Sequence record: NC_111505.1 | Source of the DNA: a phage | Length of the DNA stretch: 64,000 nucleotides | Reading direction: 5' to 3' (one strand) | Shown here: positions 1 to 64,000 of the stretch, piece after piece | How positions within the stretch are numbered: the first letter of the stretch is position 1 | How the letters are laid out: every line of letters begins with the position of its first letter | Translations under genes and position numbers: made by a program | Notes under the pieces: generated by a model | Seen by the model: the letters and a program-made list of their open reading frames with translations, nothing else | Databases searched by the model: none | What the model was told of the DNA's origin: nothing

Positions 1-2222
1 CAGTCTCAGTTTTGGACCATAAACGACATCCTCTGGGTGCTCAAAAGAAACATACTTTAAGTAGATTGTTGGGTCACCGTAGGTGCCATCACAAACACTT
101 TTGTGCATGTTTTCGCCAAGATCTAGACGAAGCCCTGTCACCACTTTAGACGTGTCGGTGAATTTGTCTGTTAAATCAAATTCATACCACCACCATCCAC
201 CACCAAGCATAAATTTCTTGCATCGAGCATTGTCTGTATCAGATATTCTCTTATCCCCTGCAAAAGGTGAATCAGCAAACTGATAATGCAGAGCAGTCTC
301 GAATAAATGTGTTGAGGTTCCGTTTTCTGCAAGAACTTGCTTACCTATTAAGTCGCACTTAATGATCATCACAACACGTTTGTACCCGTTTGTTACTGGA
401 ACTTGCATAGACATGGATGTCCCATCCATGTTTGATCTCAGCACGGTCATGACGATATAAGGGTCAACGGCATTGCCCAGAGTTTCAGGACCAGGGATTA
501 TCTTGTACTTCTTAACCTGCCCCATAAACCTGTCACTGGCGTAAGTTGCAGCCTCGAAGCAAGATCCTCCATTAGGTAGTTCGCCAGGACCCCAGAAAAA
601 TGCGCCATAACAGTTATAAAACCACTTGTTAGGATCGTATTTGTTCTTGAAGGTCTGAACCTCGTTAGCCTGTTTTGTCAAGAAAACCTGAGTATCTGTG
701 AAGATTGCAGGATTCACTCTTGCCTGTCGATCAGCATATCCAGGTTGGTTAAACCACTGATTGCAAGAATAGTCCCGCATATAGTCATAATCAGAGTATT
801 TATTGTTTGCATCCTCGTTCCAACACATATTAAGGTTGGTGCCGCCCATGCACACAATATATTCTTCAACGTATTTATCACTTCGGGTGGGAATACCTAC
901 GAACCATCTATTAACAGGTTCGTTCCAAGCAGTACGCTCATCCTTAACGCAGATTGCAATCCAGTCATGTGTCCCTGTTTTCTTGCACACATCGCGCTTC
1001 ATACCGTAGTAGAATTCTTTAGTATTTGGCTCAGGTGCACTTATCAGGTAACTCCACGCCTGGTCTGCATATGTTCCGTTGGTGCGAGGGTCATGATCAA
1101 AGGCATACATGATGATTCTTTCTCCACCAAGATGTTCACCAAGGGTGACTTTGATGTTCACATCCCCGTAACCGTTGCGAACAACATCCATATTATCAAT
1201 AGAAATGCCTCTAGGAGTGTAGGCAATTTTCAGTGAGTTATCCTCACTAGTGCCACCAAGGGTGATCCCAATATTGTTTGTCGTCCCGTCAGCATATCTT
1301 ACTGTAGCTTCCCAGCGTATTCCGAAATATCCTACGTCATGGCTGACAATTTTTAATGTACGAGCACCAGAGTTAGGTTTTCCAGGATCAGGCCAAGGGT
1401 TTGGGTGTTCGTGAACCGTCAACGATGTCCCGTTTTGTTCGTTGACCTGCAACATTTTACCACCCCTTCCGTTTGGGTTGAACTCCCATAGGGCCTGTGT
1501 CTGCACCAAGTTATCATAGGTATTCCGTCGCTGACTATAAATCTCTTGGGTAACATCATAAGTTACTGATCCAGCATCCATTCTATGGAGTCTGACCATA
1601 TACGATGTATCCCCTTCTACTGCAGGCTGGGCCGCATTTAGTCCAAAGTATACAGTGTCATTAACATGGAACTGTTTGTTTCTACCGGCAGTATGCCATT
1701 TACCATCAGACGGATACGCCGGAACAATAGTGTTCCAGTTCAAAGTCCTTGTTGTGTGGGTCCTGCCTGTGCCATGTTTGTCATGATAGGTTATTTTTAC
1801 AGAGTACAGACCACGTCTGTTAACATTCCTGTTATACTGGGTAACAATAACTTCGTTGGCCCCACCGTGGTTCCAGTTAGTAGAGAATTGGTAATTCGCA
1901 TCTGTAACAACCGTGCCTGCAGCATTTACCAGTTCAATCTTGTCAATAATGAACGTAGCACCCTCTGGCTGAGGCTTTAATTTCATCTTGACCGTATCAC
2001 CAATGTAAATATTGCTAACGCTGCTAACACCGTTAACGTCGAAAATATCATCAACACCCCAACTGTCTACTGGGACATTTTTATACCAATTCTCAGGGAC
2101 CTCCGTGAACCCTTGGCTATTAAGTCTGCCGCCAAACAGGTTATTAGATCCTGCAAAACTTCCCCTCGGGATGCCTGACCACCAAAGTTTGCCATTAACA
2201 ACAGTAAAGGTTCCTAAAAAAA
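1..2222 (-). CDS. tail fiber/tailspike protein, distal portion, truncated by window start; +1 frame relative to ORF 2195-3409 and probably the same gene
   Basis: My translation of the minus strand is stop-free from the A7 tract (2216-2222) down to position 1 (...GTFTVVNGKLWWSGIPRGSFAGSNN...MKLKPQPEGATFIIDKIELVNAAG...). Absent from the ORF track because no stop lies inside the window. First in-frame ATG is at 1984-1986. Confidence 0.55.
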
Positions 2223-3409
2223 CCTTCTCTGTGAATGCCTTGGAAATAAACACTTTCTGTCCAGCTAACTGGGAGGCGTTGCTCAACGTATTTGGCTGTG
2301 GCAAGAGCTTGATAGTGGATAAAATTGGCCCTAGGGCTATTGTTTGCAGATTGTGCGCCAATATCATTGCAAAGGTTGCGAGAGAATCCACGGTACTGCT
2401 TAGTACCATTGTTGAAGAAAATGCCACTTGTGCCGTACCCACGAGCCATTATTACCTCATGGGTGTAGGTGATATTCAAGGCACGCCATGTATCATCTCC
2501 CCAAACATCTTGCCCGTAGAATACGTTAACAAGTTGCTGGTCATCAGGTCTGTGCATTCTTTGTGTTACAACCACTGCCCCGTTCGGACCGCACATGAAC
2601 CCTTTCCACTCCTCATCTGTAGGAATGCCCCTCAAATCGTCACGGGTAATCTGAGCGGGGGGCCAAACGAGAGTGTTTCTACTATTGTTTCTCAGAAAGT
2701 CATATCCAGCAATCCAGAAACCTCTAGGACCACCGAAAATAACAGAGTTATCATGCACCTCACAGTTAATGCTTGGGTTTTTCCAAGGACCTGTTTCAGG
2801 ATTTTCCGATGTTTCACCAATCTTTACAGGGGTTGCATGCTGGTTTTTATCCACATGCAAAGACCCGTAGGTGTTGTTACCAGATCCGTACAAGTGTAAA
2901 ATGCCAGTGCCTTCTGCCTCTGCCATAACCCAGACGGTGTTGTTAATACCACCCATCACCTCAACAAGGCGCTCTGGGTGGGTGTCAAGGTGCAATCCTT
3001 TAACGATTTGTTCAGGAAGAGGTGTCCACTCCCTTACACAAACATCATTACCGCCTGCAGCATCAGACCCAATAAGCCCTGCAGTACAGCCGATGTAGAA
3101 AAACTGATTATCAAAAGTTCGGATCACAAACGCACGGTCTGCTCTCCACACATGATCAACGTTCCAGGCAGCCTCATTAGGGTAGTTTATCGTGTCAAGA
3201 TCCCCAGTCCTACACTCCCCGAACCTGTTGTACCCTGTGATATTAAGCTGACCATTGTCAAAAAGTATAGCTAAGCTATTTACATAGGCTACTGTAGTGC
3301 TTGTACCGTCACTGTTGTCTATTGGGTATGACAGAACAGCAAGTTCCTTAACTCCACCCCTCTTATCGAGGAAATGACGACCAAGTTTTAGCAAAGGGAT
3401 TGGAAGCAT
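2195..3409 (-). CDS. tail fiber/tailspike protein, N-terminal portion (404 aa), ends at stop just after an A7/T7 homopolymer
   Basis: ORF track 2195..3409; protein-like composition; ATG at 3407-3409; lies in a run of fiber genes. Confidence 0.55.
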   Translation of the reverse strand: MLPIPLLKLGRHFLDKRGGVKELAVLSYPIDNSDGTSTTVAYVNSLAILFDNGQLNITGYNRFGECRTGDLDTINYPNEAAWNVDHVWRADRAFVIRTFDNQFFYIGCTAGLIGSDAAGGNDVCVREWTPLPEQIVKGLHLDTHPERLVEVMGGINNTVWVMAEAEGTGILHLYGSGNNTYGSLHVDKNQHATPVKIGETSENPETGPWKNPSINCEVHDNSVIFGGPRGFWIAGYDFLRNNSRNTLVWPPAQITRDDLRGIPTDEEWKGFMCGPNGAVVVTQRMHRPDDQQLVNVFYGQDVWGDDTWRALNITYTHEVIMARGYGTSGIFFNNGTKQYRGFSRNLCNDIGAQSANNSPRANFIHYQALATAKYVEQRLPVSWTESVYFQGIHREGFFRNLYCC

Positions 3410-3457
3410 TGTGTTCTCCAGATAAGAAAACCGCCCCGTCAGGAGCGGTCAGATATA

Positions 3458-5203
3458 TTAACGTTGTGCAATAACCACATCCACAATATCACCAACACCA
3501 CAATATGTCAATTGTAGCAAGGTAACGCTGTTGGCTTTGTTGTTAATGACAGGGGTAGCCGACAGTATGGCATATTTATCGTGCAAAGTCACGTTGTGGC
3601 CTACAGCATCTTGAATGACATAGATGATTGCAGTAAACGGGTAAGGTTTATCTTCAGCCGATGTTCCAGGCCATTGGCCTATTGTAAAATCCCCTTTCGC
3701 GTGGACAACATACATACTGGCCTGCCCGTTAGGTGTCCATGTCCCACTCGATGCTTCAACCTCCTCTAAGTCAAAGTCTACTTTTCCTGCGTGGAAAGTA
3801 GGGGCAGTGATGGTTTTACCAGCCTCAATTCCTTGAGAGGTGGTTATCTTACCGCTGGAGTTAATACCATTACAAACAAAGTTGACATTAGAGAAGTCTG
3901 GTAGCCACCCAGTCACTGTGCCGGATATTTCAAGGTTATGAAGGCGTGTTGTTCCTGTGCCGTTGTCATTTAAGCTAACATCGCCATTTACCTGCAAGTT
4001 CCTGGTAACGTTGCAGTTTTCAGAGTTTGCAGTCGTTGCAGTTAAAGTAGTGGTTGTCAGCTCGGTAATTACACCTTTGTTGGCTGTAAGTCCCTCTCCT
4101 TCAAAAGTTGCACGCTCATTGACTCTTAGGGTATTCAGAGATATGTTTTGGATAGATGCTGTACCTCGAATAACTACAGATCCGCCAACCTCTAAATCGC
4201 CATTGATCAGTGCATCCCCCGTGCTTTCAATATAGCTAGGGTAGATCATGGTGCCATCTACAGAGTAGGTTATCCCTGTAACGGTACCTGTCACCTCAAG
4301 GTTCTTAACCCTGGTGGTCCCAGCAACCTGTAATGTTGGTTCGGTTGCTGCCTTCATGGCATTACCACGGATGTACACGTAGTCAAAAAAGTTATTACCC
4401 AGACCATCAAAATGTACATCGTTATTATTAGCCACCGGTTTCCCAGAAGTTATAGTGTCAGCTATAACCCTGTGGGTGGACACTTCATGGGGTTGCAGCT
4501 CTGTACTTCTCCAGTCTGCATGCTTAGGATCGCTCCACGCAAAAGTAAGTGTAGAAGTATTTGCCGTGAGGATTAGATTCCTAAAGCGTGCAGTAGAATC
4601 TGCTCCATTAACAGGCCCATGTAAGGTGAGTGTGCCCCCAACTATGGTGTTAGCAAGTTCTGTAAGACCTTTTACCACCAAAGACCCTACAGTAACCTTC
4701 ATCCCCTCCATAGCTTTAAATATGCTATCCACATAGTCCACAACAAACTCTGTGTTTGCTATAGACTCGGACTTATCGTCCATTGGAGGTGTAGGTACTC
4801 GCGGGTCACCTTCGAATCTTGGGCTGTTAAGTTTTGCGTAGTATTTTGCCATTACTGCAGAATCGGTATATAATCTCCAGTTCGGAGATTGTGAAGGATC
4901 TGCTGGCATCCTAACCGGGTTAGATTTTGATGCTGCTGGGGCGTACCACCACTGAGGGCCTGTATCCCCTTTAAACTCATACAACTGGTTAAAAACTGTT
5001 GTGGATGCACCATACGCCCAAGGGATTGGTGGCGTTTTAAAATAAAGGGTGTCAAGCATGGCTTTTCGTACCGTAGGGATGGTGGTCCCATCCTCTACGA
5101 CAACTTCATCCACAGCGTTACCGTTGACAATCAGGTGCAAACGTTCAGAATCAACAATTACTTGATCTACCGCCTGCTCAAAGCTTGTCATGTCTTGCGC
5201 CAT
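3458..5203 (-). CDS. tail fiber protein (581 aa)
   Basis: ORF track; Thr/Gly/Asn/Val-rich beta-type composition typical of fibers; position in fiber cluster. Confidence 0.55.
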   Translation of the reverse strand: MAQDMTSFEQAVDQVIVDSERLHLIVNGNAVDEVVVEDGTTIPTVRKAMLDTLYFKTPPIPWAYGASTTVFNQLYEFKGDTGPQWWYAPAASKSNPVRMPADPSQSPNWRLYTDSAVMAKYYAKLNSPRFEGDPRVPTPPMDDKSESIANTEFVVDYVDSIFKAMEGMKVTVGSLVVKGLTELANTIVGGTLTLHGPVNGADSTARFRNLILTANTSTLTFAWSDPKHADWRSTELQPHEVSTHRVIADTITSGKPVANNNDVHFDGLGNNFFDYVYIRGNAMKAATEPTLQVAGTTRVKNLEVTGTVTGITYSVDGTMIYPSYIESTGDALINGDLEVGGSVVIRGTASIQNISLNTLRVNERATFEGEGLTANKGVITELTTTTLTATTANSENCNVTRNLQVNGDVSLNDNGTGTTRLHNLEISGTVTGWLPDFSNVNFVCNGINSSGKITTSQGIEAGKTITAPTFHAGKVDFDLEEVEASSGTWTPNGQASMYVVHAKGDFTIGQWPGTSAEDKPYPFTAIIYVIQDAVGHNVTLHDKYAILSATPVINNKANSVTLLQLTYCGVGDIVDVVIAQR

Positions 5204-5212
5204 GATTTCTCC

Positions 5213-5479
5213 TTAAGCTTTTTGCTCTTCGTTTTTAACGTGGTCAGGGTGCTGGCAACCCCACCGGAGCGAGATGAATTTGCTAATAAGCTGGGGGCAA
5301 GCTACTGAAGGTGCGTATATCCACGCATACCATTCAGGAAGCGTATCATTGTACCCCATATGAATAAACACCCCAGTCATCACTGCCATGCCTATGTTTG
5401 ACCATAGCTTAGATTGGGACACTTTTGTAGGGTCATCAGATGCTGCAACCAGTCCCCATAAAAACTGAGTTAATTTCAT
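5213..5479 (-). CDS. hypothetical small protein (88 aa)
   Basis: ORF track; tightly packed between fiber genes on the same strand. Confidence 0.3.
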   Translation of the reverse strand: MKLTQFLWGLVAASDDPTKVSQSKLWSNIGMAVMTGVFIHMGYNDTLPEWYAWIYAPSVACPQLISKFISLRWGCQHPDHVKNEEQKA

Positions 5480-5488
5480 TTACCCTCT

Positions 5489-6535
5489 TTAAGCATAAGA
5501 TATGGTGATCCATTGACCGTTTACAAATTTTTGAATAGCTCCAGTCCAATAGTCTCCCTGATACGGGTGTTTATATGCGTAATTGCCGGAGCACATTACA
5601 TGCCCGGGGTATACTCTTGACTCTCTGTAGGTGGTTCTGAAACGGTTTGCTATCCTTACATCTTCAACACCCCTACTAGGCATAGGGATAGTAAGGTTAC
5701 CACTACTGTCTGCGCTACTACCATTTACCCTGCGGACCACGTTTCTTCCACCAACTGTTGCATATTGACCTCTGGCGGTTTTATCGTTACAATCTACTCT
5801 TCCACCTATTTGAGCGCTGCCGCAGGATTGTTGCCCATTAACAGTGGATCTGGGTATCGTTACCGCATTAGCATTTGCAGAGGAGCTTTTTGCATCATTG
5901 CATTCAAGATTTCCTTGGATAGCCAGTCTTGCACGGTTGGCAGTTATAGCATTGAGCTTCATAGCCGAAAACACAGGCTGCCCACCAGAAGGTTGAAATC
6001 TCCAACGGAAACCGTCTATTTGGTGAGAGGGATCATCAAGGTCTGTGCCGTCAGCACCACCGATGTTGTCCATAATCCAGAAATCCATCATCGTCTTGTC
6101 TGGAGTTATGGTGGTGTATATCGCCGCACTATCTGTTGACGCGGATGCAAACTCGATTCTTTGAAGACCTAAAGTTTGAGTCTGGATCATTGTGTCTCCA
6201 GCCTTGTCAACATAAAGGTCATCCATTTCTTCAGGCGAGTATACATTAAGAACTTGACGTGCAGCAGCTTTGTCTGGAACGTCTGCCAGATTATTAGTGA
6301 CCCTTAAGAATCTATTATCCCATCCTGGGACAACATCTTCTGTTAAATGCTTTAACCACGCAGAGAGCATATTAAGTTCAAAGTTAACAACTTCACATGC
6401 CACTCTTTGTGTCATATCCCAACCTTTCAATCTCTCTTCTTTTTTTGGTTGGGACTTATTCAATTCTCCCGTATTTTCAAGCACAACATCCTGATTGGCC
6501 CAAATATCAAGAGGGATAACTGGTTTAGTCATCAC
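5489..6535 (-). CDS. tail fiber protein, paralog of 7548-8588
   Basis: N-terminus (PLDIWANQDVVLENTG...KGWDM...NFELNMLSAWLKH) parallels that of ORF 7548-8588 (FPLEIWAEEDQVLPNT...KGWDL...NYIFNMLGTWAKY); C-termini diverge. Confidence 0.55.
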   Translation of the reverse strand: MMTKPVIPLDIWANQDVVLENTGELNKSQPKKEERLKGWDMTQRVACEVVNFELNMLSAWLKHLTEDVVPGWDNRFLRVTNNLADVPDKAAARQVLNVYSPEEMDDLYVDKAGDTMIQTQTLGLQRIEFASASTDSAAIYTTITPDKTMMDFWIMDNIGGADGTDLDDPSHQIDGFRWRFQPSGGQPVFSAMKLNAITANRARLAIQGNLECNDAKSSSANANAVTIPRSTVNGQQSCGSAQIGGRVDCNDKTARGQYATVGGRNVVRRVNGSSADSSGNLTIPMPSRGVEDVRIANRFRTTYRESRVYPGHVMCSGNYAYKHPYQGDYWTGAIQKFVNGQWITISYA

Positions 6536-6622
6536 GTTCTCCTGAGAAAATTCCTTAAGGACTATTTTAACACTTTAGAGAACAAAATGCAAGAACGGCA
6601 TCCTTGCCGTTCTGACCTTTGT

Positions 6623-6937
6623 TTACCTTTTACTATGCTCTACAAGCATGTGTAAAATCTTTTGCACATCGGCTCTGATACCGGAGACATCTGTCCTGAC
6701 ATCTTGCTTAAGGTCGTTAATATCGGCCTCTAGCTTACTTAACCGGGTCTCAATAATGGAATCAAGTCTATCTTTTGTAACCATGCTATTTTTCACTAAA
6801 ATGAGGTCTTTCTCCAGCTCATCCAGCCTCTTGGAAATGCCTTTCCATTTGGTGTGCCACTGGTTGAAAGCCCATACACAGATCGGGACAACGGTACCCA
6901 TGCAGATACCGTACAGTGCCGCCAAATCCAACTCCAC
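6623..6937 (-). CDS. hypothetical protein with N-terminal hydrophobic segment and coiled coil (104 aa)
   Basis: ORF track; hydrophobic N-terminus then heptad-like charged region. Confidence 0.3.
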   Translation of the reverse strand: MELDLAALYGICMGTVVPICVWAFNQWHTKWKGISKRLDELEKDLILVKNSMVTKDRLDSIIETRLSKLEADINDLKQDVRTDVSGIRADVQKILHMLVEHSKR

Positions 6938-6948
6938 AACACCTCCTC

Positions 6949-7533
6949 TTAGAGGGTAGGTCGTTCCGGGAAGAAAATGTCAGGGGCTTTAGATGTATCT
7001 ATGTCAAGAAGTTTTACCCTGTACATTTTCAAATCTCTGATGTTGCGTTTTTGGTCATCAGTGAGATCGTATTCAAGGTCAATCATGTCTTGATAGGCAC
7101 CAATTCTAGCAGTAGCCCAAGCAAGTTCTGTCTCTATGACACCCTCTGCCTGTTGAACAAAGAATTCATTGTCTGTGACAAATTCATCACCAACTAAACG
7201 CAAAGCGTCGTGGTGGAGCATAATGTTTTCTGGTACCTCTTCTTTTTTGGCGATAACCACACGAAGACCTGGAGCAGGCCACAAGGCATCGGGTTCTTCT
7301 GTAGATGTCTTAAGAATACCCTTCTCGTCAACAAGTAGGAAGATACAACCCGGATTTTCTTGTCGTAATGTTCGTGATTGCACATACCAATCGCCATCAT
7401 CATTACGTAAAAAATATCCAGTGTATGCCGTATAATCCTCAACCTCCTGAGGAGTCAGCTCCTTGGTACCTTTGTTGGTGTGGTATTCGCCAGATCCCGG
7501 TTGGTAAAGCTTAAACTCTTGAAGTATTTTCAT
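6949..7533 (-). CDS. tail fiber assembly protein (Tfa-like chaperone)
   Basis: 194 aa, directly downstream of a fiber gene; C-terminal ...YRVKLLDIDTSKAPDIFFPERPTL resembles the conserved Tfa C-terminal motif. Confidence 0.55.
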   Translation of the reverse strand: MKILQEFKLYQPGSGEYHTNKGTKELTPQEVEDYTAYTGYFLRNDDGDWYVQSRTLRQENPGCIFLLVDEKGILKTSTEEPDALWPAPGLRVVIAKKEEVPENIMLHHDALRLVGDEFVTDNEFFVQQAEGVIETELAWATARIGAYQDMIDLEYDLTDDQKRNIRDLKMYRVKLLDIDTSKAPDIFFPERPTL

Positions 7534-7547
7534 GCTAGTCCTCCGAT

Positions 7548-8588
7548 CTACGCATAATTAACAGTGATCCATTGACCATTTACAAGTTTCTGTAAAGGCC
7601 CTGCCCAGTAGGTTGAACCACGCATCTCTTTTTTATCACCAAAATGCCAACCTGTGACAACGTAGCCGTTGCGAACTGGAGATTCAGAAACACCATCAAC
7701 AAGTCTTGCGCCGATTCTGATATCCTGTACACCTGTCTGCGGGATGGTGATCGTTACATCTCCGTTGCCGTTAGCCGTCACTCCATTCACAGAGCGCACC
7801 ACATTTCTGTTACCGACAACACAATGCTGGCTTCTTACAACCATACTGTCACAACTTGCACCTCCATTGACATATACTGACCCAGCCGTCAACTGACTAG
7901 CTACATTGCAGTTGGTGAATGTTGCTGCGCTGCTAATGGTGAGGCTATTACATCGCATGTTATCAACAACTTCAACATTGCCCACCACTTTCAACAACGC
8001 ACGATTAGCCGTGATCGCGTTCAGGTACATCAGGGTGAACTCTGGGTTAATGTCCGGCTGAGTTGGCTGGAATCTCCAACGGAACGCATCTACTGTGGAG
8101 GTGCCGCCATCATCAAACGCCCCAACATTATCACTTAACCCAAAGTCGAGAGTTGTCTTATCTGGGCCAATAGTTGTCTCTATCCAAGCCTTATCTGTAT
8201 CGGCAGCTTTAAAGTTGATACGTTGCAAACCCAATGGGCCTGTCATTGTATCACCTGTAACTTTCACATACCTGGCGTCTGCCTCTTCCTTAGTAATAAT
8301 ACCAAGGTTTCTACGGGCAACAGGGATGTTCAAAAGATCACTCAAGTTATTATCACGTACCAGATAACGGCCTTCTTGAGCGGGGATCTGCTCGTCAGCA
8401 ATGTATTTTGCCCAAGTCCCGAGCATATTGAAAATATAGTTAAGTTCTTCACAAGATGGCTTTTGACCAAGATCCCAACCTTTTCTCCACAAATCATCAA
8501 TCGGGCGTAGCCTGTTCTGTCTGTGGGTGTTAGGCAGAACCTGATCCTCCTCTGCCCAAATCTCTAATGGAAAACTAGGTTTTGACAT
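7548..8588 (-). CDS. tail fiber protein, paralog of 5489-6535
   Basis: Shared N-terminal domain with ORF 5489-6535; followed by the Tfa-like gene. Confidence 0.55.
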   Translation of the reverse strand: MSKPSFPLEIWAEEDQVLPNTHRQNRLRPIDDLWRKGWDLGQKPSCEELNYIFNMLGTWAKYIADEQIPAQEGRYLVRDNNLSDLLNIPVARRNLGIITKEEADARYVKVTGDTMTGPLGLQRINFKAADTDKAWIETTIGPDKTTLDFGLSDNVGAFDDGGTSTVDAFRWRFQPTQPDINPEFTLMYLNAITANRALLKVVGNVEVVDNMRCNSLTISSAATFTNCNVASQLTAGSVYVNGGASCDSMVVRSQHCVVGNRNVVRSVNGVTANGNGDVTITIPQTGVQDIRIGARLVDGVSESPVRNGYVVTGWHFGDKKEMRGSTYWAGPLQKLVNGQWITVNYA

Positions 8589-8600
8589 TTTATCTCCTGA

Positions 8601-10673
8601 TTATGAGAAGTCTGGCGGGACAACATCTTCTACATACCCTTTCAGAGCAACCTGCCCCATATGAAGCACGGTAGAATCTCTGGCGGTAACAGTGATGCTG
8701 TCAGACATTACTTGCGGGTATGCCCACACATACTGTTTTACCTCAGGGTATCTATACTCTATGGTTGCCATGTTTCCGCAAATACATCTCCATAAAAATT
8801 CTTGGTAATTCCTGGTTGGGTCGTAGCCATATACCGGAGCAAGCTCTTTGCTAGGAACGAACCCTGCAAGGTATTGTATTTCAGACGGTTGCCAACCTAA
8901 CTTAACGATAGGTATGTTTACAGACTCTTTTGCCTTTTCAATACCACCCTGCATCACCCAATCGTAGCACTCAGTGCAGAAGAAATCAAGAGCACCTGCT
9001 TCCTTTTTATATTGGTCAGCAAGGTTCAGCTTTTGCGTAAGCTCGGTTTCCATAATGGTCGGGAAAAACAGCAAAGCTGTCATCTGAGCCGATGCAGCGT
9101 GTGCTTTTATTGCCTTTGAAATAGCTGCAATACGAGCGCCAAGCTTACCACGACAAAATGCTACATACTTGTCATAAACACCGCCAGTTTTAGGATCGTC
9201 AATAGTCCCAATGTCTAGGGCATATTCACCAGTCTCATCATAAAACGCCTGTTTTGTAGGGTAGTCATAAATACAAGGTCTACGAGTATCGGTATTGTAC
9301 CACCACCACGGTTCACCAACCTGCATAATCACTGGCAGGTTGTTTCTCATAGCGGCTGATGCAAAATTCTTAAATACTGCAGTAAGGAAATTCATACCCT
9401 CTTCAATGGTTGGAGACAGGAGGTAACTACAAGGTGTATATCCTGTTTTAGCGTAGTTATCGTTCCAGTCTCTTTGGGTCCATTCCAACGGACAGGCATC
9501 GCTGAAAAGCTCAAAGCTTACAGACTGCATAACGTCGAAGTCATGTCGTTTGGCATTGTACATAAAGTCATCATGCCATTTATAAGCTGCAGCGTTTAGA
9601 GCCCCTGTTCTGTTTATAGACCATTGAGTTCCGGACCATGTGTAATCATAATAATGGCTCATACCAACATAATGGTTTATGGTTCCGGTATAGCCTAGAC
9701 GCTTGATATTGCTCAACACCCTTAAAGGAGATACGTTCCACATATCGTCATATGCTGTGCAGATCCCAACGTCGTGCTCTTTCACCTGGATATTGTTAAG
9801 TTGCATCATCTTCCAGCCTGTGTCCGGCTGAAGCAGATCTAGACGCAACTCGCACTCTACATTTTCCGTTCTTGGGTCTGTGCTATTACTTACCCAATCT
9901 TTAGGCATAAGTGGTATTAAAATCCTTCTCACCTGCCGAGGATCAACACCCATCATGTTGTTGTTCTGGTCCATCCCGACGCAGTCCTCGAAATCAATAT
10001 GAATTTCTGCAACATTCTTATCCTCTGAGATGCTGACAGCATATTGAGCTAAAGGAACATAGATGATTGTGCCGTCAACAAGGTCTACAGTCATAATCAT
10101 CTTTTCAGGGGTGGAGAAGTTGCTGGCATTAGTTATTGACATTCTGAACCAAAGCTTGGTGTTTCTCATCTCATAGTGATCATCAAATCCAATGCCGAAA
10201 TGGTCATACTTGTCAACTGTTTCCCAAATGCACCCAGCCATGCCGCCATATGTTCTTGACACTAAACGGTTAATACAGCAGTTATTATCCGCAACAATAC
10301 AGGTGCTTTCAGTTTGCTGTGTGGTTGTAACCCAATATCTTGGGTGAAACATTCTCTCCTCAACGGTATCCCAAGATATTCTGTCAAGATTCTCATCTGA
10401 AACTATTGTACATTTCGCTCTTTGTGTTCCAATCATAACCCCTTGGGAGTTTGATGAAAACTCCATAAAGAAGCTTCTTGGCAACCTGTTTGGCAATTTG
10501 TCAACAATTTCTACAGGGATCTCAATACTGGTTGCCCCAACCGGGATAGTTACATCTCCCTCAACATGATCATAATCTCTACCTGGAACTGCAGTATCCT
10601 GAACTGTGCGGTAATGAAACCGTGCAGCCATCGTAGAGTAATCACGGTAAGGTTTAAAAACAGCTGTTGCCAT
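8601..10673 (-). CDS. large tail/baseplate-associated structural protein (690 aa)
   Basis: ORF track; position between baseplate-like genes and fibers; no motif recognised. Confidence 0.4.
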   Translation of the reverse strand: MATAVFKPYRDYSTMAARFHYRTVQDTAVPGRDYDHVEGDVTIPVGATSIEIPVEIVDKLPNRLPRSFFMEFSSNSQGVMIGTQRAKCTIVSDENLDRISWDTVEERMFHPRYWVTTTQQTESTCIVADNNCCINRLVSRTYGGMAGCIWETVDKYDHFGIGFDDHYEMRNTKLWFRMSITNASNFSTPEKMIMTVDLVDGTIIYVPLAQYAVSISEDKNVAEIHIDFEDCVGMDQNNNMMGVDPRQVRRILIPLMPKDWVSNSTDPRTENVECELRLDLLQPDTGWKMMQLNNIQVKEHDVGICTAYDDMWNVSPLRVLSNIKRLGYTGTINHYVGMSHYYDYTWSGTQWSINRTGALNAAAYKWHDDFMYNAKRHDFDVMQSVSFELFSDACPLEWTQRDWNDNYAKTGYTPCSYLLSPTIEEGMNFLTAVFKNFASAAMRNNLPVIMQVGEPWWWYNTDTRRPCIYDYPTKQAFYDETGEYALDIGTIDDPKTGGVYDKYVAFCRGKLGARIAAISKAIKAHAASAQMTALLFFPTIMETELTQKLNLADQYKKEAGALDFFCTECYDWVMQGGIEKAKESVNIPIVKLGWQPSEIQYLAGFVPSKELAPVYGYDPTRNYQEFLWRCICGNMATIEYRYPEVKQYVWAYPQVMSDSITVTARDSTVLHMGQVALKGYVEDVVPPDFS

Positions 10674-11359
10674 TAACCCTCCTGTCTAGTTGCGTTTACT
10701 GTAATACTTTCACAATAAATGGTTGTGGTGTCCCAATCAGGTCTTACGTCAGGAACATACAACAAAGTAGCCAGCCCACCAACTCCGAATTGGTTTTCTT
10801 CCCACACCGATCCGAAGCCAAGAGCTGTAGAGTCCCCTTCAAAACCAAAAGCTTGCCCTTGAGATTCTGTAAGACGCAAATGACAAGGCAATGGTAGCAT
10901 GTCTAAGATCTGATCAATAGACTGCAATATGTCAAAGCAAGTTTTTCTAATATTTATGTCAAACCTGAAGTTGTCCCCTTTCCACGTATCGAAATTGTCT
11001 CTTCCGAACAATTGTCGCAAGGTTGAGATGACATCTTCACGAGTCCCGCCTCTCGATGCTGCTGCCTGCTGAATAATCAGGGTGGCACGAAAATCAGCAT
11101 CTGAAAGCCCATTCCGAAGAATACCGAGTTGATTACCAACTTCGTCAAGGTATCTTCCGCTGGCATTGTTAAGCAATCTTCCTTCAGCCAAACCTACCAG
11201 CATCTTATCAACATTCTCCAACCTTTTAAGGTACACGGTTAAGAATGTGACTAAATTAACCTTCTCAGCCAGAAAATCTCCAGGCAGGTAGTCAAGACCC
11301 CCCTGAACAAAATCTGGCAGAGTGTGGATGTGGTTAACATCCGACTTAATCCCTGCCAT
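10673..11359 (-). CDS. putative baseplate protein (228 aa)
   Basis: ORF track; start overlaps the stop of the upstream gene (coupling); synteny only. Confidence 0.35.
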   Translation of the reverse strand: MAGIKSDVNHIHTLPDFVQGGLDYLPGDFLAEKVNLVTFLTVYLKRLENVDKMLVGLAEGRLLNNASGRYLDEVGNQLGILRNGLSDADFRATLIIQQAAASRGGTREDVISTLRQLFGRDNFDTWKGDNFRFDINIRKTCFDILQSIDQILDMLPLPCHLRLTESQGQAFGFEGDSTALGFGSVWEENQFGVGGLATLLYVPDVRPDWDTTTIYCESITVNATRQEG

Positions 11360-11370
11360 ATTCCGCCGCC

Positions 11371-12861
11371 TTAAATAGTTTGTTGGAAAGTTATATTACT
11401 TTCATCGAGGTCAAACACCTCGGTCATGTTTGCAACAATATCGTTTGTGGTGTAAGCTTCGTCAGAGGCTCCCACAGGTTTAACTTGAATTACCAATCTG
11501 TTAAATCTGCCTATCGACACAGCAGCTGATGCAGCACCTACCAATTGGATATTGTACAACGTATCGGCGACATCCAAGCCGTTAACAACCTGCAAAAGAG
11601 CCTCTGTAATGGCATCTTTTTCGGTAGTAGAAAGAGCAGCACCTGAGTAGGTAATTATCATATCCAGGCGGTAAGTGTTTGCCTTAGAATAATAAATCCT
11701 TTCAGTCTGACCGTCTGATGTGGTAATATCGTAGAAGATATTCCCATAAGTTCTGTTTGTGCAAGCTATGGTTTGATACAGCGCCTGACAGATATCCTCT
11801 GTTGCACCACCAAACACCACCACTTGAAACTTATAAGGTGGTATACCTTTCGCATCCGTTTTATCGGTGTTGTTAGAGAACACTCTTACTTTCTCAACAC
11901 CTTTCACTTCGCTTACAGCGCTAAGGATTGCAGGGCGGGTAGCTTTAGATGTCAACTGTTTAGTGCTGGAAGCTCTTAGGCGATACTCTGAGTCCTTCTC
12001 AACATCCCTACCCTCATTGAATCTTTCTCGGTTGGTAAGCTTGATAAATCCGCTGGGAGTAGGCGACATTGTTGTTACAGTTTCTGCCTCTCTTGACAGC
12101 TCACCTGCCTCGTTAGCGATAACATCTAGGGTGATAGTTCTTTCACCTACAATCGGGGATACTCTGAAATCTACTCTGCTATTAAGCCCAACTTGATCAA
12201 GATTCGAATTGTATCCTATCCACAACGTTCCTGTCAACATATCTATCTGAATTAAATCGTCGTTCAACAGGGTTGTGTTATCTACAATAAATTGCTTAAT
12301 CTCGCCGTAAAAGCTTGGTAAATCAGAAGAGTCCAGAGACTTATCGGTTAAAACCAGACTTTTTGTTTTGATACTTCCATCTGTCTGGTTGGTAATTTGA
12401 AAGTTGTATTTACCGATTCTTAGATCTGGAGCGTTTATCCTGTGAGCAATAAGATTCCCCGCCACCTGCACGTCACTGCTAAGAACAAAGTTGCCACTAT
12501 CCAGCGTGTAGGTTTTGGAATCATAAATCATATTGTACGGCACAGTTGTGTTAATTGTCAACTGGCAAGTGCCTGATGATTTAGAACGACCTCTCCGGTA
12601 AATACCTTGCCTTCCAAGAAGTTCATCAAGGTAAATACCTTCTGCCCCATACAGCGTCTGGGATGCGTATACAGATGCTGCCATAAGAATAAGTTGATAC
12701 TCTCGCTCGTTGAAGATAGTGGTCAGCTTATCTGCAACGGAGTTACTTTGTACGTTGAAGTTTTCGCCAAAAGCACGGATCAGGCTTTGCTTAGTTTCAA
12801 CGATTAGGTCATTTAGGGTTGGTATAACGAAACCAGCCTCGGTCAATCCATACTTAGCCAC
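11371..12861 (-). CDS. putative baseplate wedge protein (baseplate-J-like)
   Basis: 496 aa; size and position; weak resemblance to baseplate J family; own promoter-like element upstream. Confidence 0.4.
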   Translation of the reverse strand: MAKYGLTEAGFVIPTLNDLIVETKQSLIRAFGENFNVQSNSVADKLTTIFNEREYQLILMAASVYASQTLYGAEGIYLDELLGRQGIYRRGRSKSSGTCQLTINTTVPYNMIYDSKTYTLDSGNFVLSSDVQVAGNLIAHRINAPDLRIGKYNFQITNQTDGSIKTKSLVLTDKSLDSSDLPSFYGEIKQFIVDNTTLLNDDLIQIDMLTGTLWIGYNSNLDQVGLNSRVDFRVSPIVGERTITLDVIANEAGELSREAETVTTMSPTPSGFIKLTNRERFNEGRDVEKDSEYRLRASSTKQLTSKATRPAILSAVSEVKGVEKVRVFSNNTDKTDAKGIPPYKFQVVVFGGATEDICQALYQTIACTNRTYGNIFYDITTSDGQTERIYYSKANTYRLDMIITYSGAALSTTEKDAITEALLQVVNGLDVADTLYNIQLVGAASAAVSIGRFNRLVIQVKPVGASDEAYTTNDIVANMTEVFDLDESNITFQQTI

Positions 12862-12894
12862 GTCACTCCTCCGGTATGAAAATCTCTACAAGGT

Positions 12895-12923
12895 ATTTTA
12901 CCAAATTTTGTAACAATAGTCAA
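12895..12923 (-). promoter_or_regulatory. sigma70-like promoter upstream of baseplate gene 11371-12861
   Basis: Minus strand TTGACT, 17-nt spacer, TAAAAT. Confidence 0.4.
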
Positions 12924-12930
12924 TCTGAGC

Positions 12931-12962
12931 ATAAAAATAAACCCCGCCGAAGCGGGGCTTTA
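12931..12962 (-). terminator. rho-independent terminator after the 1279-aa fiber gene
   Basis: Minus strand AGCCCCGC-TTCG-GCGGGGT followed by TTATTTTTAT. Confidence 0.6.
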
Positions 12963-12966
12963 AAGG

Positions 12967-15900
12967 TTAGTCGTGAGACTCGTTCCAAGGTCCCTGGAAG
13001 CTAGAGTTTGAACGACTTACTACAACGGTAGGACAGGATATTGTGATGCCTGTCACGTTCCCTGTTGACCACGGCGTGTAAATTTCAACGATAATGTCTA
13101 TGGTTTGTTCTCCAAGGCCTGTTATCCCGATAGCGCACATACCGTCATTGTCGTTTCCGTACTTCTTGCCAGCAAGGAGCTGATGACCAGCTATCCACGC
13201 ATTCAGTTGAGAGTTGGCACGCGTACCGTTCAGTTTAAAGAAGAATGTTACGTTCTTACCTTGGCCTTGTACGTTGTCCACATATCTCCATCTCCAACGG
13301 CAAACCCTTTGCTGGGAGTTATATACTGGAGCACAATCCCCGTAAGTCCTGTGTGCAACAATTGCACCTTCGAACTGGTTAGCGCGGATAACAGAAGCTT
13401 CTACACGACCACGGAAGGTACCTCCGGTTGCATCTATGGTGCCTCTAAAGCTACCATTATTGGCATAAACATCCCCACGGAAGGTACCACTAGTGGCGTT
13501 AACTGCCCCTGTGAAGTTACCAGAACTGGCGTTGATGTTGCCTTTCACCCACACATCCATAAATTGGGCGTGCCCGTTCTTGTTAATATACCAACCGTAT
13601 TTATGGTACCCGTTGCCATCGTAGTTGTTTGACGAAATTTCTTGTGCAATCTTGGCAGAAGAGATCGTCCCGTTCTCTATAAAAGCATCTTTCAAGAACG
13701 CTTGGTTGTTCTTGATTGCGAAAGCAAGGGTTGCTGTTCCATTTCCAGGGTTGTATACCGCAAAGTTGTTTGCACTAACCATGAAGTATGATTGTACTTG
13801 GCCTCCAGAACCTTCCATGCCCAATTGGATACCTGCCACATACTTATTCCCTGCGGAGTCTACCTGTATTTTTGTGCCCCATTGAGCATTTACTTTGCCC
13901 TCTAAGTCGGTCACAGCCTTAGATGTTGTAGCCACTGCAGCTCTTAGCTCTGATACATCCCCAACATCATCAATGATCTCCTGCTTAGCAACAGCAAGTT
14001 CTTGACGAATAGCTGACGCTGTGCCATTAATAAGATCCACGGTTGCTTTGTTGGTATCGGAGATTGTAGCATCTAGAGCTGTTTTTGTGGAGGTCAGTTT
14101 ACCATCCAAATCCGCAATCGCCTGTTTGTTGGTAGAAATCTCCCCACGTGCAGAAGTTATCTGCTCCGACAGTGCGGAGGTTTTCTGATTCAACAAATCT
14201 GTGGTGGCCTTGTTGGTATTGGCAATCAGGGTATTGAGATCAGTTTTTGCGGTAGTTATCTTACCATCAAGGGTGGTATAGTTCTTAGATACTGTCGCGT
14301 TTGTCTGACTGATCTTTTGATCCAGAGTTTCAGAGGTCCTGTTGAGAAGATCCACTGTCGCCTGGTTGGTGCTTAAGATGCTTGCATCAAGTTCCGTTCT
14401 CTGGGTATTGATCTTGCCATCTAGAGTTTTATCTCCAGCAAGGTATCCGCTCTCCACACCACTTATTTGTTCTACCAACTCCCCTTTGGCTGCAACCAAT
14501 TTCTCGTCCAAAGCCTCTGTCTTTTTGTTCAGAAGATCAGTGGTTGCTTTATTGGTTGTCTCAATCAGGGATGCCAATCTTCCACTTTCAGTGTTCAAAT
14601 CGTTGGTGAACTTGTTCTGTGCAGCAACAAGTTTCCTATCCAGCGCTGTGATATTGCCATTGACATCCTCAAACTTCTGAGTTGTCTCTGTAACTACCGC
14701 ACCTATTCTGTCTCCAAGTTGCTGGAATGCCTCATCTACCCTACCATCCATGTACCTGTTAAGTTCTGTGACACGATTTTCAACCTCTTCAATAGAGGAA
14801 TCCAAAGTGCTCATCAACTCTTTATAAGTTTCTGTCTTTTTGAATTCAGCATCTATCTGAGGCATCAAATCCTCAATAGAGGTGTAGCAGCGTGCAGCGC
14901 ATTCTACAAACTGAGAACTGCCAAAAGCGTTTGTGGTCCGAATATACCAATAATAAACCTTATCGTTCTGCAGACCTTCAGATGTCCAAGTTGAACCAAC
15001 ACCCATACGGGTGGCGTTTGAAGTAACGGTTGCATCACTGGTGTCGGGCAACCTTGTCATACCGGATGTCCAAAAGTCATACTGGGTGCTTACACTTGCC
15101 AAATCCCTGCTGTGTGGAATCAAGGTGATAGCAAAGTATCCCTGCTTAACCTCTACAGAAACCGGAGCCTCAGGTGCCTGAATGTTAAACTCGCAGTACG
15201 CTTCTGGAGATACACCACCTTTATAAGATGTTGCAACCACGGTTGCTGTGTATGACCCTTTGGTCAAACCTTCTACTCTGACAAACTGCTCAACTGTCTG
15301 TGCTGTCCAAACAATCTCTCCGTTCTTTCTTACCTGCACAATATTTTGAGCGTAAGTCCCAACGTTGTCCCAAGCTAAAACACCGTGAGTTACTTCTCCA
15401 GCTTGGAGAACGGAATATCTGAAGTTTTGCGGTTGAGCTACACCAGATGGGGATATCGGAATATCTACATCGCCAGAATCCGGAAGTTGCCCTGTGGCAT
15501 CATTCCACTCTTTAGCATCTTGACGAAGTTTTACCTTGACACCGCCCTTTTTGGTGAACTCCCATTCAAGAACCCTCATTTCTTGGCCCACTATACCAAT
15601 ACTTGGGAGGTCCATTGTAACATAACGGCCAGGCTTAAATTTAAAACCTCGCATATTGCAGGTGACTTCAATAATCCTGCCAGCTCTAGCACGTCTTAAG
15701 AAGATTGCAGAAACACGTTGAGCTTGATAAGGACTGGTAACAAAGCGATAGTCTATATCGATTATCTTTCTTTCTCCATCCTTCTCTATCCACTCTGGTA
15801 CAAACACTGATGGGAAATCTGTTTCAGAATACCCTTTGGTCGGACTAGTGAATCTGCCAGTTATTGTGTTAGATCTTTTGTCAAATGAGGCTTCCGGATA

Positions 15901-16806
15901 GATCTTAACCTCACCACAGACACAGTCCTCCCTCAATGTCATTGTTGCCGGACCATAGTATGCACCAACCAGCAAACCATACTTACCAGCAACATAACTA
16001 AGGTCTGCACCGCAAGCTTTCAGCATTTCTGCCATAATACTTGCTGGGGCCTCATCCATGTCAAACTCACCGTTAATGGTGTAACGTCGCTCACTGGTGC
16101 CGTCAGCGTTTTTTACCGCCTCGTCGCATATGTTGGCAGCCTCCCTGAAGGACTCCCAGTTGATGGTTTCGTCAGGACATTTAAGGTATGTTCTTAAATA
16201 GTCCAGAATCACCAAGGCAGCGTTATTGGTATACACCTCTTTACTGGTGCGAGGATCATAGCATTTTTTACCAACCTTAACGAGTGTTACGTTTGGCAAC
16301 CCAAAAGGAAACTTGTTAGGGTCAAACCTAAAGCTGACCCGTAGCCAACTGATCCCTCTGCCTATCATGTCCGGTGACCACGATGGGCAGTGTGTTCCCA
16401 TAAAAGGATCAGAGGTTTTTCTGTCGTTATGTAGCTCCCACGATACCAAATCCCCATACGAAGAAATAGGATTACCGTCGATAAGTATATCTTCTATACC
16501 TTCTAGAGGGTGATTGGCAAGAACAATGGCACAATGGAGGGTTCTGTCTCTATCCTGCTCCAAAAATGCAAGCAATCCAGATGTACGTGTCTTCCCATAT
16601 ACTACAGAACAAGGTGCAGCAGAAGATCTAAGAAGCTTTTGCCTATCTTGCTGACTTCTGTAAGATTTGTTACCCTCGAAAATCTTATCCAGAGTTCTGG
16701 TGGTAACAGTGTTCAGGCTGTCAGCCAGAGCTGCCTTGGATGCGTTCCAGTCATAGCTTGAAGATCTTGCAGAAGCAACGATGTTATCAATCATTGCAAT
16801 TGGCAT
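12967..16806 (-). CDS. large tail fiber/central fibre protein (1279 aa) with internal coiled-coil repeats and C-terminal tip domain
   Basis: N-terminal third resembles host-specificity (lambda J-like) tail tip proteins (GISWLRVSFRFDPNKFPFGLPNV); five repeats of an ~33-aa motif (TNKATTDLLN-type); Gly-rich tip; terminator after stop. Confidence 0.55.
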   Translation of the reverse strand: MPIAMIDNIVASARSSSYDWNASKAALADSLNTVTTRTLDKIFEGNKSYRSQQDRQKLLRSSAAPCSVVYGKTRTSGLLAFLEQDRDRTLHCAIVLANHPLEGIEDILIDGNPISSYGDLVSWELHNDRKTSDPFMGTHCPSWSPDMIGRGISWLRVSFRFDPNKFPFGLPNVTLVKVGKKCYDPRTSKEVYTNNAALVILDYLRTYLKCPDETINWESFREAANICDEAVKNADGTSERRYTINGEFDMDEAPASIMAEMLKACGADLSYVAGKYGLLVGAYYGPATMTLREDCVCGEVKIYPEASFDKRSNTITGRFTSPTKGYSETDFPSVFVPEWIEKDGERKIIDIDYRFVTSPYQAQRVSAIFLRRARAGRIIEVTCNMRGFKFKPGRYVTMDLPSIGIVGQEMRVLEWEFTKKGGVKVKLRQDAKEWNDATGQLPDSGDVDIPISPSGVAQPQNFRYSVLQAGEVTHGVLAWDNVGTYAQNIVQVRKNGEIVWTAQTVEQFVRVEGLTKGSYTATVVATSYKGGVSPEAYCEFNIQAPEAPVSVEVKQGYFAITLIPHSRDLASVSTQYDFWTSGMTRLPDTSDATVTSNATRMGVGSTWTSEGLQNDKVYYWYIRTTNAFGSSQFVECAARCYTSIEDLMPQIDAEFKKTETYKELMSTLDSSIEEVENRVTELNRYMDGRVDEAFQQLGDRIGAVVTETTQKFEDVNGNITALDRKLVAAQNKFTNDLNTESGRLASLIETTNKATTDLLNKKTEALDEKLVAAKGELVEQISGVESGYLAGDKTLDGKINTQRTELDASILSTNQATVDLLNRTSETLDQKISQTNATVSKNYTTLDGKITTAKTDLNTLIANTNKATTDLLNQKTSALSEQITSARGEISTNKQAIADLDGKLTSTKTALDATISDTNKATVDLINGTASAIRQELAVAKQEIIDDVGDVSELRAAVATTSKAVTDLEGKVNAQWGTKIQVDSAGNKYVAGIQLGMEGSGGQVQSYFMVSANNFAVYNPGNGTATLAFAIKNNQAFLKDAFIENGTISSAKIAQEISSNNYDGNGYHKYGWYINKNGHAQFMDVWVKGNINASSGNFTGAVNATSGTFRGDVYANNGSFRGTIDATGGTFRGRVEASVIRANQFEGAIVAHRTYGDCAPVYNSQQRVCRWRWRYVDNVQGQGKNVTFFFKLNGTRANSQLNAWIAGHQLLAGKKYGNDNDGMCAIGITGLGEQTIDIIVEIYTPWSTGNVTGITISCPTVVVSRSNSSFQGPWNESHD

Positions 16807-17243
16807 TAATACCTCCAGACATCAACAACGATAGAATCTTTCATATCGAACGTAAAGATCCCTTTATCACCTTTCGCCCAAATCTGGTTGTTCCAGAACA
16901 CACCAGCGGTGAGGCCGTTCAGACCTTCGAAAATAACAATATCACCACGCTGAACCTGTTTAGGAGTATCCAGTCGAGTCAAAAAGAGATCAAAAATAGT
17001 AGGCAGGTGTGTGGTTTTGAAACGGAGCATGCACCATCTCTTGCTTTCCAACTCTGTTTTATACGTTCCTTCAAAGTTAGAAAGAAAATCTGTTCCGTAT
17101 TGGGCATCAACACATTTAGCCGCAAAAGTGCAACAATCGTGGAATCCCCATTCAAACGGGGCGGTGGCTTCTTCGTCAAATACTTTCCACAATTTTTCTT
17201 GCCAGTCTACTAAACGAGGGTGTGTGCTCATTAAACCTCCCAA
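16806..17243 (-). CDS. putative tail protein (145 aa)
   Basis: ORF track; overlaps neighbours by 1-13 nt (operon packing). Confidence 0.3.
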   Translation of the reverse strand: MGGLMSTHPRLVDWQEKLWKVFDEEATAPFEWGFHDCCTFAAKCVDAQYGTDFLSNFEGTYKTELESKRWCMLRFKTTHLPTIFDLFLTRLDTPKQVQRGDIVIFEGLNGLTAGVFWNNQIWAKGDKGIFTFDMKDSIVVDVWRY

Positions 17244-17797
17244 ATGATCGGGCGGCTCGCCACCTGATCCACATATTTAAAAAATCTGTCATTATCGTTT
17301 CTTGAGCTATGGCTTTCCTCTGTGTATCGGTAAGGAAAACCTCTTAACCAGCTGTTGAAGATGGAAGAGATGGATATGGACAAAGCACTATTCTCCCCTG
17401 TCTGAATAGCCATGTCTGTTATAAGGCCGTCAAACAAGCCATTAGTTGTGACAGGTAAACCATTCTCCATAGCGGTGATATATAACGTGGCACGGCAACC
17501 AGAGTACTCCGTCTTCAGCAGATCGCCAACATATTTAGGATCAAACCCGTTCAATGTTGCTACCACAGATCCGAAGTTGGTGGCATCTTTCTCAGACACA
17601 GCAGTCAATGTTGCTGATCCACCTATCCCTATAAAATGTTGCCCCTCAATCACCACAACACCAGTTCCTGAGCACACCCTGACAGTCCCTGTTGGTAGCT
17701 CTAACTTTGCAGCAATTAAGATTTCAACACCATCAAGCTCTAACTTTTCAAGAAATAAATTATCTAATGGCGCTCTTATCATCTTAGAAATCCTCAA
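17231..17797 (-). CDS. putative tail protein (188 aa)
   Basis: ORF track; synteny. Confidence 0.3.
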   Translation of the reverse strand: MRISKMIRAPLDNLFLEKLELDGVEILIAAKLELPTGTVRVCSGTGVVVIEGQHFIGIGGSATLTAVSEKDATNFGSVVATLNGFDPKYVGDLLKTEYSGCRATLYITAMENGLPVTTNGLFDGLITDMAIQTGENSALSISISSIFNSWLRGFPYRYTEESHSSRNDNDRFFKYVDQVASRPIIWEV

Positions 17798-18374
17798 AGA
17801 AGTTGATAACTATATTGTCACCTTTCTGCATAGCATCAACCTTTTGCTTAATTTTATAAAGATCCCTGATATGAAATCTACCCTTCGGAGATTGAGTTAT
17901 TATCTTCATGGTATCCCCTGCGGCAATAGGTTTCCTAAGTCTTGGGGATATGTTTATAACAGCGGCCCCAACACCATCACTTCGTACTGATGCTGTCACC
18001 ACTTTCAACTCATCATTGACAGATATTTTATCCCCAGCCCTGGCTATATCCCTGTTGGGCTCCCAACCAACCGTCTTCAAAAAATCGTCGTTACCAGTCG
18101 GTCCGAGAGCGATTGGCTCGTTGGAGGTCACTGAATGCCCATAAGCCTTGATGAGAAAAATGTTTCCATCTTTGTAAACCTGATCAACAAAACTTTTAAG
18201 CTCCAACAACTGAGATTCACTGATATTGGAAACCGTCAAAGTACCTTTCCAGTTAGGTGTGGCATAGGTTACTTTTTGCGTCTTACCTGTAAACGGGCTT
18301 TTAAATGTAACGATGTCTGCCAGTAACTCCAATCTAATATCTGGGAGGTATCTAGGCCTTTCCCATAAAAACAT
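17784..18374 (-). CDS. putative tail protein (196 aa)
   Basis: ORF track; synteny. Confidence 0.3.
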   Translation of the reverse strand: MFLWERPRYLPDIRLELLADIVTFKSPFTGKTQKVTYATPNWKGTLTVSNISESQLLELKSFVDQVYKDGNIFLIKAYGHSVTSNEPIALGPTGNDDFLKTVGWEPNRDIARAGDKISVNDELKVVTASVRSDGVGAAVINISPRLRKPIAAGDTMKIITQSPKGRFHIRDLYKIKQKVDAMQKGDNIVINFFEDF

Positions 18375-18435
18375 TGTGCCTCCAGGTTAAACAAATATGA
18401 TAGTTATTTTACCAGATTTTAAGTTAATACGCAAT

Positions 18436-18467
18436 ACAAACAAAAAGCCCCCGCCGAAGCGAGGGCA
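18436..18467 (-). terminator. rho-independent terminator after the 1266-aa fiber gene
   Basis: Minus strand GCCCTCGC-TTCG-GCGGGGGC followed by TTTTTGTTTG. Confidence 0.6.
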
Positions 18468-18473
18468 AAACAG

Positions 18474-21400
18474 TTACTTCAGTTTCTCTTGCAACTCAGT
18501 AACAACCTCCGTCAATTTTTTAACCTGCTCCTCAAGGGCGGTTATTTTATCATCCTGTTCCCTGCAAACCTGGACAAGCAAACCTGTTACAGCTGCGTAG
18601 TCAACGTTATAGAACCTTTCCTCGGTCATCAAAGGAATGCCGTCTTGAGTAGGACCTTCTATTTCCTTCCTTTTCACGAAAGACCCTACTGCCTCTGGCA
18701 ATGCTTCCATAACCTCTTGAGCAATCACGCCTGCATAAGGCATACCATTCTCTTTCAAGGTGTAGGTATAGCCATTCATCTTCCTGATAGCTTCCAGCGC
18801 GTCAGGTATGACCTCTATATTATCCTTCAGATCCCTATCAGAACTTTGACTAACAGTGGTACATACTACCGCACCGTTGACAGCAAAATATCTTGACTTG
18901 GCCTCATCTGCCTTGGCCCCACAGTGGAATACCCAGCTGCCGGTTGTTGAGTTATCACCTATCTGAAACTCCAGCACGTTCTTCCTATCTGCGCCATTGC
19001 CCCAATAGTACAACCTGCCTGTATTAGAAGGCATGTTGGAAGTGTTGGTAACATCCGCTCCACCACCTGTGTGTATTGTAAACTCTGGTTCAAGATTGGA
19101 GCCTTGAGTTTTTAAAGTGATACCCTTACCACCTAGCTGCTGCCAATGGCCCCATGTGAAAACACCACCTATCGTTGTTCCATAACGTAGGAATTTTTCT
19201 CCAAGGTACGATATATATTCCTGTACGCAACTTTCTGGAACGTTGGCGTAGTTCCTGTATACGATAAGCGTACCTGCCTGGGAACATGGGTAGTTTCTAT
19301 CAGGTGTGGCTTGAGCATTGGCCTCCTGATGATAAAAACCCTCCCTATCTCCTTTGTAGTCGTTAAGGTCATTAGTTCCCAACCCTTGACCACGGTGCTG
19401 AATAACTTTGTTCCACGCTCTGTGGTTACCCTGCTCTATGGAACGGGTGTACAGCTGATCTAAACGACCTGCCATCTGGAAAGCATAGTTTCCAGAAAAC
19501 GCCACAGACAACCCGCCAACAACCATTGAACCTTCAGGCCCGTTGACGTTGCCAGCCAGTATTTTGGACGGATTATTATTTCCGAACTGGTTGTTCCAGT
19601 CTGCACCTGTGTGGCATACAAAACCACCAGGGGCCGAGAAAGTACCGTCTTTGTTGAAATTGTAGAATCTGTGAGCGGAACCTACAACATCACGAACAAT
19701 AACTTGACCAGCTTCTGGAGTAGACCTGAACTCTGCTTGACCTTGGAGGCCAGCACCATTACCACATTTAGAGGTAAACGTACCGTTAGTAAGATCATCT
19801 GTCCCATCTGATGCACACTGGAATCCTGCATTAGAGAATAACGCCTTTCTAGGACTGCCGTAGCACAAATAGTCAATACCGTCAGCCCATAGTTCGACTT
19901 TAGGCATGTTCATTTTGCTCATCACCGCATAGCGTTCAGCAGTGCCTATATAGTGCCACTGTGTGCCGCCGCCAGTGTAGAACCCAGAGGTACCTTTGAA
20001 GTCAACAATAGGTCTGGTGTTGGTATTGTTATCTCCAAGAACAGCCAGATTTAAATCTGCTGACTGGAGAGGTGCAACGAACTTAACACCGTCCTGATTG
20101 TTTGTTACAGAGCCGACTTGATAATCTTGCTCTCTGGTAAACACTTCGACAACATTTCTACTTGCGTATATGCTGACAGGGAAAGCACGAGCCTCCGCAT
20201 AGAAAGCAACATACTCTTGTTTACCCCTTGTTGGAGCAACCATCCCAAGAAGTGCTTTTTCATTTTGATAGAAATTCACTACCCCGTAGAAAGAGTCTCC
20301 TCTATCTGTCCAACCACCAGTCCTATAGTGGCACTGTAAGGTGGCGCAGTTCATAGGGTCACCACCGGATGACGATCTGGTGACTAGGGTAATATCAGTG
20401 CCAGTTGCTGGAGCATAGTACGGATCTGTTCTAACGATGATTGGGTAATATTTCCCATCTTCCATACCTGCAGTTCTTGGCAGTGTTAAGAAATCTTTGA
20501 CACCCGCAGCTATAGGAACTTTGAACAGATTCTGAGCATCTGCCAGGGTTGTAGCCCCAGTACCACCCGCTGCCTGAGGTAAAGGTTCCCACTTGGCCTT
20601 CCGGTTGTTATAAACACCCCATTCCAGAGTACCATTACCGGATTCATCCATACCGCCATCCCAGACGACCATCTTAGCGGCTTTCTTGGAACCCCAGAAC
20701 CCTCTTTCTGCCCCTGAACTACGAATCCATTCCCCAAGTCCCCAGTTTGTCAGCTGACCAGTGAGATCCCCGACCTGCATGTACTTAGGACAATCTAATA
20801 CACCATCTTCACGGAATCCTAAATACCGATGAGTTTCAGATCCTTTTGCGCCTTTGTGCAGGTGGACTGTTAACCAAGTCTTATTGTCGTTTCTTACCTC
20901 GGAGTAGATCCTATAACCATGCTCAAGAACACCATCAGCGTCATATTTATCTCCATGGAGAATACCTGAAGCATTTTTAACATCTCCTGAGTATTGAGCT
21001 AAGTAAAGGTGCCCGAAAGCAGGGGAGTTGTTTTTACCAAGGCCGATATGAGATCTGAAGGTGTCATCATTACGAGGTCTGACCATCGGCTGCCATGCAG
21101 TCCACTGGTTTGTGTTGGCCTGATAGGTTCTCAAATACCAAACATCCACGTTAGAGAATGGATAGTATTCCTGACGACAACCTGTACCACCGTTAGCATT
21201 GTTCTGCCAAACAATCAAGTGACCAGCACCAGAACCTGCAGGATAACCATTTGCCTCAGTTGCATTAGCAGTCATCGGCTGATAGTATATGCCGTCCTGA
21301 TTACCAGTCAAGTTATTGATATTGAAATTTGCCTCAAGGGCTGCACGTTGCTTATAGAAAGCACCGATATTGATACGGACTCCAGCGGCATCTCTGGCAC

Positions 21401-22274
21401 CTGTACCACCTTGCTCTATAGCAAGAGGTTGCCACGAGGCTGTTTGCTGGTTCCACATACCCCAACGGCCTGCTGCATCAAGCTGCAAGTACCCTGCCGT
21501 GTTTAAATCATCTCCAGCACGGATAACTGTTCTTGTTGGGTTGTTTGCCTCCAGGCGTTTAAATTCATCACGAAGTGCTATTCTTTTTGTTGTTGCTACA
21601 CCGTTGGTTACTGCAATGGTATACATGGCTCCTGAGGTAGCGCCACGGAAAATACCATCAACAGTTGTAGTATCACGACGAGATACCACACCGTTCAGAA
21701 ATTTTTCACCAGCTGCTTCAGAAGGGTAGTTAGTGGTTCTTCCCTCTTCAATAACTGCAGGGCCAACAAAGTTGACAAGGTGAATGACATCGCCTACAGT
21801 ATGCACAGTACCAAAATCTACCCGCTGTGCAAGCGCTTTAGCATCGTTGGCTGTCTGAACCGTAACATCCATTACATCCTGGACAGACTGCCCTTCAGCT
21901 GTCATGATCATAGATGCGCCAATGGTAGACTCCAGCTCCTCCCTTAAGGACGGGTCTGTATATACCATCCATGCAGCATCGGTAATCCCACCATCAGCGT
22001 ACGGTGAAGACAGTGCAGGAACAGTGTGCGGAAATTCGCCTTTCCAACGCAGGTAGAGGTCTTCCTCTTCGAAGTAGGCAAAATCCATTGGGCCGTTTAA
22101 CTTACCACCTTCCTTAAAGGAGATTACATGAGAAACAGTCCCATCCACATGGACAACATCGCCAATTTTTACACGACGGGTCAGGTCTGGTTGTTGAACA
22201 ACCAGGTAATCATCCTCTGTCACTGCGGTAGTGGCAGGAAGAGATTCAATTCTGACAACTTTAATATCAGCCAT
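18474..22274 (-). CDS. tail fiber/tailspike with C-terminal intramolecular chaperone (peptidase S74-like) domain
   Basis: 1266 aa; C-terminal ...SSDRDLKDNIEVIPDALEAIRKMNGYTYTLKENGMPYAGVIAQEV... matches the auto-cleaving chaperone domain of endosialidase-type fibers; N-terminal anchor region shared with ORF 24909-25577; terminator after stop. Confidence 0.65.
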   Translation of the reverse strand: MADIKVVRIESLPATTAVTEDDYLVVQQPDLTRRVKIGDVVHVDGTVSHVISFKEGGKLNGPMDFAYFEEEDLYLRWKGEFPHTVPALSSPYADGGITDAAWMVYTDPSLREELESTIGASMIMTAEGQSVQDVMDVTVQTANDAKALAQRVDFGTVHTVGDVIHLVNFVGPAVIEEGRTTNYPSEAAGEKFLNGVVSRRDTTTVDGIFRGATSGAMYTIAVTNGVATTKRIALRDEFKRLEANNPTRTVIRAGDDLNTAGYLQLDAAGRWGMWNQQTASWQPLAIEQGGTGARDAAGVRINIGAFYKQRAALEANFNINNLTGNQDGIYYQPMTANATEANGYPAGSGAGHLIVWQNNANGGTGCRQEYYPFSNVDVWYLRTYQANTNQWTAWQPMVRPRNDDTFRSHIGLGKNNSPAFGHLYLAQYSGDVKNASGILHGDKYDADGVLEHGYRIYSEVRNDNKTWLTVHLHKGAKGSETHRYLGFREDGVLDCPKYMQVGDLTGQLTNWGLGEWIRSSGAERGFWGSKKAAKMVVWDGGMDESGNGTLEWGVYNNRKAKWEPLPQAAGGTGATTLADAQNLFKVPIAAGVKDFLTLPRTAGMEDGKYYPIIVRTDPYYAPATGTDITLVTRSSSGGDPMNCATLQCHYRTGGWTDRGDSFYGVVNFYQNEKALLGMVAPTRGKQEYVAFYAEARAFPVSIYASRNVVEVFTREQDYQVGSVTNNQDGVKFVAPLQSADLNLAVLGDNNTNTRPIVDFKGTSGFYTGGGTQWHYIGTAERYAVMSKMNMPKVELWADGIDYLCYGSPRKALFSNAGFQCASDGTDDLTNGTFTSKCGNGAGLQGQAEFRSTPEAGQVIVRDVVGSAHRFYNFNKDGTFSAPGGFVCHTGADWNNQFGNNNPSKILAGNVNGPEGSMVVGGLSVAFSGNYAFQMAGRLDQLYTRSIEQGNHRAWNKVIQHRGQGLGTNDLNDYKGDREGFYHQEANAQATPDRNYPCSQAGTLIVYRNYANVPESCVQEYISYLGEKFLRYGTTIGGVFTWGHWQQLGGKGITLKTQGSNLEPEFTIHTGGGADVTNTSNMPSNTGRLYYWGNGADRKNVLEFQIGDNSTTGSWVFHCGAKADEAKSRYFAVNGAVVCTTVSQSSDRDLKDNIEVIPDALEAIRKMNGYTYTLKENGMPYAGVIAQEVMEALPEAVGSFVKRKEIEGPTQDGIPLMTEERFYNVDYAAVTGLLVQVCREQDDKITALEEQVKKLTEVVTELQEKLK

Positions 22275-22309
22275 TCTTTCTCCTGAAAGGGGGCAAACAG
22301 CCCCCTATG

Positions 22310-24907
22310 TTAAAGGTACAATCCACGGTATTGAGCATAAAGTCCCAGACCGCGAAGGATTTCGCCAGAGTGATAGCCTACCGGATCAGAAACTGCCCAG
22401 CAGCCGTTTAAAACATTATCCCCGTTAATGAAGTGGTGCTTTTGTAGTAACTTCACACAGGCTTCTACAACAATATCTATTTGAGGTATTGTCTCTGAAT
22501 ACCCGCAAAGACCTAGCCAGCAGCAACCTGCAAGCCATTCACCTACCACCCACATCCTGTCCCCTCTGTCTTGATAAGAATATCCACCAGAGGTGTTAAA
22601 GTCTGTAGGGAGATTTCCGGAATGAGATGACTGGAATCTGTTGAGGAACCATGCCCATTTCTGGCAGAACAGGAACAGTCTCTCATCAACAGGTTCTTTA
22701 TGTTTCTTAAGCTCATACAGTGTGCGGCACGCAGCAACAAAGGCTCTTGATTGGAGTTTAGAGTTATCTACCATCTCCCACCAACCAGTCAACCCCTCAT
22801 TACCCCTCTGCCATACGTAGCGGGATGCAACTGGTCCTTCTGTTCTAAATGTGTTATTATACCAAACTTGGGAGTCGTACATAAATCCAATTGTATTTGC
22901 CAATCTTTGACGATCTATGTTTTCCGCACCCATACAGTAGACTACCGGATATTGCATGCCGGGATAGGGCCAATTTGGCCTTTCCTCTAGAAGATAATTC
23001 TCCTTATCTATCACCTTTCCGGCAGGGAACACACCCGGAGTGTGTCTGTATGCGCCTTGCTTGTAGTTTCTGACATAGCAATCACCAACCTTGGCTGTTG
23101 ATTCTGTCTTGCTTGCCATCCATACACTAAACCAGATCATATAAGCATCTCTGTCTGCAACATAAAATTGCGGCAGCGTGTTGACGCAATACAGATCGAA
23201 CAAGCCATTGCCTATCTGCCTGTCGCTCAGGCTGAAATCTACAGAGGTAATTCCTTTAGGGTTAGCAAAGAAAGGTTTAATCTCATCTTCTGTGTGATGA
23301 GGTTGTGTCGGGTCTAGTTTAAAATCCCCTAGGGTAAGAGTTTCTGTTATCCATTGTCCGTTAGTGGCATATAGATCAGCATACCATAACCAACGGTCTT
23401 TGTCAAGAAATTTGACCCTTACCATCTCATCATCTGATCGATAAGTTACTGAGTTTAAAGAGATCTCTCTTCCAAAATTGAAAGTTACCTTGCCTCTTGC
23501 TATGTTGCAACGGGTGAAGTTGTCGGAGTGGTTATAAATGTCGGTATCATACTGCATACTAACACTAGCGCCACCGCTTACGACAATGTTTTCCTCTTTT
23601 GGTAAGAGATACGGGTTACCATCTTTACCAACCACCTCTACGAAATCGGTAACCTTGGCAACTGTCTCTGTTACCTCTGCCCCTCCAAAAGGGACACCTA
23701 TCCTATACTGTTTTTTGTTATTGTTGCCATCATTAAGAATGAAGTGTGGCTGGAACAGAACCCCTTCTCCTCCGAAATTCATAACAATTTCAGCATCTCT
23801 GCCTATCTTGTATGTAGTCCCTTTTTGGATTATTTCGCAAGGTTGGCGTGCGTTCATTCTAAAATTGATATACCCGTCACTGTCCCTGCTCATGACAGGA
23901 ACTGTTCCTGCAACAAGACAAGTACCATCTGTAAACGGTGCCTTAATCAACGTGGTCTTTCTAAACAGTTTGTCGTAGGCATTTATATCACTGAAATTAA
24001 GCAGCTTGTTGTAAGACTGCTTAAACGCAGTGTAATACTTTTCCTCACCTGTCAAGGTGTAGAGTTGATAACAAGCGTCACACCACATTTCTTCCCCGTC
24101 CAACTCTGGGGCTTGATTGTCTGCAACCACATTTATAGGATTTACAATTACAGGGGATCCAGCAGGTATCACCGATCCACCCTGCTCTTGTGGCAATCTC
24201 ACACAGTAGGTTACCTTGTGACTTCCTGTAACACCCTTATCTTGTAATTGGATTGTGCCGAACTCTACAGACGTATGACCACTGTCGGCTATACTACCGT
24301 TAGCCCAATAGCGGTTACCATCCCATGCTATATACCACTCAACCCACCAACTTAATCCGGATGTTGTCCAATCTGGGTTAGCATCTGTGCCACCGTAAAC
24401 ATCGGAGTCTACAGTGTTTCTTCCTAACACACCGTTATACGCTTGGAATGCCTTGTCCAGGTATTCACCCCATGTTGGAGATCCTGCTGGAATTTTTCCT
24501 CTACCATTGGTAAAAGACACCACCACATCTTTAAACCCACCGTGTGATGGAACCCCATCTGTGGATAGAGGGTAGTGGGACAATCTTTGCATTTTACTTT
24601 CTACTGCATATGCACCCAGAAGATGACTATTGTAAGCTTCCCAAGCATCTTTTGCCCTATCCAGATAGAAATCGCTTTTCGATGCCCTATATGCTTCAAT
24701 GTATCCCAGAATCAACACAGCTTGGGACTCATGCATTGCCCAATCATTATTTATCTTATTACCTGCCCACCCTGCAGCTATAAGACCATCAGGGTTTACT
24801 AGCTTATTTTGTGTAGGGGTGTTGGTAATACCTGTGTTGTTATCGAGGCACTTCCTGTGCCCCTCAATCATCTGAAATACGTTATCAATGTTGTGTTGAA
24901 TACGCAT
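22310..24907 (-). CDS. putative tailspike enzymatic module (polysaccharide depolymerase-like), 865 aa
   Basis: Large Trp/Tyr/Gly-rich protein immediately after the anchor-like ORF (stop and start separated by 1 nt); enzymatic role is inference. Confidence 0.4.
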   Translation of the reverse strand: MRIQHNIDNVFQMIEGHRKCLDNNTGITNTPTQNKLVNPDGLIAAGWAGNKINNDWAMHESQAVLILGYIEAYRASKSDFYLDRAKDAWEAYNSHLLGAYAVESKMQRLSHYPLSTDGVPSHGGFKDVVVSFTNGRGKIPAGSPTWGEYLDKAFQAYNGVLGRNTVDSDVYGGTDANPDWTTSGLSWWVEWYIAWDGNRYWANGSIADSGHTSVEFGTIQLQDKGVTGSHKVTYCVRLPQEQGGSVIPAGSPVIVNPINVVADNQAPELDGEEMWCDACYQLYTLTGEEKYYTAFKQSYNKLLNFSDINAYDKLFRKTTLIKAPFTDGTCLVAGTVPVMSRDSDGYINFRMNARQPCEIIQKGTTYKIGRDAEIVMNFGGEGVLFQPHFILNDGNNNKKQYRIGVPFGGAEVTETVAKVTDFVEVVGKDGNPYLLPKEENIVVSGGASVSMQYDTDIYNHSDNFTRCNIARGKVTFNFGREISLNSVTYRSDDEMVRVKFLDKDRWLWYADLYATNGQWITETLTLGDFKLDPTQPHHTEDEIKPFFANPKGITSVDFSLSDRQIGNGLFDLYCVNTLPQFYVADRDAYMIWFSVWMASKTESTAKVGDCYVRNYKQGAYRHTPGVFPAGKVIDKENYLLEERPNWPYPGMQYPVVYCMGAENIDRQRLANTIGFMYDSQVWYNNTFRTEGPVASRYVWQRGNEGLTGWWEMVDNSKLQSRAFVAACRTLYELKKHKEPVDERLFLFCQKWAWFLNRFQSSHSGNLPTDFNTSGGYSYQDRGDRMWVVGEWLAGCCWLGLCGYSETIPQIDIVVEACVKLLQKHHFINGDNVLNGCWAVSDPVGYHSGEILRGLGLYAQYRGLYL

Positions 24908-24908
24908 C

Positions 24909-25577
24909 TTAGATAGCTCCTGCGATAATCAGTGCCCCGTACCAAGTTAGCCCGTTGTCGTAGGTTTCCAACTTGAAAATGTCTGTTGCACCAGCTGTAA
25001 ATGTTAGGATAGGATCTCTTCCGTAGGACCATTTAACATTACCAGGCCAATAGACTTTGTTGCCGCCAGAGGTCTGAGTAATGCATACGGTTATGGTTCT
25101 CGCCACCCCTTCAAGACCTTCTGTTTGATTTTCAAAAGAGATTGTGGTATTTGAAGTTAGTCGAACCTTAAAGGTATCCGCAACTTCAAGATCCATATCA
25201 AGCTGACCACCGATAGATCCGTAATCAACTATTCTGCCAGAAGAAGTTGCAGCAAGCTCACCAAAAACAGACCAGGCATTTGCAGACACACCCCCAGCAC
25301 CCTCTACAGTGGAGTCTGGGAGGATTATTTTAGGATAATCCCCGTTCCACGTGTAGTAGCGCTTAGTTTCTGGATCATAAGCAAAGTCCTTCTTGCTCTT
25401 AAGATAACCACCCTCTGTGAAATAGACTATCTTAGTAATGCTAAGATCGTTGACAACATCGTCAATCTTAGCCTTTCTTGTCCCATCAGTCTGGTTGACA
25501 ACCAAGAAGTCATCACTCAGGACTGTTTCTGCATCTTCAAGATCTGGAATTGGTATTGTAGGATAAGCTACAGCCAT
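24909..25577 (-). CDS. tail fiber N-terminal anchor-domain protein (222 aa)
   Basis: N-terminus (IPIPDLEDAETVLSDDFLVVNQTDGTRKAKIDDVVN...YFTEGGYL) parallels the N-terminus of the 1266-aa fiber (ESLPATTAVTEDDYLVVQQPDLTRRVKIGDVVH...SFKEGGKL). Confidence 0.45.
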   Translation of the reverse strand: MAVAYPTIPIPDLEDAETVLSDDFLVVNQTDGTRKAKIDDVVNDLSITKIVYFTEGGYLKSKKDFAYDPETKRYYTWNGDYPKIILPDSTVEGAGGVSANAWSVFGELAATSSGRIVDYGSIGGQLDMDLEVADTFKVRLTSNTTISFENQTEGLEGVARTITVCITQTSGGNKVYWPGNVKWSYGRDPILTFTAGATDIFKLETYDNGLTWYGALIIAGAI

Positions 25578-25586
25578 GATTTCTCC

Positions 25587-26303
25587 TTAGTTAACATCAA
25601 TAGCACGACCAGACTGGTTGGCAATAGCCTCATCATTGGAGGTAGCAATAACACCAGAGTATTCGCGCTCATCTGGAGCAAGCGTCCAGGTATTGCGGTT
25701 AATGGTTTGTTCTGCCTCAGTCATCAGCAGATCTTTATCCTGAGTCAACAGAGAGCCTACAGGGATCGGGTTTTCCATCTCAGGACCAGCATACTGGTTC
25801 CACCATGTGGCATCTCCGGTTCTAGGCAATCTGAAGTTGATCAGATAGTACAGTTTATTAGCCCACTTAATCCAACCCTCATCATCACAAAGAGAGGTTG
25901 TCCCAGAATCAGGCTGTGGGTAGGTGAGCTGATCAAGACCTACGAAGGCCAGCCTTACAATCTCGTTCTCTTTGGTAACAACCTCAAAGAACGCTTGGTA
26001 TGTTCTCGATCTTCGATCCATGGTAGACTGGAAGTTTATGATGTTTAGCACATCCGGCTCTTGTCTTGCCACTTCCATAATCTTGTTATCAAGAACAGTC
26101 TTCATGACCTTCTTACTGAGAAAGTCCATATAAGGGAAGCCAAACAGCTCGTCAAAGTACCAGCTCCCCTTCCACGTATTAAACCTCATCCACAAGCGCT
26201 GGCGCAGACTTACCTGGTTTGAATCTATCAACTCAAGACCTTTGTCTATCGCCAAATCTCCTGTTTGTGGGTCCATCAATATATCACTATAAAGCGTAGC
26301 CAT
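25587..26303 (-). CDS. putative baseplate wedge protein (238 aa)
   Basis: Position next to spike-like gene; weak resemblance to gp25/W-type wedge proteins. Confidence 0.35.
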   Translation of the reverse strand: MATLYSDILMDPQTGDLAIDKGLELIDSNQVSLRQRLWMRFNTWKGSWYFDELFGFPYMDFLSKKVMKTVLDNKIMEVARQEPDVLNIINFQSTMDRRSRTYQAFFEVVTKENEIVRLAFVGLDQLTYPQPDSGTTSLCDDEGWIKWANKLYYLINFRLPRTGDATWWNQYAGPEMENPIPVGSLLTQDKDLLMTEAEQTINRNTWTLAPDEREYSGVIATSNDEAIANQSGRAIDVN

Positions 26304-26315
26304 GAAAGCCCTCTA

Positions 26316-26993
26316 TTAGTGCGGTCCACTTGTCTCGCCATCAGGGCAAGAGTGGGTATGACCTTTATATTCTGCATAGAATGAATCCAAATCCACACCA
26401 GCAGCAGTTATAATTCTACCAGATGGGTCTATTGTGGCACCATTCATTCTGATATTTCCATCCACAGCAGCTCGCAAATTGGCAGCCCCGTTAGTGAAAG
26501 AAAACTCCCCACTGCTGTCGCACCGTAATGTCCCACCCGGTGTTTGAAGCTCAAAATCGCCAGAAGGTGTCAGTTTAAAATAAACCCTATCATTCCATAA
26601 CTCTACGTTATCAGGATCAATTTGTAAAGCGTTCGAGTCTGAATGAACAGAGGTGATTGCCCACCCTGGAAACAGGCCGTGAGTTTGTTGATCGTCGTTA
26701 TTGTTTTCATTCCTCTCTGAAAACTGCAATCCTACAACATCTCCGGCCTTAATAGGGAGTGTTAACCTTGCCTTTCCGCTGTTTGCAGACATCACCTGAA
26801 TCGGAACGTCATAGATAAGAGGGTATCTCTCCACATCTCCGTCATCAAACGTGGTTTCAGCTATTGGCTGCACGGCTGCAGAAGGTATACTGTAGTCAAC
26901 ACTGACAACTCTGGCCCTGATACTGGTGTGGTAGTCCCTCATTATTTTTTCTATAAAGGATCTTACAGCAGCATCTTTCCTATTTATTGCCAT
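26316..26993 (-). CDS. putative baseplate central spike (gpV-like)
   Basis: 225 aa; C-terminal ...YKGHTHSCPDGETSGPH resembles the metal-binding spike apex of V-type spikes; synteny. Confidence 0.45.
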   Translation of the reverse strand: MAINRKDAAVRSFIEKIMRDYHTSIRARVVSVDYSIPSAAVQPIAETTFDDGDVERYPLIYDVPIQVMSANSGKARLTLPIKAGDVVGLQFSERNENNNDDQQTHGLFPGWAITSVHSDSNALQIDPDNVELWNDRVYFKLTPSGDFELQTPGGTLRCDSSGEFSFTNGAANLRAAVDGNIRMNGATIDPSGRIITAAGVDLDSFYAEYKGHTHSCPDGETSGPH

Positions 26994-27997
26994 TATACCT
27001 CCTCAGTTTTGTCAACAACTCCACCTACTGTTTCCCCAAGACCAAGCTCTGTAGTGTAATCACCACCTTCTATGGTGCCCTTATGATGCACCGTGATCAC
27101 CTTATAGAAGCCTGTATATTGATTGCTTTTAAGATAAATAGTGGACTCTGGGAGGATAGCTCCGTTAAGGCATGTGGTTACAGTAAGGCCAACATCCTCT
27201 CTCGGGTTTTTCTTTTTCTTTTTAGATGTCGAACCACCTTTGGCAGCAGCTTTAGCTTTTCGTTTTTTAGCAGGTTCTGGGTTTTTAGGGGTAGGTGATC
27301 CGTGCATCCCAGACTCTGCACTTATTTCAAACACAGAGTCCTTGAACCTTTTTCCAACCTTGGTCCAATATAAAGCACCGTCCTGAACGCTGAATGTTGA
27401 GTTTGTCAGCCTTGCAAACCTGCGGAGGTTTTCTGCGGTGTTTCCGGAGAAAGCCATAGAGTATTGCAAAGTCTGGTTTCCAAAACCAACAACCCTACCT
27501 TTTGGCAAGTTCATATCCTTCAGCAGGTCATTAAGCACAGAGTTCAGAGGTGTGCCTTTCTGATAAGATCTTGTGCTCTGGCACTTAATGATGTTCTCAG
27601 TGCCATCCCCAAAGATGAACTTAGTTTTTCTGGTCGGACCTTCCCACCTGTCTTCAACAAACTCCACAGTTCCGGAGAATATCAACTGGTTCTCATTATC
27701 ATAGCCAGCTTCAAACATAACTGCAAGGGCATCAGCCTGATGCATATCCAGATAGTTAACTGTATCGTCAGACAGGTTGTAAACTGTCACATAGCCTTTG
27801 TTTGGCTCTTTGGTATTATCCTTTTGTATGTCAAACTCTATATTGGCAGCACCAGTGTCCGAGCTAATCTCATAAACTCCGGAATCACTCTCCCCTTTCT
27901 TTTCAACAGATTTTGGGATATTGGTTTTTGATTTGCCGCCATGTTCTACAGGACGACCAAATAGCAATCGCCATGTTCTACGTCTGTACTCTGCCAT
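26993..27997 (-). CDS. putative baseplate hub protein (334 aa)
   Basis: ORF track; Lys-rich linker (KKRKAKAAAKGGSTSKKKKK); start overlaps upstream stop. Confidence 0.35.
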   Translation of the reverse strand: MAEYRRRTWRLLFGRPVEHGGKSKTNIPKSVEKKGESDSGVYEISSDTGAANIEFDIQKDNTKEPNKGYVTVYNLSDDTVNYLDMHQADALAVMFEAGYDNENQLIFSGTVEFVEDRWEGPTRKTKFIFGDGTENIIKCQSTRSYQKGTPLNSVLNDLLKDMNLPKGRVVGFGNQTLQYSMAFSGNTAENLRRFARLTNSTFSVQDGALYWTKVGKRFKDSVFEISAESGMHGSPTPKNPEPAKKRKAKAAAKGGSTSKKKKKNPREDVGLTVTTCLNGAILPESTIYLKSNQYTGFYKVITVHHKGTIEGGDYTTELGLGETVGGVVDKTEEV

Positions 27998-28377
27998 TAT
28001 TCTAACCCTTGCTGTTCCTTGTAAAGATCAACTGGGGTACCGTATACAAGTTGCAGCTCAGATCTTGCTCCAAGGTTGTATCTTCCAACCCTTCCCCAAT
28101 ATTGATCGTCTTTAAACGACAGCACCATCAATCTACCTTTCGGTAAATCGTCTCTGTAATGCAGTCCGTCTAGAATATCTTGACAAGCTGTTACTTTTCT
28201 GGTTACTAAAGGACTGTCACCTACCGGACCAAGAGATAACCACCAGGACTCATCCCTCTCATTCCATTGCATACGCATTTCATACGTCTCATTGTCTAAA
28301 ACAACACGCATGGTTTGATCAGGAAAGCCGTCAATGTCCCACACAAAGGTGATTATGCACCAATCTTTAAGCTCCAT
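27997..28377 (-). CDS. hypothetical tail protein (126 aa)
   Basis: ORF track; synteny. Confidence 0.3.
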   Translation of the reverse strand: MELKDWCIITFVWDIDGFPDQTMRVVLDNETYEMRMQWNERDESWWLSLGPVGDSPLVTRKVTACQDILDGLHYRDDLPKGRLMVLSFKDDQYWGRVGRYNLGARSELQLVYGTPVDLYKEQQGLE

Positions 28378-28389
28378 TACACGCTCCCC

Positions 28390-29301
28390 TTATTTTCCGT
28401 TAACTTTGTTGTAGTTCCCCTGCTCAGATGGGACTATGGTAGAAGGTCTTCCATATTCCTGATAATACCAATCCGCAGCAGATTGGGTAACACCGTTTTC
28501 ATCCGTCCACATCATAGATTTGTATGGCTGCCACTCTTCTGCAGCATTTGTGGATGCAGTGTCTGCAAATGCCCCTGTGTCCCTCTTGTTACCTACGTTA
28601 CTGCCATTCTTACAGTCGTTGACAGCACCTTTTTGCTGGGTCTTGCCCACTTTCTTAGGGTTGCTGTATACAGTTGCATTAACAACCTTGTTCAAGTAGA
28701 ATGTGCGGAACTCTGTAAGTTCTACATCAAACACCATCGCAGCACCTTCACCAACAGACTTGTTGGCAGAAAGGCTGGTTATGATGTAGTTCTCAAGGAG
28801 TCTCTCCTCGGTAACCAAAGAAACCAACTGGCGCTTATTAATGATCTCAGTCAAAGCCTCCAGTGCAGCGCCCGGTCGCATAGATGCTGCAGGGTTTTTA
28901 GAGTCAGTATTCCTGTCAATGTAGTTTTGCTCATAGATTATATGTGGTGATGTATTTACCCTACCAGTAAAAGAAAATACACCATCTTTAATTACAGCGT
29001 GGTCTGACAGGGTAGATTTATCTTCCACCGCAAAATCAGTCTTATCAACCGTATGTTTGAAAGAGTAGTTCTCAATCTGATCGAAGATGATGGCAAGATC
29101 GTTAGTAAAGTTTTTACCCTTCATCTCCGTATTGCGACCACCATAGTTAAGACCGCTGACAAACATAGTGTATTTTACATCGCTTTCAGTTTGCTGCTCT
29201 GCCTTTTCAGCCTTTGGAGATTTAACCTCTTGAGGCTTGTACAGGTCTTTTTCATCAACTATATTGCTTGGCATAACCTCTCCAGGACACTCCGATACCA
29301 T
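28390..29301 (-). CDS. hypothetical tail/baseplate protein (303 aa)
   Basis: ORF track; first gene after tape measure. Confidence 0.3.
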   Translation of the reverse strand: MVSECPGEVMPSNIVDEKDLYKPQEVKSPKAEKAEQQTESDVKYTMFVSGLNYGGRNTEMKGKNFTNDLAIIFDQIENYSFKHTVDKTDFAVEDKSTLSDHAVIKDGVFSFTGRVNTSPHIIYEQNYIDRNTDSKNPAASMRPGAALEALTEIINKRQLVSLVTEERLLENYIITSLSANKSVGEGAAMVFDVELTEFRTFYLNKVVNATVYSNPKKVGKTQQKGAVNDCKNGSNVGNKRDTGAFADTASTNAAEEWQPYKSMMWTDENGVTQSAADWYYQEYGRPSTIVPSEQGNYNKVNGK

Positions 29302-29340
29302 CTAAATATTGTATCATAAAATAGCCGTTTTTACAACACC

Positions 29341-29368
29341 GATAAAATAAAGGGGGCCGGAGCCCCCT
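29341..29368 (-). terminator. rho-independent terminator after tape measure gene
   Basis: Minus strand AGGGGGC-TCCG-GCCCCCT followed by TTATTTTATC. Confidence 0.55.
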
Positions 29369-29380
29369 GTGTGCTGTTTA

Positions 29381-31720
29381 TTACCAAAGATCTGTTGACA
29401 TAAAGTTAATATCTTTGTTATTCTCCCACTCAAGTTTTGCATCAAGTATTTTGCTAAACTCACCCTCATCTATTGAAATCGTGATTTTCCCATCGCTGAT
29501 CTCTAAAGGTAGCATTTCCATAGTTCTTAATTGAGAAGCAAAACCAGGACCACCCGGCAACGGAAGAGTTCCTCCCGGCAAGGTGTCCAAAGGATCAACA
29601 AATCCGTTACCTCCCGATATGATATCTTTGCGAATCATATCACTGATAGTATCCAGTTGCTGATTTCTCTCACTTAGCGGGTTGAAACGGTCATTAAATA
29701 ACTCCCCGGCACTTAATATTGTACCGATAATACCAAGCTTCCCAAGCAGGCCAACTCTACCACCAGGTGTCTTGAGGCCACCTCCCCCTTTTCCTGCCGC
29801 ACCACCACCAGATCCTTCTGTGGTAGCTGCACCTGCACCTGCTGCTCCAGCTGCGCCTCTTATAGAACTAAGGAATTTGAAGGTTTTTACAAGCATAGAT
29901 GCCATGACAAAACCTTTTGTCAGGGCGTTCACTACCAGCATGATGGCAGCAGCAAACCCTGCCCATTTAGCATAGCTAAAGGTGTCATTAAGCTCTTCAG
30001 AATATTCCTTCGTCTTAGCTGTTATGAATCCCCATTTAATCCCCCATTCAAGGAAAAACATGCGGATCTTGACTATGGTATTGTTTAGTTCGCCAACTAC
30101 CCAGTTGAGACCTCTCACAAAACCGCTAACAAAATCACCAGAGGCATCCCACACAAATTGCAAAGTCTCACCTGTGCGAATCAGTGTATAATAGAACTCT
30201 GTTAATTCATCAGCCCAACGGGTGAACAGCTTCTGACGAGATAGTTCGATGAAGGTTTTCAGTCTGTTTTCTGCCAGTACGTTAGACTTCTGCATTCTTT
30301 CATAACCAGCTGCAGATGCCTCGTTCATGTACTTAGCTACATACTTCATGATCTTGGCTGTCTTAACCTCACCTTTCTTCATCATGTCCATGAACTGATC
30401 CATGGATAGTTCAGAAAGACCAAAAGCCTCTTTGGTGGCTTTGATAAAAGGTTCGTATGCACCGGGCAATGCTTCAGCAAGTTGTTGCTTCAGTTCTTCG
30501 GACATTACCTGTCCTTTACCAAGCATTTGCTGGATTGCCATAATACCGCGCTGGTATTTTACCTCATCCGCACCATAAGCAGCAGCATACTGTGAGTATG
30601 CAGAGAATAGCTCATGCACTTCCTGATTTGTCATCTGGTTTTTGGCGTTTACCGCCATCTGGGCGTAACCTTGAAGACCAGATTTGAGATCAAAACCAAG
30701 ACGCATAGCCTCTTGCTGGACAAACGCAACCTCACTGTTGGCTTTGTTTGGATCTCCAGTAACAGCAGTAAGAGCAGCACTTGCCCCCTCCATCATGTGA
30801 CCAGATCTGTTCACAGCAGTAAATCCAGAGAAAGCCGTATACGCAGCTGTTGCATTAATAACAGATCTACGTAAGTCTCTCATGGCATCGCCTAGTGTAA
30901 GCGTTTGGCTGGTGGCGCTTTTAAATCCAGACTGCAGAGCTGACAGGTGGGCGTTAAAGGTTGACTTTTTCATCTCTCCGCGAGCAAACCTGGACTCTAA
31001 CTCTGAGTATCCTGGCAAGCTTCCACGGAATCCGGCTCCATACTTGGCAGAAAGTCTTATCGCAGAGTTGTAGAGGTGGGTTCTCCTTGCCTCACGATCA
31101 GACATAAGCTTATTATCCATACCAGCTTTACTGTCTCTTCTTAGCTGTCTATGATAACGATTCATAGCGGCTGTCTGAGCTTTCACAAGGTTAGGGTCGG
31201 AAGCCACACCACCCATATTAGGGTTACCTGGGATATACTTGAAAGATTTGGCATTAGCCAAAACTCTTGCCTTTGGTGCCTTATAACCGCCGTAAGACAC
31301 TGGTGTAGATTTGGCAGCCTTTTTGGCCTCTTTAGCTTGCTGCTGGTAGAACTTACGCATCCTGGCCATTTCTGGATTTTTAGCGGTAAGATTACCTACA
31401 GCCTGTTTACGTCTTGCGTTTTCCCTACGTTCTATTGCAGCCCTTACTGCAGCCTCTTTCTTGGCTTGTGCTACGCTCTCCCTGTGAAGTTTAGCATTTG
31501 CCTGAGATTGCTGTCTGGCAACCCGCTGCATTGTTTGCTGGGTTTTAACAGCCACTGCCTGCCATCTACTCATTGGGTTGGCTGAGTTAAAATCCTCGCC
31601 CAGTTTCCTGAACTCCCTCCCAATACTGCGAATTTTCTCTACAGCTTTTTTGTAGGAGGAGTTCTCTATCTCAAAGCCAATCTTGTTGACTGTTGTGGCA
31701 ACTATTTTGTTTGTAGCCAT
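29381..31720 (-). CDS. tail tape measure protein (779 aa)
   Basis: Long, mostly alpha-helical, Ala/Gln/Lys-rich, with a Gly-rich segment (GAAGAAGAGAATTEGSGGGAAGKGGGG); directly follows the chaperone pair; terminator after stop. Confidence 0.75.
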   Translation of the reverse strand: MATNKIVATTVNKIGFEIENSSYKKAVEKIRSIGREFRKLGEDFNSANPMSRWQAVAVKTQQTMQRVARQQSQANAKLHRESVAQAKKEAAVRAAIERRENARRKQAVGNLTAKNPEMARMRKFYQQQAKEAKKAAKSTPVSYGGYKAPKARVLANAKSFKYIPGNPNMGGVASDPNLVKAQTAAMNRYHRQLRRDSKAGMDNKLMSDREARRTHLYNSAIRLSAKYGAGFRGSLPGYSELESRFARGEMKKSTFNAHLSALQSGFKSATSQTLTLGDAMRDLRRSVINATAAYTAFSGFTAVNRSGHMMEGASAALTAVTGDPNKANSEVAFVQQEAMRLGFDLKSGLQGYAQMAVNAKNQMTNQEVHELFSAYSQYAAAYGADEVKYQRGIMAIQQMLGKGQVMSEELKQQLAEALPGAYEPFIKATKEAFGLSELSMDQFMDMMKKGEVKTAKIMKYVAKYMNEASAAGYERMQKSNVLAENRLKTFIELSRQKLFTRWADELTEFYYTLIRTGETLQFVWDASGDFVSGFVRGLNWVVGELNNTIVKIRMFFLEWGIKWGFITAKTKEYSEELNDTFSYAKWAGFAAAIMLVVNALTKGFVMASMLVKTFKFLSSIRGAAGAAGAGAATTEGSGGGAAGKGGGGLKTPGGRVGLLGKLGIIGTILSAGELFNDRFNPLSERNQQLDTISDMIRKDIISGGNGFVDPLDTLPGGTLPLPGGPGFASQLRTMEMLPLEISDGKITISIDEGEFSKILDAKLEWENNKDINFMSTDLW

Positions 31721-31774
31721 GCTTTCCTCATAATAAAAAGGGCCAGATCCCAGAAAAGGAATCCGGCCCTTAGA

Positions 31775-32141
31775 TTATCCTCTCCTGCGTTTAGCTTTCG
31801 CAGCAGCTGCGGCAGCCTTCTGCTCCCGCTCCATTTCCCTGTTTTGGACGGTATCTAGGAATTCTTCGATATCAAGATACTCACAGAGCTTCAGGAAATA
31901 CGCCATATCTGCAAGATTTAGCGATTCAAAATTTTCCCCTTTGAAATTCTTGAGCACCCTGCACCAAAGAAAGTCGAACCAGTTGAGTGAACTGTTCTTG
32001 GCTGCCCACTCACTGGCCCTCACAACAACCTTGCTTATTCCTGCTCTTCCGGAGTCTGATCCAGATTGTTCACCTGCTGAATCATACCCATCTGCTGTAA
32101 CATCTCCAGAAGGCTTCCTAAACCGTCTTGTGTGAAAAAAC
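31775..32141 (-). CDS. tail assembly chaperone -1 frameshift extension (GT-like)
   Basis: The -1 frame is open from the slippery T TTT TTC site (plus 32134-32140) through ORF 31775-32023; extension ends in a Lys/Arg/Ala-rich tail (KAAAAAAKAKRRRG). Confidence 0.45.
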
Positions 32142-32508
32142 AGCCGTAGTTAACCTCCAGAACCTTACCTGCCAGCTTAATCATCTCCAGTAGATGCCCT
32201 GCAAACACAACATCAGGGTTAAGCTTATCCACACCATCCACGGTAATATCTTCGAACAAGATTTTAAATAACTCCTCAATAGAGTTATCATCAAGTTCTT
32301 GGAACAGGTAAGCCAGGGCTGTAGGAAGGACCTCTGCCATATTCTGACCGCCTGATAGAATAGATCCACCGATAGCACCTAGCGGGACAGCCACAATCTT
32401 ACCGATTTTAGGCATGTTTTTCATTGCTTTCATCGGCCCCCAGTGGGTGATCACAAAGTTGTGCCCTGCTAAATCAATCTCTGTTGTAGGTCTAAAGTTT
32501 ATAGCCAT
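32035..32508 (-). CDS. tail assembly chaperone (G-like), 157 aa
   Basis: Small acidic protein immediately upstream of the tape measure gene; contains slippery heptamer near its 3' end. Confidence 0.55.
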   Translation of the reverse strand: MAINFRPTTEIDLAGHNFVITHWGPMKAMKNMPKIGKIVAVPLGAIGGSILSGGQNMAEVLPTALAYLFQELDDNSIEELFKILFEDITVDGVDKLNPDVVFAGHLLEMIKLAGKVLEVNYGCFFTQDGLGSLLEMLQQMGMIQQVNNLDQTPEEQE

Positions 32509-32614
32509 TTTATAGCATCCTTATTAGTCATGTTGTGCACCATATTTGTGTATTTTACCATGATTATGGTGCATTGTCAATTTAACCTTTCAAGCAATTC
32601 AAGAACGTGTGTCA

Positions 32615-32652
32615 AAACCATAAAAGCAAAAAGCCCCACCCGAAGGTGAGGC
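32615..32652 (-). terminator. rho-independent terminator after tube gene
   Basis: Minus strand GCCTCACC-TTCG-GGTGGGGC followed by TTTTTGCTTTTAT. Confidence 0.6.
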
Positions 32653-32670
32653 CTATGCTAAAGTGTGCCC

Positions 32671-33144
32671 TTAGATAATACCTGCAAGACCTGCGAGGCC
32701 AGTGAGAGCACCAGTGATGTTGTCACGGTTGAGCCATGCATCCAGAATACCAATATCCCAGTCCAGCTGACCTACTTCGGTTCCGTAAGTCAGGTCAGGC
32801 TGTTTCTGGATCCAACCGATTGTAGAAATACCAGGGCCTTGGCTACCTTCCAGCAGAACCGGGAAGAATACCAGACCAGTAATCGATGCCTGTTTCTGCC
32901 AGTCAGAAAGGTAAGCGTTCCATACAGAAGTGTTCTGCAAGGATACAGTCATAACACCGGATTGGTTACGAGACAGTGCCGCAGACATTTCACCATCCAC
33001 ACCAACGTGAGGGTAGATGTTGTCTTCGTTTCTTGAAACAACGATCTTGGTGTCAGCAGCGAAGCCAGTGACACGCTGCTGCATCAGATACAGTTTGACC
33101 TTTTTAGGGTCATACGCATAAGGAGTTAAAATTTGAGTTTCCAT
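32671..33144 (-). CDS. putative tail tube protein (157 aa)
   Basis: Size and position between putative sheath and chaperones; terminator downstream. Confidence 0.45.
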   Translation of the reverse strand: METQILTPYAYDPKKVKLYLMQQRVTGFAADTKIVVSRNEDNIYPHVGVDGEMSAALSRNQSGVMTVSLQNTSVWNAYLSDWQKQASITGLVFFPVLLEGSQGPGISTIGWIQKQPDLTYGTEVGQLDWDIGILDAWLNRDNITGALTGLAGLAGII

Positions 33145-33154
33145 CTAGTCTTCC

Positions 33155-34531
33155 TTATTCAGTCATTGCAACAGCATTGGTGGATTTAGAACCAACTTTG
33201 TCCAGGAGGACGTTGATCCGGATACGAACGAAGTGCAGGGCGTTGTTATACACCAGTTCTACTTTCACACCTTCCAGAACACGAGCAGCCAGCTGATTGG
33301 TTGGGATCTCTGCACGTTTAGGAACTGTGATGATCGGGTCGTAGAACACATTGTTGTCTTCGTCAAAACCTGTCAGGATCGCGCCATTCTTAATGCCAGT
33401 GTTGATCGGGTTGTTCATCAGAACAGACTTGATAACCGGAAGATCATCATCAGACATCTTCATGCTTAAACCCATATTGGAGCGGCGATGCATGTACCCG
33501 AACATGGATTCTTCAGATCTGAACTTGATCCAGTGTGCAAAACGAATAGCGTCTGCATACTGACCTGAAGCACACTTACCTTCCCAGAAAGCGCCAACAC
33601 CGTTAATCATTCTGTAGAAGTTAACGTGGTTTTCCCAAATCGCCATACGCTGAGTTAAAGTCAAAGATGGTGCAATCACACCCGGCATCTGTTTTAAGTG
33701 CAAACTGTCACCATAGGACGGATCGTTGGATGCCATAGCACCTATGATACCACCCTCCGGGAAGTCCTTATCTGCACGAGGATCGTACATGCCAACACTG
33801 TCATATTGTGCAGCCATTAGTTTGGTGGCGATGTTATTATCTTTACCAGTCACATCTTCTGCAGTAGAGTAGACATGCAGCTTGTAGTTAGCCTGAGCCC
33901 ACTTAGCACATGCTTCAATGTCGGTGTGATCTTCATGGCACAGGAAGTACCAATTGTCACGCTCAGCATTGATCTTATCAACTACTGTAGAAGGTTTTTC
34001 AGCATTGGCGATATTTTTGATTGTATAGTTACCAGTATGATAACCAACAGTACAGTCACCCGTGATGGTGAGAACACCGTCTTCAGCCGCTACAGTGATA
34101 TCGTTCAAGCTATCATCTGCTTCAATTTTAGTCTTCATTGACTCTGCAATCTGAGTTGCACCTGTTCCACCAGAGATAGGCACTATCAGAGAAGTATTGT
34201 AGCTACCTTTTGCAATAGTCATTACGACATCAGTATCAGCTGCGGCAGCAATACCTTTAAAATCTACAGTGGTTTTTTCTTTTGCCTGTCTGCCGATCAT
34301 AACATACTGTGGAGGGAATACACCGCCGAAAGCTTTTGCTGCAAACTCATACGCTGCAGAGCCTTGTGCGAAACCGTCTTCCACCATCTGATCCAGCTCA
34401 GCATATACGCGAGCTCGCTCAGTAAAGTTGTTGTGGATAGCGATGAACAGCGGGGTTTCGAAACCTACAGTGTCAATAGGCTGGGTTCCGAGGTTAACTG
34501 TAACATCTACCACTTTATCTAAATATGGCAT
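33155..34531 (-). CDS. putative tail sheath protein (458 aa)
   Basis: Size, position upstream of tube-sized gene, and a C-terminal segment (GVGAFWEGK...IRFAHWIKFRSEE) reminiscent of sheath C-terminal domains; a siphovirus major tail protein is not excluded. Confidence 0.45.
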   Translation of the reverse strand: MPYLDKVVDVTVNLGTQPIDTVGFETPLFIAIHNNFTERARVYAELDQMVEDGFAQGSAAYEFAAKAFGGVFPPQYVMIGRQAKEKTTVDFKGIAAAADTDVVMTIAKGSYNTSLIVPISGGTGATQIAESMKTKIEADDSLNDITVAAEDGVLTITGDCTVGYHTGNYTIKNIANAEKPSTVVDKINAERDNWYFLCHEDHTDIEACAKWAQANYKLHVYSTAEDVTGKDNNIATKLMAAQYDSVGMYDPRADKDFPEGGIIGAMASNDPSYGDSLHLKQMPGVIAPSLTLTQRMAIWENHVNFYRMINGVGAFWEGKCASGQYADAIRFAHWIKFRSEESMFGYMHRRSNMGLSMKMSDDDLPVIKSVLMNNPINTGIKNGAILTGFDEDNNVFYDPIITVPKRAEIPTNQLAARVLEGVKVELVYNNALHFVRIRINVLLDKVGSKSTNAVAMTE

Positions 34532-34603
34532 TTGTTTCCTCTTAATATCTGTGCACGGATATCAAACACGCAGTGTAATCATTACACTACACAATTATAA
34601 CGA

Positions 34604-35155
34604 TTACTGACCACTGTCTGTAACCGATTTATCAGAATTGGGTGAAGGGAAGTGCGTGGTTATTTCAGCCTTAATTCCCTGAAGATCCTCAAAAGCCCCA
34701 ATGTCTGTCTCAACAAACCTTACGTTAAATGTCAGCATTACCGTGGCTCTATTTTCATACGTCTGCTTATTCAACGGCACCCTTTGAGGGGAGATTGTTG
34801 AATTGTTAGAGTAAGCAAAGCACGATCCCAGAGGGAAATACTTGTCATAAAACATTGGAAGATTTATTGCTTGCAATACTCTGCTAAGTGCAGCATGTGC
34901 CCTGCCACGATAAGCTGTTAACAGATAGGTAACAGTGTAACTGTGTGTTACGTAAGCATTACCCTCCGCATCTTGAAACTCATTATCTTCCCAAGTGGTG
35001 GGATTGATCGCCAAGGTTTGTAAAAGTACAAACTCACCTTCCGGCTTCGGTATGGTAGAGCTTTCTGCCAGAACTACAGTTCTTCCTGTGGCAACCTTGA
35101 CAAGCTTAGCAATGGTTGTTTCAAGATCAGAAAAAACTTTTTCGAAAGCTTCCAT
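34604..35155 (-). CDS. putative neck/tail terminator protein (183 aa)
   Basis: ORF track; synteny between head and tail genes. Confidence 0.3.
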   Translation of the reverse strand: MEAFEKVFSDLETTIAKLVKVATGRTVVLAESSTIPKPEGEFVLLQTLAINPTTWEDNEFQDAEGNAYVTHSYTVTYLLTAYRGRAHAALSRVLQAINLPMFYDKYFPLGSCFAYSNNSTISPQRVPLNKQTYENRATVMLTFNVRFVETDIGAFEDLQGIKAEITTHFPSPNSDKSVTDSGQ

Positions 35156-35580
35156 CAGTCTTCTCCTTCAGGCTCTTCTACCACAAAAAATCTATATCTT
35201 CCACCACCAGACGTTACATATGCATCACATTTTAAAACGGTAAACCATTTCAAGTCACCCCGGATGCCAGGCAGTTGAATTTGATCAGCCATTGCATATG
35301 TTCCTTCATCTGGACTATACAACTTGGTTGAGGAGTAAACTGTAAAAGCCTCGTACTGTCTGTCACCTTCAGGATTTATTTGAGAGGAGTAATCTTTAGC
35401 TGCCCTTCCCGTCAACGGCTGCACAACACACTCTAAGACATCAAACTCTTCATACTCAAGTTCTAACCCCTCGTTAGCAAAAGGACCACCAACTGTTTTG
35501 TTATACACTCTGTGGCGACCTTTGAATGTTTTACGAGGTATTAGCCTGTTCTTTCCTATCAGCTTATAACCTGCTGCCAC
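35155..35580 (-). CDS. putative neck/tail completion protein (141 aa)
   Basis: ORF track; start overlaps upstream stop. Confidence 0.3.
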   Translation of the reverse strand: MAAGYKLIGKNRLIPRKTFKGRHRVYNKTVGGPFANEGLELEYEEFDVLECVVQPLTGRAAKDYSSQINPEGDRQYEAFTVYSSTKLYSPDEGTYAMADQIQLPGIRGDLKWFTVLKCDAYVTSGGGRYRFFVVEEPEGED

Positions 35581-35589
35581 TCAACCCCC

Positions 35590-36066
35590 TTATTTTTGCT
35601 GTCCAATTTTAAAGGTTGCAGATTCCAGCAGCACATCGTAATGCCGCATAGCCTCGTTGAAGCCCTTCTCTTGTGCCCACTGCTCACTAACAGTAGGGTT
35701 ACTAAACTGACCAGCCTCAATAACAAACTGGATAGCTTTGGCCCCTGTGTCCCCCATCTGCTTAAGAACAGCCTCTGCACTTGATCCTCTAGCCATAGCT
35801 CTCAACAATTTTTCTGTCAAGGTCTGCAGTTGCGTGCTGTGAAATGCAAAGGCCGTCTCCATGAAATTGCGAACAGGCAGCCCGTTCCAACCGAAGTTGT
35901 GAATAGCTGCCAATGTTGCCATATTTAAGCCTGACGGGTGAGGTTCATCATAAAAGCCGTAGGTTATTGTTTTGCTTTCGAGTTTCACAAGGTCTTTGTA
36001 AAAGCGATCTAAACGCTTTAGGTTGAACCTGGTTTGACATTTAACCTTTAGCATTATATTCCTCAC
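35590..36066 (-). CDS. putative head-tail connector protein (158 aa)
   Basis: ORF track; synteny. Confidence 0.3.
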   Translation of the reverse strand: MRNIMLKVKCQTRFNLKRLDRFYKDLVKLESKTITYGFYDEPHPSGLNMATLAAIHNFGWNGLPVRNFMETAFAFHSTQLQTLTEKLLRAMARGSSAEAVLKQMGDTGAKAIQFVIEAGQFSNPTVSEQWAQEKGFNEAMRHYDVLLESATFKIGQQK

Positions 36067-36107
36067 TAATGTATTTTACCACAAAGATACATCAAAAGCA
36101 ACAATTT

Positions 36108-36785
36108 TTAAAAACTGCGTTTGCGTCTTGGGTGACGAGGAGGTTGATTATTTAGACCACTGATAGGTGTAATTCCCTGAACATCGAACGGGCCGTTACT
36201 GTTTTCATTAAATTTAACCCGAATACCTTCGTCTACACGAACACCACCGATGATAATCATTCTGCTGTAAGCGTCTAGCTCAGAGTCTACATAATCCGGA
36301 TGTGCCAGCAGCCAATCAAGGAAATCTTTCCACTGGGCGTAAGAAGACCCGCCACGAATCTCTATGGTCTCATCACCTATTTTTTCCAGACGAGAAGTTA
36401 TACTTGCATTACCGCTGGACACTTCCTGCATCATCAGCCACCGCACAAGCTGCACAAGCACATTGTATTTAAGCAGAGGTAGCTTATCAGGATCTGCCGG
36501 ATAATTTAGTTTCAGCTTCTCCATGTCAAGGAATGTTTTAATTACCTCATCAGGAAGTGTTTCCTCATCAACATTGCCAAGCAATAACCTCATAATATCA
36601 ATAAGAGGTTGGTCTGGATCAGGTTCCGGAGGTACAGGATCTTCTTTTGGTGGTTCTTCTGGGGTATCGACTACACCATCCTGGTTAGGCGGGGACGGGA
36701 TAATCTCTTCATCTTCATACCATGCCATTTGAAAATACCTCGTAAAAATAAAGCCCCATTCCTGATTTGGAAGGGGCCTTAACAA
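36108..36785 (-). CDS. hypothetical head-associated protein (225 aa)
   Basis: ORF track; Pro/Glu-rich N-terminus. Confidence 0.3.
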   Translation of the reverse strand: MLRPLPNQEWGFIFTRYFQMAWYEDEEIIPSPPNQDGVVDTPEEPPKEDPVPPEPDPDQPLIDIMRLLLGNVDEETLPDEVIKTFLDMEKLKLNYPADPDKLPLLKYNVLVQLVRWLMMQEVSSGNASITSRLEKIGDETIEIRGGSSYAQWKDFLDWLLAHPDYVDSELDAYSRMIIIGGVRVDEGIRVKFNENSNGPFDVQGITPISGLNNQPPRHPRRKRSF

Positions 36786-36787
36786 AA

Positions 36788-37603
36788 TTATGCCAGTGCA
36801 GCCTCAAAATCTTTCATCATATTTTGGAAAGTTTTTGCCTTACTTAAGGTAACACCGTACTCTTTAGCAAAGGTTTGGAGTGCATCTTTTGAACCACTTT
36901 TGTCATCTTCGTTGTTAAGAGCTGCGGCCTGTTTAAGGATTTCATCCTTATTCTCAACAGCTGCAGATGCGAAAGAGGCTACAGCCACATCTTGTGGATC
37001 TGCTACAGGACCTTCACTGTCACCCTCAAGAGGTGGTTCCGGCACTTCAGGTTCAGGCTCTGGAGCCACTGTAGAGGTCAGTCCAAGATTTACAACCTGA
37101 GAGCGTTTCTTAGGCCATTCGATGGTGAAAGTTTGGGTATCTTCCTCATAAACAATGCTGCATTGCTCATCGTTTATGGTAACTTTTTTAGGCATCCCTG
37201 CAAGGTCCCACAGATGTCCTTCTGCCACGGAAACTTTGAAAGCAGCATCTACCTCTTTAAACACTGACGGAGTGAGTGTAATATTGACATCCCCGCTTTG
37301 CAGTGTTAAAGTGCTTTCATCAAGGTTCTCTGTGAAGAACAGAAGAATAACACCCATACGGATAGTTGAAATACCAGTATCAATTGGCAGGCCTGTATGT
37401 TTTGCAATCTTCTCGAAGAAGTCTACAATAGTTCTGCATGGATAGTGAACACTGCCAATAACAAATTCTGTTGGTGGCAGCAGGGCTGATAAACCAACAT
37501 TGATTTCTGGGTTATATTGTGCTAAAAATTGATAGAAACTTAACTGATTGTTGAAAACTCTTAATAGAGGATCATACTCAACTGGATATACGGCTCTCTT
37601 CAC
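36788..37603 (-). CDS. hypothetical structural protein (271 aa)
   Basis: ORF track; Pro/Glu-rich linker (PEPEPEVPEPP). Confidence 0.3.
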   Translation of the reverse strand: MKRAVYPVEYDPLLRVFNNQLSFYQFLAQYNPEINVGLSALLPPTEFVIGSVHYPCRTIVDFFEKIAKHTGLPIDTGISTIRMGVILLFFTENLDESTLTLQSGDVNITLTPSVFKEVDAAFKVSVAEGHLWDLAGMPKKVTINDEQCSIVYEEDTQTFTIEWPKKRSQVVNLGLTSTVAPEPEPEVPEPPLEGDSEGPVADPQDVAVASFASAAVENKDEILKQAAALNNEDDKSGSKDALQTFAKEYGVTLSKAKTFQNMMKDFEAALA

Positions 37604-37624
37604 GGGACACTCCTGTTAAACCCT

Positions 37625-37659
37625 AATAAATAAAAAGGGGAGGGGAGAACCCCCTCCCC
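37625..37659 (-). terminator. rho-independent terminator after major capsid gene
   Basis: Minus strand GGGGAGGGGG-TTCT-CCCCTCCCC followed by TTTTTATTTATT. Confidence 0.7.
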
Positions 37660-37683
37660 ATATGGGATGAATCACCTTAGTGA

Positions 37684-38691
37684 TTATTCACTTTTCAGAG
37701 TTGCTTTAACAACCAGCTCTGGACGGGTGTTAACTGCCAGCATGGAAGTTTCAGATTCAATCTTCTCTTCACGCAGGTATGCAGAGTGTTTGTACCACAT
37801 GTACAGTTCCTGTGCTGGAGTGTTTGCTTCGTTAACATCGTCTGCTGGAGCAAAGTGCAGCTGGAACATCTGATCGATACCCATCGGCAGAATGCGAGCT
37901 TCTTTCTTAGGAATATTGCCAGAGATATCTTCGATAAAGGTGATACCTTTATGTTCAAACACACGGTATACGCTGTCCTGACCGCCAGCACCCAGACGGC
38001 GACGCAGAGGTTCCTGAGCAGAGCCGTAATAGGTATATGCCAGTTCTACCAGCGGGTGATGAGTAACAGCACTGAAGAACTCCGGTGAGCACAGTGCTAC
38101 GATGCGATAGCCAGCTGCGTTATCACCAGCTTGCAGTGCGATGTGCAGACGAGCTTCTTCCAGAACCTCCATAGGATCCTGATCTGCTTTTGCAGGGTCA
38201 ATCTCAACAGACTTCTGAGACACACCCCACAGAGTGTAGTAGTCATACTGACAGGTGGTGTCACCAGGTGCATAGGATTTACCCAGGATAGCCTGGAACA
38301 GCGCTTTCTCACGCAGTGCTTCATGAGAAACACGGATACGGCGAACAACGCGGGTTACTACATCCTGAACAGTTTTCGGAGCATCAGGAGTGAAGTAACG
38401 ACGGAAGTTCTGAACATCTGCGGCGGTGATGCCTTTGTCCAGAGGGAAGAACGGGATGTTCAGGTTTTTAACCTGAGCGCGTTCATTACCAACGTAGTTA
38501 CGCTCACCACCACGACGGCGTGCCGGAATGTCGGTTACAACTTCATCAACACGCTCAATCTGAGCAATTGTTGAGGTGCCGAGACGAGTTTCGAACAGAT
38601 CCATACCGGTGATCAGGCGAAATTGACGCGGAACAAGGTCCAGAGTAGCACCTAAATCAACAATGCCAAATTCATCTTTACGAGTAATCAT
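37684..38691 (-). CDS. major capsid protein (335 aa)
   Basis: Size, position after scaffold/accessory genes, strong terminator after stop; loose resemblance to lambda E-type capsid proteins. Confidence 0.65.
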   Translation of the reverse strand: MITRKDEFGIVDLGATLDLVPRQFRLITGMDLFETRLGTSTIAQIERVDEVVTDIPARRRGGERNYVGNERAQVKNLNIPFFPLDKGITAADVQNFRRYFTPDAPKTVQDVVTRVVRRIRVSHEALREKALFQAILGKSYAPGDTTCQYDYYTLWGVSQKSVEIDPAKADQDPMEVLEEARLHIALQAGDNAAGYRIVALCSPEFFSAVTHHPLVELAYTYYGSAQEPLRRRLGAGGQDSVYRVFEHKGITFIEDISGNIPKKEARILPMGIDQMFQLHFAPADDVNEANTPAQELYMWYKHSAYLREEKIESETSMLAVNTRPELVVKATLKSE

Positions 38692-38739
38692 TTATTTCTC
38701 CAAAGTAAAACTTAAATATTTTCCCGAACAATTTAGGGC

Positions 38740-39129
38740 TTACTCTTCACCAAGAGTCTGGACGTGAACTTTGTTACCCAGAGCTTCCAGCTTTTCAAGA
38801 ACAGCCTGCTTAGCTGCTTCACCGTTAGACCCCAGCAGCTTATCTTTTGCAAAGGTAACACCGTGAACTGCAACAACCAGTTTATATTTCTGACCTGTTT
38901 GCAGAGGCTCAGCGAGATGAACTTTTCCTGCATCTTTTACCAGAGCTCGGTCTACAAGAACACCATAAACATCTGAGCCATCATCGTTAGCGATAGTGCC
39001 AGTTTTTGTTACAACAGTACCAGCATGATGGTGCTCTGTCAGTGTAATTTCCATCTCTTTAAAATTGTAGCCAGCATCGCTAGAATCAACTTTGCCGAGC
39101 ACGATATCAGAATATTGAGCGGTAATCAT
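38740..39129 (-). CDS. putative capsid decoration/accessory protein (129 aa)
   Basis: Small gene between scaffold and capsid genes; synteny only. Confidence 0.35.
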   Translation of the reverse strand: MITAQYSDIVLGKVDSSDAGYNFKEMEITLTEHHHAGTVVTKTGTIANDDGSDVYGVLVDRALVKDAGKVHLAEPLQTGQKYKLVVAVHGVTFAKDKLLGSNGEAAKQAVLEKLEALGNKVHVQTLGEE

Positions 39130-39149
39130 TTATTTCCCCCGTTAATGTC

Positions 39150-40127
39150 TTATTTGGTAGATTCTGCACGTGCACGAGCAAGTGCTTTTGCAACGTTTTC
39201 AGCAAGAATTTCTTCTGCGGATTTTGCAATATCATCCACAACAGGTTCGCCATCATTACCATGTTCAGTGGTGGCAAACTCTTCTTTGGTTTTATGCACC
39301 TCTGCTTCCAGCTCTTCAATTTTGGCTTGAGCTTTCTCCAGCATAGCTACAATAGGTTCGTTAGCTTTTTCCAGCATGAAGTCAACCAGGGTTGCATGAT
39401 CTTCTTCACCAACAAAGCTTAAAGCTTGAGCTTTAGTCAGCATTTTAGCTTTTTCAACTTCAACCTGGGCCTTGATGATTTCTTCAGCTTTACTCTGGGT
39501 TGCTTTCAGCTCTTCTACTTGCTTCAGCAGATCCAGATACTCTTTAGTTTTGGTTACGTCCACCGGATTCTCCTCGGTATTTGCGGATTTTGCAACATCA
39601 TCCACCTCGGTAGTTTTATCTACCTCAGTAGGTTCCTGTACCGCCTTGATCAGGTTCCCTTCTTTATCGAAGAGATCAGCGGTTACTTGTTCAAAAATCT
39701 GTTGTGTTTTTAACAGGCTGTACTGATCTACCACACTAAGCTGCTTACCTTCTTTTGCAGCTTTATGAATGGTCACGTTATCACAACGCTCTTCCAGCCA
39801 TGCAATACAAGACTCTGCGTCAGCTTGCGCCCATTCCCAATCAGGATGCTCTTTAGCCCAAGCTTCCTCTTCAATCTCAAAACCAAGCATGTGTGCAAGT
39901 GCTTTGGCATCATCATACCACATATCGAAGAAACGACGCAGGTATTCTTCAAAACTAAGCTCCACAGTAACTTGGCGAAGTGCCTTAACAATATCGTCTG
40001 TTAACTGCTCAGGCTGAAGATCACTCTTCATCAAAAGAGATACAGGTCTGTTGTTAGCGCTATAGCCTTGAGCCTTATGGCACAGGGCAATCCCCTTCTC
40101 TTTAATAGTAATCGTTTTTTCAGACAT
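39150..40127 (-). CDS. putative scaffolding protein (325 aa)
   Basis: Acidic, coiled-coil-rich; between protease and capsid genes. Confidence 0.45.
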   Translation of the reverse strand: MSEKTITIKEKGIALCHKAQGYSANNRPVSLLMKSDLQPEQLTDDIVKALRQVTVELSFEEYLRRFFDMWYDDAKALAHMLGFEIEEEAWAKEHPDWEWAQADAESCIAWLEERCDNVTIHKAAKEGKQLSVVDQYSLLKTQQIFEQVTADLFDKEGNLIKAVQEPTEVDKTTEVDDVAKSANTEENPVDVTKTKEYLDLLKQVEELKATQSKAEEIIKAQVEVEKAKMLTKAQALSFVGEEDHATLVDFMLEKANEPIVAMLEKAQAKIEELEAEVHKTKEEFATTEHGNDGEPVVDDIAKSAEEILAENVAKALARARAESTK

Positions 40128-40558
40128 TATTCATTGCCCTCTTCTACAACACTGATCCCGAAGTTTACGTTGGTAATTTCACCAGTCTCTTCATCAACAT
40201 TGCCTGTTGCCTGAATGCTTAGGCCACCAACAATGCCAGCCTTCTTAGCTTCCCATAATTCAGGATTATTGTATTTAACTTTAGCAACCCAAGAGCCAGC
40301 CTTGATGACCTGCTCAGTGCCAATCACTACAACATCAAACTCTTCTTGAATCCACGTCTTTTCAATGGTGAAAGCATCTGTAGAGGTCAAGTGAAAAAGG
40401 TTTTCAGAAACTAGGCCTGCGGCGTATGCTGCGTCCCAGTTATCTTTAGCCTTTTTGATGGTGTCTTTACTCATCCACTCACCGTGAGCATCTTTAGTGT
40501 CAGGTTCGTAGATGATTTCGTAGGAAATCATTTCTTCCTGTGGCATCTTATTCCCCAT
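40127..40558 (-). CDS. putative prohead protease (XkdF-like); start uncertain (40546 or 40558)
   Basis: Segment ISYEIIYEPDTKDAHGEWMSKDTIKKA resembles XkdF-type prohead protease family; ORF-track N-terminal extension overlaps the portal and is probably not translated. Confidence 0.45.
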   Translation of the reverse strand: MGNKMPQEEMISYEIIYEPDTKDAHGEWMSKDTIKKAKDNWDAAYAAGLVSENLFHLTSTDAFTIEKTWIQEEFDVVVIGTEQVIKAGSWVAKVKYNNPELWEAKKAGIVGGLSIQATGNVDEETGEITNVNFGISVVEEGNE

Positions 40559-40613
40559 GTGGATTATTTTATCACGCCAAAGGAGGTTTTGCAACCCCCT
40601 GTGTTGATAATTT

Positions 40614-42170
40614 TTAATTTTCCATGTTAGATATGGAATTATCTCTGGTTGATGACATCTTAGAAGTGCCGTTGCCAGTGGATCCTGCAGCCATACCATC
40701 ACCAGCCCTGCTGATATCTTGGCCCAAGAGCTTCATCAGCTCTTCCTGATCCATGTCTTCGTCAAATCTTTCATCAAACCCGCCTACTTCAAGAATCTTA
40801 TTAATTACTGCAGGAGTTTTTGGCAAGTAACCTACAGCACCGATCCTCTGGACAAACTTGGAGAAGCTCTCCATGTCCACTTCTTCAATCAGACCAGGTT
40901 TCAGTTTAGGCATATCATCATCTTCAAGGATGATACCATTCAATGCCAGAAGCTGTGGAATAAGATCTTTATTGAAGGCCTCAGTGATAATATCTATATC
41001 ACGCTGAACAAAATGACCATGGATAGATTGTTTTGACTCAGACAGAGAGAAGGACCCAACGTTATCGTTACCGAGGTTAATAAAGCCAGCACCGAAACGG
41101 TCAAGAATCGCCTTCTTACGGGCATCAATCAAATCTTTAGTGGAATACTGCTTACCCATGCCGTCAACCCCCTTCAGGGTCATGGAGTAAAGCTCTTTAC
41201 CAGACTTATCTCTATCAGACGGAAGTATAAAGAAACTTTGCTCCCCGCTATGGGCATTTGCTGCGTCAAGCATAAGATCTGCAACCATTCTCCCTTCCAT
41301 TGAATTCGGGTCAATACTGGCCTTGTTCAGAATATTGGAAGGAATTTTCAGCTCAAGCACACCACCAAGGTCTTTGGAACAGCCAACAACCTCAAGGTTT
41401 TCAATCAGAACTTTCTCACGGAAAGATCTGTAGCAACCTATCATCGGTGACACACCTGCAGGGTTAGATTCTGTTCCTGACAGGGTCATGAGCATAAGCT
41501 TTTTAGCAGGGATGAAAATTTCAGGCTCATTAAAGCCTTTTGAAGGCATTGCAGCAAGAGGGCCAGCCCAGCGTGCATTCTGCGTGTTTAGAAATGCATT
41601 AGGTGATTGATAAATACCTGTCAGTGTTCTACTATTCTTGTCAAAGACAAACGGCTCTGATCTGGACAAACTGGCCTGAGGTCGGAATGCAATTTTATCA
41701 ATAAGAAGCATCCCGGCATATTTACCTTCTTTCTCTCTGCGGTATACTTTCTCAAACAGTGAAAAACCATACTCGTTAAAGGTAGCTGCGCTTCTTGCAA
41801 TATCTCGAAGAGTTTGCTGGTTTGCCAAATTACGCAAAGAATACTCTATAAGCTCGGCAGCTTTCTTAGAGTCTTCACTTTTAACATTATAAAGGATCTT
41901 AAAATCATTGAATGCTTTCGTGATGAAAACATATTTTGTATCTAAGGCAGTAGCAACTGTGGAATCACATTTCATAGTCTCCACTGTTGCAATCAGCTGA
42001 GGCCAACGCAATTCCTCAACCATCATAGATTGTGACTCTGCCATAATTTGGGAAAGTGCGCCAGAACCGATCTCACTCATACGAACATTATGAGTTGGTG
42101 CGCCTGCGTTCCCAGATTTATTCACAGTTTTGGCTGTGGCGTTGTGTTTCCTGCGGTTCTTTTTGGACAC
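40614..42170 (-). CDS. portal protein (518 aa)
   Basis: Size and position between terminase and protease; acidic C-terminus. Confidence 0.7.
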   Translation of the reverse strand: MSKKNRRKHNATAKTVNKSGNAGAPTHNVRMSEIGSGALSQIMAESQSMMVEELRWPQLIATVETMKCDSTVATALDTKYVFITKAFNDFKILYNVKSEDSKKAAELIEYSLRNLANQQTLRDIARSAATFNEYGFSLFEKVYRREKEGKYAGMLLIDKIAFRPQASLSRSEPFVFDKNSRTLTGIYQSPNAFLNTQNARWAGPLAAMPSKGFNEPEIFIPAKKLMLMTLSGTESNPAGVSPMIGCYRSFREKVLIENLEVVGCSKDLGGVLELKIPSNILNKASIDPNSMEGRMVADLMLDAANAHSGEQSFFILPSDRDKSGKELYSMTLKGVDGMGKQYSTKDLIDARKKAILDRFGAGFINLGNDNVGSFSLSESKQSIHGHFVQRDIDIITEAFNKDLIPQLLALNGIILEDDDMPKLKPGLIEEVDMESFSKFVQRIGAVGYLPKTPAVINKILEVGGFDERFDEDMDQEELMKLLGQDISRAGDGMAAGSTGNGTSKMSSTRDNSISNMEN

Positions 42171-42272
42171 AAGCTTTACCCCTCAAAACAGTATAACAAA
42201 ATAGCCCTCATGTCAGAGGGCTAGTATCTCCGATTACTCTATTCTACCACATCTAATTAAGATTGGCAACAC

Positions 42273-43058
42273 TTAGATAAAACGCTTGAACATAGAAGGT
42301 GATGAGATTGATGGAATCACACAAGGCAGCGCTACCTCCTCTTTCTCCAGGAAATTAATCGCAGAAGCTACACAGTCGGCCCAGTCGTCTTTTCTGTTAA
42401 ATGTTGATCTTTCCCCGTTGAACTTTTCAAGTTCAGTCAAAAATGCTTCCAAAGTGTCAGGATGGAAACTGGATTTTACAATCCTCACCATTCCTTGTTG
42501 GGCAAGATTGGCAAAAGGTGAGAACCTTGTCAGTTTAGATTTGTTGGAAGGCATCGGATCTTCTTCAACCCTGAACCCTTCGGCGAGCAAGGATCTGGAC
42601 GAGGTTAAGAACTCACTCTTACCTGCCTGACCGGGGTCCACAGAAAATACGATTATGCAATCATCTCCATCAAACTGCGCCTGTTTCCTGATGATCACAT
42701 CTCGTTCCCCAGCCTTTTTACAGAACTTACCTTCCAGACCTGTGGAATACCTACCGTCATCCACGTTCTCAGGACAATAATCCCCGGACAGGTAATAAAA
42801 ACCGTCGCTATCTTTACTTACCTTAACACTGGCAGTAAAGTCAGGAAATTTATTACCGGAAGTTCTCTCGGTTCCTGCCTTATCCCATGCCCTGCAAGAT
42901 ACTGATCCAAGAGGTACTCTATCGGCATCACGAAGGAAAGATCTTTGGAAATAGTTTGCACCCTCAGGTTTGGCAAACCAGTTGCCATGAAGAAGCTGGG
43001 CTTTTTCAAGCTCTGGTAGACCTTCAAGGAAAGCAAGGTATTCTGGGTTGTCTCTCAA
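42273..43058 (-). CDS. terL: terminase large subunit, C-terminal nuclease domain (second exon-like segment)
   Basis: RNase-H-like terminase nuclease motifs (IIVFSVDPGQAG ... DDWADCVA); ORF-track start is a TTG, so the reading frame may extend upstream to a splice junction. Confidence 0.7.
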   Translation of the reverse strand: MRDNPEYLAFLEGLPELEKAQLLHGNWFAKPEGANYFQRSFLRDADRVPLGSVSCRAWDKAGTERTSGNKFPDFTASVKVSKDSDGFYYLSGDYCPENVDDGRYSTGLEGKFCKKAGERDVIIRKQAQFDGDDCIIVFSVDPGQAGKSEFLTSSRSLLAEGFRVEEDPMPSNKSKLTRFSPFANLAQQGMVRIVKSSFHPDTLEAFLTELEKFNGERSTFNRKDDWADCVASAINFLEKEEVALPCVIPSISSPSMFKRFI

Positions 43059-44049
43059 GCAGACAGGATTATCGAATCCTTATATTCAAAGGTGGTCGCA
43101 ACACCACCCTCCGCACCATTACGTGCTGCTGCATGTTACCATGCAGAGTAGACTATATCACCACCCATCTCAGGGTGCTTCGCTTTTCGAGCGCCATAAG
43201 CTTGCGCCCTACTCCCTCTCGGGATAGTCGTTGAACTACATTACCAATCGTAATTGTTTGAAATATAGGTGTAAGTCTTACGGTCTTTTATTCCTTTAAC
43301 AACACTAAAACTTACACCCCACTTTTTAGCTATTTTATTTACACACAAAACCCTATCACTGAGATCTTCGCAGATACCTATTATCTTGTGCTCACTTATC
43401 CTATTAGAGGTTGGCACTTTTCTAAAGTTAAACTCTTTAGAAATATCCGGGTATACTGAGCCATTCTTTATACCACTTACAAGCGGTTGATTGACACCAA
43501 ACATTTCACAAATGTCTTTTACCCTTGCACCTTGCTCTAACAGTCTACATATTTCAAGGGCAGTAGCATCATCTAGGGACCTGTATTTATTGACATAGTC
43601 CTTTTTAAGTCCCATTTCATGAGCATGATGTGTGTTTTCCTCAGGTGTTGTCCACTCAAGGTTCCATGCGGCGTTATTTAACTTATTGCCATCAAGGTGA
43701 TTTACTTGAGTTTTCACGCTAGGATTATCATTATCAACAAAAGTCATAGCAATAACTCTGTGAACGAGCACTTGGAACTTTTTACCGTCCTCGCACAAAG
43801 TTACCATAGCATAGCCAGTCTTTTTCTGCACATTAGGATGGAGGAATTTATTAGAATACAGACTGTAAATTCTGCCATCGTATGTAGCACAATAATGATT
43901 GTAGCCTAAAAAGCCTAAATTTTTCATTTCAAACATCTCCCTACTACAGGTTCGGAAGGGTAATTATAGCTGCTGATTGTCCGTTTAGCAATCGGATTTT
44001 CCAGCAATTAACGAAGTTATTCGACGTGCATTTCTGCACGAAGCCACTA
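43059..44049 (-). mobile_element. intervening sequence in terL carrying the HNH ORF (candidate group I intron)
   Basis: About 990 nt separate the ATPase and nuclease ORFs; flanks 43059-43240 and 43937-44049 are GC-rich with multiple hairpins and no long ORF. Confidence 0.5.
43241..43936 (-). CDS. HNH homing endonuclease (231 aa) inserted within terminase large subunit gene
   Basis: HNH motif (VNHLDGNKLNNAAWNLEWTTPEEN...HH) plus C-terminal DNA-binding-like region; flanked by the two terminase halves. Confidence 0.8.
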   Translation of the reverse strand: MFEMKNLGFLGYNHYCATYDGRIYSLYSNKFLHPNVQKKTGYAMVTLCEDGKKFQVLVHRVIAMTFVDNDNPSVKTQVNHLDGNKLNNAAWNLEWTTPEENTHHAHEMGLKKDYVNKYRSLDDATALEICRLLEQGARVKDICEMFGVNQPLVSGIKNGSVYPDISKEFNFRKVPTSNRISEHKIIGICEDLSDRVLCVNKIAKKWGVSFSVVKGIKDRKTYTYISNNYDW

Positions 44050-44799
44050 TCATTTAATGGTTGCGCCTATAAACGAGAATGACAACGGTCTTGGCTTGAT
44101 TTCCACACCTAGTCCATTGACCGTGGTGTATTTCTCTATTAACTCCTCTTTAGAGTCTCCCCAGATAAACTCACCGTCGCGTCGGATAAAATATCTTTTC
44201 TTACCACATTTCTCCGGATCTGGATACCCTTCATCGTCCAACCACCACCTAACCAGTTTGGCAAGCATGTGTTCTGAGTCGGGGTTACAACTGATAACCA
44301 TTCTTGATGGATACTTTGACTGAGATCGCAGACGAGACATCAAATAGTCTATCTGCTCCCATTCGAATTGCGTGCCTTCATCGAAGCAAACCATGGTGTA
44401 CTCAAGGCCTTGATGGTTAAGCTTATCTTGGACATACTCCATGTGGCAGTATTTTACAACAGCCCCCTTTTTGCTCCTGTCCCACTTGCCAGTGCTCGGA
44501 TCAAACCGTGGAAAAATAAATTTATGATCCTTCTCTCTAAATTTTGGCTTGATGTTCTCAGGGAGATCGCTGTAGATAGCTACTGCTTTAGGCCATAGAC
44601 CTCCTTCACCCTCCAGCTGCGGGGTTGTTCTTCGGAACATAACCACAGAGCTGTGTGGGTCATCAATAATTTTAAGCGGCATCAACTGCAGGAGGAACGA
44701 CTTACCTGAACCAGCCGCACCACCAATGACAAGAATGTCTGCATCGTTTTCTAGGATCATCTTCTGCTTTTCAGAACACGGTCCGTAAATCTTAGACAT
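44050..44799 (-). CDS. terL: terminase large subunit, N-terminal ATPase domain (first exon-like segment)
   Basis: Walker A (VIGGAAGSGKS) and Walker B (MVCFDEGTQF); ends at TGA 44050-44052. Confidence 0.8.
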   Translation of the reverse strand: MSKIYGPCSEKQKMILENDADILVIGGAAGSGKSFLLQLMPLKIIDDPHSSVVMFRRTTPQLEGEGGLWPKAVAIYSDLPENIKPKFREKDHKFIFPRFDPSTGKWDRSKKGAVVKYCHMEYVQDKLNHQGLEYTMVCFDEGTQFEWEQIDYLMSRLRSQSKYPSRMVISCNPDSEHMLAKLVRWWLDDEGYPDPEKCGKKRYFIRRDGEFIWGDSKEELIEKYTTVNGLGVEIKPRPLSFSFIGATIK

Positions 44800-45086
44800 T
44801 AACCTCTCTCCTTTGGAAACAGTGTTCTAATATAGTCTTGCAAAATGATCAATTTAGCCCTATCATTACTGCAAGACAGGTTATTATCCCTCATAATGCC
44901 AGAATTCACCGCATCAGGCGCACCTTTCTTTAAAGGTATAGCTTTAGCAGGAGGCTTCATAGCACCTTCGGGCGGTTTAACAATCAATCTTCCCACATCC
45001 GGAGGATCAATCTTATATTCTTTTTCGACACTTGTCGCACATCCGCACAGCAGCAAGCAAGCAACTAATAATACGGTGGCTCTCAT
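44799..45086 (-). CDS. o-spanin (outer-membrane lipoprotein, Rz1-like)
   Basis: Signal peptide with lipobox (LLLCGCA); Pro-rich mature region; overlaps i-spanin by 4 nt. Confidence 0.6.
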   Translation of the reverse strand: MRATVLLVACLLLCGCATSVEKEYKIDPPDVGRLIVKPPEGAMKPPAKAIPLKKGAPDAVNSGIMRDNNLSCSNDRAKLIILQDYIRTLFPKERG

Positions 45087-45481
45087 CTACCCTCCTGATT
45101 AATGCTCTCATTATAGATATCTATAAGCTGGTCAGGGAGTGTTGACTTCTTACCTTCAGGTGATTGGAGGTAGATAATCTGCTTTTCTTTACCTGCCTTC
45201 TCAGCCATATTTAATTTATCCTGTAGGTCAGAAAGAGATTTTTCAAGGTTTTTAACCTCCTCTGCGTGGCCCATTTTAATTTTGTCGGCCTGCTTTTGTT
45301 GTTGGTCAAGGATCCGTTCCCACTTTAACTCTGTTGCTGACACACCTTCCTGATAAGCATCATTGAGCTTAGAGTTAAACCAATACACGGCCCCAAGATA
45401 AGCTATGCCTATAGCCGCTGCAAAAACTAAACCTTTTATGATCCCTCTGTATTTACTCATCAATGTTAAAACTGAAATCAT
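45083..45481 (-). CDS. i-spanin (Rz-like)
   Basis: N-terminal transmembrane segment followed by charged coiled-coil; paired with lipoprotein gene. Confidence 0.6.
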   Translation of the reverse strand: MISVLTLMSKYRGIIKGLVFAAAIGIAYLGAVYWFNSKLNDAYQEGVSATELKWERILDQQQKQADKIKMGHAEEVKNLEKSLSDLQDKLNMAEKAGKEKQIIYLQSPEGKKSTLPDQLIDIYNESINQEGR

Positions 45482-45495
45482 TTTAAGGCTCCAGA

Positions 45496-45534
45496 AACGA
45501 AAAAACCCCGCAGCTATACAGCTAACGGGGCGGG
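45496..45534 (-). terminator. terminator-like hairpin after ORF 45587-45856
   Basis: Minus strand CCCCG-(15-nt loop)-CGGGG followed by TTTTTTCGTTT. Confidence 0.4.
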
Positions 45535-45586
45535 TTAAAATTGAGTAACCTAAATAGATCGAAACTAACTAAAAGGAGACTAATAC

Positions 45587-45856
45587 TTATCGAGGCACTC
45601 GGTGGATGATTCTAACAGTAACTGCATTTTCATTCATCAAGTATGCATCTACATCTCTGTAAATATAAAACTTCTGCTCACTATCAACAACACAAGCTAC
45701 CGCCCCTTCAGAGTTGTCTTCAAAAAAGACCACCACTGCATCGCAGCTGAGTTCATGATATGACTCTCGAAGATTTACAGCCAGAGGATTGAAATCGTCA
45801 CGAAAATCTACAGTATTGGTTGGATTTACACGCTCTACAATTTTAAGTGTATACAT
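45587..45856 (-). CDS. hypothetical protein (89 aa)
   Basis: ORF track; terminator-like hairpin downstream. Confidence 0.3.
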   Translation of the reverse strand: MYTLKIVERVNPTNTVDFRDDFNPLAVNLRESYHELSCDAVVVFFEDNSEGAVACVVDSEQKFYIYRDVDAYLMNENAVTVRIIHRVPR

Positions 45857-45902
45857 TTTAAAGGTTCCTTTTGTGTGTATATGTTTAAAGTATAACTAAA
45901 GG

Positions 45903-45948
45903 TGGTCTCCACGGAGTGATTCGAACACTCGACCTCCTGATCCCAAAG
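45903..45948 (-). tRNA. 3' half of split tRNA-like gene: anticodon loop (UGG, Pro-like), variable loop, T-arm, acceptor 3' strand and CCA
   Basis: Minus-strand CTTTGGGATCAGGAGGTCGAGTGTTCGAATCACTCCGTGGAGACCA: T-arm GAGTG/TTCGAAT/CACTC, acceptor CGTGGAG, encoded CCA. Confidence 0.5.
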
Positions 45949-46290
45949 TTATGGTAGTTCTAAAAGTCCTGCATGTACGGCAGCATGACAATTTCTACAA
46001 AGTAATACACAGTTTTTAATTTCATTATCAATTCTTTGCAGACTCCAACCTCTCATTTGAGCAAATTTAGAGTCTTTAATTTTAGGATCTAAATGGTGAA
46101 TATCTAAAGAAACAATCCATTTATCGAACCCACAATTGATACATTTACCGCCTAACTTGTCTACAGCATACTGTCGTTTCTGCCTCCCAAGATTCATGGT
46201 GTACTCATTGTGACATTTCCCACATATAGTCTTTTTATGACCATAAAATTTACATGGATCTTCTTCCCCACAACGACTGCATTTGTGCAT
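45949..46290 (-). CDS. HNH endonuclease with Zn-ribbon (113 aa) lying between two halves of a tRNA-like gene
   Basis: CxxC...CxxC plus HNH motif (DIHHLDPKIKDS...NCVLLCRNCH); ATG at 46288-46290, stop at 45949-45951. Confidence 0.75.
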   Translation of the reverse strand: MHKCSRCGEEDPCKFYGHKKTICGKCHNEYTMNLGRQKRQYAVDKLGGKCINCGFDKWIVSLDIHHLDPKIKDSKFAQMRGWSLQRIDNEIKNCVLLCRNCHAAVHAGLLELP

Positions 46291-46300
46291 CTTTGATTAT

Positions 46301-46325
46301 CTCTACCAAGCTGAGCTACGCGGAG
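46301..46325 (-). tRNA. 5' half of split tRNA-like gene: acceptor 5' strand and D-arm
   Basis: Minus-strand CTCCGCGTAGCTCAGCTTGGTAGAG; acceptor CTCCGCG pairs with CGTGGAG of the 3' half (six Watson-Crick pairs plus one G-U). Confidence 0.5.
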
Positions 46326-46336
46326 TATTTATAATT

Positions 46337-46411
46337 TGGTGGCCCTGGGTGGAATTGAACCACCGTCTGGCGATTATGAGTCGCTTGCTTGAACCTTCCA
46401 GCTACAGGGCC
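46337..46411 (-). tRNA. tRNA-Met (anticodon CAU; initiator, elongator or Ile-lysidine not distinguished)
   Basis: Hand-folded cloverleaf: acceptor GGCCCTG/CAGGGCC, anticodon loop CTCATAA, T-arm GGTGG/TTCAATT/CCACC, CCA encoded. Confidence 0.7.
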
Positions 46412-46412
46412 A

Positions 46413-46488
46413 TGGTGCTGATGGCAGGACTTGAACCTGCAACCTATTGATTACAAATCAATTGCACTGCCAATTGTGCTACATCAGC
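46413..46488 (-). tRNA. tRNA-Thr (anticodon UGU)
   Basis: Acceptor GCTGATG/CATCAGC, D-stem GCAC/GTGC, anticodon stem ATTGA/TCAAT with loop TTTGTAA, T-arm GCAGG/TTCAAGT/CCTGC, CCA encoded. Confidence 0.75.
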
Positions 46489-46492
46489 AAAA

Positions 46493-46591
46493 GGTGCTAG
46501 GTGATGGAATCGAACCATCTATGTATTCAACGACTACCTCGTCTATTTTCAGGATTAAAAATCCTCGCCCTTGCCAAAGGGCTTACCTAGC
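46493..46591 (-). tRNA. atypical tRNA-like element (~97 nt), anticodon ambiguous (possibly UUU)
   Basis: Good acceptor (GCTAGGT/ACCTAGC), D-arm (GCCC/GGGC) and T-arm (GATGG/TTCGATT/CCATC), but anticodon arm is a near-palindrome (AGGATTTTTAATCCT) and about 30 nt lie between anticodon arm and T-arm. Confidence 0.4.
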
Positions 46592-46689
46592 GCAATATGT
46601 TGACCATGTGGCTAGTCGGCGATGACGACTGTAACATTTGATAATCCGGTTCTGCTTCCGGCTTTCGCTTAATTACAAGGTCAACAATG

Positions 46690-46780
46690 TGGCGGAGAGT
46701 AATGGAATCGAACCATCATCGAGTCATCCTCAACGGGACGGTTTTCAAGACCGCTTGAGCACCATTGCTCCCTACCCTCC
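46690..46780 (-). tRNA. tRNA-Ser (anticodon UGA), long variable arm
   Basis: Acceptor GGAGGGT/ACTCTCC, anticodon stem GCGGT/ACCGT with loop CTTGAAA, T-loop TTCGATT, CCA encoded; 91 nt. Confidence 0.65.
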
Positions 46781-46894
46781 TTTATAAATTACACTGATAA
46801 TGACACTGATTTTCGAGCAGTTAGTGACTAGTATAAACGACGATAAACATCAATGCCATTATCTGTATGATTTATGCATTTAAAAATATAAATT

Positions 46895-46981
46895 TGGTGG
46901 GGAGTGGTGGAGTCGAACCACCCGAGTCGCAATGACAATAGATTTACAGTCTACACCGCTACCTCTACGGGATAACTCCCC
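46895..46981 (-). tRNA. tRNA-Tyr (anticodon GUA), long variable arm
   Basis: Acceptor GGGGAGT/ACTCCCC, anticodon loop CTGTAAA, T-arm GGTGG/TTCGACT/CCACC, CCA encoded; 87 nt. Confidence 0.7.
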
Positions 46982-46985
46982 AATT

Positions 46986-47060
46986 TGGCACCCCGTACTG
47001 GACTCGAACCAGTGTCAACGGCTTAGAAGGCCGCTGCTTTATCCACTAAGCTAACAGGGC
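46986..47060 (-). tRNA. tRNA-Arg (anticodon UCU)
   Basis: Acceptor GCCCTGT/ACGGGGT (two G-U), D-stem GCTT/AAGC, anticodon stem GCGGC/GCCGT with loop CTTCTAA, T-arm ACTGG/TTCGAGT/CCAGT, CCA encoded. Confidence 0.7.
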
Positions 47061-47118
47061 ACTGGGTGGCTTTCTTTTACACCTGAGCCGCCAGAAAAGG
47101 TGGGAGACCATGTTTACA

Positions 47119-47147
47119 ATATTACACTGTTAAGCAAAGTTTGTCAA
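47119..47147 (-). promoter_or_regulatory. sigma70-like promoter upstream of tRNA cluster
   Basis: Minus strand TTGACA (47142-47147), 17-nt spacer, TAATAT (47119-47124). Confidence 0.5.
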
Positions 47148-47156
47148 GAAAATATT

Positions 47157-47495
47157 TTAACTATTGCCAACAGGCTGTATCTCTGTGGTAAATGGCATAA
47201 AAGGTGCTGGTTTTTCAGCCTCTTCTACTACCACCTCTTCCTCTTCACCAAACATCTCATCATATTCTTCCTGCATTCGGTCTGCCTTATCAAGGACATA
47301 CTCTGCAATGCTTTGACGAATATTTTGCTTGGTTTTCGGATCCAACATCAGCTCTCTTAAAACTTTGTGAGCTTCTGGAACCATCGCTATAAAAGATTCC
47401 TTCATATCAAGAATGTTCTTCTCTAGCTGAATGGCGTTGGACTCCTCTTTCAGAGGTCTGCCTCTACGGCGACGCTTTTTAGTTGTATCCGCCAT
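47157..47495 (-). CDS. hypothetical small basic/acidic protein with AT-hook-like motif (112 aa)
   Basis: Start ATG 47493-47495 preceded by GGAGGA; N-terminal KKRRRRGRP then acidic C-terminus; the ORF-track 5' extension lies in GC-rich non-coding sequence. Confidence 0.45.
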   Translation of the reverse strand: MADTTKKRRRRGRPLKEESNAIQLEKNILDMKESFIAMVPEAHKVLRELMLDPKTKQNIRQSIAEYVLDKADRMQEEYDEMFGEEEEVVVEEAEKPAPFMPFTTEIQPVGNS

Positions 47496-47499
47496 GTTT

Positions 47500-47780
47500 C
47501 CTCCATTATCACGTGATAGGTGGATTTTATCACGGCAAATACTGATTGTCAAGTTCGCCGCAGGGTGGTATTCCCTGCGACTTGCCCAGCGTCCTAGACC
47601 AGCAAGACCCAACAAGTGGGTTACCAGAGACCCATTACCGCGCTTTGGCTCGACCTTATTACAGGTTGGCTGGGGTCACATCGTCATGTGCTGGCTGCCC
47701 CTACCATTTTAAGTGTGGTGCACTATCAAGCCCTCTAAGGGGAACTCAGCCTTCTCCGAACCCTGTTTCAAAGCATCCGG
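47500..47780 (-). ncRNA. GC-rich structured non-coding region (candidate leader or small RNA)
   Basis: Locally GC-rich relative to flanks; perfect 7-bp hairpin CGCAGGG/CCCTGCG at 47569-47589; the only ORFs here are plus-strand ORFs in the six-frame track (47431-47712, 47546-47860) that do not look coding. Confidence 0.3.
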
Positions 47781-47840
47781 AGATAAAGCCATCAAACTCA
47801 TCTTTAAATTGGATATTCATCATGATACACGAAAACAACC

Positions 47841-48083
47841 TCATTGTAAAGCACAAATAAATAAAACATACTTAATTTGTTTGTTATCGGGCTCAGGGTA
47901 GAAGTAGAAGATCTTGCTATCACCAATCTGAACACCACCATCCCAACAACATAAACCATAACCCGTATTCATACAAGCTAAGTCGTTGGCAAAATCTATT
48001 GCATCATCTAGTGCACGAAATTCACCTTCATCTTCTAAATAATCCTCATTCATGGAACGGAAAACGAGCTTAACCTTAAACAT
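47841..48083 (-). CDS. hypothetical protein (80 aa)
   Basis: ORF track. Confidence 0.3.
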   Translation of the reverse strand: MFKVKLVFRSMNEDYLEDEGEFRALDDAIDFANDLACMNTGYGLCCWDGGVQIGDSKIFYFYPEPDNKQIKYVLFICALQ

Positions 48084-48159
48084 AGCATTACCTGTAGACC
48101 TCGTAAGTTAAAATTGTATCACATCATATTGCAGATCTTATCAGGTAACATTATTTTTG

Positions 48160-48348
48160 TCAACAGATTCCGGCCTTATCCCTCCTGTCTGCGTATTCTT
48201 TAATCGCAACCTCACCTGCATTGGTAACCAGATCTTCAAAGTAATTCTCAAGCTCCTCGTCAATGTCCGGTGACCAGCTCTTTTTCCTGTCAGTGTGAAT
48301 TGCAGACCTGTTGAACTTATTACAGTTCTTTGCTACCGGATTGTTCAT
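48160..48348 (-). CDS. hypothetical protein (62 aa)
   Basis: ORF track. Confidence 0.25.
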   Translation of the reverse strand: MNNPVAKNCNKFNRSAIHTDRKKSWSPDIDEELENYFEDLVTNAGEVAIKEYADRRDKAGIC

Positions 48349-48358
48349 TAAGCTCTCC

Positions 48359-48937
48359 TCAACGTTCGTAGTAAATCTTATTCAACATTACCTCATCGTT
48401 TGCAGAAAGGATATCAAGATATGCATCACCAAATCTGCCTGCAACAACCTCTGCATGATACATCACTTCGTCAACATCGTCAAGAGTGATAACCGGATGA
48501 CCATATCTTTCTGAATATTGCCTCAGGGTGCGATGTAACGAGTCGTCATCATATGCAGACTTTTTAATATCACAAACACGACGAATGGCCTTGATGTCGA
48601 AAAAACCTGTGCGATACCACCCAAGAAAAAAGTTCCGTGTGGTGTCAACATCTACATCAATACCATCAAGAACCTTATCTACAAGATAGCTGTCATCCTT
48701 TGGACCAGCGTCCTTAGTGCGAATGTAGTTGCCATCTTTTCCAGGCGATAGCTCCTTCTCATCACCAACCTGCATGCCATCATTTGGCGGTGTTAGCCAC
48801 TTATCCGGATGCTTACGATCACGAGCGTTAGAATGATTACGCTGGAAACCTGGCTTCCACTTGAAAGTTTTCTCCATCTGTTCTTCATTCTGATAACGTT
48901 TTGCAATCTTTTCGCGGTCATCTTTGCGTGAACTCAT
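48359..48937 (-). CDS. hypothetical protein (192 aa)
   Basis: ORF track; first gene downstream of the long regulatory intergenic region. Confidence 0.35.
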   Translation of the reverse strand: MSSRKDDREKIAKRYQNEEQMEKTFKWKPGFQRNHSNARDRKHPDKWLTPPNDGMQVGDEKELSPGKDGNYIRTKDAGPKDDSYLVDKVLDGIDVDVDTTRNFFLGWYRTGFFDIKAIRRVCDIKKSAYDDDSLHRTLRQYSERYGHPVITLDDVDEVMYHAEVVAGRFGDAYLDILSANDEVMLNKIYYER

Positions 48938-49039
48938 AACTGCCTCCTCTTCAAGTTATAGAAAAACTCACTGTATCGCTTTGTAACGAGCTTTTCTATC
49001 AAACTGGTGCGATTGCCTTACTTGGTATAGTTTACGCAG

Positions 49040-49310
49040 CTGTGTGGCGATTTAGGGGCCTTCCTGTCCGTTTCCACACATAAACTTTAACCAAACTCGC
49101 GCGGGAGGCTCTCAACCGACTCCTTACGGCGCTGGCAAGCTTTCGTCGGTGGCCCACATTAGTGCTCGGCATTTGGCCTGCGCTATCGCTTCGCTCCCAC
49201 ACATGTTAACAGTCCTGCATGTATGCACTCCTGTTATTGTGTGCACTATGGAGGCCCGGCATCTCGCCCCTCGTAGGCGAGTGCCAATGAGGGGCCGACA
49301 CTACCAATAG
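49040..49310 (-). ncRNA. GC-rich structured non-coding region (candidate leader or small RNA)
   Basis: No ORF of 60 aa or more on either strand across 48938-49598; nested hairpins (CTCGCC/GGCGAG, CCCCTC/GAGGGG at 49263-49295); GC-rich island in AT-rich surroundings. Confidence 0.3.
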
Positions 49311-49440
49311 TAAGTAATAAATTTAAAACATGGTACTTAGGATCTAGTATATTCTACATAAGTTAAGTATATGTACTTTAGTACCATAAGTACTAGATCT
49401 TTTATTTTTTATTATTTAGTTATTTTAGTTATATTCTTTA
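49310..49440. promoter_or_regulatory. AT-rich segment with nested inverted repeats (candidate promoter/origin region)
   Basis: Inverted repeats such as GATCTAGTA / TACTAGATC and GGTACT / AGTACC within very AT-rich DNA between the GC-rich island and the repeat array. Confidence 0.35.
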
Positions 49441-49441
49441 T

Positions 49442-49525
49442 GTGTCCGTATCACGGACAGTTAGTGTCCGTATTACGGGCAGATGTGTCCGCGTGACGGA
49501 CAGTAGTGTCCGTATCACGGACAGT
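49442..49525. repeat. four tandem copies of a 19-bp palindromic site (operator/iteron-like)
   Basis: GTGTCCGTATCACGGACAG (49442-49460), GTGTCCGTATTACGGGCAG (49464-49482), GTGTCCGCGTGACGGACAG (49486-49504), GTGTCCGTATCACGGACAG (49507-49525); 21-22 bp period; each an inverted repeat. Confidence 0.7.
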
Positions 49526-49598
49526 TACTACCCTCTGCTCTGGGATGGACATAAAACATACGAATCCTTATAGTACAGATATTTAAGTTTTTACTGGT

Positions 49599-49949
49599 CT
49601 AACCAGTTGTTGACATTCGAATAACCTCTTCTGGTGGCAAAACTTTGGAAAATGTGCACCTTTTACCTCTCCCTTGTGTGGATATTTCAACCACTCCTGC
49701 ACATTCTAAAGTTTTAACGCACGCTGCTGCTTTTGTTTTCTTTATCCCAACATCTGCTGCAATTTTCCTTGTGCTGGGTGTGAAGCGTGAACTTCCTCCA
49801 AGCTTATACCAGTTGTGCAGGTAGCAGTATACGATCTTGTCATACAAGTCAAGAATAACAACCTCCCCAGTTGTGTCATTCAAAACTTTTGACATAGACA
49901 GTATTTCAAGGGGGACTTTAAGATATAGCAGCTTATCCCCATCTTTCAT
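49599..49949 (-). CDS. putative DNA-binding protein with helix-turn-helix (116 aa)
   Basis: Segment TRKIAADVGIKKTKAAACVKTLECAGVV resembles a winged-helix recognition region; adjacent to the repeat array. Confidence 0.35.
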   Translation of the reverse strand: MKDGDKLLYLKVPLEILSMSKVLNDTTGEVVILDLYDKIVYCYLHNWYKLGGSSRFTPSTRKIAADVGIKKTKAAACVKTLECAGVVEISTQGRGKRCTFSKVLPPEEVIRMSTTG

Positions 49950-49996
49950 ATCTCCTGATTCTCCTTGTGTGGCAATTTTCTTTAAAATAGCAGGGA

Positions 49997-50551
49997 TTAC
50001 TCACCGCTGTCAATAGCAAAACTCATTGCAATACGGTATGCCTCTTCTAATGGTAAGAGTCTCCCCCACACATCCCAACCGACATCAAACTGCCTGCCAA
50101 ACAACTGCTGTGTGGTTCCGTGAGCATGACCGAACAGTTGGACTGATCCGTGAGGCTTTCTGTTCCACTTTGCAAACTGGTAATGGCTCATACAGATCAA
50201 ATTCTTGTTGTGGCGAAGCTCGTAATAATCTACAACCTCATGACCGAACTCTTTCATAATTCTGACAGTCGTTCTTGTGTCATGGTTACCACGAACAAGA
50301 ATAATATGTCCGTTCAACATATTTAGAACATCTGGAAGCAATTTGTTGATATTCTTATCATTAGTGCACGCAATATCCCCCAAGTGAAACACAGTGTCTG
50401 CAGGTGACACAACAGAGTTCCACTTGGTGATGATTCCCGCATTCATACTGTCAAGATTGTGATCATACTGAGATCTGTGTTTTTGACATGAGTCGAACTC
50501 CATTACCCGCTGGTGGAGAAAGTGTGTGTCGCTTGTTACAAAGTATTTCAT
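49997..50551 (-). CDS. calcineurin-like metallophosphoesterase (candidate RNA 3'-end phosphatase)
   Basis: Motifs DTHF, HLGDIA, GNHD, FGHAHG; real start MKYFVTSD at 50549-50551, 7 nt after the kinase stop. Confidence 0.65.
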   Translation of the reverse strand: MKYFVTSDTHFLHQRVMEFDSCQKHRSQYDHNLDSMNAGIITKWNSVVSPADTVFHLGDIACTNDKNINKLLPDVLNMLNGHIILVRGNHDTRTTVRIMKEFGHEVVDYYELRHNKNLICMSHYQFAKWNRKPHGSVQLFGHAHGTTQQLFGRQFDVGWDVWGRLLPLEEAYRIAMSFAIDSGE

Positions 50552-50558
50552 ACATTCC

Positions 50559-50969
50559 TCATTTAAGTTTAATGCAGTTTTTAAGCTGGCGTTCCATACG
50601 ATCCACAACCCTGTCTGGAACATCATGAATGCTTTTATTACCATGGCGGTTTTCAACCACGATCACGGTATAACTATATCCATGACTGATCGCCATGTCA
50701 ATATATTCTTGCACATATTTTTCTTTTGTAAACGTATTACTTACCACGATACGGTCGTAGCCCATACGCATCATATCTTCTACGTTATCTTTGCACCATT
50801 TTGCTGCAAGTGTTACTTTACTTGCATCCCAATTGTAATTGCCGTCATCGTCGTACCAGAACATATCGTTCTCAAAATGTGGATACAGACCTTCTAAAGA
50901 TAGCGCATTTGCCAGTGTTGATTTGCCAGACCCTGGTAGACCACGCACGATATATAGCATTTTAGACAT
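50559..50969 (-). CDS. polynucleotide 5'-kinase-like P-loop protein (137 aa)
   Basis: Walker A GLPGSGKST; layout resembles T4 Pnk kinase domain (IVVSNTFT..., ...HDVPDRVV...); start ATG 50967-50969 with GGAGAG upstream. Confidence 0.6.
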   Translation of the reverse strand: MSKMLYIVRGLPGSGKSTLANALSLEGLYPHFENDMFWYDDDGNYNWDASKVTLAAKWCKDNVEDMMRMGYDRIVVSNTFTKEKYVQEYIDMAISHGYSYTVIVVENRHGNKSIHDVPDRVVDRMERQLKNCIKLK

Positions 50970-51029
50970 AGTAACTCTCCGTTTTAATTTTAATGATAGT
51001 ATACCTAACTGTTTTGTTAATTTCAAGTG

Positions 51030-51058
51030 TTGACACCAGGTTATTTGTGTGGCAGAAT
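51030..51058 (+). promoter_or_regulatory. candidate promoter for the ligase-like gene
   Basis: TTGACA 51030-51035, 17-nt spacer, weak -10 CAGAAT. Confidence 0.3.
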
Positions 51059-51087
51059 AAAGGGACAAAATGACAAATGAGGAATGT

Positions 51088-52005
51088 ATGATGAAGTATT
51101 TTAATGCAGACGACCTGGTTGACAAAGGTCTTGTAACCAGCAGATATTACCCAGATCTTGGATTAAAGATCTACAAATATGCCAGAAAAGTATTCTACAA
51201 CAATTTATGGCATTTGTCTCCGCGTTTACTAGAGTGCCGAGGCATTGTTGTCGGTAATGAAGGAAATGTTGTGGCATGGCCCTTCACAAAAGTGTTTAAT
51301 TTGGGAGAAAACTCCACCAACCTGCCTGACAATAAACTTGTGACGGCGGTAGAGAAAAAGAACGGATTCCTTGGTGTGGTATCATCTCATAAAGGTGAAC
51401 TATTGTTTTCAACAACCGGGTCTCTTGATTCTCCATATTGTAACCTTGCAAAGGAAACCATCCAGGAGCAATGTGGTAATTTAGATCTCATCAAAAAGGT
51501 TATGGGCCATGAAAACATGACATTCATGTTTGAAATTTGTCACCCTTCAGATCCGCATATTGTTCAGGAAGACCATGGCGCATATTTGATAGGTTGCAGA
51601 TATAACGATTCTGGAATAATGCTACCAGAAGCAGCTTTAGATGGGATTGCCAAATACCTTGGTGCAAAACGTCCTCACACTGTGCGTGAAATTCCGTTCA
51701 GCTATGCAAAAGAATTAGCTGCAGAAACAAGAGGTGAAGGGTATATGATTCGTAAGCCTTACTACCCTTATGATCTGCAGCTGAAGATCAAGTCTCCATA
51801 CTATTTGGCACGGAAGGCCGTAATGAGGGGTAAAGCTTGGAAGATTTGGGATGATGATATCTTTAAACGTATTGACGAAGAGTTTTACGGCATGGTAAAC
51901 TTCATTCGTAACAATTACACAGAAGATGTGTGGAACTGCCTCCTAGAGCAGGAACGCCGTGAGATACTTGACTGCTATTTCCACAACGAGGACTATATGC
52001 AATGA
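51088..52005 (+). CDS. nucleotidyltransferase-type ligase, RNA-ligase-like (start 51070, 51088 or 51091)
   Basis: Ligase motifs I (KKNG), III (FEICHP), IV (EGYMIRK), V (LKIKS); motif IV/V flavour resembles Rnl2-type RNA ligases; divergent from kinase/phosphoesterase pair. Confidence 0.5.
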   Translation: MMKYFNADDLVDKGLVTSRYYPDLGLKIYKYARKVFYNNLWHLSPRLLECRGIVVGNEGNVVAWPFTKVFNLGENSTNLPDNKLVTAVEKKNGFLGVVSSHKGELLFSTTGSLDSPYCNLAKETIQEQCGNLDLIKKVMGHENMTFMFEICHPSDPHIVQEDHGAYLIGCRYNDSGIMLPEAALDGIAKYLGAKRPHTVREIPFSYAKELAAETRGEGYMIRKPYYPYDLQLKIKSPYYLARKAVMRGKAWKIWDDDIFKRIDEEFYGMVNFIRNNYTEDVWNCLLEQERREILDCYFHNEDYMQ

Positions 52006-52352
52006 AGAAGTTGATTGTGTGGCTGGATGACTTGAGAGATCCGTCAAATTATGGGCTCCCAGATGCTCTTTGGCTAAAGAATTCCTCTGAGTTTATGGAT
52101 TTTATTAACGATAAGGGAAAGCTCTACAGGCGCGTTTCTGAGTGGCACATGGACAACGACCTTGGAGAGGTATTTGAAGGGTACGATTGCCTATCTATGC
52201 TGGAGGAAAAATTTGTATTTGGTAAGCCTCCTGTAGTTGACAACGTGAAGATTTTCGTGCATACTTCTAACCCATCAGCTGCTCGTAAATTCATGCTTGC
52301 TGCTGACTCGTTTAAAAAGTTTGGAATAGAGATTAAACAAAACATCTACTGA
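52002..52352 (+). CDS. hypothetical protein with receiver/Rossmann-like residue pattern (116 aa)
   Basis: ORF track; start overlaps ligase stop (ATGA); pattern LIVWLDD ... D ... VHTSNP; no confident family. Confidence 0.3.
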   Translation: MKKLIVWLDDLRDPSNYGLPDALWLKNSSEFMDFINDKGKLYRRVSEWHMDNDLGEVFEGYDCLSMLEEKFVFGKPPVVDNVKIFVHTSNPSAARKFMLAADSFKKFGIEIKQNIY

Positions 52353-52360
52353 GGACACTT

Positions 52361-53122
52361 ATGCGACGACTGATCATTATCTCCGGTGCTGGTTTGAGCG
52401 CTGAATCTGGTATCCCAACTTTCCGATCTGGTGGCACTGCAATGTGGGAGAATTTCAGCATCGATGAGGTGTGTAACATCCACACCTTTGCCAAGAACTA
52501 CTATAAGGTTCATGACTTTTACAATGCACGGCGTGTAGCTCTTGGCAGTGTTGATCCTAACCTTGCACATCTCCGGATCGCTGAGTGGTATTCCCGCTGG
52601 TCTGGTCGTGTGATTAACCTGACCACCAATGTAGATGATTTGCTGGAGCGTGCTGGTGTAAAACATGAAGATATTTTACATGTCCACGGATATTTGCCAG
52701 AAATAGTCTACGAGGATGATGAAGGGAGTAACGTCATTAAAGACATTGGATACTCTGAGGTAGATGCAAGCAAGTATACTTGGGTTAAGCCTAATGTAGT
52801 GTTCTTCGGAGAAGTAGCTCCAAAGTATACAGACATGTATGACCTGTTGACTTCTCTGACGAGCAATGATATGGTTATCCTTGTAGGGTGCTCCAACACA
52901 GTTATCAATTTTAACTGGGAGCTATTCCCTGCCTGTAATAAGGGGACCAAACTGCTGATCGTTAACAAATACGACTCACAGCATTTAGGGGAGAATGGCA
53001 TTTCACGTAGTGACATTTACCAGTATGAGGATCGCGGCATCCCAGTTTGGTTTAACGGGGCTGTTGACGCTTTCTCTGATAAAACATTCATTGACATCGT
53101 AGAAAACTTTATGGAACTGTAA
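52361..53122 (+). CDS. Sir2-family (sirtuin-like) NAD-dependent protein
   Basis: Canonical sirtuin motifs: ISGAGLSAESGIPTFR, TTNVDDLLERAG, HVHG, VVFFGE, ILVGCS; SD GAGGA 5 nt upstream of ATG. Confidence 0.8.
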   Translation: MRRLIIISGAGLSAESGIPTFRSGGTAMWENFSIDEVCNIHTFAKNYYKVHDFYNARRVALGSVDPNLAHLRIAEWYSRWSGRVINLTTNVDDLLERAGVKHEDILHVHGYLPEIVYEDDEGSNVIKDIGYSEVDASKYTWVKPNVVFFGEVAPKYTDMYDLLTSLTSNDMVILVGCSNTVINFNWELFPACNKGTKLLIVNKYDSQHLGENGISRSDIYQYEDRGIPVWFNGAVDAFSDKTFIDIVENFMEL

Positions 53123-53136
53123 GCGGAGGCCTTTTA

Positions 53137-53850
53137 ATGCTGAATACTAAACTGATTGACAACTTGGAAAAACTGTCTCAGCCTGAAAACTACCTTTGGT
53201 CTGCCAACTGGGTGGAAAATTGGAACCGTGTAGCAGCTAAAGTGAAAAAATCATACACACCATTCGAACTTCAGCTGAGTTTCATTGAGGAAGAGTTCAA
53301 TGAAGTTTTGGAAGAGTTGGAGAAAGGTGATGGTGGGGATCATCTCCTAAAAGAGGCCTGCGATCTTCACGTTGTCACAAGTTATGCCGCTTATCTTGTT
53401 AACGATAACCATGAAAAGTGGTCAAACCTGTTTGATAATCCGCGAGGTCTTAAGTTTAAGATCGGTGAATTTTATGATACATTGATCGCTGCGAAAAATA
53501 CCTCTAAGCAAAGAGCGTCTGCTTACCGCTTAGCAGAGTTGTCAACAGCTTTGCTGTTCCAGCTTCGCGGCGATGTGTGCGGGATGATGCGTAAGGTTCT
53601 CAAATCGAATGACAGCAAGTTTGCACGGGTCAACCATCTACGGTATTCACACGGTGCCAGTGCAGATATGCCTGCTGAACAACTCATCGAGTTGGAGATT
53701 AAAGATCTTGAGCGACGCTTTGATGGTCGATATGAAGGTTTTGTTGCTAAGGAAGAATTCTACAACGGAAATAAAGTTATCATATTCCTCGACAGTAAAG
53801 GTAAGATTATGAAGCCTTCAAGCTTCAAGGATGTAACAGAATATATTTAA
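53137..53850 (+). CDS. MazG-like nucleotide pyrophosphohydrolase domain protein (237 aa)
   Basis: ExxE...ExxD-type arrangement (IEEEFNEVLEELEKGD...LLKEACDL); C-terminal half unassigned. Confidence 0.4.
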   Translation: MLNTKLIDNLEKLSQPENYLWSANWVENWNRVAAKVKKSYTPFELQLSFIEEEFNEVLEELEKGDGGDHLLKEACDLHVVTSYAAYLVNDNHEKWSNLFDNPRGLKFKIGEFYDTLIAAKNTSKQRASAYRLAELSTALLFQLRGDVCGMMRKVLKSNDSKFARVNHLRYSHGASADMPAEQLIELEIKDLERRFDGRYEGFVAKEEFYNGNKVIIFLDSKGKIMKPSSFKDVTEYI

Positions 53851-53856
53851 CAACAT

Positions 53857-53886
53857 AGCCGGGGCGATCCCGGCTTTACTTGTTTC
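53857..53886 (+). terminator. rho-independent terminator
   Basis: Hairpin AGCCGGG-GCGAT-CCCGGCT followed by TTACTTGTTT. Confidence 0.5.
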
Positions 53887-53914
53887 GGAAAGTATGCAAG
53901 TGAGGTAGAAAGTT

Positions 53915-54223
53915 ATGTACAAGCACTCCAGAGACCTTGAAAACGATGCTGTGTTTGGAGATCAGATGAAAGAATTGGTTAAACTTATAGGTAGGATAGA
54001 GGATAAGTTTGACACTAAGATCTACATCGACAGCAAAGTATTCAACCACAAAATATGGACAAATCTGTGTGTTGGACTACATGGAGATAAGGATGTGGTA
54101 AATTTAGTTGTAATTAAGTTCATAGTGTGGCAGAATAGAACCATAAGTTATTACGATCCGCACCTACTTGTTTACCCGATAAAAGATCTATTAGAGAAGG
54201 AGGACTGCAATGCCGTTATTTAA
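53915..54223 (+). CDS. hypothetical protein (102 aa)
   Basis: ORF track. Confidence 0.3.
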   Translation: MYKHSRDLENDAVFGDQMKELVKLIGRIEDKFDTKIYIDSKVFNHKIWTNLCVGLHGDKDVVNLVVIKFIVWQNRTISYYDPHLLVYPIKDLLEKEDCNAVI

Positions 54224-54479
54224 TCTTGCTAAACCTGTAGAAGCACACCAGTTTGATGGAAGCTCTTCATCAGTATCTGATCTGCAACGGTGGATTGATA
54301 CAGGTGTGTTTACATCGTCACCTGTTCGAACCAGAGATATTCTTCGCATGTGTGAGCTTGTCGAGCCGTTTGGTAACCTTGTCTTGTACCAAGGGGATTG
54401 GTTAGTTGACTTTATGGGAGACTGGTTGGTAATGAGCAAAGAAGAGATGTTTAAAATTTTTAAGGAAGAGGCTGAGTAA
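54210..54479 (+). CDS. hypothetical protein (89 aa)
   Basis: ORF track; stop overlaps ligase start (TAATG). Confidence 0.3.
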   Translation: MPLFNLAKPVEAHQFDGSSSSVSDLQRWIDTGVFTSSPVRTRDILRMCELVEPFGNLVLYQGDWLVDFMGDWLVMSKEEMFKIFKEEAE

Positions 54480-55762
54480 TGCATCAGATCAAAACAACAC
54501 TGTACGCACTGAACAAAGATGGCAGCTACCAACAGTGGAAAGTATTCACGGATGGTGATAAGGTTATCGTAGAGTTTGGCAAGCTTGATGGTAAACTGCA
54601 ATACAAAGAGACGATCTGCACACCTAAGAACGTTGGTCGTGCCAATGAAACTACAGCTGAGCAACAGGCTGAGCTGGAAGCGATCAGTAAGTGGGAAAAA
54701 CAAGTCCGTCTTGGGTATGTTGAAAATATGGAAGATTGCGAGCAGGGTGTTGACCTTTTACCCATGCTGGTGCATGACTACCTGAAGCGTGGAAAGGCAC
54801 TTAAATTACCTTGCTGGATCTTGCGTAAGTTAGATGGCCTTCGTCTACTTGTTGTTTTCCAAAATGGTGAGCCTAAATTTATTTCCCGTGGTAATAAGTC
54901 CTACCCTATTCAAGGAAAGCTTCTGGAGCAACTTCGTTCTTTCCACTTCACCACCGGTATTAAACAGCTCGACGGAGAGATCTATATTCATGGCCTGCCT
55001 CTGCAGAAAATAGTGTCTCTTGCTAAACGGTGGCGCACACAGGAAGAGATTCAGGCCGAGATCGATAAAGACTACGAGGCAGATAAAAAACGCCGTCATG
55101 CCGCAATTAAGGCAGGCTTATCAACATACAAAAACTTCAACAAGGTAGATATTCCTGTTGATGTTGAGCCTGTTCGTGATGATTTGCGTTACGGTGGGTA
55201 CTGTAGCTACGATCTAGAGTATCACATTTTTGATATTCCTAGTGACAAGGTGTGGTGGGATCCAGAAACAGAATCTGGACGCTGCAAGGATCTTATGGAT
55301 GTAGAAGATACCATTACCACTCTGATGCTTGACCATATCAAGGTTGTTGACGCAGAGCTTGCGTACACAGTTGATCATTGCGAAGAATCTGTCGGTGTAT
55401 TCATGTCCGAAGGGTATGAAGGTACTATCATGCGTAACTTCTGTGGTAAATACGAATACGGTCAGCGAACATCTGAAGCATTGAAATGGAAAAAGTTCAA
55501 CGATGCTGAGGTGAAAGTTATTGACGTTGAGAAAGATAAGAATGATGAAGGTGTTCTTATCTGTGTTGACAAGGAAGGTATTGTTGTTAAAATGAAGATG
55601 AAAGGTACGCACGAGGAGCGTAGCTATGACAGGATGCAGGAAATGATCGGCAAGTTTGTCACCTTCAAATATCAAGCAAGGACAGAAGACAACAACTACC
55701 AATTCCCTGTCGGTATCTGCGTCCGAAATGTTAACCCAGACACTTGGGAGGTGCTGGAATAA
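54479..55762 (+). CDS. ATP-dependent DNA ligase (427 aa)
   Basis: Motif I ILRKLDGLR (KxDG), motif III GEIYIHG, motif IV EGYEGTIMR, motif V LKWKKF; C-terminal OB-like region. Confidence 0.65.
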   Translation: MHQIKTTLYALNKDGSYQQWKVFTDGDKVIVEFGKLDGKLQYKETICTPKNVGRANETTAEQQAELEAISKWEKQVRLGYVENMEDCEQGVDLLPMLVHDYLKRGKALKLPCWILRKLDGLRLLVVFQNGEPKFISRGNKSYPIQGKLLEQLRSFHFTTGIKQLDGEIYIHGLPLQKIVSLAKRWRTQEEIQAEIDKDYEADKKRRHAAIKAGLSTYKNFNKVDIPVDVEPVRDDLRYGGYCSYDLEYHIFDIPSDKVWWDPETESGRCKDLMDVEDTITTLMLDHIKVVDAELAYTVDHCEESVGVFMSEGYEGTIMRNFCGKYEYGQRTSEALKWKKFNDAEVKVIDVEKDKNDEGVLICVDKEGIVVKMKMKGTHEERSYDRMQEMIGKFVTFKYQARTEDNNYQFPVGICVRNVNPDTWEVLE

Positions 55763-55912
55763 TTTAGGTATGTTTAGTAGCTAACGGTAGCCAATTGAAT
55801 GAGTGTTTTCAATTGGCACCTGCATATGCCCTGATATTCGCACTGTGCAATATACCCATGCTGTACAGTGTTGTTGATCGGATATGCTATAAGTAGATTG
55901 GAGAGTAAAAAA

Positions 55913-56629
55913 ATGATTAATTTCTTCTTCAATGATAATTTTGCATTTTGGTACAAAGATGGGGAGCTAGTTTGGACAAAGAATCATTATAGAGGCCGAG
56001 GTAAAAATCAACTCTTCATAAAAGCTGGCACAAAAGCTGGTTGTAATGATGCACAAGGGTATGTTATAATCAACTCTCATAAAGGTGGTGATAAGAAGCG
56101 TCATAGAATTATTTACGACATGTTTTATAACTCTTTAACAAAAAACTTTCTTGTCAGGCATTTAAATGATATAAAAGGCCAGGATAATATAGAAAATCTT
56201 TCTATGGGCACCTACAGTGATAACAACAAGGACCGTATAAGAAATAATTTACTCCCGAAAAATAACCCGCACGGTAACTTAGGAGTTTATAAGAAATGTG
56301 GTTTATGGTATGCAGTATATAACACCCTCGAAGGAGATAGGTTTGCTGGGTACTTTAAGACCAAAGATGAGGCTGTAGAGGCAAGAAAACAGCTAGTTTC
56401 AGGTACTTATAAAGGCAAAATACTAAAACTTAATAACACATCTGGGTGTACAGGTGTTAAATGGAGACACGATACTGACAAGTGGCAAGTTCAGATTGCT
56501 GAAAACAGCAAAAGGTATCATTTGGGGCAATACACGGAGTGGTGGGATGCTGTATGCGTCAGAAAATCCGCAGAATATGCAAAACATGATGATTCGTTGG
56601 AAGAGTGGTTTAATCGGAGGTTTAAATGA
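55913..56629 (+). CDS. HNH-AP2 homing endonuclease
   Basis: HNH motif (VRHLNDIKGQDNIENL) followed by two AP2-like modules (GVYKKCGLWYAVY...; TGVKWRHDTDKWQVQIAE...); ATG 55913 with GGAGAG upstream. Confidence 0.7.
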   Translation: MINFFFNDNFAFWYKDGELVWTKNHYRGRGKNQLFIKAGTKAGCNDAQGYVIINSHKGGDKKRHRIIYDMFYNSLTKNFLVRHLNDIKGQDNIENLSMGTYSDNNKDRIRNNLLPKNNPHGNLGVYKKCGLWYAVYNTLEGDRFAGYFKTKDEAVEARKQLVSGTYKGKILKLNNTSGCTGVKWRHDTDKWQVQIAENSKRYHLGQYTEWWDAVCVRKSAEYAKHDDSLEEWFNRRFK

Positions 56630-57105
56630 AGCTAGATAAAAATGTACAATTGAGAGCATTTTTTTCGATGATTTCACACTCAGAAGGTACTGACAGGTAT
56701 GGTGGCGAAGATGCTTCGTACCACATCCTTGTTGGTGGAAAATACATAGAGGATCTCAGCAGGCATCCCGGTATTTATGTCAAATTAAGACCAGGCCTTA
56801 CCTCTTCAGCATTTGGCAGATACCAAATTCTGGAGAAATACGCTAAGCATTACATGAAGCAGCTTGGCTTAAGAGATTTTGGTCCGGCAAGTCAGGATGC
56901 CATAGCAAAACAGTTGATCCGCGAATGTAAAGCCCTTGATGACATTTATGAAGGAAGGATCCGTTCAGCTATCTATAAATGCCGTAGCCGTTGGGCAAGT
57001 TTCCCACCACCACCGGGGGCTGGTAAACTGTATGATCAGCGTGTAGAAAACATAGAGAAGATGCTGGACGTCTTCCGAAAAGCCGGAGGCACAGTACTGG
57101 ATTAA
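56626..57105 (+). CDS. endolysin, lambda R-like lytic transglycosylase
   Basis: Strong resemblance to lambda R as I recall it (...SEGTD...GRYQ...KQLGL.DF...SQD...GGTV...). Confidence 0.75.
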   Translation: MKLDKNVQLRAFFSMISHSEGTDRYGGEDASYHILVGGKYIEDLSRHPGIYVKLRPGLTSSAFGRYQILEKYAKHYMKQLGLRDFGPASQDAIAKQLIRECKALDDIYEGRIRSAIYKCRSRWASFPPPPGAGKLYDQRVENIEKMLDVFRKAGGTVLD

Positions 57106-57108
57106 TGG

Positions 57109-57137
57109 TTGACATAACCACACGGACGTGGTATTGT
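57109..57137 (+). promoter_or_regulatory. sigma70-like promoter
   Basis: TTGACA 57109-57114, 17-nt spacer, TATTGT 57132-57137, then GGGAGGG RBS and ATG 57169. Confidence 0.5.
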
Positions 57138-57168
57138 CACCTCATAAAATGTTTGGGAGGGTTTAACC

Positions 57169-57375
57169 ATGAAAGATTTTCTGTTGGCAATTTTGTTCAT
57201 GGCAGCATGCCTTGTCTGTGGTGTCGTGTTTGCAGGTGAGACAGCGTACCTTGTAGATGTATATCGGGACAATGGTAAACGTATTTGCCTTTATGAGACA
57301 AGCCAAGGTGAGCTATATGAGCTTGTGAAACAAGGTGAGGCAGGTTCCTGCCCTCGCACCCATTTCTTTGAATGA
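57169..57375 (+). CDS. small membrane/secreted protein (68 aa)
   Basis: N-terminal hydrophobic segment (LLAILFMAACLVCGVVFAG), Cys-containing soluble tail; lysis-related role is speculation. Confidence 0.35.
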   Translation: MKDFLLAILFMAACLVCGVVFAGETAYLVDVYRDNGKRICLYETSQGELYELVKQGEAGSCPRTHFFE

Positions 57376-57384
57376 GGAGGATAC

Positions 57385-57849
57385 GTGGAAGACGGACGTT
57401 TAATGAAGTCTGAACGCAGGCTTATTGTGCAACTGATCCCAGAAACAGCTTGGTATAATAACCTCCGAAACGCTGTGAAGAAGAGTGAGTGGGATAAGAT
57501 CCGTAAGAAGTGCTACAGAGAAGCCAACTACACTTGCGAGGTGTGTGGTGGCAAAGGTAGCAAACACCCTGTGGAGTGTCATGAACTTTACACCTTCGAA
57601 GAGGGGGTGATCCGGCTTGTCGGACTGATAGCCCTGTGCCCAGATTGTCACACATCGGTGCATCCTGGGTTAGCAAATATCCGTGGGAAATATGCTCAGG
57701 CAGTTAATCAGTTGGCTAAGGTAAATAAGATCACTAAGGGCATGGCTGAAGCTTATTACCGAGACTGCTTTGCAGAGTGGCTGGAGCTTAGTAAAGTTCC
57801 GGAATGGAAGACCGACTTTTCGTGGATAGAGGGTTACCTTGATGGCTAA
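57385..57849 (+). CDS. HNH-like zinc-binding nuclease domain protein (154 aa)
   Basis: CEVCGG ... HPVECHELY ... CPDCH pattern; GTG start 57385 after GAGGAGG. Confidence 0.45.
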   Translation: MEDGRLMKSERRLIVQLIPETAWYNNLRNAVKKSEWDKIRKKCYREANYTCEVCGGKGSKHPVECHELYTFEEGVIRLVGLIALCPDCHTSVHPGLANIRGKYAQAVNQLAKVNKITKGMAEAYYRDCFAEWLELSKVPEWKTDFSWIEGYLDG

Positions 57850-58132
57850 GAAACCTGTAAAAGAAAAATTTGATAAGACAGCTTTTGTATTCGATACACC
57901 TCTGGACGACATTATTAGAGGTATGCAATCATTGTACCGGAAGGCTGAATCTGATCAGTTGTCTGAATCAGAACTTTACTGGCTTGGTTGGTGGGAGCTA
58001 AACCTTCCTAAAGCTGAAAGTTCTTGTCTGAGAACTGTTAAAACGTGCGCCCAAGAAAACGCTGCACTTGGAATCTACCACAAAAGGAAAAGATCAACAA
58101 AAAGCTCTCCAAGGAAGACTAAAAAGTCTTGA
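57839..58132 (+). CDS. hypothetical protein (97 aa), basic C-terminus
   Basis: ORF track. Confidence 0.3.
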   Translation: MMAKKPVKEKFDKTAFVFDTPLDDIIRGMQSLYRKAESDQLSESELYWLGWWELNLPKAESSCLRTVKTCAQENAALGIYHKRKRSTKSSPRKTKKS

Positions 58133-58158
58133 CAAAAGTGTTATTAATCTGATATTAT
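58129..58158 (+). promoter_or_regulatory. sigma70-like promoter
   Basis: TTGACA 58129-58134, 17-18 nt spacer, TATTAT 58153-58158; RBS AGGAGAA and ATG 58192 downstream. Confidence 0.55.
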
Positions 58159-58191
58159 CAGTCAGATATTTATAAACCAGGAGAACTAGAT

Positions 58192-58500
58192 ATGCTTAAA
58201 ATTTTTATTGTTGAAGATAAAGATATTGTCCAGTTGTATGCAAACGAGAATCATAAAGGTATGATCCTGAAGAAGGCAAGCAACCTTCATGAAAACACCA
58301 TTCAACCTGGCGATGTAATTAAGATCTGTGGCTATCTGATACCAGACTCCTTGATGAAAATAACCCACCACTGGGGGTCTAATCCGTTCCTTTTTGAAAA
58401 ATATTGGGATGTTGAGTCGCTTATTGCAGAGAGTGATGATGCATTCCATTACAGCATCCAACCATCTTGCAGAGTAACTAACAGGAGGGTCTTTGAGTAG
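58192..58500 (+). CDS. hypothetical protein (102 aa)
   Basis: ORF track; first gene after promoter. Confidence 0.3.
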   Translation: MLKIFIVEDKDIVQLYANENHKGMILKKASNLHENTIQPGDVIKICGYLIPDSLMKITHHWGSNPFLFEKYWDVESLIAESDDAFHYSIQPSCRVTNRRVFE

Positions 58501-59632
58501 AGAATATCCACTTATTGAGTCCATAGATTGTCTAGCTGATCTTCTTGAACCTGACGCTATAGTTTATTATGACTTCGATCAGGTTGCATATCAAGCTGCA
58601 GCAAGTTGCGAAAAAAGGACAATTGAGGTAACACACAAAGCCTCCGGACGTAAGAAGATGTTTAAAACACGAACAGAGTTCTGGGGGCGGCAGAAGAACA
58701 CAGTTGGTGGTTGGTTAAAAGCTGAGAATACCAACCGTGAAGCTGCATGTAAAAAGGCTGGCAAGGAGTTTATTCCGTGGACACGAGAAGATTTCGATGT
58801 CTTGGATATCCAAACCCCTGATCCTGTAGAGAACTGCTTGCACACAATTAAGTGTAAAGCTAATGCAGTCCTTAATTATCTCGGTATTCCGGAAGATCGG
58901 TGCGTGGGGGTACTTGGAGGCACAGGTAATTTCAGACTAGATCTTCCCATGCCGGAAAGATATAAAGCCAACCGTAACAATACTCTTCGACCACTGCTGC
59001 TTGGAGATGCAAGACAGTATCTCCAAAAGCAGTATAATGCTCAAGTGATCAACGGTATCGAGGCTGACGACTGGTTAGCTATCCAGCAATTTGAAGGTTG
59101 GAACCACTACCAAAAAACAGGTAAGTTCAACAAGTTTATTATCTCTATTGATAAGGACCAAAGAACACTACCGGGGCTTGTGTTCGATCCCATGCGAAAC
59201 GATAAGGGAGATTTTGTAAGGGAAACCCCTATGCTGATCGATAACGGTATGGGGAACATCTTCATGAAGCCTAATGGAGAGGTTGGTGGTTACGGGATGC
59301 TGTTCTTCGGATACCAAATGCTGTGTGGTGACTCTGCTGACAATATCAAGCCGTATCAAGGACTTATCGGTAAGGGTAAGTTCGGGGATGCCTCAGCATT
59401 CTACCTACTGTCTCAGTGCAGCACTCCAAAGGAGATGTGGGTGGCTATTATTGATCAGTACAAGAAGTGGTTCCCGAAAGGTGTTGTTAAGTATACTGAC
59501 TTCAATGGTATTGATCGCAGAATTTCCGTAGGTCAATGGATGAGTATAATTTTTGACTGTTTGTATATGAAGCGAACATTCAATGATCAAACAAAACTTG
59601 TTAACGTTCTTAGAAATGTTGGAGCAATTTGA
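58493..59632 (+). CDS. putative 5'-3' exonuclease / flap endonuclease-like protein (379 aa)
   Basis: Segments IISIDKDQRTLPGLVF and CGDSADNIKPYQGLIGKGKFG resemble FEN-family motifs; TTG start after AGGAGGG. Confidence 0.45.
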   Translation: MSREYPLIESIDCLADLLEPDAIVYYDFDQVAYQAAASCEKRTIEVTHKASGRKKMFKTRTEFWGRQKNTVGGWLKAENTNREAACKKAGKEFIPWTREDFDVLDIQTPDPVENCLHTIKCKANAVLNYLGIPEDRCVGVLGGTGNFRLDLPMPERYKANRNNTLRPLLLGDARQYLQKQYNAQVINGIEADDWLAIQQFEGWNHYQKTGKFNKFIISIDKDQRTLPGLVFDPMRNDKGDFVRETPMLIDNGMGNIFMKPNGEVGGYGMLFFGYQMLCGDSADNIKPYQGLIGKGKFGDASAFYLLSQCSTPKEMWVAIIDQYKKWFPKGVVKYTDFNGIDRRISVGQWMSIIFDCLYMKRTFNDQTKLVNVLRNVGAI

Positions 59633-59964
59633 TGACTAAAAATGCTGTAGATAACGCAATTATGGAAGCTGTTTTTGAGGATGATCATACAACAGGGACA
59701 CTTAAAACAAAAAACACATTCGTTGTTGCCACAGGTATGTGGCGGTTGTATGAAGATGACACCATTTCATACATCCTGTACACTGATGATTACGCAGATG
59801 ACCGTGTATGGTCTGCTGTTTTAAAAGAGGATTGTGAGCTGATTGAGGGCGAGCGGTTATGCATGTTCACCAGTGTGGAAACAGATGTTAAGCTTTGCTC
59901 TCTCGTCTTGTTCAAAGATAAGGCTTATGCTCCTGATGAAGGAGAGGAGGATGAGGAAGCATGA
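59632..59964 (+). CDS. hypothetical acidic protein (110 aa)
   Basis: ORF track; ATG 59632 after GGAG. Confidence 0.3.
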   Translation: MTKNAVDNAIMEAVFEDDHTTGTLKTKNTFVVATGMWRLYEDDTISYILYTDDYADDRVWSAVLKEDCELIEGERLCMFTSVETDVKLCSLVLFKDKAYAPDEGEEDEEA

Positions 59965-60590
59965 GAGAGCGTCTATTATCCATAGACCAGTCGTTGACAC
60001 ACACAGCTTGCGTTGTATGGGACGATGGAAAGCCTGTTCATAAGGTTGTGTTACGAACTCAAAGCTCATCTGCAAAAGAGAAGAAACCAGGGACGGTTTC
60101 TTTTGCAACAGCTGCTGAGCGTATTGACTGGATCTGCAAACAGGTTAGATATTATATCCACACGCACGGCGTTGACACCGTGGTAATGGAAGGGCTCTCC
60201 TTCGGATCGCGAGGGGATGCTACACGTGAACTGGCTGGGTTGTTTTACGGTCTTGAAGTTATGTTATGGGATGCTTTAGCGGATTGTGAAAATGACGGCC
60301 TGTTTAAGGTCCACACAGTGACACCTACAACTGCCAAAAAGTTTGCTCGTAGTCATCTACCTGAAGAACTTGCTTTTGAGGAGAAGAAAAAGCTTGACAA
60401 AAAGACAGGTAAAGAGCATACTGTGAAGAAACCTGTTACGATGGATAAAAAGTTGATGGTCAAGGCCTGCGAAGTATCTGAACCGGGGTTCCTAGATGGG
60501 ATCAATTTAGTACAAGGTAAGGCCGATCTCGCAGATGCTTATTGGATAGGCAGGGCGCATCTGGAGGGATTATCGCAAAGCGTAAAATAA
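59961..60590 (+). CDS. RuvC-like Holliday junction resolvase
   Basis: Catalytic-residue pattern: SIDQSLTHTACVVWDD (Asp), VVMEGLSFGSRGD (Glu), DLADAYWIGRAH (Asp). Confidence 0.6.
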   Translation: MRERLLSIDQSLTHTACVVWDDGKPVHKVVLRTQSSSAKEKKPGTVSFATAAERIDWICKQVRYYIHTHGVDTVVMEGLSFGSRGDATRELAGLFYGLEVMLWDALADCENDGLFKVHTVTPTTAKKFARSHLPEELAFEEKKKLDKKTGKEHTVKKPVTMDKKLMVKACEVSEPGFLDGINLVQGKADLADAYWIGRAHLEGLSQSVK

Positions 60591-61117
60591 GAAAGAAAGC
60601 TGTCAAAGCCCCCGTTCATAACGGGTGGCTAAAAGATTCTAAGGATATAGCCAACTTTCGGAAAGAATTGTCAGAAGAGCAGGATGGTCTTGATCCGATC
60701 TTGTGCGAACCACTTCGTAAGCCTTGTTTAGATCATGATCATCTGACTGGTCGTTGCAGGGGTGTTTTGTCCCAATGCACTAATACCTTTGAGGGGTATG
60801 TGCTTAAATACTGGATGAAATACTGTAACGAGTATACAGATTGCAGTTTATCAGAGGCGTTGCGCCGGATGGCTGACTATCTGGAGAAAGACTACAGCGA
60901 CTTCCCGCTCCACAAAAACTACAGGGACGATATGACAAAGTTCTTGAGGAGATGCTCTAAAGCTACGATTATTGCACGGGCAGAATCGGATCTCGATCTT
61001 GTCATTAATTCAGAGTACACCAAGCATGAGGCTATTGAGGCCTACATGCAGGAGTTTATAAAGAAAACTGAGGAGAGAGATTTCTATGGAGACGAAAAAG
61101 GTATTCAATCCTTGTGA
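60542..61117 (+). CDS. endonuclease VII-like (T4 gp49 family) protein; start uncertain
   Basis: CLDHDHLTGRCRGVLSQCTN zinc/His motif; ORF-track start is TTG overlapping RuvC-like gene by 49 nt. Confidence 0.55.
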   Translation: MDRQGASGGIIAKRKIRKKAVKAPVHNGWLKDSKDIANFRKELSEEQDGLDPILCEPLRKPCLDHDHLTGRCRGVLSQCTNTFEGYVLKYWMKYCNEYTDCSLSEALRRMADYLEKDYSDFPLHKNYRDDMTKFLRRCSKATIIARAESDLDLVINSEYTKHEAIEAYMQEFIKKTEERDFYGDEKGIQSL

Positions 61118-61307
61118 TTCAGTTCTGATCAGGATGAAATACCGTAACTGGAAAGGTGTTGTTGCAGATCGCTGCGTTACTGAGCCTAGTTTATGGTTTG
61201 GATCTACAGAGTATCATAAAGAAGAGCAGTGGTTGATGCATGCATTTGATGTAGACAAGGGCGAATATCGTGACTTCGCTTTAAAAGACATTCTTCAGTT
61301 TTACTAA
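61086..61307 (+). CDS. hypothetical protein (73 aa)
   Basis: ORF track; ATG after GAGGAGAGAG. Confidence 0.3.
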   Translation: METKKVFNPCDSVLIRMKYRNWKGVVADRCVTEPSLWFGSTEYHKEEQWLMHAFDVDKGEYRDFALKDILQFY

Positions 61308-61319
61308 GGAATCTTAACG

Positions 61320-62303
61320 ATGATGACAAAGTTAACTCTTGAGCAAATTTTAACACTGAAGCAACAGGGATACACTAATAGACAAATTGCTCGTGAATTT
61401 TTAGGTCGTGAGTCACGTGAGAGCTGGATCCGGCTACAGCTTAAACGTGCACAAGAGAATATGTCAGAGATTGTAGGAGAGGCAACGGAGCGCTTCCTTG
61501 AAGAACACAAAGGTGCCAAAGTTTGGGTGTATGATACAGAGACATCTCCAACAAACGGCTGGTTCTTTGGGCATTATAAGACCAACATTCAAACCTGCGG
61601 TATTGAAATTATGCCATATATGCTAACTTTCGCAGGTAAATGGTTAGACAGTCCTAGCGTGGTTGACTGTGCTCTTCCTGATTACAAAATGTGGGACGAG
61701 GATATCCACAACGATCTTGAACTGATTCAAGATTTGTGGTATTATCTGGATAAATGCGATGTCGCAGTAGCGCACAACTCTGGTTTTGACTGTGGGTGGG
61801 CCAACCAACGATTTGCATTTCACGGTTTGCCGCCAACAAGCCCATACAAAGAGGTTGACACCCTCAAGATGATTAAAAAGGCATTCCGTTTGAATGCAAA
61901 CACGTTAGAGTATGCATGTAAATACTTCCAACTGGCCCGACAGAAACTAATTGACCACACATTTGAAATGTGGATCAAGTGTGTTCATGGTGATCTTGAG
62001 GCGTTTAAACAGATGCGGGAGTATAATGTTGGGGACATCTTGTCTCTGGAAGGTCTGTATTTGCTGGCGCGTCCGTTTGCTAAGCAGCACCCCAACATGT
62101 CGTTGTACTACCAAGATGAGGAGTCAAAAGTTCGTTGCCCACGTTGTGGTGGAGAACACCTTCACGAGGAAGAGGCTTTGGCGTATACTCAACTGAGTGC
62201 ATTTAAAACCTACCGCTGCGAAGGTTGTGGATCTGTTGTTCGTGATCGTAACAACATCCGTACCCGAGAAGAGATGAAAAACACCCTGATTCAGATAATC
62301 TGA
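61320..62303 (+). CDS. DnaQ-like (DEDDh) 3'-5' exonuclease with N-terminal HTH and C-terminal Zn-ribbon
   Basis: Exo I VWVYDTETS, Exo II VAHNSGFDCGW, Exo III YNVGDILSLEGLY; N-terminal GYTNRQIAREF; C-terminal CPRCGG...CEGCG. Confidence 0.6.
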   Translation: MMTKLTLEQILTLKQQGYTNRQIAREFLGRESRESWIRLQLKRAQENMSEIVGEATERFLEEHKGAKVWVYDTETSPTNGWFFGHYKTNIQTCGIEIMPYMLTFAGKWLDSPSVVDCALPDYKMWDEDIHNDLELIQDLWYYLDKCDVAVAHNSGFDCGWANQRFAFHGLPPTSPYKEVDTLKMIKKAFRLNANTLEYACKYFQLARQKLIDHTFEMWIKCVHGDLEAFKQMREYNVGDILSLEGLYLLARPFAKQHPNMSLYYQDEESKVRCPRCGGEHLHEEEALAYTQLSAFKTYRCEGCGSVVRDRNNIRTREEMKNTLIQII

Positions 62304-62310
62304 CAAGTAG

Positions 62311-62340
62311 AGGGAGGCTTGCGCCTCCCTTTTCATTTTG
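62311..62340 (+). terminator. rho-independent terminator
   Basis: Hairpin GGGAGGC-TTGC-GCCTCCC (62312-62329) followed by TTTTCATTTT. Confidence 0.6.
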
Positions 62341-62348
62341 GAGGCACT

Positions 62349-63155
62349 TTGAGCAAGAAAGAGTCCAACGACAAATATTACACAGACCCTGAGTATGCAG
62401 AATATCTTGTTGGTAAAGTAAAAGGTAGGTATGGGAATTGTGCATACGTTGAGCCTTCTGCTGGAAAGGGTTCTTTTTCAAAACTATTTTCAGAGATACT
62501 GTCGTACGATTTGGTACCAGATCCTGGATTTGAAGGCCCAACACCGTGTATTAAGGCAAACTTCTTAGAGGTGTACCCTAAGGCTGATGTCTTCATAGGC
62601 AATCCTCCATTCGGCAAAAATTCGTCTTTAGCTTGCAAGTTCTTTAACCACTGTGCATCATTGCTAGAGCCTGGTGGGGCTATAGCCTTCATCTTGCCAC
62701 GGACATTTGAAAAAATATTTTTTGCAAACAGGCTTGACATGTCGATGCACCTTATTTACAGCGAAAGGTGCCCCAAGAACTCGTTTTTACTTAACGGCAA
62801 ACCTTATGACGTGCCATGTGTTTTCCAAATTTGGGAGAAAAAGGTGTGCAATAGGGATCCTGTAGAGATTGGAGAGAATAAGTTATTTTCTTTTAGCACC
62901 CCAGATGACTACGACTTCTGCATAAGACGTGTTGGGTATAATGCTGGAAAAGTATTGGGAGAGGATGACCCAAAATCTGAAGAATCAACATATTTCATAA
63001 AATCTTTAGTTGAGGGTGTTGACAGAGTGTTTGCTGAATGCTATTCTTCTTTTCAAGAAGAAGCAGGTAAGACTGCTGGAATGAAGAGTATAGGCAAGAA
63101 AGAACTACAATACATTTTGGAGACCAGGTATGATCAAAAGTATAGACTTGACTAA
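62349..63155 (+). CDS. N6-adenine DNA methyltransferase (probable TTG start)
   Basis: SAM motif VEPSAGKGSF and catalytic FIGNPPFG; the ORF-track 5' extension would translate the terminator hairpin, so start placed at TTG 62349 after GGAGG. Confidence 0.65.
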   Translation: MSKKESNDKYYTDPEYAEYLVGKVKGRYGNCAYVEPSAGKGSFSKLFSEILSYDLVPDPGFEGPTPCIKANFLEVYPKADVFIGNPPFGKNSSLACKFFNHCASLLEPGGAIAFILPRTFEKIFFANRLDMSMHLIYSERCPKNSFLLNGKPYDVPCVFQIWEKKVCNRDPVEIGENKLFSFSTPDDYDFCIRRVGYNAGKVLGEDDPKSEESTYFIKSLVEGVDRVFAECYSSFQEEAGKTAGMKSIGKKELQYILETRYDQKYRLD

Positions 63156-63588
63156 AGAGCTTACTGATGCAAAGGCTTTTGGTGAAACAGCCGTGCAAAG
63201 GGGACAGGCTATGGGGCTGGCACTACCTTTTGTCTTAAAAGAGCATTTTACAGATTTTCAGCTTATCCGTGGTGAAAAGGGTATGCTTATTCTGGAACAT
63301 AAGTTGAGTAAGAAACGTTATAAAGTTGTTTTTAATTCTAAAGCCCCAACAAAACTTGGATTCAGAACTTACAATCTCAACCCTTCTTATACTAAGGGTG
63401 TTGGAAGAGTGGAACAGCAGCATTTCAGTGCTAGAGCTTCTTTAGCACCTTTGATGGTAAATTTCTCAGGTGTGGCTTTAGGATACCTGGATAAGAAAAG
63501 AGTTCTTCATGTTCGTTTTACAGACTTTGTAACGCTTTTAGCTAACAACGAAGTAGATGAAAAGGGACGTGTAAAAACAAACTTCTAA
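63130..63588 (+). CDS. hypothetical protein (152 aa)
   Basis: ORF track. Confidence 0.3.
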   Translation: MIKSIDLTKELTDAKAFGETAVQRGQAMGLALPFVLKEHFTDFQLIRGEKGMLILEHKLSKKRYKVVFNSKAPTKLGFRTYNLNPSYTKGVGRVEQQHFSARASLAPLMVNFSGVALGYLDKKRVLHVRFTDFVTLLANNEVDEKGRVKTNF

Positions 63589-63603
63589 TAACGCACAGTA
63601 TGA

Positions 63604-63807
63604 TTGGAGACCGCAATGACACCAGAGTTAACAATCCCAGACAGCTTTTCAGAAAGCTTTATTCCAGAAATGATGGGAAAGATGCGATCACTGCTTGATC
63701 AGATTGAGGAGGCTGTTTGGGAAGACGATGCTGTAGTGGCTAACGAGCTGGTAGATAAGTGTAAAAGTATTATTGATGCAGTCGAAGAATATCACGGAGG
63801 TTTTTAA
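63604..63807 (+). CDS. hypothetical small acidic protein (67 aa)
   Basis: ORF track. Confidence 0.25.
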   Translation: METAMTPELTIPDSFSESFIPEMMGKMRSLLDQIEEAVWEDDAVVANELVDKCKSIIDAVEEYHGGF

Positions 63808-64000
63808 TGGATATTATTGTTCTTAATGCTCCACCAAGTTCTGGAAAAGACCATATCGCAGATCTTTTGTTGGAAGCCATTCCAAACTCGCATCACCGCG
63901 AGGTAAAGGAAATGCTATTCAGTGTGGCAATTAAGGCAGCTGGTATTTCACCACAGTTGTGGAATGCACTCTATGATCGCCGCTACAAAGAAGAACCGTG
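63807..64000 (+). CDS. dNMP kinase-like P-loop protein, N-terminal fragment (window end)
   Basis: MDIIVLNAPPSSGKDHIADLL resembles the N-terminus of phage deoxynucleoside monophosphate kinases; ACGGAGG RBS. Confidence 0.5.
   Translation, partial: MDIIVLNAPPSSGKDHIADLLLEAIPNSHHREVKEMLFSVAIKAAGISPQLWNALYDRRYKEEP

Follow-up and report, generated by a model that had tools for sequence, protein, structure and literature searches.

A single extra T interrupts a lateral tail fibre gene, often broken in related phages, in a Vequintavirus genome sequence

The window, which is the whole 64-kb stretch of DNA analysed here, derives from a Vequintavirus (an rV5/FV3-like E. coli myophage) with approximately 95.5% identity to FV3, and its large lateral tail fibre gene is split into two reading frames by one additional T in a short T run. 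The affected gene belongs to a type that laboratory growth does not require, as shown for an ortholog, and that is often broken in related phages. We consider it probable that this is a genuine and very recent slippage knock-out of a disposable lateral fibre gene, similar to that of stf in lambda PaPa, and a real mutation is favoured over a sequencing or assembly error. We infer that the extra T is present in the phage DNA itself and not merely in the assembly. As judged from the sequence, no programmed mechanism is at work: either the gene has been knocked out in an ordinary way or a base was miscalled.

The coordinates of the interrupted gene and its surroundings are summarized in Table 1. 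On the minus strand, the junction reads CAC AGA GAA GGT TTT TTT AGG AAC CTT TAC TGT TGT TAA. The start codon of the 5´ fragment is preceded by GGAG (3419..3416), and the 404-aa product is native to F397, after which seven out-of-frame residues (FRNLYCC) lead to the TAA, which is reached seven codons past the T7 run. The +1 frame is open not only from the run to position 1 but also upstream of the run, as far as TAA 2451..2449. Deletion of one T yields 1,136 stop-free codons across the junction, including REGFLGTFTVVNGKLWW. When the FV3 ortholog is aligned by tblastn, aa 1–398 match at 99.7% identity in one frame and aa 397–1135 at 93.5% in the +1 frame; by these sequence measures, the two-frame alignment together with the long open +1 frame is far beyond chance. 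The initial annotation had described a one-base frameshift that splits a large tail fibre gene, with an ORF (2195–3409) ending at a TAA shortly after T7, a +1 frame open over more than 730 codons to the window start and a single protein of more than 1130 aa once a T is removed. All of this is borne out by the coordinates of the run (2222..2216) and the stop codon (2197..2195), the 741 codons measured, the length of the repaired frame and the orthologs, which are single CDSs with T6 in FV3.

Table 1. Features at the interrupted gp27-type gene (window positions)
Feature	Position	Strand	Remark
T7 homopolymer, coding strand (A7 on plus strand)	2216..2222	-	one T above FV3-type T6; frameshifting base
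5´ fragment of gp27-type gene, 404 codons	2195..3409	-	ATG 3409..3407, TAA 2197..2195
Gene continuation in +1 frame, 741 open codons	1..2223	-	equals aa 397–1135 of 1,877-aa FV3 ortholog; runs off window start
Overlap zone, +1 frame already open 5´ of run	2224..2448	-	in-frame ATG/GTG/TTG without good Shine-Dalgarno
Terminator-like hairpin between 581-aa fibre gene and gp27-type gene	3429..3450	-	consensus match only
Upstream neighbour, 581-aa lateral tail fibre protein	3458..5203	-	ortholog of FV3_00028 / rV5 gp28 ('with glycosidase domain')

The split gene is the ortholog of rV5 gp27, FV3_00027 and bas54_0041, a side (lateral) tail fibre, and its family (phrog_15684) is annotated as 'lateral tail fiber protein with intimin domain' or 'Ig-like domain-containing protein'. 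The 404-aa ORF covers profile positions 1–399 of 1878 of this family (E = 4.5e-278). In the relatives, the gene is a single CDS of approximately 5.63 kb encoding 1,875–1,878 aa (1,877 aa for the FV3-type protein). Synteny is kept: in the window and in the relatives, the gene closes the lateral tail fibre locus as its last large member and immediately follows the 581-aa fibre gene of the gp28 type. This neighbour is intact, shares 98.1% amino acid identity with FV3_00028 in one frame (tblastn) and serves as a synteny anchor. The gp27-type gene runs on for approximately 740 codons past window position 1; the FV3 ortholog has a Big_2/intimin-like Ig domain match at aa 1685–1734, and the corresponding part of the window gene lies beyond position 1. 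The window gene resembles the gp27 family in its high identity to FV3 in both parts and in its position after the gp28-type gene. In contrast, all but a few members of the family are a single ORF, and the window ORF is interrupted after codon 397.

Comparison with orthologous fibre genes, which had been proposed as a check, reveals an intact single frame in the relatives, and FV3 differs locally by its T6 run alone: over 300 nt around the junction, 299 positions match and the single gap is the extra T. The junction is read in one frame by 115 of 118 phage records, and 109 of 121 records cover, in one place, 80% or more of the complete FV3 protein. The T run is specific to one lineage. Twelve of 15 sampled relatives carry the interrupted sequence GGT TTC TTA, and the others carry GGT TTT TTA (T6), which encodes Gly-Phe-Leu. 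T6 occurs only in the FV3-type allele, where it derives from a synonymous TTC to TTT change, and is found in six records of the phages collection and one IMG/VR contig. The exact T7 allele has no match in the INPHARED phages collection, IMG/VR, GTDB genomes, JGI metagenomes or E. coli complete genomes, so that, absent from every collection searched, it is no conserved recoding or contingency site. For the repaired frame, dN/dS amounts to 0.067 in the part upstream of the junction and 0.052 in the downstream part (the latter versus SYGMH1); both halves are perfectly conserved and evolve under purifying selection, and the last ~700 nt of the gene inside the window are 100% identical to SYGMH1. 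Because the downstream part is intact with a dN/dS of approximately 0.05, the lesion is either very recent or artefactual.

At least eight other assemblies carry independent breaks in their gp27 orthologs. Five of these breaks are nonsense substitutions: W82 to TAG in nomine, W558 to TGA in Logan SRR22133733, Y617 to TAG in both ECP26 and magaca (independent, different alleles), and Q1439 to TAA in phita32. The gp27-type copies of ECO111 5-P, V18 and APECc02 are broken by an indel. As in the window, these independent isolates have otherwise intact genomes in which this one gene is disrupted; the breaks are all located elsewhere in the gene, and five are nonsense mutations rather than a homopolymer indel. 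We take all of these changes, which are no homopolymer artefacts, as natural recurrent inactivation, which counts for a real mutation in the window. The ortholog bas54_0041 is dispensable on E. coli K-12 according to published transposon data (bioRxiv 10.1101/2025.11.20.689424). Together with the disrupted orthologs, this supports the view that the fibre may likewise be dispensable for plaque formation in the window phage. The independent knock-outs in many deposited Vequintavirus genomes suggest that the gp27-type fibre is routinely selected against when phages are isolated and passaged through plaques on laboratory hosts. An amber-suppressor tRNA was considered as an explanation of the TAG alleles of the relatives and rejected, as the tRNA-Tyr(GTA) of magaca is ordinary.

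For the knock-out, we propose that DNA polymerase slippage added one T to the lineage-specific T6 run of the gp27-type gene. The T7 stretch is a short mutable run and the sole A/T run of at least six bases in positions 1–3409, whereas the whole window has 37 of them; this counts in favour of a slippage mutation. Translation from ATG 3409 would stop at TAA 2197..2195 and produce a 404-residue N-terminal stub, and some 1,480 distal residues, the Ig-like/intimin-like domain among them, would be unmade or made in traces only. Phages of this group have several sets of lateral fibres, one of which would be missing from the virions, and the phage would remain viable because the fibre is dispensable on laboratory hosts. 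Fibre loss may even be favoured in plaque passage, as for the side tail fibres of lambda. Among the virion proteins that the Proteomics and morphogenesis section of the rV5 proteomics paper gives as detected, gp27 is absent.

The closest known parallel is the stf gene of lambda PaPa, in which Hendrix and Duda reportedly described a frameshift in 1992. In both phages, a short homonucleotide run that has gained or lost one base compared with intact relatives splits a large dispensable side fibre gene into two ORFs, and the phage is viable while wild relatives retain the intact gene. The window phage differs from lambda in being a myovirus with several fibre sets and in that its fibre belongs to another protein family. 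The lambda case is also experimentally proven (fibres absent, slower adsorption, larger plaques), whereas the window case is seen in the sequence. Among 21 low-adsorption lambda clones escaping plaques, 19 carried stf mutations, 15 of which were frameshifts, and nearly all of the indels were located in short homonucleotide runs (Gallet, Shao & Wang 2009, PMC2762979).

The main rival explanation is a sequencing or assembly artefact, in which T6 was overcalled as T7 or a minority variant was taken as the consensus and the real gene is intact with 1,877 aa. We regard this as the less probable reading, although a serious one. A one-base overcall in a 6–7-mer is the classic error of several sequencing platforms, and the lesion is such a change: a single-base difference in homopolymer length that is a singleton among approximately 120 related genomes and occurs in no collection searched, in a locus whose surrounding 300 nt show no other difference from FV3. 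An intact downstream frame and purifying selection on both halves are equally expected from an error. The T7 allele has no independent record, and the assembly index contains no entry for the 404-aa product or for the 581-aa protein encoded next to it. The deposits of V18 and APECc02 carry the long gene in several pieces, which may reflect poor sequencing. The quality of the assembly speaks against an error. Sixty-seven of 70 FV3 CDSs compared align in a single frame; FV3_00083 has no counterpart in the window, terL is split by an insert, and the gp27-type gene is the sole frameshifted gene among the 70 in 64 kb. The remaining coding A/T runs of 6–7 bases all keep the frame, and no run anywhere in the window is longer than 7. 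Three intergenic homopolymers differ in length from FV3, and two of the three match other phages, so the assembly does not look error-prone; the consistency of the homopolymers with the relatives argues against systematic miscalling. A random error among the 37 A/T runs of at least six bases would strike the gp27-type gene with a probability of ~1/37, whereas a tolerated real mutation is expected precisely in a dispensable, recurrently inactivated gene.

Two readings in which the T7 run is functional are far less probable. Very unlikely is a recoding or leaky site, at which a +1 ribosomal shift on UUU_UUU_AGG or RNA polymerase slippage would yield the 404-aa stub together with some full-length fibre. 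In such a +1 shift, tRNA-Phe would slip while a slowly decoded AGG waits in the A site; in transcriptional slippage on U7, one U would be dropped and the frame restored. Programmed +1 frameshifting is known from E. coli prfB and yeast Ty1, and programmed transcriptional slippage from IS elements and Thermus dnaX. The window site resembles these in a slippery homopolymer that is followed by a potentially slow codon with the second frame open, and, loosely as at +1 sites, the slippery UUU and AGG are accompanied by a weakly Shine-Dalgarno-like GAAGG upstream. A +1 event within the run would give the wild-type sequence or a single L398F change; a junction peptide REGFLGTFTVVNGK would mean T6 DNA or a shift inside the run, and REGFFGTFTVVNGK a +1 shift at the last UUU. 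Homopolymers of seven bases also cause low-level transcriptional slippage in E. coli. In contrast to the known systems, the site in the window is unconserved, its run is shorter and the RNA fold shows no stimulatory structure: no relative has the two-frame layout, the run itself is missing from 12 of the 15 sampled relatives, and efficient programmed slippage typically takes approximately nine or more bases. With 157 of 859 Arg codons (18%), AGG is far from rare in this phage, which encodes a tRNA-Arg(UCU), and the RNA around the site has no excess of structure over shuffled controls (z = -0.73). A conserved programmed frameshift or slippage is rejected on the comparative data. A frameshift-suppressor tRNA was also considered and rejected. 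The candidate is a tRNA-like gene at 46493–46591 to which ARAGORN assigns a 4-base anticodon; in the Rfam alignment, this gene has an ordinary 7-nt loop with anticodon UUU and an insert of 26 nt in the variable region. FV3 and magaca, neither of which has a frameshift at the T-run site, carry the gene as well, so it is unrelated to T7.

Least probable of all is a contingency locus, at which the T6/T7 length would be kept as a switch that turns a host-range determinant reversibly ON and OFF. The gp27-type gene does encode a variable, host-dependent fibre (PMC8594841; bioRxiv 10.1101/2025.11.20.689424), a T7 to T6 reversion would restore its function, and a speculation by Gallet et al. sees the homonucleotide runs of lambda stf as a source of population-level polymorphism (PMC2762979). 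Against this, the tract is short and confined to the FV3-type allele in which the synonymous change created it, an out-of-frame length occurs in no other genome and long runs are not enriched in the gene; the tract is neither conserved as such nor polymorphic in length among isolates. The receptor-binding genes of Campylobacter phages contain hypermutable polyG tracts of approximately nine or more bases, which are conserved and polymorphic within stocks. There, as in the window, homopolymer length shifts a receptor-binding gene in or out of frame, whereas the tract of the window is T6/T7, lineage-specific and out of frame in one sequence. A looser version, in which T6/T7 is a reversible heritable switch of a disposable lateral fibre that may combine with low-level slippage at UUU_UUU_AGG, is improbable too, if a little less so than either of these. 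If it were true, FV3-type populations would be a standing mix of fibre-plus and fibre-minus virions, a form of bet-hedging between fast adsorption and escape from dense lawns, as Gallet et al. proposed for lambda stf. Of the causes offered in the initial annotation, sequencing or assembly error and a recent pseudogenizing mutation remain, and slippage-based host-range variation is unsupported as an evolved mechanism, since the run is absent from most sampled relatives, is only T6 in the FV3-type allele and was found as T7 in no other sequence.

An independent downstream gene, the scenario that would have overturned the initial annotation, is unsupported: the downstream part has no credible ribosome-binding site and start, and its sequence is internal to the intact FV3 gene. 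That annotation placed the first in-frame ATG at 1984–1986, which holds downstream of the run, but ATG 2409 and ATG 2367 lie in the +1 frame upstream of it. Further candidates 5´ of the run are GTG 2442, 2427, 2391 and 2253, and none of the upstream candidates has a convincing Shine-Dalgarno sequence. GTG 2442 is a weak candidate with GAGGT 11 nt upstream, as are ATG 2409, 2367 and 1986, which have no Shine-Dalgarno sequence, and a consensus promoter scan for the downstream part gave nothing convincing.

The two ORFs call for annotation as a single disrupted gene, either a pseudogene or a frameshifted CDS, and not as two tail fibre proteins, and gene callers may begin a spurious downstream ORF within the overlap zone. 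If the extra T is real, the isolate lacks one lateral fibre set, and its host range may be narrower or altered compared with FV3-like relatives, a point of interest for phage biology and therapy. The recurrent loss of the gp27-type gene across Vequintavirus genomes may matter more than this single lesion, and the suggested selection against the fibre would bear on the interpretation of host-range data from such stocks.

The single-sequence AlphaFold model of the 404-aa stub has a pLDDT of 39 and is unusable. A protein database search with the stub returned three clusters, none of the 404-aa type and one representing another truncated ortholog. Within the 5´ part, aa 44–199 show a weak, sub-threshold RCC1-like repeat signal.

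The junction was read on the minus strand of window 1–3600, where it runs ...CAC AGA GAA GGT TTT TTT AGG AAC CTT TAC TGT TGT TAA. The initial annotation described an ORF that stops at a TAA shortly after the T7 run and a +1 frame that stays open for more than 730 codons to the window start. Both descriptions hold: the ORF has 404 residues and ends at that TAA, and the +1 frame comprises 741 open codons from 2223 to window position 1. Deletion of one T fuses the two parts into 1,136 codons without interruption, including REGFLGTFTVVNGKLWW, which agrees with the proposed single protein of more than 1130 aa, and the repaired gene contains no stop codon. From 2448 onward, before the T7 run is reached, the +1 frame is free of stop codons. 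Past the run, the first in-frame ATG is the one at 1986..1984, as had been noted, but starts in this frame also lie upstream of it (ATG 2409, ATG 2367 and several GTG and TTG codons); no good Shine-Dalgarno sequence was found for these upstream starts.

Positions of the fiber gene lesion and the terL parts in the window, and disruptions of gp27-type genes in other phages
Sequence	Feature	Position	Strand	Detail
Window	T7 homopolymer	2222..2216	minus	direct reading
Window	Stop codon TAA after T7	2197..2195	minus	direct reading
Window	404-residue ORF	3409..2195	minus	ATG 3409..3407, GGAG 3419..3416 upstream of ATG
Window	terL parts flanking insert	44799..44056 and 43076..42276	minus	
nomine	gp27-type gene	W82		TGG to TAG
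Logan SRR22133733	gp27-type gene	W558		TGG to TGA; contig in cluster of 77 member sequences
ECP26	gp27-type gene	Y617		TAT to TAG
magaca	gp27-type gene	Y617		TAT to TAG
phita32	gp27-type gene	Q1439		CAA to TAA
ECO111 5-P	gp27-type gene	near codon 1115		frameshifted
V18	gp27-type gene			fragmented, several pieces
APECc02 (hit H177)	gp27-type gene			fragmented, several pieces

Megablast searches with 1–3600 and 1–25000 matched 120–133 phage records, and the 25-kb query (1–25000) is about 95.5% identical to FV3; by sequence, the window is assigned to Vequintavirus as an rV5/FV3-like E. coli myophage. SYGMH1, FV3, EmilHeitz and rV5_ev147 each carry the homologous region as a single CDS of 5,634–5,637 nt; its annotation reads "Ig-like domain protein" or "lateral tail fiber protein with intimin domain", and it adjoins a 581-aa fiber gene on the downstream side of the latter. 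The broken gene is the ortholog of rV5 gp27, the final large lateral tail fiber gene of a locus that encodes three lateral fiber sets (BASEL paper, PMC8594841). PHROGs assigns the FV3 protein to phrog_15684, whose full-length profile has 1,878 positions, and the 404-aa ORF matches positions 1–399. The Big_2/intimin-like domain (aa 1685–1734 of the FV3 protein) lies beyond the window, and the N-terminal region shows a weak, sub-threshold RCC1-like repeat signal. Between the 581-aa (gp28-type) and gp27-type genes, consensus matching finds a 9-pair terminator-like hairpin with a T-rich tail after it (3429–3450, minus strand), and within the 3´ end of the gp28-type gene a promoter-like TTGACA-17-TATTGT with TG and 10 of 12 matches (3483–3511, minus strand); the last fiber gene may form a transcription unit of its own. 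Over the fiber locus, this E. coli Vequintavirus is 90–91% identical to 15–18 GenBank records (MG0656xx, e.g. MG065644.1) that are titled 'Campylobacter phage', flagged UNVERIFIED and listed with C. jejuni as host; these are probably mislabeled or contaminant genomes.

The sequence does contain the T7 run, and its initial reading as a large tail fiber gene broken by a frameshift is correct: the orthologs are one CDS, and FV3 has T6. Comparison with orthologous fiber genes, which had been suggested as a check, reveals that the frameshift is not conserved, as the repaired 151-aa junction peptide matched 118 phage records by tblastn, 115 of which cover the junction in one frame. Over the local 300 nt, FV3 differs from the window solely by one gap, T6 in place of T7. 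The Gly-Phe-Leu peptide is invariant in all 15 sampled relatives; in 12 of them, among which are rV5, FFH2, slur16, JeffSchatz, Murica, PDX and V18, the codons are GGT/GGC TTC TTA, without a homopolymer, and only FV3, rV5_ev147 and one IMG/VR contig use GGT TTT TTA. By exact-word search, six phage records carry the T6 allele (rV5_ev147, rV5_ev156, VB-EcoM-WM, BP9 and two entries for FV3). The T7 version has zero matches in the phages collection, IMG/VR, the GTDB genome collection and the JGI metagenomes, and the 404-aa product is absent from the assembly index. This allele distribution indicates that the T6 run is specific to one lineage, where it came from a synonymous substitution of TTC by TTT, and that T7 is a singleton. 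A conserved programmed frameshift, programmed transcriptional slippage at this site and an evolved contingency tract are thereby all ruled out. Slippage-based variation of host range, one of the alternatives initially offered, is unsupported as an evolved mechanism on the same grounds.

The dN/dS value relative to SYGMH1 is 0.067 upstream of the junction and 0.052 downstream, and the final ~700 nt of the in-window gene are identical to SYGMH1. The downstream part is without decay, and the frameshift is therefore either very recent or not real. To survey the assembly, all indels in the window–FV3 alignment were listed and 70 FV3 proteins were compared with the window by tblastn. A change of frame appears in the gp27 ortholog only; 67 other genes are collinear with FV3 in a single frame, and the remaining exceptions are terL, which is interrupted by an insert, and the HNH gene FV3_00083, which is missing. 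The window contains 37 A/T runs of at least 6 bases (maximum length 7), and the other coding runs are all in frame. Homopolymer length differs from FV3 by one base at three isolated sites, all of them intergenic; two match other phages (one HMD-6 and rV5_ev147, the other magaca), and the third lies within a locally divergent spacer. Given the in-frame coding runs and these two shared differences, systematic homopolymer miscalling is not seen in the assembly.

Loss of the gp27-type gene is biologically plausible on two independent lines, transposon data and disrupted orthologs in other assemblies. Transposon sequencing of the Vequintavirus Bas54 reveals that the ortholog bas54_0041 tolerates disruptive insertions (bioRxiv 10.1101/2025.11.20.689424). 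The gene is disrupted in about 7 of 60 sampled phage records, and real inactivation is common, because nonsense substitutions are not homopolymer artefacts. ECP26 and magaca share only 82.7% identity in the 150 nt around codon 617, where each is about 98–99% identical to a relative that keeps TAT, which indicates that the change of Y617 to TAG arose twice independently; each TAG allele is a singleton within the phages collection. No suppressor tRNA was found in magaca, in which codon 619 is GTG, the annotated start of a second CDS. This recurrent independent inactivation across Vequintaviruses, including Tyr617 to amber twice, is more interesting than T7, which is an ordinary event: either a base-calling error or one more case in which a disposable tail fiber gene is interrupted within a homonucleotide run.

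A one-base change in homopolymer length that is unique and leaves its flanks intact is predicted by a real mutation and by a sequencing or assembly artefact alike. We consider an artefact a doubtful though appreciable possibility, since the assembly is otherwise clean and a random error among the 37 runs would fall in this gene about once in 37 cases. A real mutation that is tolerated, and possibly selected, is expected in exactly this dispensable, recurrently lost gene, at its sole run of at least 6 bases within the window. These points favor a real, recent slippage knock-out, which we regard as moderately probable. The closest documented analogue is laboratory lambda PaPa, which carries a frameshift in the side tail fiber gene stf. 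Among low-adsorption clones emerging when lambda with functional Stf leaves plaques, 19 of 21 carry stf mutations; 15 of the 19 are frameshifts, and nearly all indels fall in short homonucleotide runs (PMC2762979). The gene should be annotated as disrupted.

Leaky +1 recoding at T7, predicted to yield a trace of full-length product, is very improbable. With GAAGG ahead of it, UUU UUU AGG bears a loose resemblance to +1 shift sites, and a shift inside the run would restore the wild-type protein or an L398F variant. However, AGG makes up 18% of the phage Arg codons, the phage carries tRNA-Arg(UCU), the local RNA structure is unremarkable (z = -0.73), and the same context has no such role in FV3. 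Seven bases is also a short run for efficient transcriptional slippage. Translation from ATG 3409 would produce residues 1–397 followed by FRNLYCC. The N-terminus of a fiber protein is usually the particle anchor; the stub could be degraded, or could take up the attachment site without the distal receptor-binding part. Its single-sequence AlphaFold model is unusable (pLDDT 39). If the knock-out is real, virions would lack this fiber set and would still infect hosts where other fibers suffice.

An insert of ~980 bp (43077–44055), absent from FV3, divides the terminase large subunit gene terL at the point between aa 248 and 249 of the FV3 ortholog. The insert contains a 231-aa HNH endonuclease ORF (43936..43241; phrog_59, E = 6e-51; PF13392) and matches the group I intron model RF00028 below threshold at 43129–43337 (34.2 bits, gathering score 50; E = 1e-6). 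It probably represents a group I intron that carries a homing endonuclease. terL is also annotated as two CDSs ~350 nt apart in HMD-6 (L026 5394–7259) and magaca (L028 7518–9384). Because their break position differs from the insert site in the window, different intervening sequences appear to occupy different sites in Vequintavirus terL genes.

At 45908–46325 (minus strand), an FV3-type tRNA-Pro(TGG) gene is interrupted in the anticodon stem. Conservation is complete (100%) over the first 25 nt (46325..46301) and the last 40 nt (45947..45908) of the gene, and 7 nt of the stem (CGCCTGA) are replaced by a 353-bp insert that encodes a 113-aa HNH endonuclease (46290..45952; PF01844, 23.8 bits); ARAGORN detects no intact tRNA-Pro in the window. 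An unusual tRNA-like gene of 97–99 nt at 46493–46591 (minus strand) is conserved in relatives, and its region is about 97% identical to FV3. ARAGORN reads it with a 4-base anticodon (atcc) or as Gln(ttg) with a 5-nt intron, and the Rfam tRNA model (37.5 bits) gives a normal UUUUUAA loop, with UUU as anticodon, plus a 26-nt variable-region insert; ARAGORN also finds it in magaca (L025 4071–4169, annotated 'tRNA-OTHER'). Window 55916–57109 does not align to FV3. The endolysin ortholog has only 73% protein identity to that of FV3, and the HNH endonuclease FV3_00083 is without counterpart, which looks like module exchange or differing homing endonuclease content.

Follow-up and report, generated by a model that had tools for sequence, protein, structure and literature searches.

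The interruption of the terminase large subunit gene (terL) by introns has been described in several phages. The paper on rV5 has a section entitled 'Introns in terminase' and gives terL in three segments, one of them with a homing endonuclease (Kropinski et al. 2013, Virol J 10:76), and the rV5 RefSeq record shows terL joined from three pieces around an HNH gene. In LL12, terL is reported to be interrupted likewise. In Pectobacterium phage CB7, the splicing of an HNH-bearing terL intron was established by RT-PCR and sequencing (PMC7344957), and the terL intron of Lactobacillus phage LL-H is described as splicing in the work of Mikkonen & Alatossava (1995), as cited in Kropinski et al. (2013).

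The window analysed here is the whole stretch of 64,000 nucleotides of phage DNA in record NC_111505.1, which comes from a Vequintavirus (rV5-like) myovirus, a coliphage. In this window, terL lies on the minus strand, and its codon Ile248 is split by an insertion of 979 nt. We consider, with a probability of about 0.93, that terL is interrupted by a mobile group I intron of the IA type with an HNH ORF in its P6 loop. The earlier note had proposed a candidate group I intron here and had mentioned that terL introns with homing endonucleases are known in some phages; exactly this intron is annotated in rV5 and relatives and has been published, and the element is therefore ordinary and opens no new question. 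The principal features are as follows.

44057..44799, minus strand: terL exon 1, ATPase part, with the Walker A motif GGAAGSGKS
43078..44056, minus strand: proposed group I intron of 979 nt with IA-type architecture, HNH ORF in the P6/P6a loop
43241..43936, minus strand: intron-encoded putative HNH homing endonuclease ORF, I-HmuI type, 231 aa as listed
42273..43077, minus strand: terL exon 2, RNase-H-like nuclease part, starting A UUC GAU AAU CCU...

The three ORFs pointed out previously, at 44050-44799, 43241-43936 and 42273-43058, were all found on the minus strand, and the distance of about 990 nt given for the two terL ORFs corresponds to a gap of 991 nt, the element itself being 979 nt long. 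The first ORF, with 249 aa and an ATG start, matches Terminase_6N in Pfam with E = 5e-17, and the last ORF, with 261 aa and a TTG 'start', matches Terminase_6C with E = 4.4e-7, which agrees with their description as the Walker ATPase half and the nuclease half of terL. The 3' end of exon 1 reads ...GCA ACC AU and falls within codon Ile248, and exon 2 starts at 43077, with the TTG at 43058 following 19 nt later. This TTG is an internal Leu codon and not a start codon, as had been suspected from the lack of an ATG in the downstream half.

The alignment with uninterrupted terL homologues, which had been suggested as a check, places the junction within codon Ile248. The insertion is missing in two aligned alleles (L001 and L004), and exon 2 shows 99.7% identity to the 3' half of terL in SYGMH1. 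The in-silico spliced gene is restored exactly in frame, and its translation is identical over 515 aa to the TerL of SYGMH1, which has no intron; in the spliced product, Terminase_6N and Terminase_6C are contiguous in one polypeptide. The predicted spliced peptide across the junction (GATI/FDNP) is SFIGATIFDNPVCLR, and the intron-less terL sequence at this site, in the SYGMH1 or ECP32 allele, is GGTGCAACAATTTTCGATAAT. A sequence search for a solved terminase homologue of the spliced TerL gave no PDB match at E<=0.01.

These results bear on the alternative that the two halves are translated independently and assemble into a terminase, with the HNH gene as a free-standing insertion, as the separate ORFs and the separate CDSs in several GenBank annotations could suggest. 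However, the nuclease half lacks an ATG, no Shine-Dalgarno sequence precedes its TTG, and the 19 nt before the TTG are conserved and coding in frame (F D N P V C). Most close relatives have a single continuous terL equal to the spliced product, and the relatives without the ORF retain at this site a conserved and covarying ribozyme of about 267 nt, which would be needless for a simple gene split. We therefore regard independent translation of the halves as highly improbable. The halves are still given as separate genes in several GenBank relatives, and the main relevance of the present result is for annotation: terL should be entered as one joined CDS, 44799..44057 plus 43077..42273 on the minus strand.

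The plain alignment to the intron-less allele places the insertion at 43077-44055, which differs by 1 base from the bounds of 43078-44056 obtained using the group I rules of a U.G pair and a terminal G. The latter are most likely the true bounds; they predict the synonymous codon AUA at the junction, where intron-less phages have AUU. The exon sequence CCAU (44060-44057) pairs with the intron sequence GUGG, where U 44057 stands opposite G, and both the U.G pair of P1 and the terminal G are unchanged in all eight homologues. The omega-G at 43078 directly precedes A UUC GAU and is the sole G position that keeps the frame, and the P10 pairing is weak. All the intron-containing alleles examined have the exon end ...ACC AU, in which the C forms a pair with the internal guide sequence, whereas both of the intron-less alleles examined have ...ACA AUU and lack the guide-pairing C. 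The exon and the guide sequence thus appear to be co-adapted.

The family of the RNA was examined with Rfam RF00028 (Group I catalytic intron), whose gathering score is 50 bits. At the gathering threshold, the search of the whole window against Rfam returned tRNAs only. A covariance-model search of the minus strand had been proposed in the earlier note, and the local E-value scan gave group I signals to either side of this ORF for the HNH protein, as two partial matches of 34.2 and 25.1 bits (E of 1e-6 and 7e-4). The 34.2-bit match is the 3' half, where J6/7-P7, GUUCAACGACUA, and J8/7-P7, GAUAUAGUCUA, agree with the consensus. The intron stays below the threshold as a single match because the model cannot span the 0.7-kb HNH ORF in P6; therefore, the assignment to the family is based on the homologues that lack the ORF and on the hand-built structure. 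The ORF-less copies at the same site in WM and RudolfGeigy score 92.7-95.6 bits against RF00028, and the identity of ORF-less copies to the flanking segments of the window is 94-100% on the 5' side and 97.7-98.8% on the 3' side. In BLAST comparisons, introns of other phage genes resemble the 3' ribozyme core.

The structure was built by hand from P1 to P9.2 with the P3/P7 pseudoknot and comprises 80 pairs in 13 helices. Its elements are as follows.

43959..44060, minus strand: ribozyme 5' half (Rfam alignment, folds and covariation)
44060-44044, minus strand: P1, which takes in the last 4 exon nt
44040-44025, minus strand: P2, GAAA loop
44016-44010, minus strand: P3 5' strand
44006-43971, minus strand: P4/P5
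43969-43959, minus strand: P6/P6a 5' strand
43078..43245, minus strand: ribozyme 3' half (Rfam match, centroid fold and covariation)
43245-43236, minus strand: P6/P6a 3' strand
43231-43225, minus strand: P7 5' strand
43224-43213, minus strand: P7.1, GAGA loop
43209-43189, minus strand: P7.2
43184-43178, minus strand: P3 3' strand
43177-43162, minus strand: P8
43155-43150, minus strand: P7 3' strand
43146-43129, minus strand: P9, GUAA loop
43126-43113, minus strand: P9.1
43111-43088, minus strand: P9.2
43078, minus strand: omega-G

The structure was aligned over eight homologues, including copies of 79% and 67% identity, the divergent copies being taken from the GenBank phage set (TH18, UAB_1). 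In the window, all 80 proposed pairs are standard. Across the eight homologues, 97.9% of the cells are paired, where slid controls reach at most 47%; the structure was derived from the same eight sequences, which inflates the percentage paired and not the compensatory counts. Changes on both sides occur in 23 pairs, compared to 5.9 ± 1.7 in shuffles, and none of 500 shuffles reached the observed number. The compensatory changes lie in P2, P3, P5, P6, P7.2 (two pairs), P8, P9, P9.1 and P9.2. P1, P4 and P7 are invariant, and the changes in P7.1 are one-sided (C-G to U.G). P7 is perfectly paired, with a bulged C beside a G-C pair. In the classification of Michel & Westhof, subgroup IA is marked by two additional helices, P7.1 and P7.2, situated between P7 and the P3 3' strand, and by these two helices the modelled intron has an IA-type architecture.

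The MFE and centroid folds of the 5' flank recover P1, P2, P4 and P5 (z = −1.5 vs shuffles), and the centroid fold of the 3' flank recovers P7, P7.1, P7.2, P8, P9, P9.1 and P9.2 (z = −3.4). The sequence flanking the HNH ORF had been described as GC-rich and hairpin-rich. As for hairpins, both flanks are structured and the canonical helices are recovered, although the signal is weaker on the 5' side than on the 3' side. As for composition, the description holds for the 3' flank, with a GC content of 52%, but not for the 5' flank, with 42.5%, against the window mean of 43.8%; the HNH ORF has 36.5%.

The same structure argues against a decayed remnant that cannot splice, in which terL would be a pseudogene or would depend on a helper or trans-factor. 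One HNH-associated insertion failed to splice in the CB7 study (PMC7344957), and the intron in the window, scored as one unit, does not reach the Rfam threshold, a low score which is accounted for by the ORF in P6. However, every proposed pair is standard, and the consensus nucleotides of J6/7, P7 and J8/7 are intact. Moreover, the allele is found at 97-99% identity in many independently isolated plaque-forming phages, which need TerL; rV5, PDX, HdK5, SophiaRose and ECML-10 carry the HNH allele at this level. Such a remnant is very unlikely.

A group II intron, an intein or an IS/transposon would share with the observed element the bare fact of an endonuclease-carrying insertion, and nothing more. 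Immediately past exon 1 there are in-frame stops (AAA UGA), which are incompatible with an intein, and no Rfam group II match, reverse transcriptase or terminal inverted repeats were found, RF00028 being the only RNA family matched. We give these three readings next to no chance and rejected them on the in-frame stops, the RF00028 evidence and the covariation. The earlier proposal of a group I intron is thus supported by the covariance signal, the ORF-less copies, the clean removal of the insertion and the covariation.

With terL interrupted by a group I intron, splicing can be pictured from group I chemistry. One pre-mRNA would be transcribed from the whole gene, where the intron RNA would take the P1-P9.2 core fold. 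An exogenous guanosine bound at P7 would attack after U 44057 of the U.G wobble in P1, and the freed 3'-OH of exon 1 would then attack after the terminal G 43078. The ligation of ...GCA ACC AU to A UUC GAU... would yield the full-length TerL of 515 aa, with ATPase and nuclease parts.

The HNH ORF, noted previously as an endonuclease of 231 aa, matches HNH_3 (PF13392) in Pfam at residues 57-102 with 28.0 bits, above the cut-off of 24.8, and weak HTH matches lie beside it. It aligns over residues 8-151 with I-HmuI (PDB 1U3E, E = 3.6e-11), where the vnH-dGNk-NN...NL-W motif with its H...N...N core is kept. The second ATG, at 43927, is probably the conserved start and would give 228 aa; the first ATG is absent in one homologue (L010), and a Shine-Dalgarno sequence, GGGAG, at 43941-43937 serves the ATG at 43927. 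This GGGAG lies within a small hairpin, which is kept with covarying partners in the copies of 79% and 67% identity, and the stop codon UAA (43243-43241) lies within the 3' strand of P6a; therefore, ribosomes ending the ORF would melt P6a. Arrangements similar to this are known for T4 introns. A mechanical coupling of HNH translation to ribozyme folding is rather doubtful in the present case; if true, splicing and HNH synthesis could be mutually exclusive on each transcript. In HK97-like phages, free-standing HNH proteins assist the terminase in packaging, and by a still more speculative analogy, the intron HNH might assist the terminase during packaging. A scan of IMG/VR with the HNH protein found two loci, one with a near-identical protein and the other with an HNH of 36% identity, located in a portal-like gene.

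The terL region was matched by 136 phage records, seven of which, from Pseudomonas phages, match over a short stretch only. The HNH form is present at an identity of at least 97% in 14 of the 136 records and as a 79% variant in four, and the ORF-less form is present in about 11, two of them partly covered; in the rest, the intron is absent from this site. The phages among which intron presence is patchy are >95% identical to each other, a distribution typical of a mobile intron, which indirectly supports homing. In homing, an I-HmuI-like HNH endonuclease would be translated from the P6 loop and, in a mixed infection, would presumably nick or cut an intron-less terL near the site, and recombinational repair would then copy the intron into the cut terL. 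The element in the window adds another copy to a familiar class of selfish elements. The terL alleles of Vequintavirus (>95% identical) form a series of intron-less, ORF-less intron, HNH intron and second-site forms, which could be used for studies of intron gain and loss and of homing.

Among the described systems, the two terL introns with reported splicing, those of LL-H and CB7, are group I introns with other insertion sites. LL-H is an unrelated siphovirus. CB7 is, like the present phage, a member of the subfamily Vequintavirinae, and its terL intron has an HNH gene inside; however, its exon 1 encodes 128 aa, compared to the interruption at codon 248 in the window. The possibility that the two are the same intron was rejected on this difference of site, and CB7 provides analogous evidence only.

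The T4 td intron with I-TevI belongs to subgroup IA2, with the ORF looped out of P6. It shares with the present intron P7.1/P7.2, an endonuclease ORF looped out at P6 and a ribosome-binding site which intron structure can occlude; the likeness is one of architecture, since td interrupts a thymidylate synthase gene and encodes a GIY-YIG enzyme, whereas the present intron interrupts terL and encodes an HNH protein. The DNA polymerase intron of the Bacillus phage SPO1, with I-HmuI, is also a phage group I intron and has an endonuclease of the same family, although the host gene and the phage differ and the protein in the window extends about 55 aa further at its C-terminal end. I-HmuI nicks one strand of its target.

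The ORF-less form in RudolfGeigy (Bas52), VB-EcoM-WM, JEP1 and others has the same site and the same P1-P5 and P7-P9.2 sequence. It differs in having a 23-nt P6 hairpin instead of the P6/P6a stem with the 0.7-kb HNH loop, and the sequence of the P6 stem itself is replaced. In rV5 (V5), terL has an extra, ORF-less group I intron upstream, after codon 143, which the window lacks; this second intron (L002 768-1046) scores 84.9 bits against RF00028. At the second terL intron site, an endonuclease VII-like ORF is present in some alleles and absent in others. The other rV5 intron (ORF64ABC/gp65, HNH gp66, NC_011041) agrees with that of the window in gene, site, length of 979 nt and HNH ORF, and the two are 97.0% identical in nucleotide sequence over the full length, with point differences.

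On the evidence of sequence comparison, the terL gene on the minus strand is interrupted at Ile248 by a predicted group I intron, which carries a predicted HNH homing endonuclease of the I-HmuI type in its P6 loop. Three reading frames lie within 42273-44799, all at the coordinates that the earlier note had assigned to them:

44050-44799, minus strand: terL ATPase half, 249 aa; ATG start, Walker A motif GGAAGSGKS, Pfam Terminase_6N (E = 5e-17)
43241-43936, minus strand: HNH ORF, 231 aa; Pfam HNH_3 at 28 bits against a cut-off of 24.8
42273-43058, minus strand: terL nuclease half, 261 aa; nominal TTG start, Pfam Terminase_6C (RNase-H-like nuclease, E = 4.4e-7)

The downstream half had been noted to lack an ATG, and it has no true start: TTG 43058 is an internal Leu codon, the same frame remains open for 19 nt further upstream, encoding F-D-N-P-V-C-L, and no Shine-Dalgarno sequence lies upstream of the TTG. 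A two-gene terminase with separately translated halves is contradicted by these missing start signals and the in-frame codons preceding the TTG, as well as by the continuity of terL in most relatives and the conservation of the ribozyme in ORF-less relatives. The non-coding flanks of the HNH ORF had both been described as GC-rich, which holds for the 3' flank (52%, the window mean being 43.8%) but not for the 5' flank (42.5%); the ORF itself is AT-rich (36.5% GC).

The terL region matched 136 GenBank phage records by megablast, nearly all of them Vequintavirus rV5-like coliphages at 90-99% identity. Only the 1672 nt of both terL halves, which were contiguous, were matched in about 100 records, whereas 13 records matched the entire query and one record group matched the terL halves and about 270 nt of the insertion. 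The terL gene of the relative SYGMH1 is a single 1548-nt CDS; it aligns with the window as two blocks that abut, query 1-795 and 1775-2651, which indicates a clean insertion of 979 nt. Removing the insertion in silico gave 515 aa identical to SYGMH1 TerL, in agreement with the earlier view of the halves as exons. An intein, a group II intron and a transposon are excluded by in-frame stops and the RNA family matches.

At the Rfam gathering threshold, no group I intron was found in the window, where tRNAs were the only matches. A permissive covariance-model search of the minus strand (42800-44300) gave two matches to RF00028, the group I catalytic intron family, flanking the HNH ORF: 34.2 bits (E = 1.3e-6) on the 3' side and 25.1 bits (E = 7e-4) on the 5' side. 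Both are below 50 bits because the model cannot span the 0.7-kb ORF. The 3' match contains near-consensus J6/7-P7 (GUUCAACGACUA) and J8/7-P7 (GAUAUAGUCUA), together with a GUAA-capped P9 hairpin, and the 5' match covers P1, P2, the 5' strand of P3, P4 and P5. An ORF-less version of the element (267-269 nt) occupies the identical site in the phages VB-EcoM-WM and RudolfGeigy; its identity with the window is 94-100% in the 5' flank and 97.7-98.8% in the 3' flank, and the full model scores 92.7 and 95.6 bits on the two copies. Among the sequence-based evidence, this comparison is decisive for the predicted group I identity. The 3' core is similar by BLAST to insertions in nrdD, nrdE, DNA polymerase and terL of many unrelated phages, as expected from a shared ribozyme core.

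A hand-written structure comprising P1, P2, P3, P4, P5, P6/P6a, P7, P7.1, P7.2, P8, P9, P9.1 and P9.2, with P7 pseudoknotted with P3, consists in the window sequence of 80 pairs, all of them standard. Covariation was evaluated across eight distinct homologues, aligned after masking of the P6 loop; the divergent members were TH18 and Salmonella phage UAB_1, whose introns are 79% and 67% identical, respectively, and occupy the same terL site. Across this alignment 97.9% of cells are paired, and 23 pairs changed on both sides, compared to 5.9 +/- 1.7 in column shuffles, of which none in 500 reached the observed value. When the 3' partners were slid by 1-3 columns as a control, pairing fell to 32-47%, with at most 6 compensatory pairs. 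Compensatory changes appear in P2, P3, P5, P6, P7.2, P8, P9, P9.1 and P9.2. The other four helices are uninformative, since P1, P4 and P7 show no change and P7.1 changes on a single side (C-G to U.G). Thermodynamic folding recovered P1, P2, P4 and P5 from the 5' flank alone, and P7, P7.1, P7.2, P8, P9, P9.1 and P9.2 from the 3' flank alone (z = -3.4). The RF00028 matches, the covariation and the restored TerL together support the earlier proposal of a group I intron with an HNH endonuclease in terL. The presence of P7.1 and P7.2 between P7 and the P3 3' strand is the hallmark of subgroup IA, which includes the introns of T4.

Plain alignment places the insertion at 44055-43077 (AAAUG...AAGGA). 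In group I chemistry, the cut follows the U of the P1 U.G pair and the intron ends in G. Here, P1 is formed between exon CCAU (44060-44057) and GUGG of the intron, the U.G pair containing U44057, and G43078 is the last G compatible with the reading frame. Because this pair and G43078 are invariant in all eight sequences, the intron is most likely located at 44056-43078, a predicted junction one base off the alignment boundary and again giving 979 nt. Codon 248 would then be spliced as AUA instead of the AUU of intron-less alleles, leaving the protein unchanged since both encode Ile. A dead, splicing-incompetent intron is unlikely, as no core pair or consensus junction nucleotide is disrupted and many isolates that form plaques have the same allele. 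The exon-1 end (44056-44070) reads ...GGC GCA ACC AU in all intron-containing alleles examined, ORF-bearing or ORF-less, and ...GG(U/A) GCA ACA AUU in both intron-less alleles examined (SYGMH1 and locus L004). The differing C is among the bases paired with the internal guide sequence, and it may in addition be a marker of the site that the endonuclease targets, or of immunity to the enzyme.

The HNH ORF lies wholly inside the loop closed by P6/P6a (5' strand 43969-43959, 3' strand 43245-43236), and its stop codon (43243-43241) falls in the P6a 3' strand. Its sole PDB match is I-HmuI (1U3E, E = 3.6e-11), the HNH nicking endonuclease encoded by the intron in the DNA polymerase gene of SPO1. The first ATG is absent from the UAB_1 homologue, which makes the second, at 43927 (MKNLGF...), the probable conserved start. 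Its Shine-Dalgarno sequence, GGGAG at 43941-43937, forms a small, weak hairpin with a CUUCC that lies upstream of it (43920-43966, minus strand; about -5 kcal/mol). This hairpin is kept with altered sequence and a covarying partner strand in the 79% (TH18, L009 484-535) and 67% (UAB_1, L010 484-530) identical copies. Translational control of the HNH gene is possible, and, given this hairpin and the stop codon in P6a, synthesis of the endonuclease may be linked to splicing. In IMGVR_UViG_3300036466_000002 (766-1700), an HNH homologue of 226 aa (36% identity) directly follows a truncated portal-like ORF, with a group I 3'-core match of 35.9 bits just downstream; this arrangement suggests a related intron within a portal gene.

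The HNH intron occurs at 97% identity or more in 14 GenBank phage records, its 79% variant in 4 and the ORF-less form in about 11, 2 of them only partly covered; the other terL matches, about 100 records, have no intron at the Ile248 site. A second terL intron, an ORF-less group I element after codon 143, is found in rV5, SophiaRose and RudolfGeigy and is absent from the window. The upstream introns are as follows:

768-1046 in L002 (rV5), L006 (RudolfGeigy) and L008 (SophiaRose): ORF-less group I intron, 84-85 bits
768-1610 in L003/L004 (HdK5, ECP26): the same codon-143 intron, here containing an ORF for an endonuclease VII-like protein, 47-48 bits

Such a mosaic of presence and absence among phages more than 95% identical in sequence is the pattern that mobile introns create. 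Records MG065644-MG065690, labelled 'Campylobacter phage' (host Campylobacter jejuni; H3-H6, H15-H21, H99-H102 and H110-H115 among the terL matches), are about 95-97% identical to rV5-like coliphages over terL and the intron, which suggests mislabelled or contaminant sequences.

Directly upstream of terL are the i-spanin (45083-45481, minus strand) and o-spanin (44799-45086, minus strand) genes, with overlapping start and stop codons; the o-spanin is labelled 'capsid maturation protease' in one relative's record, apparently an annotation error. Between these genes and a six-tRNA cluster (46337-47060) lies a free-standing 113-aa HNH protein gene (45949-46290, minus strand; PF01844, zinc-ribbon-like CxxC pairs) without an associated ribozyme signal. 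In the cluster, ARAGORN reports 46493-46591 (minus strand) as a 99-nt 'tRNA-???' with the four-base anticodon atcc, and its Rfam tRNA score is only 37.5 bits. The tRNAs given in the rV5 paper are those for Arg, Tyr, Thr, Met, Pro and Ser (Kropinski et al. 2013, Virol J 10:76), so this one may correspond to the 'Pro' gene, either carrying an insertion or having an unusual anticodon loop.

The window intron is not new: the element has been annotated and described before in rV5-like phages, and this is another copy of it. In the rV5 RefSeq record NC_011041, terL ('ORF64ABC') is joined from three pieces around the same HNH gene, and the rV5 intron is 97.0% identical to that of the window over all 979 nt. 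The rV5 paper likewise presents terL as split into three parts, with a homing endonuclease in one of them. The gene is also joined in the RudolfGeigy record (BASEL collection), and the LL12 announcement describes its terL as intron-split like that of rV5 (PMC6658697). The practical value is a corrected annotation, a joined terL CDS of 44799..44057 and 43077..42273. No direct splicing experiment on an rV5-type terL intron was found in the literature; in phage CB7, of the same subfamily, an HNH-bearing terL intron splices, as determined by RT-PCR and sequencing (PMC7344957), although its insertion site differs from that in the window.

Follow-up and report, generated by a model that had tools for sequence, protein, structure and literature searches.

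What has happened to the tRNA gene in which an HNH endonuclease ORF is lodged in the phage DNA analyzed here, and can the two pieces on either side of that ORF still give rise to a tRNA? The locus occupies positions 45903-46325 of a stretch of 64,000 nucleotides (sequence record NC_111505.1; this whole stretch is called the window, and all coordinates refer to it). The window originates from a Vequintavirus, i.e., an rV5/FV3-like E. coli myovirus, and a 1.7-kb query with the locus showed 97.6-98.7% identity to Vequintavirus genomes. In annotated relatives, the locus is bordered by a small-ORF region on one side and by spanin/terminase/portal genes on the other, and every tRNA is numbered within a single cluster. 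In the records bearing the insert, the ORF is mostly labelled 'hypothetical protein', and the tRNA remnants carry no annotation. The features of the locus and its surroundings are as follows:

45903..45947, minus strand: 3' remnant of tRNA-Pro(UGG), nucleotides 33-77 of the gene, matching the intact gene of FV3 at 45/45 positions
45948..46300, minus strand: insertion of 353 nt in place of 7 nt (CGCCTGA) of tRNA-Pro, delimited by alignment with FV3
45949..46290, minus strand: ORF of a 113-aa HNH endonuclease, stop codon included (Pfam PF01844, PHROG 2255)
46301..46325, minus strand: 5' remnant of tRNA-Pro(UGG), nucleotides 1-25 of the gene, matching the intact gene of FV3 at 25/25 positions
46337..47060, minus strand: upstream part of the tRNA array, i.e., Arg(TCT), Tyr(GTA), Ser(TGA), a 99-nt tRNA-like gene, Thr(TGT), and Met(CAT) (ARAGORN and Rfam)
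47119..47147, minus strand: sigma-70-like promoter candidate, TTGACA-17-TAATAT

The split tRNA-Pro(UGG) gene was ancestrally the last of a seven-member tRNA array. The promoter candidate, which was picked by a consensus scan only (10/12 matches), lies upstream of this array and may serve as its promoter, and the tRNAs and the HNH ORF presumably share one transcript.

The 5' remnant (minus strand, 46325-46301) reads CTCCGCGTAGCTCAGCTTGGTAGAG and comprises the acceptor 5' strand, U8 and A9, the D-stem 5' strand, the D-loop, and three of the four bases of the D-stem 3' strand. The 3' remnant (minus strand, 45947-45903) reads TTTGGGATCAGGAGGTCGAGTGTTCGAATCACTCCGTGGAGACCA and holds the anticodon loop UUUGGGA, the 3' strand of the anticodon stem, the variable loop, the T-arm, the acceptor 3' strand, and ACCA. 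The initial annotation of this DNA had recognized an acceptor 5' strand plus D-arm at 46325-46301, which stands with the reservation that the last base of the D-stem is lacking, and had read 45948-45903 as the remainder of a tRNA with the anticodon loop CU-UGG-GA. The latter reading is right from 45947 onwards; the loop is UU-UGG-GA, as C45948 already belongs to the insert. The complementarity of the two acceptor strands that it had described (7/7 pairs, one of them G-U) was confirmed.

An intact tRNA-Pro(UGG) gene is present at the homologous place of the FV3 genome and has the form CTCCGCGTAGCTCAGCTTGGTAGAG-CGCCTGA-TTTGGGATCAGG...ACCA. The homologous position is likewise occupied by an intact tRNA-Pro(UGG) in Murica, LL12, nomo, and other phages, so that the comparison with relatives devoid of the HNH ORF, suggested in the initial annotation, yielded an uninterrupted gene. 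Because the two pieces are collinear with this intact gene, their resemblance to it is not a matter of chance. When the FV3 tRNA-Pro gene was compared with the 64-kb window using BLASTN, two matches were obtained, corresponding to the 5' and 3' remnants, with none elsewhere, and no second copy of tRNA-Pro was found across the window. The notion that the halves are left over from a duplication, or are unrelated fragments of tRNA-like sequence which flank the ORF by accident, was thereby already refuted by the comparative alignment and deserves practically no credence: the halves are collinear with, and in 70/70 positions identical to, one intact gene at the same position, their flanks are continuous on both sides, and the window holds no other tRNA-Pro from which debris could stem.

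The conservation of the remnants was followed in 17 insert-bearing sequences, i.e., the window, six phage records, and ten genome/metagenome contig loci (among the latter, navn and 241Ecol014PP duplicate two of the six phage records). The 5' remnant was invariant in all 17 copies, and both remnants were identical to the intact gene in 70/70 positions in 15 of them. The sole variation of the 3' remnant concerned G45936 (the former G43), which is replaced by A in A147 and by T in L026.

The insert itself is composed of a 10-nt leader (ATAATCAAAG), the 342-nt HNH ORF, and a single terminal nucleotide (C), which leaves only 11 nt outside the ORF. Its junctions, ...GGTAGAG|ATAATC... and ...CCATAAC|TTTGGG, are identical in 17/17 of the sequences checked. 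The gap between the halves, put at about 350 nt in the initial annotation and described there as occupied nearly completely by a 113-aa Zn-ribbon/HNH ORF, measures 353 nt. The deleted CGCCTGA corresponds to C25 of the D-stem, G26, and the 5' strand of the anticodon stem (positions 27-31), and it is for this reason that the latter strand had been sought in vain next to either half.

The tRNA has kept its acceptor strands, its T-arm, and the greater part of its D-arm, and phage group I introns do house HNH ORFs (the terL intron of the window among them); both facts would be in line with the 353 nt being a self-splicing group I-type intron with an HNH ORF, the splicing of which restores the tRNA. 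Such introns are carried by the tRNA-Leu(UAA) and tRNA-fMet of cyanobacteria. However, the 11 nt outside the ORF leave too little room for a group I core, as had been supposed from the beginning, and no match to RF00028, the Rfam model of this core, was found in the region 45500-47300 at E ≤ 10, whereas the group I intron of terL (44056-43078, same window), which served as a positive control, was detected by the same model (34 bits, E = 1.2e-6). An Rfam gathering scan of the whole window returned tRNAs only. In group I introns, the 5' exon usually ends with U and the intron with G; the terL intron obeys this boundary rule, and the insert in tRNA-Pro breaks it, since its 5' exon ends with G and the insert itself with C. 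Nor is the insertion precise, as 7 nt are missing in comparison with the intact allele.

Searches for a tRNA led to the same picture. Neither standard ARAGORN nor the Rfam tRNA model called a tRNA at 45903-46325, while the six neighboring genes were called, and so was the intact tRNA-Pro gene of FV3. Although the acceptor stem (7/7) and the T-arm are kept, the cloverleaf is incomplete: 353 nt stand in place of C25, G26, and the 5' strand of the anticodon stem. The intron mode of ARAGORN, which had been proposed as a check of this locus, returned a 'tRNA-Met(CAU) with a 335-nt intron', in which a CAAAG/CTTTG stem brackets the ORF and the D-arm is broken. Calls in this mode were also obtained with 365 of 400 shuffled inserts (91%) and with 351 of 400 random window segments (88%) placed between the halves, and the result for the true insert is therefore an uninformative artefact. 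Furthermore, 1369 in silico excisions around both junctions produced no tRNA-Pro among the calls inspected, almost all of which were 'tRNA-???' with 2- or 4-nt anticodons; re-insertion of CGCCTGA was the only edit that brought the tRNA-Pro call back. As these 7 nt (C25, G26, and 27-31) are gone, no excision can recreate tRNA-Pro, and the probability of a splicing intron at this locus must be considered very small indeed.

The same missing nucleotides preclude a complete tRNA in the alternative case of archaeal-type assembly. Archaeal split or BHB-intron tRNAs exist, e.g., in Nanoarchaeum, and the split ones consist of two separated halves, to which the arrangement in the window bears a superficial likeness. 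Unlike these, the halves described here are incomplete (7 nt short) and lack complementary leader sequences, and no archaeal-type tRNA splicing endonuclease is known from the E. coli host. Consequently, of the two possibilities left by the initial annotation, an unusual split or processed tRNA finds no support and is rejected, given the deletion, the lack of a group I intron, and the non-specific ARAGORN call. Judging from the alignments, the tRNA-Pro of the window is dead, with no tRNA that could be regenerated, and the two pieces are best described as its recent, undecayed remnants, not as parts of a split or intron-containing tRNA.

If the tRNA was lost, the inserted gene was not. The encoded protein has a Cys4 zinc ribbon at its N-terminus and an HNH core with the pattern CxxC...CxxC. 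It matched the Pfam HNH family PF01844 with 23.8 bits (cutoff 21.4) and PHROG 2255, annotated as 'HNH endonuclease', with E = 5e-27; a search of PDB sequences gave no meaningful match. In a MAFFT alignment of nine homologous proteins (that of the window and eight others), residues C7, C23, C26, C50, C53, H65, H66, N100, C98, C101, H102, and H106 were invariant; the catalytic His/Asn/His residues and the CxxC zinc ligands typical of HNH (beta-beta-alpha-metal) endonucleases are therefore all in place. Against the nearest homologs (69-71% amino acid identity, MAFFT), dN was 0.26 and dS was saturated. The protein is 100% identical across 13/13 vequintavirus records with the insert, and the four variable sites found within the 353 nt are all synonymous (4/4; the share expected for random changes is about 19%, P about 0.001). 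The dN/dS contrast, the identity of the protein, and the purely synonymous polymorphism together indicate that the HNH gene is intact and under purifying selection.

The distribution of the insert among related phages was analyzed next to its sequence diversity. It is present in 13 phage records, compared with about 117 in which the Met-Pro-ORF arrangement is uninterrupted, i.e., approximately 10% of the sites are filled. The exact HNH protein was found on 18 contigs, and in ten of the ten places listed it occupies the tRNA-Pro site. The identical junctions, along with the occurrence of the exact protein at the same site, point to a single origin of the insert.

Among the filled genomes, the nucleotide diversity (pi) of the insert was 0.0043, versus 0.017 in the upstream and 0.031 in the downstream flank (4-7 times lower). 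Within -560/+600 nt of the flanks, no SNP was fixed with the insert, and for both SNP 46333 (-33) and SNP 45901 (+47) all four combinations with the presence or absence of the insert occur. Judged by the distances between their flanks, the insert-bearing genomes form no group of their own: the flanks of navn are closest to those of C7 (filled) and nomo (empty), and the flanks of A147 to those of phiWec193 and Murica, both empty. The insert has thus passed by recombination over diverged backgrounds, and the simplest reading of these data would be one insertion followed by a recent spread into such backgrounds by homologous exchange with very short tracts. A short-tract spread is the expected footprint of homing; ordinary recombination in mosaic phages could contribute to it, and the four-gamete pattern could result from the generally high recombination of vequintaviruses instead of nuclease-driven homing. 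It may be added that any drive is not overwhelming, since the insert is found in only about 10% of the sequenced relatives.

In this context, it has to be considered whether the HNH gene homes at all. It might never have done so, or do so no longer, being a fixed passenger or a domesticated nuclease (e.g., one associated with packaging or directed against competitors), the patchy occurrence of which reflects ordinary recombination. The visible mosaicism of vequintaviruses, the carriage of the gene by only about 10% of them, and its location approximately 1.1 kb from terL are all compatible with this view, which we nevertheless regard as rather improbable. The diversity of the insert, several times below that of its flanks in the same genomes, argues for a recent spread; the homologs are tied to tRNA arrays and not to terminases; and an essential packaging factor would hardly be dispensable, as it evidently is for the roughly 90% of relatives without the HNH gene.

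The homologs of the protein in other phages, which share its zinc ribbon plus HNH architecture and show 37-71% identity (MAFFT), were inspected in eight genomic contexts, and in 8/8 of them, belonging to at least six genera, the gene was found in a tRNA array, three times beside tRNA-Pro(UGG):

Phapecoctavirus DIJ07P2: 75 nt after tRNA-Pro(UGG) and 15 nt before tRNA-Ile
Salmonella phage Arash: end of the ORF 10 nt inside an intact tRNA-Pro(UGG)
Salmonella phage SE_PL: 9 nt before tRNA-Asn
Yersinia phage fHe-Yen9-03: after two tRNA-Pro(UGG) genes and tRNA-Val
Cronobacter phage CR3: between tRNA-Asn and tRNA-Glu
Pseudomonas phage PAK_P4: ORF extending 39 nt into tRNA-Lys
Felixounavirus SME50: between tRNA-Ile and tRNA-Ser
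Yersinia phage fHe-Yen9-04: ORF extending 24 nt into tRNA-Ser

In contrast to the Vequintavirus copy, these members of PHROG 2255 are placed between tRNAs, or they reach up to or into the 5' end of an intact tRNA gene, so that among the homologs inspected the Vequintavirus copy is the sole interrupter of a tRNA gene. A shared target was sought in the tRNA-Pro genes adjoining the homologs; only universal tRNA positions were conserved, and hence no common target could be deduced.

The closest analogues of the insert are the T4 segB gene and the HNH-type heg genes of T5, and no description of the Vequintavirus insertion was found in the literature searched. The free-standing segB gene, coding for a GIY-YIG endonuclease, sits in the T4 tRNA gene cluster, and its product cuts inside tRNA genes of phage T2L, recognizing a T-arm motif; in crosses, segB is inherited preferentially, at nearly 100%, and takes flanking markers along (PMC2330249). 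The T5 endonucleases F-TflI/II/IV are cited in the same work as lying within the T5 tRNA cluster. Like the insert in the window, segB is a free-standing nuclease ORF which is embedded in a phage tRNA array and is polymorphic in its presence among close relatives; it is transcribed along with the array, as the insert presumably is. Unlike it, SegB belongs to another superfamily (GIY-YIG, not HNH), and its gene is placed between tRNA genes, none of which is split. Moreover, cleavage and homing were demonstrated for SegB, whereas the cleavage target and the homing of the HNH protein of the window are inferred.

The T5 genes hegA, hegC, and hegD (T5 record) are of the HNH type as well and likewise lie within the tRNA array of a phage. 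The 3' ends of the hegC and hegD ORFs overlap the neighboring tRNA, which in the case of hegD is a tRNA-Gln annotated as a pseudogene. In sequence, HegA shows only distant similarity to the window protein (32% identity over 65 aa, a weak similarity of the HNH core), and that of HegC and HegD is not significant. In addition, the Heg proteins are larger, with extra DNA-binding domains, and no heg gene is annotated between two halves of one tRNA gene.

Group I introns with homing endonuclease ORFs resemble the insert in that the ORF interrupts a gene and is polymorphic among relatives. The insert differs from them in having no ribozyme core, in the deletion of target bases, and in the impossibility of restoring the gene product; it also spans positions 25-31, while bacterial tRNA group I introns sit in the anticodon loop. 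For free-standing homing endonucleases, on the other hand, insertion into a gene and not beside it is atypical.

The known systems bring up one further question, namely whether the remnants might have kept a function other than that of a tRNA. The segB mRNA is part of a tRNA precursor, which is thought to be cut during the maturation of tRNA-Arg, and a processing-linked control was proposed both for segB and for the T5 HEGs (PMC2330249). By analogy, the remnants could form a tRNA-like clamp (acceptor stem, T-arm, and encoded CCA) around the HNH mRNA, with RNase P and 3'-end enzymes excising the message; if true, the clamp would stabilize or throttle the endonuclease mRNA and constitute a natural 'tRNA scaffold' for an mRNA. 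Folding of the isolated 423-nt RNA predicted the acceptor stem with P = 0.93-1.0 and the T-stem with P = 0.98-0.99, both being present in the MFE and centroid structures, but the pairing probability of the acceptor stem dropped to 0.04 in a 689-nt context, and the fold of the whole molecule was no better than that of shuffled sequences (z = -1.26). It is also true that the remnants are unchanged in 15/17 copies, that both changes found spare the acceptor stem and the T-arm, and that ORFs of relatives end inside the next tRNA. However, the insertion is young (insert pi = 0.004), and its youth accounts in full for the unchanged state of the remnants. On the strength of these predictions, a functional clamp would seem quite unlikely.

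Taking the evidence together, we consider that a free-standing HNH homing endonuclease gene split tRNA-Pro(UGG) and deleted 7 bp of it, that the tRNA is dead, and that the insert most likely spread by homing; the probability of this explanation is estimated at about 0.78. On computational grounds, the insert would qualify as a free-standing HNH homing endonuclease gene, as it shows a presence/absence polymorphism at one site and the low-diversity, flank-discordant signature of spread. The first of the two possibilities raised in the initial annotation, a tRNA gene recently disrupted by a homing endonuclease, is accordingly borne out by the intact gene in relatives, the presence/absence of the insert with identical junctions, and the 70/70 identity of the remnants in 15 of the 17 copies; neither unrelated fragments nor an intact tRNA elsewhere, named there as contrary outcomes, were encountered, as the halves are collinear and the window has no other tRNA-Pro. 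The course of events would then be as follows. The HNH ORF would be transcribed with the tRNA array from the array promoter, and in a mixed infection the enzyme would cut the intact tRNA-Pro allele of a related phage, or a site very near to it. The insert-bearing allele would be immune, the site being disrupted in it, and the cut genome would acquire the insert through recombinational repair, the co-conversion tracts being very short.

As a mobile nuclease gene that colonizes a phage tRNA cluster, the insert represents a fairly ordinary case. With regard to the annotation, the locus should be entered as a pseudogene of tRNA-Pro which an HNH endonuclease gene interrupts, and PHROG 2255 is flagged as an HNH family whose members, in at least six phage genera, are habitually found in tRNA arrays, in parallel to SegB of T4 and the Heg proteins of T5. 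The cost of the insert is the loss of the only tRNA-Pro of the phage. This cost may be real, as among the Pro codons of the phage 45% are CCU and 30% CCA (75% together); the filled phages are viable isolates, and navn was isolated on K-12 MG1655. Since both filled (navn) and empty (nomo, FV3) alleles are available in culturable E. coli phages, they create a convenient study system, suited to measuring homing, the length of co-conversion tracts, and the fitness cost of the loss of a phage tRNA. For the vequintaviruses, the finding would mean that a homing-type nuclease gene colonized their tRNA array at the expense of one of the genes in it, with no intron through which the loss could be made good.

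The only changes in the tRNA-Pro remnants among the 17 insert-bearing copies were found at position 45936 (minus strand), the former G43, which was altered in two ways, i.e., G to A in phage A147 and G to T in a metagenome contig (L026). Both substitutions disrupt the Shine-Dalgarno-like hexamer AGGAGG, now unpaired, and this double change could be the result of either chance or selection. The majority of the insert-bearing records are "UNVERIFIED Campylobacter phage" entries (about a dozen, MG0656xx; C7, C9, A142, A147, and others), several of them near-duplicates of one another; they are approximately 98% identical to E. coli vequintaviruses and their Campylobacter host label is probably wrong.

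The pentanucleotide CAAAG, located directly 5' of the HNH start codon (46291-46295, minus strand), is fully complementary to CTTTG, the 5 nt directly 3' of the HNH stop codon (45944-45948, minus strand), and the two are therefore predicted to form a short stem bracketing the HNH ORF exactly. It is the same stem that was used in the spurious intron model of ARAGORN, and a second CTTTG, a possible alternative partner of CAAAG, is present within the HNH ORF.

HNH ORFs of phage tRNA arrays were repeatedly found to lack their own stop codon and to end within the downstream tRNA gene, with overlaps of 10-39 nt. The following ORFs terminate in the next tRNA:

1489-1827 of L005, a locus of another phage
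1201-1611 of L023, a locus of another phage
829-1557 of L025, a locus of another phage
hegC and hegD of phage T5 (L036)

As these ORFs end within a tRNA, 5' processing of that tRNA would truncate the HNH message, a mechanism already proposed for segB of T4 (PMC2330249).

Another endonuclease gene of the window is localized within an intron of the large terminase gene:

43078-44056, minus strand, group I-like intron of about 979 nt within terL (Rfam RF00028)
44799-44057 and 43077-42273, minus strand, terL exons
43241-43936, minus strand, 231-aa ORF inside the intron, encoding an HNH_3 and HTH endonuclease

The intron matched RF00028 with 34 bits (E = 1.2e-6), a score below the gathering cutoff, and its boundaries place U as the last exon base and G as the last intron base. 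The terL genes of FV3, Murica, and Phage 203 are uninterrupted, an intron is annotated in that of LL12, and in navn, nomo, and 241Ecol014PP the gene is broken differently, after approximately aa 143, with an "endonuclease VII"-like ORF.

A further ORF of the window looks, by motif resemblance, like another HNH-type protein; its tblastn match to the tRNA-Pro HNH protein is weak (E = 0.08):

57385-57849, plus strand, 154-aa ORF with CxxC ... H ... CPDCH ... H motifs

The tRNA array also contains an atypical gene, kept across vequintaviruses:

46493-46591, minus strand, tRNA-like gene of 99 nt (ARAGORN, Rfam tRNA model)

Its anticodon loop carries UUU, as in tRNA-Lys, while the anticodon stem contains a mismatch and the extra arm is about 26 nt long; ARAGORN reported it as tRNA-???, the Rfam tRNA model gave 37.5 bits, and its annotation among relatives varies (tRNA-Lys, tRNA-OTHER, or Asp|Gly).

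In 241Ecol014PP (L003, about 516-650), an additional 127-nt insert separates tRNA-Arg from tRNA-Tyr, and the adjoining tRNA-Tyr is strongly diverged, with no ARAGORN call. Acceptor pair 1 of tRNA-Ser(UGA) (46690-46780, minus strand) is G-C in the window but covaries among its close relatives, with FV3 having U-A and 241Ecol014PP having A-U; such covariation indicates that the phage tRNAs are still under structural selection. T4-like phages (Tequatrovirus and other T-even-like records) carry a tRNA-Met approximately 98.8% identical to that of Vequintavirus over 72-80 nt, and a tRNA-Pro with 91-95% identity, which suggests that tRNA genes have been exchanged between unrelated coliphage families.
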